From Candidatus Rifleibacteriota bacterium (GTDB lineage Bacteria; Muiribacteriota; Ozemobacteria; Ozemobacterales; Ozemobacteraceae), in NCBI GenBank assembly GCA_051747585.1, contig JBNJGH010000081.1, forward strand, positions 1 through 15,125: 15,125 nucleotides of DNA. Direction: 5' to 3'. Shown here one piece after another: positions 1 to 15,125 of the stretch. The position numbers were made by a program, and so were the translations under genes. Below the pieces are notes generated by a model. It did not search any database, was not told the origin of the DNA, and saw nothing but the letters and a program-made list of their open reading frames with translations. Within the stretch, counting starts at the first letter, position 1, and each line of letters opens with the position of its first letter.

Positions 1-49
1 TTAATCCTTACTACCCTAAGCCGCAAAACCACAAACAAAACCTGTAAAC

Positions 50-106
50 TGTCATTGCGAGGAGTTCTGCGAAGCTTTATGCGAAGCAGAACGACGAAGC
101 AATCTC
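50..106. repeat. REP-like palindromic repeat (TGTCATTGCGAGGAG...CGACGAAGCAATCTC), long variant
   Basis: Outer arms are identical to the copy at 3538-3572. ATTGC/GCAAT stem with an inner GTTCTGC/GCAGAAC stem. Intergenic. Confidence 0.8.
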
Positions 107-115
107 AAATTTCCC

Positions 116-154
116 CGTCATTCCCGGTCGGTTTTAACCGGAGCGGGAATCCAG
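116..154. repeat. dRS3-like palindromic repeat (CGTCATTCCCG...CGGGAATCCAG)
   Basis: ATTCCCG (120-126) and CGGGAAT (144-150) are perfect inverted arms around an inner CGGTT/AACCG hairpin. Flanks resemble the ATTCCC-N8-GGGAAT dRS3 repeat of Neisseria, but the spacer is longer. Confidence 0.65.
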
Positions 155-211
155 AATAATCGTCGTTTTTTATCTCAAAAATGGAGGTTTGCAGGCGTAA
201 AATACCGAAAT

Positions 212-240
212 TTGAAGTAATTCGCTCTTCGTGGTAGAAT
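212..240 (+). promoter_or_regulatory. Putative sigma70 promoter of the KamA-family gene
   Basis: TTGAAG (212-217), 17-bp spacer, TAGAAT (235-240), with an extended -10 TG at 232-233. Lies 78 bp upstream of the start codon. Confidence 0.6.
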
Positions 241-318
241 ATTACTGTTAAATCAATAATTTTGAAGAATATTGCGCGATTTTTCACAATCTCGAAAATT
301 TTGTTATGAGGTAAAATC

Positions 319-2094
319 TTGAATAGTGACACAATAAACAAAGTATTTAGCAACCTACCTGTATTCAAAGAAGTTTTACTCGAATCTGAAAGCCCCGAAA
401 TTGCCCGGGAGCGGCTCCTAATTGAACTGAGAAAAATGGTCGAGGCCAATATAGATGATGTCCTCGACCTGGGTGGTCTTGAATATTCGGTCAGGTTAAG
501 TTGTGCCCGTGTTTTAAGGCAGTTTCTTGCCAAGCGGACAGTAAAAATTACAGGCTTTGACATGGTTAAGCTTTTGTGGGCCATGGTTCATGGCCATAAA
601 ATAGATGAGCCCGTTTCAGAAGCCTTTTTTGAAGACCTTTATCGAATTCTTTCCGGCCTGGCGGGAAAAGATGAAATATACAGCAAAGACGCAGAAGACG
701 ACGCCAGGGGAAGAGATGCAGCAATAAAAAGATCTGAAATGCTGAATAAAATTTGTAAAAATTCCGAAAAAGCAATTGCAAGTTTTGCCTGTGGTCTCGA
801 TGAAGATGTAGTTAAACAACATGAGTCTAATCGAGAACGGTTAATGAAATATTATAACTGCTCTGAAGAAGAATTTAATGACTATAAATGGCAACTGAAT
901 CACATCATAAGAAATGTTGAAACTCTCGAAGAGATCGCGGAGCTTTCTGACTCCGAAAAACGATCCATCAAAAAGGCTAAAAAGCAGGGTTTGCCATTTG
1001 GAATTACCCCATACTATGCTTCCTTATTCGACCCTGACTATAAAAAAGGCGCAGACCGCGCAATCAGAGCTCAAGTGTTGCCGCCCGAAAGCTATGTAAC
1101 CGCAATGGGCGACAATCAGGATGAACGCAAAGACAAATTTGATTTTATGCGTGAAGCAGATACCTCACCTGTTGATCTTATAACCAGACGCTACGCAAGA
1201 ATCGCCATCTTCAAGCCTTATAATACCTGTAGCCAGATTTGCGTCTATTGTCAACGTAACTGGGAGATTGACGATGCTTACGTTCCTGAGGCTCTGGCAT
1301 CAAAAGATAAAATCGACAAAGCAATCGAATGGATAGCGGCGAACCCATCTCTTACCGAAATTCTGGTCACAGGCGGAGATCCCTTGGTAATGCCTGATGA
1401 CGAAATTGAAAATATTTTAAGGCGTCTGTCTGAAATTAAAAGTCTCAGACGAATTAGAATTGGTACAAGAACTCCTGTCGTTTTGCCACAAAGATTTACC
1501 GACAAACTGGTGGAAATTATTTCCCGTTATCATGTACCCGGTCGCAGGGAAATTACTGTGGTAACTCATTTTGAGCACAGCCTCGAAATTACTCCCGAAG
1601 CTATGGAGGCGGTTCAAAAAATCAGAAAATGCGGAATGGGAGTTTATAATCAGGTGGTATACACGCTATTTAACAGTCGCCGGTTTGAACTGGCAGCATT
1701 GAGAAAATGGCTCAGACTCATCGGAGTAGAACCCTATTATTCGTTTAACGCCAAAGGCAAAAAAGAAACCGATGCTTACAGGGTTCCGCTTTCTCGACTG
1801 CAACAGGAAGCTAAAGAAGAAGCCCGCCTTCTGCCTGGAATGGAAAGAACCGATGAGCCGGTTTACAATGTGCCGGGGCTTGGCAAAAACTATTTAAGAG
1901 CCGAGCAGAACCATTTGCTGCTTACCATATTGCCCGATGGTCGAAGAGTTTATGAATTTCATCCATGGGAAAAATTTATCAGGCATGCAAAGTCATATAT
2001 TCACCACGATATTCCTGTTTATGACTATCTGCAAAAGCTCAAGCAGCTTGGCGAAGATCCTGAAGACTATAAGACTATTTACTATTATTTTTAA
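319..2094 (+). CDS. KamA-family radical SAM/PLP amino acid 2,3-aminomutase, long form (possibly glutamate 2,3-aminomutase)
   Basis: 591 aa. CSQICVYC radical SAM motif (C304/C308/C311), plus ITPYY, TGGDPL, IRIGTRTPVVLPQR, THFEH and PYY motifs and PGLGK with the PLP lysine. TTG start preceded by GAGGT (308-312). Confidence 0.92.
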   Translation: MNSDTINKVFSNLPVFKEVLLESESPEIARERLLIELRKMVEANIDDVLDLGGLEYSVRLSCARVLRQFLAKRTVKITGFDMVKLLWAMVHGHKIDEPVSEAFFEDLYRILSGLAGKDEIYSKDAEDDARGRDAAIKRSEMLNKICKNSEKAIASFACGLDEDVVKQHESNRERLMKYYNCSEEEFNDYKWQLNHIIRNVETLEEIAELSDSEKRSIKKAKKQGLPFGITPYYASLFDPDYKKGADRAIRAQVLPPESYVTAMGDNQDERKDKFDFMREADTSPVDLITRRYARIAIFKPYNTCSQICVYCQRNWEIDDAYVPEALASKDKIDKAIEWIAANPSLTEILVTGGDPLVMPDDEIENILRRLSEIKSLRRIRIGTRTPVVLPQRFTDKLVEIISRYHVPGRREITVVTHFEHSLEITPEAMEAVQKIRKCGMGVYNQVVYTLFNSRRFELAALRKWLRLIGVEPYYSFNAKGKKETDAYRVPLSRLQQEAKEEARLLPGMERTDEPVYNVPGLGKNYLRAEQNHLLLTILPDGRRVYEFHPWEKFIRHAKSYIHHDIPVYDYLQKLKQLGEDPEDYKTIYYYF

Positions 2095-2116
2095 ATATTC
2101 CGATTGCCTGAAATTT

Positions 2117-2125
2117 TGTTATAAT
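2117..2125 (+). promoter_or_regulatory. Putative extended -10 promoter of the alpha-amylase gene
   Basis: TGTTATAAT matches TGnTATAAT perfectly in the short intergenic gap. The -35 region is weak. Confidence 0.5.
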
Positions 2126-2157
2126 TAAATAATAACTTTTTGCTTGGAGTAATTAGT

Positions 2158-3459
2158 ATGTTGTTTTATTGCAAAAAATTCGGGCATTTTTTATGCCTTT
2201 TAATCATATTTGCCTCCCTCACTGGTCCAGGCTGGTCGGAGCCTTCTTCAGCGGTGTCCGGTTCGGTTATTATCCAGGGGTTCGGCTGGAACAGCCAGTC
2301 CAGGGGCGTGCCTTCCAGATGGTATAATCTTCTTGAACAGAGAGCTGACAGTTTGAAAAAGCTTGGGGTCGATATAATATGGCTCCCTCCGGCGGCAAGA
2401 TCAGTAAGCCCTCAGGGCTATCTTCCCGGCGACTATTATGATCTTGGTACAAAAGATAGTCCAACTTTTTATGGTGATATAGACCAGCTTAAAAAAGCTC
2501 TCAAAAAGCTTAACAGCAAAGGGATTGCGCCGGTTGCCGATATAGTTGTCAATCATCGTTGTGCCGGTGAGCAGGACAATAACGGAATCTGGAATGTTTA
2601 TCATTTCCCCTCCGGAAAAGCCCAATGGGAAAAATGGGCTGTTTGCCGCGGCGAATACGGTGGAACAGGAAACGCCGACAGCGGGCAAAACTATGCAGCG
2701 GCTCCTGATATAGATCATACCAACTCAACCTTGAGGCAGGACATTGCTGACTGGATGAACTGGCTTAAATCGCTTGGCTTCAAGGGCTGGCGTTATGATT
2801 TTTCCAAGGGCTATGCAGCAAAATATGCCGGTGCTTATGATAAAGCCACCAAACCCATAATTTCTGTGGGTGAGGTATGGACAAACATGGCTTTTCAAGG
2901 CTCTTATCTGCTTCCCGATCAAAATGCTCATCGCCAGATCCTTTGTGACTGGCTCGACAATAACGGTTCTTCTGTCTCTTGTGTGTTTGATTTTACTACC
3001 AAAGGCATACTTCAAGTTGCGGTAAACGGTGAATACTGGCGTCTTAAAGACGAACAGGGAAAACCTTCAGGTCTGATTGGCTGGTGGCCGGCAAGAGCAG
3101 TCACTTTTATCGATAATCACGATACGGGTTCGCAACAAAGTCATTGGCCATTTCCCGATGATAAAGTTATGCAGGGTTATGCCTATATTCTTACCCATCC
3201 CGGCATACCATGCGTTTTCTGGGAACATGTTTATGACTGGGATCTTTATAAAGAAATTCAAAAGCTCATCGCTGTTCGTAAAAGCTACGGAATTAAAAGC
3301 ACAAGCAGTATTGAAATTATAAAGGCACAAGATAATCTTTATGCTGCTGTAATCGATAAAAAGCTGGCAATAAAGCTTGGCGCTCGTGACTGGCAGCCGG
3401 GTTCTGATTTTAAAATTCTGGCATCGGGCGATAACTATTCTGTCTGGGGCCGCAAATAA
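2158..3459 (+). CDS. Secreted alpha-amylase, GH13 subfamily 6 (plant-type)
   Basis: GH13 conserved regions DIVVNH, GWRYDFSKG (nucleophile Asp), VGEVW (acid/base Glu) and FIDNHD. Also FDFTTKGIL, WPFP..KVMQGYAYILTHPG, a C-terminal beta-domain ending G.NYSVW, and a hydrophobic N-terminal signal. ATG 2158 follows GGAG (2146-2149) and is preferred over TTG 2140. Confidence 0.93.
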   Translation: MLFYCKKFGHFLCLLIIFASLTGPGWSEPSSAVSGSVIIQGFGWNSQSRGVPSRWYNLLEQRADSLKKLGVDIIWLPPAARSVSPQGYLPGDYYDLGTKDSPTFYGDIDQLKKALKKLNSKGIAPVADIVVNHRCAGEQDNNGIWNVYHFPSGKAQWEKWAVCRGEYGGTGNADSGQNYAAAPDIDHTNSTLRQDIADWMNWLKSLGFKGWRYDFSKGYAAKYAGAYDKATKPIISVGEVWTNMAFQGSYLLPDQNAHRQILCDWLDNNGSSVSCVFDFTTKGILQVAVNGEYWRLKDEQGKPSGLIGWWPARAVTFIDNHDTGSQQSHWPFPDDKVMQGYAYILTHPGIPCVFWEHVYDWDLYKEIQKLIAVRKSYGIKSTSSIEIIKAQDNLYAAVIDKKLAIKLGARDWQPGSDFKILASGDNYSVWGRK

Positions 3460-3537
3460 TTCATATATTTGGTCACTGACCTTATTGGTGGTTGAGCCAA
3501 GCGATGCGCTGAGCGGAGCACCAGATGGTTTACGGGG

Positions 3538-3572
3538 TGTCATTGCGAGGAGCATAGCGACGAAGCAATCTC
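3538..3572. repeat. REP-like palindromic repeat (TGTCATTGCGAGGAGCATAGCGACGAAGCAATCTC), short variant
   Basis: Second copy of the 50-106 repeat, lying between convergent genes. Confidence 0.8.
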
Positions 3573-3593
3573 TTCTTCTGTTGTAATTAATGT

Positions 3594-5213
3594 CTAGCTC
3601 TGAGGCAGCATCTGTCTGATAATTTCCAGACCGTTTTTTAAATTATTAGCCTTTATTTGCAGGGTTATGCCGAAAACATGGGCGACATTTATTAATAAAA
3701 CAATTCCCAGACATACTACCAGAGCAATTACAAGTCGTTTCATCGGGCTCTGTTTCTTGTCTTTTGGCGGAAACCAGCTGTTAAACTTCATTATGATTAT
3801 GGTCATCAGTGAGACTGCTACAAAAATCATAATCTGGAAGCGCTCATGGCGATTGACTATCGATTCTATCGGACCGGGAATTTCTTTGGCGGCTTCAGCC
3901 AGTTTCTGGGCAAGACTTAGTACCAGCGCCATTTCGTTTTGAATAAGTTGGGTAATTATAATTGCACCCAAAGCAAAAAACCAGGCAAAAAGACTCTCGG
4001 GTCTTGCTTTTTTTAAATTGCCTTCTTTGTCTATCTGGTTGCCATGCCAGGTAAGCCACAGACCCATAAGAGCCGGCAAAACCATCAATCTGCTATTTCC
4101 CCAGGCCATGGAGCTGACAAACCCCATTGACAGTGCCATCTTCTGTACACTGGTTCTTGCCTTTTCGTGCATGAGAAGTATTATTATCGCTATACCTAGA
4201 AATGCAAGTGAAAGCAGATGCTTGTTGCGGGTTTCAGATAAGAGCAGAGTGACCGCACCTATGAGAAGAAAAACTTCCATCAAAAAGAAATCTCTTTTAG
4301 GATCAGGTGGCTCAAAATCGAGTTTTTTGCGCAATTTACTTTGTTGAGATTCTTCTTCGCTGGGCGGTCGAATATCGAGAGCATTTATTCTTACCGAAGC
4401 GAAGCGTGAATGATTAACTTCCTCAAGCAACTCTGCAAGGTTGGAAGGTCTCAGGGTTTTAAGCAGATATACGGCTGAAGCCTGCAGGGCAATATTATTA
4501 CTGTGAACCATCTCTGCTATATGCTGCTCTGCCAGGTCTGCTTCATAAGCATAGATACTTTTGATTGCGTTCGCTCTGATGCGGTTGTCTGAGGAAGTGC
4601 AGAATTCGATCAATCTGCCTATATGGTCGCTGATTTTAAAATTGCCAAGACTTTCAATTGCATTGGCAACAATCCTTGGGTCTTCGTTTTCCAGGTATTT
4701 AACCAGAACTTCTGGGATTCGCTCGTCATCCAGCCTGCCAAGGGCTCGTAATAAGTAGGAGATTTTGTATTCATCGGTTTCCTCTTCAAGAAACTCGAGC
4801 AAAGGTTCTGCGATAGAGCTGTCGCGACTTTCAGTAAGACGGTCAATGGCCTCAAAAACTACATATCTGCTACCCAGCCGCATTTTATGAAGTAAAATTT
4901 GCTCAGCAGAAAGCGACTCACCTTCTTTAAGGCTTAGCGAAAGGCTTTTGACTGTCTGTTTCTCGGGTTCAACCTCGGGGTAGCAATCTAAAATATGATT
5001 GCGTGCCTTACGGGCAAAATAGCGGATTTGAGTGTCCGGATTCAGTATATTGTTTTTTACCAACGGAAATAGCTGTCGGCAAATTTCTAGAGTAAGAGAG
5101 TTCTGCTGACTCAAAAAGTCCAGGGCGATTATTTTATCACTATCTTCACCCTGCCTGAGAGACTGCTCAAGAAATTCAAGCCAGCTTGTCTGCGTTTGCA
5201 TGTTTTGATTCAT
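3594..5213 (-). CDS. HEAT-repeat domain membrane protein
   Basis: 539 aa. Repeated HEAT/PBS-lyase-like units (LENEDPRIVANAIESLG, SSDNRIRANAIKSI, NPDTQIRYFARKA) in the N-terminal ~300 aa, then about 6-7 hydrophobic segments. AGGAAAAGG upstream of the ATG. Confidence 0.8.
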   Translation of the reverse strand: MNQNMQTQTSWLEFLEQSLRQGEDSDKIIALDFLSQQNSLTLEICRQLFPLVKNNILNPDTQIRYFARKARNHILDCYPEVEPEKQTVKSLSLSLKEGESLSAEQILLHKMRLGSRYVVFEAIDRLTESRDSSIAEPLLEFLEEETDEYKISYLLRALGRLDDERIPEVLVKYLENEDPRIVANAIESLGNFKISDHIGRLIEFCTSSDNRIRANAIKSIYAYEADLAEQHIAEMVHSNNIALQASAVYLLKTLRPSNLAELLEEVNHSRFASVRINALDIRPPSEEESQQSKLRKKLDFEPPDPKRDFFLMEVFLLIGAVTLLLSETRNKHLLSLAFLGIAIIILLMHEKARTSVQKMALSMGFVSSMAWGNSRLMVLPALMGLWLTWHGNQIDKEGNLKKARPESLFAWFFALGAIIITQLIQNEMALVLSLAQKLAEAAKEIPGPIESIVNRHERFQIMIFVAVSLMTIIIMKFNSWFPPKDKKQSPMKRLVIALVVCLGIVLLINVAHVFGITLQIKANNLKNGLEIIRQMLPQS

Positions 5214-5240
5214 TCTGCCTTTTCCTGTTTGATCAGTGAA

Positions 5241-5269
5241 ATTATAACTTTTATCATCCCCAAAGGCAA
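5241..5269 (-). promoter_or_regulatory. Putative sigma70 promoter of the HEAT-repeat gene
   Basis: On the minus strand: TTGCCT (5269-5264), 17-bp spacer, TATAAT (5246-5241). Confidence 0.7.
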
Positions 5270-5286
5270 AACTTCCAATAAAAATT

Positions 5287-5655
5287 CAGCAATTCTCGGT
5301 AAGCGTTTATCAATTGGTTTCCGAAAAGAAAATTCCTCACACCAAGTCCCAAAGCCACAAAGAAAATAACCACAGAGCGCACAGAGAACACAGAGAATCG
5401 TTTTCAGCCATTGTTTCCTTCTTCAGCAAGCCTTCAGAAAAGCACTCGTGTTTTTCTGAAGACTTGCTGAAGAAGGAAAAGCCGGGCGGTGAAACCGCCG
5501 GCTATTTGTCCACAGGACAAATCCTGGCTGAAAAAGATTAAAAACTTAACTCCGTGCCCTCGGCGTCCTCAGTGGCTTAAATTCTTTATTTGCCCTAAAT
5601 AAATAAAACCAGAACTTTTTGTAACCAGCTAATAATGATTGACCGAGAATTCCTG
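5287..5655. repeat. ~365 bp highly structured dispersed repeat (MITE-like or structured ncRNA), copy 1
   Basis: Near-identical to 10266-10634. Imperfect terminal inverted repeats CAGCAATTCTCGGT.../...ACCGAGAATTCCTG, nested internal stems, no conserved ORF. Confidence 0.92.
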
Positions 5656-5785
5656 ATTAAAATTTTTAATTTTCGGTCAACAATTGTCAGTTCTTTAAAA
5701 CAAAGAAGATAATATTAAAAGAATTGAATGTCTTGAAACGGTTTCTACAAACAAATGGATAATTACCGGTTATGGCTTGTGTGCA

Positions 5786-5814
5786 TTCACAAGCTGGTTT
5801 ATCTATGTTAGAAT
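5786..5814 (+). promoter_or_regulatory. Putative sigma70 promoter of the C25 peptidase gene
   Basis: TTCACA (5786-5791), 17-bp spacer, TAGAAT (5809-5814), with an extended -10 TG at 5806-5807. Confidence 0.55.
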
Positions 5815-5872
5815 TAAAGATAAGTAAATAAAAAATGGCTCTTTTTAGCTTTAATAAGCAGAAAGGTGGACT

Positions 5873-8026
5873 ATGTTCAAAATACGAAATTATTTTATTT
5901 TGTTTCTGGCTCTTTGTATTGTCGGGCTGCCAATAGTTGCTCAAGCCCAGATCAGAGTTGATTCTGACCGCAGCCTTGAGGCAGATGTGCATGTTACTGT
6001 TCCTGAACTTGGCAAAGTGAATTTTTCCGTAGAAAATCAGGATTTTGTCGGTCTTTTTATGAAGCATTCCCGTTTGCTGGTCGACAAAGGAAAACCCGCA
6101 CTGCCGGTAATGACTGGTTTGGCAATGATATCAACCGACGGAAAACCAAAGTTGACAATTGTTGAAACCAAATTCGAAGAAATACAGCTTAACAGGGCTG
6201 TGGTTCCATCTCGAGGTATTATTCCCCGTAATGTTGATCCGCGCAAAGTTCCTTTTAAAAAAGGCAAAGTTTACAAACAAAACAGATGGTTTCCCTCGAC
6301 CCGTGAAATTGTAAAAATCTCAAATCCCTTTATCTTTCGTGAAGTTCGTGGCTTGAGACTTCAGGTTGCACCGGTTCAATATAACCCGGTGTCAGGCAAG
6401 CTTAGAGTCTATTCTTATATTCGCGCAAAAATACAGTATGACGGAAAAGGCGGCCCTAACGTTCATCGCGGCCGGACAGATTTAACCAGAGCTTATGCGC
6501 CGATTTATCGCAAAGCCTTTTTGAACTTCGCAACAGTACCTAAAAGACTTTCTCCGGTAAATGAAAATGGAAGACTTATTATTCTAGCCGCAGATGACTT
6601 TGTGAACGCAGTAGCTCCACTGGCTACCTGGAAGAAAAAATGCGGAATAAAGACAATTTTGGTGAGTGCTTCTCAAATTGGCGGAGCAACAGAAGACAAT
6701 ATAAAAAACTTTTTAAGGCAGCAGTTTAAAGAAGCAGGATTTTCGCATGTTATTCTGGTTGGCGATGCTGAGCAGATCCCGCCCTGTAAGGGCGAAAACG
6801 AAGGAGCAGACTCTGATCCGGTATATGTAAAACTTGCCGGAGATGATCATGTCCCCGATGCCATTATAAGCCGTATATCTGCAGCTACGCCTGAAAAAGT
6901 TTCTTATCAGGTTGCCAAAATTATCAATTATGAACAGTATCCATCGGAAGGCGAAGATGCCGGTTGGTATACCAGAACTCTCGGCATAGCCAGCAATGAA
7001 GGAAACCCCACAGATTTTGAACGAATGGATGAGCTTAAGGAAGCTTTGTTAAATGCCGGTCGTTATAAAGATTTTTCAACAGTTTATGCTCCTGTGCATT
7101 CATCTGGCGGATCGGGTGGTTATAATGGTTATCCTTATCCCGGTAATTCATATCCAGGTAATAATACTGATTATGATGGAATGGGGGGATTTAACAGCCC
7201 AAATCCTCATTACCCAATGCCCGGGGATTCAATGCCGCCGATGTATTCTGTTGATCGCTCTCGAAACCGAAGCGGTTCTTTGAAGGATCAGGTTTTTGAA
7301 TCTGTTAATTCGGGCGTTTCTTTAATTAACTACATCGGACATGGTTCTTCCAGTAAATGGGTAACTTCCGGTTTCAGCAGCAGTGATTGCAAAAAGCTTA
7401 CCAACGGACTTATGCTTCCTGTAATTCTCAGTGTGGCATGTGTTAATGGAGATTTTGTTGGTAAAGACTCTTTTTGTGAAGCCTGGATGAACGCGGGATC
7501 TATAGACCAGCCTCGTGGTGCTGTTGCCATCTTCGGTTCAACTACCAATCAGTCCTGGGTGCCCCCGTGCAAAGTTCAAACTGAAATTGTAACTGACTTT
7601 ATAATCAATGATTCATATATTACCGTTGGTGGTCTTATGACCAATGGAATTATAAAGGGTCTCGAAATTTATGGTGTAGAAACTCATAGCGAAGGCGTGA
7701 AAATGATGGAGCAGTGGCATCTGTTCGGCGATGGTACTACCATGATGCGCTCCAGGGCTCCATACAGGCCGGTTGCAAAATTTAAAACCGAGTCAATTGA
7801 AGGCGAAAGCCAGGTTATTGCACAAGTACTTGATAAAAATGGTAAACCTGTAAAAGATGCCAGAGTAACTTGTTATAGCCCTGATATGGAACTGATGGCA
7901 ACCTCTCTGGTTAATGACAAAGGTCTTGCCCGGGTAAATATCGGGCTGGTTAAAGGCCAGAGCGCCTATGTTACCGTAATTGGTCCTGATATGGTTCCAA
8001 TCGTAGATAAAGAAATTAAATTCTAA
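5873..8026 (+). CDS. Peptidase family C25 (gingipain R-like) cysteine protease with signal peptide and propeptide
   Basis: 717 aa. Signal peptide, propeptide motifs (GKPALP, REVRG..LQVAPVQYNPV), VILVGDAEQIP, SDPVY and ISRISA. Catalytic NYIGHGS (H490) and SVACVNG (C523) have the 33-residue spacing of RgpB H211/C244. LFGD motif and an Ig-like tail. AAGGTGG RBS. Confidence 0.93.
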   Translation: MFKIRNYFILFLALCIVGLPIVAQAQIRVDSDRSLEADVHVTVPELGKVNFSVENQDFVGLFMKHSRLLVDKGKPALPVMTGLAMISTDGKPKLTIVETKFEEIQLNRAVVPSRGIIPRNVDPRKVPFKKGKVYKQNRWFPSTREIVKISNPFIFREVRGLRLQVAPVQYNPVSGKLRVYSYIRAKIQYDGKGGPNVHRGRTDLTRAYAPIYRKAFLNFATVPKRLSPVNENGRLIILAADDFVNAVAPLATWKKKCGIKTILVSASQIGGATEDNIKNFLRQQFKEAGFSHVILVGDAEQIPPCKGENEGADSDPVYVKLAGDDHVPDAIISRISAATPEKVSYQVAKIINYEQYPSEGEDAGWYTRTLGIASNEGNPTDFERMDELKEALLNAGRYKDFSTVYAPVHSSGGSGGYNGYPYPGNSYPGNNTDYDGMGGFNSPNPHYPMPGDSMPPMYSVDRSRNRSGSLKDQVFESVNSGVSLINYIGHGSSSKWVTSGFSSSDCKKLTNGLMLPVILSVACVNGDFVGKDSFCEAWMNAGSIDQPRGAVAIFGSTTNQSWVPPCKVQTEIVTDFIINDSYITVGGLMTNGIIKGLEIYGVETHSEGVKMMEQWHLFGDGTTMMRSRAPYRPVAKFKTESIEGESQVIAQVLDKNGKPVKDARVTCYSPDMELMATSLVNDKGLARVNIGLVKGQSAYVTVIGPDMVPIVDKEIKF

Positions 8027-8041
8027 AAATTTCTGAACCTT

Positions 8042-8074
8042 AAAGAGCTGTCTCACCAGGAGGCAGCTCTTTTT
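8042..8074 (+). terminator. Rho-independent terminator after the C25 peptidase gene
   Basis: AAAGAGCTGTCTC-accag-GAGGCAGCTCTTT stem with one U-G pair, running into a T-tract. Confidence 0.85.
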
Positions 8075-8152
8075 ATTTAACCTGTTTTAATAACTTGCGG
8101 TTTGTCTGTTAATAGTGATATTTTACAGGCAATTTCATGCGGAGTTGCAGAT

Positions 8153-9118
8153 ATGACCACAACAATTTTAAAATCAGCCAGAAAAGCGTTAGAAGCTGAA
8201 ATAGAAGCTATCAAGAGCGCTCAAAAACGTCTGGGCGACGAATTTATCGATGCAGTAGACCTTATATTAAGTGCTTCCGGTCGTCTTGTCGTATGCGGCA
8301 TGGGAAAGTCAGGTTTGGTAGGAAAAAAAATCTCGGCAACTCTCAGCAGCACCGGCACTCCTTCCTTCTTTCTTCATCCTGCAGAAGCTCTGCATGGCGA
8401 TCTCGGTATGGTTACCGACCAGGACGTGGTTCTTTTGCTGTCAAACTCCGGCGAAACCGATGAAATTGTAAGGCTTATACCTTTTTTGCGAAGAATTGGA
8501 GCTCGACTAATTGCAATGGTTGGCAAAAAGGATTCTTCATTGGCTCGCATGTCAGACGTAGTAATTGATTGCGGCGTAGAACACGAGGCCTGCCCTATGG
8601 ATCTAGCGCCGACCAGCTCCACTACAGTAACTATGGCACTCGGAGATGCCGTTGCCGTGGCTCTTATAGAAGCTCGTGGTTTTAAAGAAAAAGATTTTGC
8701 TCGACTTCATCCATCAGGCAGTCTTGGGCGCAAATTTTTAACTGTAGCTGATTTAATGCACACCTCAAATGAAATTCCCTTTGCTGCTCCCGATATTAAG
8801 CTTGCAGATGCAGTGGTTGAAATGTCGCGCGGAGGTTTTGGTGCTCTGGTAATTGCTGATGAAAGCCGTAAATTATCAGGTGTATTTACAGATGGCGATT
8901 TGCGTAGGTTTTTTGAAAAGGGTTCCAGTCGGAATTTTGAGGCACCCATAAGCGAGGTAATGACCAGAAATCCTGCAGGCATTGCACCCGATCGCCTTGC
9001 CATGGAAGCTCTGAAACTCATGGAAGATAAATCTATTACTTCTTTGCCTGTATTAAAAGGTGAAGTTGTGGTTGGTTTTGTTCACCTGCATGATATACTT
9101 CGCGCCAGACTCGTATAA
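8153..9118 (+). CDS. kdsD: D-arabinose 5-phosphate isomerase, KpsF/GutQ family (SIS + 2 CBS domains)
   Basis: Motifs GMGKSG, ATLSSTGTPSFFLHPAEALHGDLG, SNSGET, EACP..LAPTSST, HPSGSLG and GVFTDGDLRR. ATG 8153 follows GGAG (8141-8144) and is preferred over TTG 8102. Confidence 0.95.
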   Translation: MTTTILKSARKALEAEIEAIKSAQKRLGDEFIDAVDLILSASGRLVVCGMGKSGLVGKKISATLSSTGTPSFFLHPAEALHGDLGMVTDQDVVLLLSNSGETDEIVRLIPFLRRIGARLIAMVGKKDSSLARMSDVVIDCGVEHEACPMDLAPTSSTTVTMALGDAVAVALIEARGFKEKDFARLHPSGSLGRKFLTVADLMHTSNEIPFAAPDIKLADAVVEMSRGGFGALVIADESRKLSGVFTDGDLRRFFEKGSSRNFEAPISEVMTRNPAGIAPDRLAMEALKLMEDKSITSLPVLKGEVVVGFVHLHDILRARLV

Positions 9119-9130
9119 AACAATATAAAG

Positions 9131-9177
9131 AAACCCGGCTTCAGATTTTTTTATTAGAAACTGAAACCGGGTTTTTT
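9131..9177. terminator. Probable bidirectional terminator between convergent kdsD and OTCase genes
   Basis: AAACCCGGCTTCAG ... CTGAAACCGGGTTT inverted repeat, with an A-rich left flank and a T-tract on the right. Confidence 0.75.
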
Positions 9178-9195
9178 ATGCTTTAAATAAAGACG

Positions 9196-10176
9196 CTATT
9201 TTACGCCCATAGTGGCTACCATTACCGCTTTAATGGTATGTAGACGATTTTCTGCCTGATCAAATACCTTTGAGTATTTGCTTTCGAATACTTCATCGGT
9301 GACTTCCATTGCACCGGTGTCTTTTGACATTATTGTTTCGTCGTTATGGAAAGCTGGCAGACAATGCAGGAAAATCGGGTTGTCTTTGCCGGTCTTTTTT
9401 ATCATTTCCATGTTTACCTGATAAGGCTTGAGTAGTCTAATTCTTTCTTCCATTTCTGCTTCTTCGCCCATGCTAGCCCAAACGTCGGTATAAATTACAT
9501 CAACGTCTTTTATTCCTTCATCTACAGAATCAGTTACCACTATTTTTCCGCCGGTTTCTTTGGCGATAATTTCTACATCTCTAACCAGTTCCTGTTCAGG
9601 AAACAGAGATTTTGGTGAAATAATTCTGCATTCAAGGCCCATTTTGGCGCAGCCAATCATCAGAGAGTTAGCCATGTTGTTGCGGCCATCGCCGACGTAT
9701 GCAAAGGTAATTCCTTTTAAGGTGTTAAAGTTTTCCTGAATGGTTAGCAGGTCAGCCAGAACCTGAGTCGGGTGATACTGATCAGTCAGGCCGTTCCATA
9801 CTGGAACTCCGGCGTGTTCTGCAAGTCCTTGAACTGTTTCGTGCTTGAAGCCGCGAAACTGAATGCCGTCAAACATTCGCCCGAGAACTCTTGCGGTATC
9901 TTTTACAGTTTCTTTTTTGCCAAGCTGGATGTCATTTTTACCCAGATATTCAGGATGCGCGCCTTCATCAGCGCAAGCAACTACAAAAGCACATCTGGTT
10001 CTGGTTGAAGGCTTTTCAAAAATAAGGGCAACATTTTTGCCTTCAAGGTTTCTTGGCTTGATGCCTGCATATTTTAGTCTTTTCAGGTCAGCTGAAAGCT
10101 GTAATAAATAACTGATTTCATCAGGAGTAAAATCTTTGAGAGTTAAAAGGTTACGTCCGGTAAGATTAAATGCCAT
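9196..10176 (-). CDS. argF: Ornithine carbamoyltransferase
   Basis: FEKPSTRTR carbamoyl-phosphate motif, [20 protein letters not shown] and QAENRLH. ATG 10176 (MAFNL) follows GGAAAGGA. Anabolic (argF) versus catabolic (arcB) role cannot be settled from sequence. Confidence 0.96.
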
Positions 10177-10227
10177 ATTGTAATTTCCTTTCCCAGTTGT
10201 CAGAATAATAGTCTTCAATGTGCTAAA

Positions 10228-10256
10228 TTAATATCACTGCTTTGCTTATAATGCAA
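10228..10256 (-). promoter_or_regulatory. Putative sigma70 promoter of the OTCase gene
   Basis: On the minus strand: TTGCAT (10256-10251), 17-bp spacer ending in TGA, then TATTAA (10233-10228). Confidence 0.5.
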
Positions 10257-10265
10257 CTGCTCTAA

Positions 10266-10634
10266 CAAGTAATTCTCAGTCAGCGATTATCAGTTCTTTT
10301 CAGAAAAGAAAATTCCTCACACCAAGTCTCAAAGCCACAAAGAAAATAACCACAGAGCGCACAGAGAACACAGAGAGTTTTTTCAGCCATTGTTTCCTTC
10401 TTCAGCAAGCCTTCAGAAAAGCACTCGTGTTTTTCTGAAGGCTTGCTGAAGAAGGGAAAGCCGGGCGGTGAAACCGCCGGCTATTTGTCCACAGGACAAA
10501 TCCTGGCTGAAAAAGATTAAAAAATCAACTCTGTGCTCTCGGTGGCCTCAGTGGTTTAAATTCTAAATTTGACAGAAAGAAATAAAACCAGAACATTTTG
10601 TAACCAGCTAATAATGATTGACCAAGAATTCCTG
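10266..10634. repeat. ~365 bp highly structured dispersed repeat (MITE-like or structured ncRNA), copy 2
   Basis: Direct-orientation copy of 5287-5655 with offset 4980. Same terminal inverted repeats and nested stems. Confidence 0.92.
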
Positions 10635-10678
10635 CTTATCTAATTTTTTACAGTCTTGTTTTGTAGTCACTGTTTTTT

Positions 10679-13600
10679 TTAAGTGGTTTGGATTACTTCG
10701 TTGCATAGCACGGCAAAGCCACAAGTATCGCAGGTGCTTTCGTCGCCCGGTAGCCAGCTGTTATCCTTTCTGATCTGCTCGACGGTTTGTATTGCCCTTT
10801 TTTCAAAATCAATCAGATCTGCTTTGAGGTCGACAATTTCCAGTTTGACGGGATTTATATAGGCGATACTTGCCCGGGGAAAGTTCAAACATCCGATTTG
10901 TCCCAGCACTCCGCGTTGCGCAGCAATTAGATAAAGGGCAAGCTGATCTGCATAGCTTTGATGAGCTTTTTCATCAAAAGTTCTGGTTTTGAAATCGATT
11001 ATGTTTATGCCTTCGTCATTATTATCAACCCTGTCGGCAAAGCCTCTCAAATAAAAAGATCCGGAAGGAGCGTTGAACTTGAGGTTAACTTCTGCCTCTG
11101 TCATCCATGGTTTAATGCTTGAAAGCTTTGATTGAAGGTAACTGTCGATCAATCTTTCAACCCTTGGCTTTACTTCTTCCCCTTCTTTCTGGTGTAACTG
11201 GCAGAGATCGTCTAAGATTGCCTGAGTAAAACGTTGTTTTTCGCTGAAATTCTGCAGTTCATGTCCGTTGCGATTATGAAAAATTCTGACTGATTCATGA
11301 AATATGGTTCCGGCAAGGGCAAACAAATTAGGCTCAGACTCGCGAAATGTACTTATATGCCTGCTGAGGAAGAAATATTTGCGCGGACAATTTCGGTATA
11401 TACTTAAATCCTGGAGTGAGAAAATATCGCTGAGACTTTGTTGCTCAGTCTTGCCGTCTTCGTTTTTTATTGATAAAAATGAGGCAAAAGCTTCAAGTTC
11501 AGACTTGATTTCGGTTAAGTCGTTTGTCTTTGTTTCTTCGATAATTTCCGGTTCTGATTCTATTGCTCCTGCTTCAAGCCATTTTTTTACTATTTCGGGC
11601 CAGGTATCGAGGCTGGTGATTTTTCCTAGTTCTGGCTTATTGCTGAGTATATCGCGGATCTCTGCCAAAGGTTCATTTGAAGCTTTTTCTTTGTCTTCGG
11701 GTTCAAAGCTTCTGCTTTCCTGTCCAGAGGTGATTAAAATATCCTGAGCGCGGGTAAAGGCGACATAAAGTTTTCTTCTGCTTTCTCTTTCTTCTGCTTC
11801 CTGTTCGCCTTCAACATACTGCTTTAAATTTTCGCTATAAGCCTCTTTGCCCTTTTTGTCAGGGTCTTTGACCATCAGGCCATACTGTCGGTCAAAGAAA
11901 ATGCGATTTCTTACTCTAAATTTCTGCGCTTTCAAGAAAGGACAGATTACAATTGGAAACTCCAGGCCTTTCGATTTATGAATAGTCATAATTTTGACGG
12001 CATCGCCCTCTTCTAGCCCTAACCCTGCCTCGTCTTCGTCGATTCCTGAAAGCAATATTTTTTCGATATATTGGAGGAAGTCTCTTAACGAAGTAAAAAT
12101 GCCCTTTTGCTCAAAATTGCGCACAATAGCAAGAAACTTGCTGAGGTTGTTTTCCATTCTTCGTCTTTTAATTTCAGAATTCTGGGTTGCAGCGTATTCT
12201 AGAAAGCCTGCCTGCTCAAGAATAGTGTGACAAAGCTCAAGCAGGCTGCTTTTGGCACTTTTATTTTTTAGAATTACATAAAGTTTTCTGAATTCGACTG
12301 CTGCAGACGGGAGCTCCTGCTTTGGACTTGCAAGAATATGAGGTAGTAAAGCTACTTTCTCGTTTCTGCCTTTAAGCGAAAGGGCTGCTAAATCAGAGTC
12401 ATTTAATCCATAAAGCGGGCCGGTAAGAATTTTTACCAGAGAAAAATCGTCTTCAGGCATTACAATTAACTTTAGAAAAGCCAGAATTTCTTCTATTTCG
12501 CTTCGGGCATAAAAGCTGAAGCCGCCTGACATAATGTAAGGAATTTTTTCTTCGGCAAGGCTGTCTTCAAATGACCTGGGCAAAGATTTTACACTACTGA
12601 GAATAATAGCAATATCGCCAGCCTGAACCCTGCGCTTTTCGTCATTGCTTTTGATACTCATGCCTGAGGTAATAAGGCTTTTAATAAACGCTGCCAGCTC
12701 TTTGCAGACGTCTTCTTCATTCTTCTCGTCGGGGGTGGTGAGACAAAGAACAGCGGGCTTCCTGGGTGACTCGCCTCGGCGGGCTGTTTGAGGCACGGAT
12801 AATTTACCACCGGGGAATTTAAGAGCGAGAAAGCTGTCGGCAAAATCAAGTATTTCACAATAGGATCTGAAATTATCAGTAAGAACAATGTCGGTGTCAC
12901 TTTTAAAATTTTTAAAAGTCGATATGTCTGCACCCTGAAAGCGGTAGATGCTTTGTTTTTCGTCGCCGACAACAGAGATGTGGCCGTCTGGCCGGTCTAA
13001 GAAGAGGTTTACAATGCCCAGCTGGTCCGGGTTGTTATCTTGAAATTCATCGATTAGAAAGGTTTTGGCAGCAGGAAATTCATTGGCTTCTACCATTTCC
13101 TTTACCAATGAACGGCCTCTGATAAGTATTTCGTCGAAATCGAGCAGATTTCGTTTGCGTAATTCTTCGAGAAAATATGTTGAAAAGCGAAACAGCCATT
13201 CGAGTGTGTTTTTTTCGATGTCATCAACCGGGGCTGATCTTTGTTTAAAAGCCGCTCGTGCGTGCTGATAAAATTCACCGGGAGTCAAAAGGTAGCGCCT
13301 GATTTTACCCAATGCATCAGGGAACTCGTTTATCAAGCGATCAGCTACAGAAGCGCCAAGTTTTTCGGAGCCATCTATGATTTCCTGACCGTGTAATCTG
13401 GCAAATTTTTCTTTTAGTTCGGCAAGTATGAGTTTGCGTTCATTTTCGGGAACAACTGTGTCTGACCTGTCTATGCCGGCGCCAAAGGGATCTTTTTTGA
13501 GAAGGTCGGCCAAAAATGCATGAAATGTGGCTACCTTCATTTCGCGCAAAATGGCGGGCGAGATTTTGCGCCTTTGAACCAGCCTTGTTTTCATTTCTCC

Positions 13601-13822
13601 GGCCGCTTTTTGGGTATAGGTAATTGCTACCAGTTCTTCGGGCTTTATGCCTTTTTCCAGCAAAGCTGCAATTCTTCTGGTCAAAACTTCCGTTTTTCCC
13701 GAACCTGCTCCGGCTGATATTCTTAATCTACCTTCGGGATCGCAGGTTACGGCACTTACCTGTTCGCTGGTAAGTCCACTTAGCAGATTGGAGCTGATTT
13801 TATTGTTTTTGTTGTTGTTCAT
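10679..13822 (-). CDS. UvrD/SF1 ATP-dependent helicase fused to a C-terminal PD-(D/E)XK (RecB-like) nuclease; AdnB/AddA-like
   Basis: 1047 aa. Walker A AGAGSGKT, DEFQD, VGDEKQSIYRFQGA, NFRS, MTIHKSKGLEF and LYVAFTRA. Nuclease motifs GFADRVD, IIDFKT and QLALY. Cys pattern CPRKY ... CDTCGFAVLC. Confidence 0.93.
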   Translation of the reverse strand: MNNNKNNKISSNLLSGLTSEQVSAVTCDPEGRLRISAGAGSGKTEVLTRRIAALLEKGIKPEELVAITYTQKAAGEMKTRLVQRRKISPAILREMKVATFHAFLADLLKKDPFGAGIDRSDTVVPENERKLILAELKEKFARLHGQEIIDGSEKLGASVADRLINEFPDALGKIRRYLLTPGEFYQHARAAFKQRSAPVDDIEKNTLEWLFRFSTYFLEELRKRNLLDFDEILIRGRSLVKEMVEANEFPAAKTFLIDEFQDNNPDQLGIVNLFLDRPDGHISVVGDEKQSIYRFQGADISTFKNFKSDTDIVLTDNFRSYCEILDFADSFLALKFPGGKLSVPQTARRGESPRKPAVLCLTTPDEKNEEDVCKELAAFIKSLITSGMSIKSNDEKRRVQAGDIAIILSSVKSLPRSFEDSLAEEKIPYIMSGGFSFYARSEIEEILAFLKLIVMPEDDFSLVKILTGPLYGLNDSDLAALSLKGRNEKVALLPHILASPKQELPSAAVEFRKLYVILKNKSAKSSLLELCHTILEQAGFLEYAATQNSEIKRRRMENNLSKFLAIVRNFEQKGIFTSLRDFLQYIEKILLSGIDEDEAGLGLEEGDAVKIMTIHKSKGLEFPIVICPFLKAQKFRVRNRIFFDRQYGLMVKDPDKKGKEAYSENLKQYVEGEQEAEERESRRKLYVAFTRAQDILITSGQESRSFEPEDKEKASNEPLAEIRDILSNKPELGKITSLDTWPEIVKKWLEAGAIESEPEIIEETKTNDLTEIKSELEAFASFLSIKNEDGKTEQQSLSDIFSLQDLSIYRNCPRKYFFLSRHISTFRESEPNLFALAGTIFHESVRIFHNRNGHELQNFSEKQRFTQAILDDLCQLHQKEGEEVKPRVERLIDSYLQSKLSSIKPWMTEAEVNLKFNAPSGSFYLRGFADRVDNNDEGINIIDFKTRTFDEKAHQSYADQLALYLIAAQRGVLGQIGCLNFPRASIAYINPVKLEIVDLKADLIDFEKRAIQTVEQIRKDNSWLPGDESTCDTCGFAVLCNEVIQTT

Positions 13823-15125
13823 CTTTGTTTTTCAAGATTTTCCTGGCAGAATGTATAAAACTCACATCTGGGTTTTCGGTCACGGTCAAAATTCAGACAG
13901 GACATTGCTTCAGAATCATTTGAAGGGCGACACATAAAACACCGATCTGTTTTGATTTCATTTAAAATTTGTATTATTCGATCGGTGAACCTGTTAAAAT
14001 CATTTTCAGATACCTCTATGCCGTATTCGGGCCCGCATCCGGCGTTTAAGGCAGCACTGCGCAAAAATCCTGCAGACATTTGTTTGAATTTCCTTTTGTA
14101 TAATCCCTGTCTGACATAAAGTAAAATTGCGCCTGCGTTTTTGTATCCCATTGCTCTACAGGCCATCAGGTAAAGAGGTAATTGTATTTCTCTGGGGTCA
14201 CCGGTTTCGGGAAAGGCTTTTTCGAACGCTTTTTCCGAGCTGGCCGGTGAAGATTTGCTTGTTTTGTAATCAACTACCAGAACCGAATTATCCTGTTGAA
14301 CCAGTCGATCAAATCTGCCTCTGAATTTAAAGCCCGAAAAAGTGAAATTAAAACCCTTTTCAACTCCCACAGTGCTGCGTGGAGGTAATTGGTAATTATT
14401 GTAAATGGCTGTAATGTAATCTGGTAGCGTTTGTTTTATACTTTCTATTTCCTGATGCCTTTTAAAGAAATCCAGATCATTTAGAACCGGTATGCAATGT
14501 TGTTCGAATAAAGCATCGAGCTCGTGTTCTTCGGGCAGTTTCCCTTTTTCCCAGATGCTACCGGGGCGATGTAGCTCTTCAAGCAGTGCGTGAAAAGCGT
14601 TGCCGGTTTTGAACCAGCTTTGTTGCTCAAGCAATGGGTTGCGTATTTTAAGAATGTTCAGGAAATAAAACCGTCTGGGGCAGTCGATGTAATTTTTAAT
14701 CGAGCTGGCAGAAAAAACAAAATCTTCAGGCAGTTTTACTTCATCGATAGAGGCCTTTTTAAAGCTTCTGGGCCGTATTCCATGAGCTGAAAAATTTTCG
14801 TCTATAAGATTGTCGAATCCTTTTATTTCCGGTTCCAGTTCTTCGAGTTCGTTTTCGGCTAAATTTGCAAGGCAGGTGCGAAATTCGCTTAAATTGAGGG
14901 GTCTTTGATCGGTGGTAAGGTCTTGAGCAATAAGTTGTAATTCTTTAAGGTATGGTGCCGGCATTGTCGGGTCTGTTCCCTGTTTGAGCGGATAGGATAA
15001 GATTAAGCCTTCTTCTGCTCTGGTTATAGCGACAAAAAACAATCTTCTTTCTTCTTCGAGGTGATCTTCGTGATTAAGAGGGTATGGGTTAAAAAATCTG
15101 GTCTGACGGTTTTGTTTGTCAAATA
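13819..15125 (-). CDS. C-terminal part of a second UvrD-like helicase/PD-(D/E)XK nuclease (AdnA-like); 5' end outside the window
   Basis: The frame stays open to the window edge and reads LEEERRLFFVAITRA (helicase motif VI). Nuclease motifs SASSIKNYIDCPRRFY, GRFDRL, VVDYKT and QLPLY. Stop codon overlaps the next start (ATGA, 13819-13822). Confidence 0.9.
   Translation of the reverse strand, partial: FDKQNRQTRFFNPYPLNHEDHLEEERRLFFVAITRAEEGLILSYPLKQGTDPTMPAPYLKELQLIAQDLTTDQRPLNLSEFRTCLANLAENELEELEPEIKGFDNLIDENFSAHGIRPRSFKKASIDEVKLPEDFVFSASSIKNYIDCPRRFYFLNILKIRNPLLEQQSWFKTGNAFHALLEELHRPGSIWEKGKLPEEHELDALFEQHCIPVLNDLDFFKRHQEIESIKQTLPDYITAIYNNYQLPPRSTVGVEKGFNFTFSGFKFRGRFDRLVQQDNSVLVVDYKTSKSSPASSEKAFEKAFPETGDPREIQLPLYLMACRAMGYKNAGAILLYVRQGLYKRKFKQMSAGFLRSAALNAGCGPEYGIEVSENDFNRFTDRIIQILNEIKTDRCFMCRPSNDSEAMSCLNFDRDRKPRCEFYTFCQENLEKQR

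Follow-up and report, generated by a model that had tools for sequence, protein, structure and literature searches.

Prokaryotic MITEs such as Chunjie of Geobacter, Correia, ERIC and bcr1 are, according to the review sections devoted to them, non-coding elements of less than 500 bp with terminal inverted repeats, which duplicate their target, lie between genes, fold very stably and occur in many partial copies (PMC3184786; PMC10969869). The repeat examined here, present twice in a 15,125-nucleotide stretch of DNA from Candidatus Rifleibacteriota bacterium (the window), is like them in each of these respects and, going by the same reviews' description of Chunjie, shares with that family a duplication of 9 bp. 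It differs from them in its oriented, base-precise placement upstream of -35 boxes, and in a nested, invertible core whose long hairpin diversifies while its arms stay matched. TnGBS/ISLre2 (p-MULT 3) and the ISKra4 group (p-MULT 4) have been described as inserting in a fixed orientation at 15-17 bp upstream of the -35 boxes of sigma-A promoters, and in the part of that work concerned with them this spacing is a hallmark of these Mutator-like elements (PMC3942029). Our repeat resembles them in its oriented promoter-upstream insertion, in duplications of 8-9 bp and in ends starting with C, and differs from them in that the matching ends, found in relatives, belong to an element with a DDE_Tnp_1 transposase that has ISNCY-annotated plasmid homologues, not to one with a Mutator-like transposase.

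In REPINs, as portrayed in the spacer analysis of PMC3116915, conserved inverted ends surround a spacer of which length and pairing are kept, not sequence, and compensatory changes are common. The same is found here, and the inner 210-bp unit of our repeat also stands alone in AT-rich DNA; a REPIN has a single hairpin, however, whereas here three hairpins form a core that mostly travels within a shell of DDE type. The only RAYT-like gene in the genome (a Y1 transposase) lies at a contig end, with unrelated repeats in its assembled flank and the other flank missing. Template switching in quasi-palindromes, in the cases covered by two published accounts, has as its signature that arms are homogenised and the spacer is inverted in one step (PMC8604942; PMC8794818), and both effects recur in our data. 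What sets these apart from the published cases is that a single bacterial genome offers about 100 paralogous copies in which to count events, and that one mismatch, four pairs from the loop, is spared. Set beside these systems, the cloverleaf is a real structure, most likely at the level of DNA, and the parasite that carries it, though of a known kind, is unusual in two respects.

The cloverleaf and the element around it

A preliminary description of the window had drawn a compact cloverleaf on a four-way junction, and its helices proved to be placed correctly. A closing stem (5401-5410/5525-5534) encloses the long hairpin H1 (5414-5479), whose 32-nt arms (5414-5445/5448-5479) are 94% complementary, followed by H2 (5480-5503; one bulge, sequence conserved) and H3 (5504-5522; stem conserved, loop variable), and the junction has five unpaired bases (5411-5413 and 5523-5524). 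The 134-base core folds on the plus strand at -81.6 kcal/mol (z -11.5) and equally well on the minus strand (z -11.1), far beyond chance on both (0 of 200 shuffles as good). H1 consists of a variable stem of 20 bp (5416-5435/5458-5477) and a conserved loop-proximal palindrome (5436-5457), in the centre of which (5442-5451) a mismatch is retained, G5442.T5451, that inversion flips to its A.C form. The genome holds 101 complete cores with 63 left-arm versions of H1. In most copies the closing stem has 14 bp (5396-5409/5526-5539), and this 14-bp inverted repeat bounds a core at 5396-5539.

What the preliminary description missed is the 369-bp mobile element in which the core lies. Copy 1 of this nested imperfect palindrome (whole-element fold z about -12) spans 5287-5655 and copy 2 spans 10266-10634, with its core at 10375-10518. 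Both ends carry a 16-bp terminal inverted repeat with the consensus CAGCAATTCTCGGTCA, common to 44 full-length copies; in copy 1 the left, promoter-facing repeat is at 5287-5302 (plus strand) and the right one at 5640-5655 (minus strand). Outside these lie the two copies of a 9-bp target duplication, ATAAAAATT at 5278-5286 and ATTAAAATT at 5656-5664 (both plus strand), which differ by one mismatch. Among the 44 full-length copies analysed (45 apparent copies less a mis-paired one that was dropped), the flanking 9-mers agree with at most one mismatch in 22, compared with 0.1% of cross-pairings, and differ at four or more positions in 15. Short, non-coding and multicopy, with 16-bp ends and 9-bp duplications, the 369-bp element is a MITE; a 75-codon frame that spans copy 1 is broken by core inversion in 33 copies. 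Nested in it is an inner unit of about 210 bp (5369-5576), bounded by inverted triplet repeats of the ACCACAGAG type; at about 12 loci this unit is found with both outer arms missing.

BLAST with the element's three parts gave matches at 216 loci of the assembly (4.1 Mb), many of which are only fragments or abut the end of a contig; the assembly is 93.55% complete in 330 contigs, many of which break inside the element, and all sequence compared here is assembled sequence. In a sediment run of a related strain, the element reached about 1000-fold depth and its flanks, which differ from the window by a few percent, 6-8-fold, a ratio of more than 100-fold. A single contig of another run, of depth 3, joins 5295 to 5673, as an empty site in a related strain might; one side of it has 38 bases, and it may be the end of another copy. 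Directly beside copy 1, at 5665-5710 (plus strand), an earlier element at this site is represented by its degraded left end (repeat family D3). New copies are stacked on old ends in 13 of 44 cases, against 3 of 43 and 5 of 44 in controls, which is suggestive only. Since the same ends enclose other cargo, on contig C203 of the source genome and in relatives that fill MITE-type ends with differing nested hairpins, the shell does not need the cloverleaf.

Between the two window copies, the core is indeed the best-conserved part, with 132 of 134 positions identical; for the two arms the figures are 101 of 112 and 106 of 121, or about 90%. The two core differences had been described as A/G transitions that leave a wobble pair on one strand, and this is accurate: A5462 faces C5431, an A.C on the plus strand and a wobble only on the minus strand, and in copy 2 the changed G10456 faces T10395, a G.T on the plus strand, so that the two wobbles favour opposite strands. 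They carry no weight for RNA, however, because in a palindrome every transition produces a wobble on one of the two strands.

Several related repeats were seen along the way. MITEs of 116-287 bp with the same ends and unrelated nested-hairpin interiors occur at L158-L165 (G017), L141 (G015), L156 (G054) and L143 (G024), and in other genera the cargo between the triplet repeats that bound the inner unit consists of different small hairpins (L009 of G010, L003 of G001, and L018:546-629 of G011). Other palindromic repeat families are intermixed with pieces of the element in many intergenic regions and at 5727-5764 of the window, on both sides of which reads of other runs diverge.

Promoter-like boxes and the probable transposase partner

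Within the source genome, TTG lies at outward position 17-18 of 68 of 110 left ends and of only 8 of 94 right ends, so that in these 68 cases the left end is separated by 16-17 bp from a -35-like box downstream of it; a -10-like hexamer follows at outward 40-41 of 45 of 110 left ends, compared with 1 of 94 right ends. Judged by these motifs, the element sits mostly just upstream of promoter-like boxes, and is oriented towards them. In the window, the left end of copy 1 has 17 bp outside it the -35 box of a putative sigma70-like promoter (TTGCCT-17-TATAAT, 5241-5269, minus strand; a consensus match only) of the gene at 3594-5213, and copy 2 is without canonical -35 spacing. For the host the significance is modest, that of a genomic parasite landing just outside promoters. 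The neighbouring genes are ordinary: a KamA-family radical SAM protein (319-2094), an alpha-amylase (2140-3459), a HEAT-repeat-like protein (3594-5213), what we take to be a gingipain-like peptidase (5873-8026; a weak PorU match in NCBIfam), a KpsF/GutQ isomerase (8102-9118), an ornithine carbamoyltransferase (9196-10218) and an AddA/AddB-like helicase-nuclease pair (10679-15125).

Ends of the CAGCAATTCTCGGTCA type (16-base pattern, one mismatch) occur at least 11 times in 10 of 86 relatives, with at most 4 hits for reversed-pattern controls, and autonomous elements with the MITE's ends are present in two relatives. One, in G022, is a 1564-bp IS (L179:1407-2970) without a target duplication, whose ends are 0-1 mismatch from those of the MITE. 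Its 439-aa transposase passes the DDE_Tnp_1 cut-off but falls short of every named IS model, and three of its 15 listed plasmid homologues (33-36% identity) are annotated as ISNCY, which is a catch-all label. The other, in G006, is a 1773-bp relative (L190:1095-2867) with a perfect 9-bp duplication, a -35 box at 17 and ends that have 3 mismatches to the MITE's. TTG at 17-18 is found at 7 of 10 downstream IS ends compared with 2 of 11 upstream ones, a count in which 11 of the 21 scored ends are pieces from G003, mostly at contig edges and assigned by similarity. Because relatives carry ISNCY-type DDE insertion sequences that share these ends and this habit, the MITE is probably not driven by a Mutator transposase; comparison of ends suggests that the MITE was likely moved by an ISNCY-type DDE transposase. 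A partner of this type suggests that insertion guided by promoters is not confined to the Mutator group but extends to a DDE family beyond it. Apparently intact ISNCY-type IS, in L179 (G022), L190 (G006), L181 and L189, have a downstream end that faces a -35-like box at 15-18 bases.

The source assembly itself holds no close partner: its sole homologue is 24% identical and is without MITE ends. This homologue (L187:198-2632; G000:C307) is a DDE-type transposase of 508 aa directly behind a 303-aa gene. No ISLre2, ISKra4 or IS256 transposase was found in the genome, from which PF00872 is absent. NF033572 and NF033529 gave nothing above cut-off in 51 genomes, the ISLre2 searches being without a positive control, and two weak ISLre2 matches are, by our reading, ISL3-like. 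Other candidates showed no link to the ends, namely the genome's own IS1380-like and IS1182-like elements (labelled by reading), its Y1 transposase, a group II intron and two tyrosine recombinases. ISAs1 is missing from the genome, and its loci in relatives are without the ends except for one composite locus; no GxxExxY-type protein was found. Exact-pattern scans of species genomes and metagenomes, for the ends and for H2, were empty, the patterns being long, and a paper from the literature on MITEs and ISLre2 contains, in the passages compared, no description of such elements (PMC9208149).

Pairing, inversion and conservation in the core

Despite 63 different left arms, Watson-Crick pairing holds for 2088 of the 2121 cells (98%) that make up the distal part of H1 (pairs 10-30, counted from the loop); the exceptions are 11 A.C, 8 G.T, 7 other and 7 gaps. 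G-T accounts for at most 11 of these 2121 cells, compared with 30 of 472 G-U in the acceptor and anticodon stems of the genome's tRNAs. The left arm is 32 nt long in 86 of 101 cores, and entire 20-bp stems differ among copies with both arms matched. When 40 of the 101 cores were picked for diversity, 33 of 63 pairs covaried (284 cells), and none of 500 shuffles scored as high. Covariation had been named beforehand as a check on a functional RNA; it was passed, yet its outcome here points to one arm having been copied from the other. Among 45 young cores, we counted 13 distinct double changes (21 cells) against 6 single ones, where chance would give 0.13-0.4 doubles at the rate of H2 (1.5% per site). 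At that rate about 37 changed arm cells are expected, and the 6 single and 21 doubled cells seen are about what a rule of erasing or copying each change would leave. Parsimony over 80 indel-free cores gave 133 pair-to-pair changes versus 20 from pair to mismatch. Changes in H2, H3 and the closing stem are mostly one-sided, the exception being two outer pairs of H3. An excess of transversions was considered as a further sign of copying and dropped, 59 of 133 being close to the rRNA figure in the part of PMC8794818 that reports it.

Inversions are found at two levels. The core is oriented as in the window in 61 of 101 copies, is inverted between the arms in 33 and could not be assigned in 7, and the ten central bases of H1 coexist as reverse complements (27 versus 11, 10 versus 3 and 6 versus 3). 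The fourth pair, the central mismatch, is G.T in 48 cores, A.C in 32, paired in 20 and other in 1. About 6 switches of core orientation fall on an arm tree of 42 copies, and parsimony assigns about 19 flips and about 12 corrections to the H1 centre; because the trees are blurred by exchange between copies, these counts are approximate. Overall, the covariation of H1 is DNA-like rather than RNA-like, and arm-to-arm copying, that is, template switching, fits it. Since true RNA stems can also be maintained by template switching, going by the cases treated in PMC8794818, this process does not in itself speak against an RNA role.

Two symmetric cores (G000:C52:1327-1518 and C92:8205-8401) have two long hairpins of unrelated stems around H2, replacing H3. 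The 5' arm of the variable stem (5416-5435 and its homologues) is rich in C and poor in G; every third base is C or T, and a single A is nearly invariant among variable neighbours, which may reflect ancestry or triplet slippage.

Conservation within the core is uneven. In 12 older full-length copies, differences per site amount to 0.43 in the variable stem, 0.42 in unpaired bases, 0.20 in the arms and 0.08 in the scaffold, and six loop-proximal pairs have 0 changes on a tree that assigns about 7 to each of the pairs next to them. Corrections of the central mismatch sit at single-copy tips in 11 of 12 cases, compared with 79 of 137 distal double changes (p 0.03), a test that is only suggestive owing to the same blurring of trees. 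That the scaffold and one central mismatch are kept while the stem drifts hints at DNA-level selection, as in REPINs, and the pattern fits selection among copies for a scaffold that aids spread, as has been argued for these. Central mismatches slow cruciform extrusion. Part of the conservation pattern is explained by gene conversion, because young cores are more uniform than their arms (0.05 versus 0.13) and stems have been swapped between copies.

Explanations for the upkeep of the fold

The reading that we favour, with moderate confidence, is that the cloverleaf forms the centre of a promoter-box-adjacent MITE moved by an ISNCY-type transposase, and that its long hairpin is kept paired by re-copying of arms in DNA. 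The inverted ends, the 9-bp duplications, the copy number, the promoter spacing and the double changes and inversions are observed, as are the same ends on a transposase-bearing element in relatives. A transposase acting in trans would likely cut at the 16-bp ends and be guided to promoters. Template switching within the 66-bp palindrome, during DNA synthesis or repair, would very likely re-copy one arm from the other, so that a new mutation is either erased or copied onto its partner base; switches of strand would invert the centre of the hairpin or, at the 14-bp repeat, the whole core. It is perhaps slightly better than an even bet that scaffold and mismatch are kept because only copies retaining them found new ones, whether through a putative DNA-processing protein or through avoidance of a perfect and hence unstable palindrome; no candidate protein for reading the scaffold came to light. 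The earlier suggestion of a selected RNA or ssDNA fold thus holds in so far as a DNA-level structure or recognition site is plausible, and finds no support where it proposed a selected RNA such as an ncRNA or an RNase III site.

These results may serve as a warning case, in that covariation was passed by a wide margin and yet looks like a product of DNA copying; since this repeat passes so widely, RNA function should not be inferred from covariation when the sequences compared are paralogous palindromes. The roughly 100 copies also form a natural data set for template switching as a function of stem length and distance from the loop, and the apparently intact 1.56-kb IS of G022 is at hand for testing targeting.

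It is possible, and we put it forward tentatively, that the parasite has two tiers, with the cloverleaf a replicator of its own (scaffold and mismatch being read by a putative DNA-processing enzyme, the 20-bp stem free and self-correcting) that travels aboard a non-Mutator, ISNCY-type, promoter-homing shell; in the literature, we found a targeting rule of 16-17 bp upstream of promoters only for Mutator-like elements. Rather doubtful is the notion that the cloverleaf is passive cargo, paired by template switching and conserved by gene conversion among copies, with no recognition involved. Among 30 full-length copies that share a young stem, arms differ by 0.128 and cores by 0.04-0.05, diversity rising outward from the core; 67 of 97 shared arm variants are also present in older copies, one copy combines young arms with an unrelated stem, H2 does mutate in young copies, and other cargo is moved by the shell, all as this notion would have it. 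Conversion centred on the hairpin should, however, homogenise the variable stem first, yet in the older copies it is this stem that differs most and the scaffold that differs least, and passive cargo sits poorly with six unchanged loop-proximal pairs beside changing neighbours. That perfect pairing and flips are in part artefacts of short-read assembly of a high-copy palindrome is very improbable: the assembly is fragmented, with many contigs broken within the element, and the evidence from related runs consists of contigs, but mismatches have come through assembly (the central one in 81 of 101 cores, besides 33 distal cells that are unpaired or gapped), 20-bp stems vary between copies with both arms matched, and the numbers of single and doubled changes fit the copying model.

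The RNA reading, under which the fold would be a selected small RNA, an RNase III element or a terminator-like element on read-through transcripts, draws on the great stability of the fold, on the covariation and on the Bacillus repeat bcr1, described in the passage on it as a transcribed, cruciform-like repeat with compensatory changes (PMC3184786). Moreover, transcription may run through the 36 of 101 cores that have co-directional genes on either side; by crude ORF calls, it would cross the minus strand in 24 of these and the plus strand in the other 12, and the strand read through would have A.C at the fixed mismatch in 19 and G.U in 9 (p 0.09). We nevertheless regard this reading as improbable. 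Neither G-U use nor a strand bias is seen (G.T 8 versus A.C 11), both strands fold equally, core and hairpin centre invert freely, and the loops vary as much as the free stem. No Rfam family reaches its cut-off, seven weak matches at E up to 1 all being far below, and the core model, with 36 candidates scored per genome, found no homologue in 86 other genomes of the phylum; the loop motif had no match in viral contigs. In RNA runs X4 and X20, cover of the core is low or absent in assembled contigs, which says nothing on transcription. Less credible still is a retron reading, in which the minus strand would be an RNA of msr-msd type that the genome's retron RT copies in trans. The closing stem, two short hairpins and one long variable hairpin recall the helix order in the relevant portion of PMC6868368. 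The genome does encode a retron-type RT. Repeats resembling msDNA are reportedly found in Nannocystis, which would favour such an origin. Yet the RT has its own conserved upstream RNA-like fold of different sequence, the core model had no match at the RT loci given to it, and the nearest core is about 20 kb away. In addition, the G of the closing-arm CAGC is paired in 97 of 101 cores, the H2 loop varies, no linker separates H2 from the long hairpin, and the copies bear DDE-type ends and duplications.

Comparison of the core with phages and plasmids found nothing. The variable stem was also considered as a guide or captured spacer, and this was rejected, the longest exact genome match of 64 arms being 15 nt (mean 13.3 versus 12.5-12.8 for shuffled arms); as captured flank it fared no better, 53 distinct stems matching their own flanks at 10.0 and other flanks at 10.2 of 14. 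As for the RT, it is a stand-alone retron-type protein of 285 aa (L015:1348-2390, G000:C43; L022-L035) whose best PADLOC models are XIII, III-A and X, and it has matches in all 5 genomes searched from the genus and in all 7 from another genus. Upstream of it lies a conserved, covarying fold in which a closing stem surrounds four short hairpins and a long msd hairpin is missing, and in G000 no effector gene is adjacent. Other retron-like RTs of the family have a classical layout upstream of the RT (L038 and L036), which in L038 includes a near-perfect long hairpin within a long closing stem.
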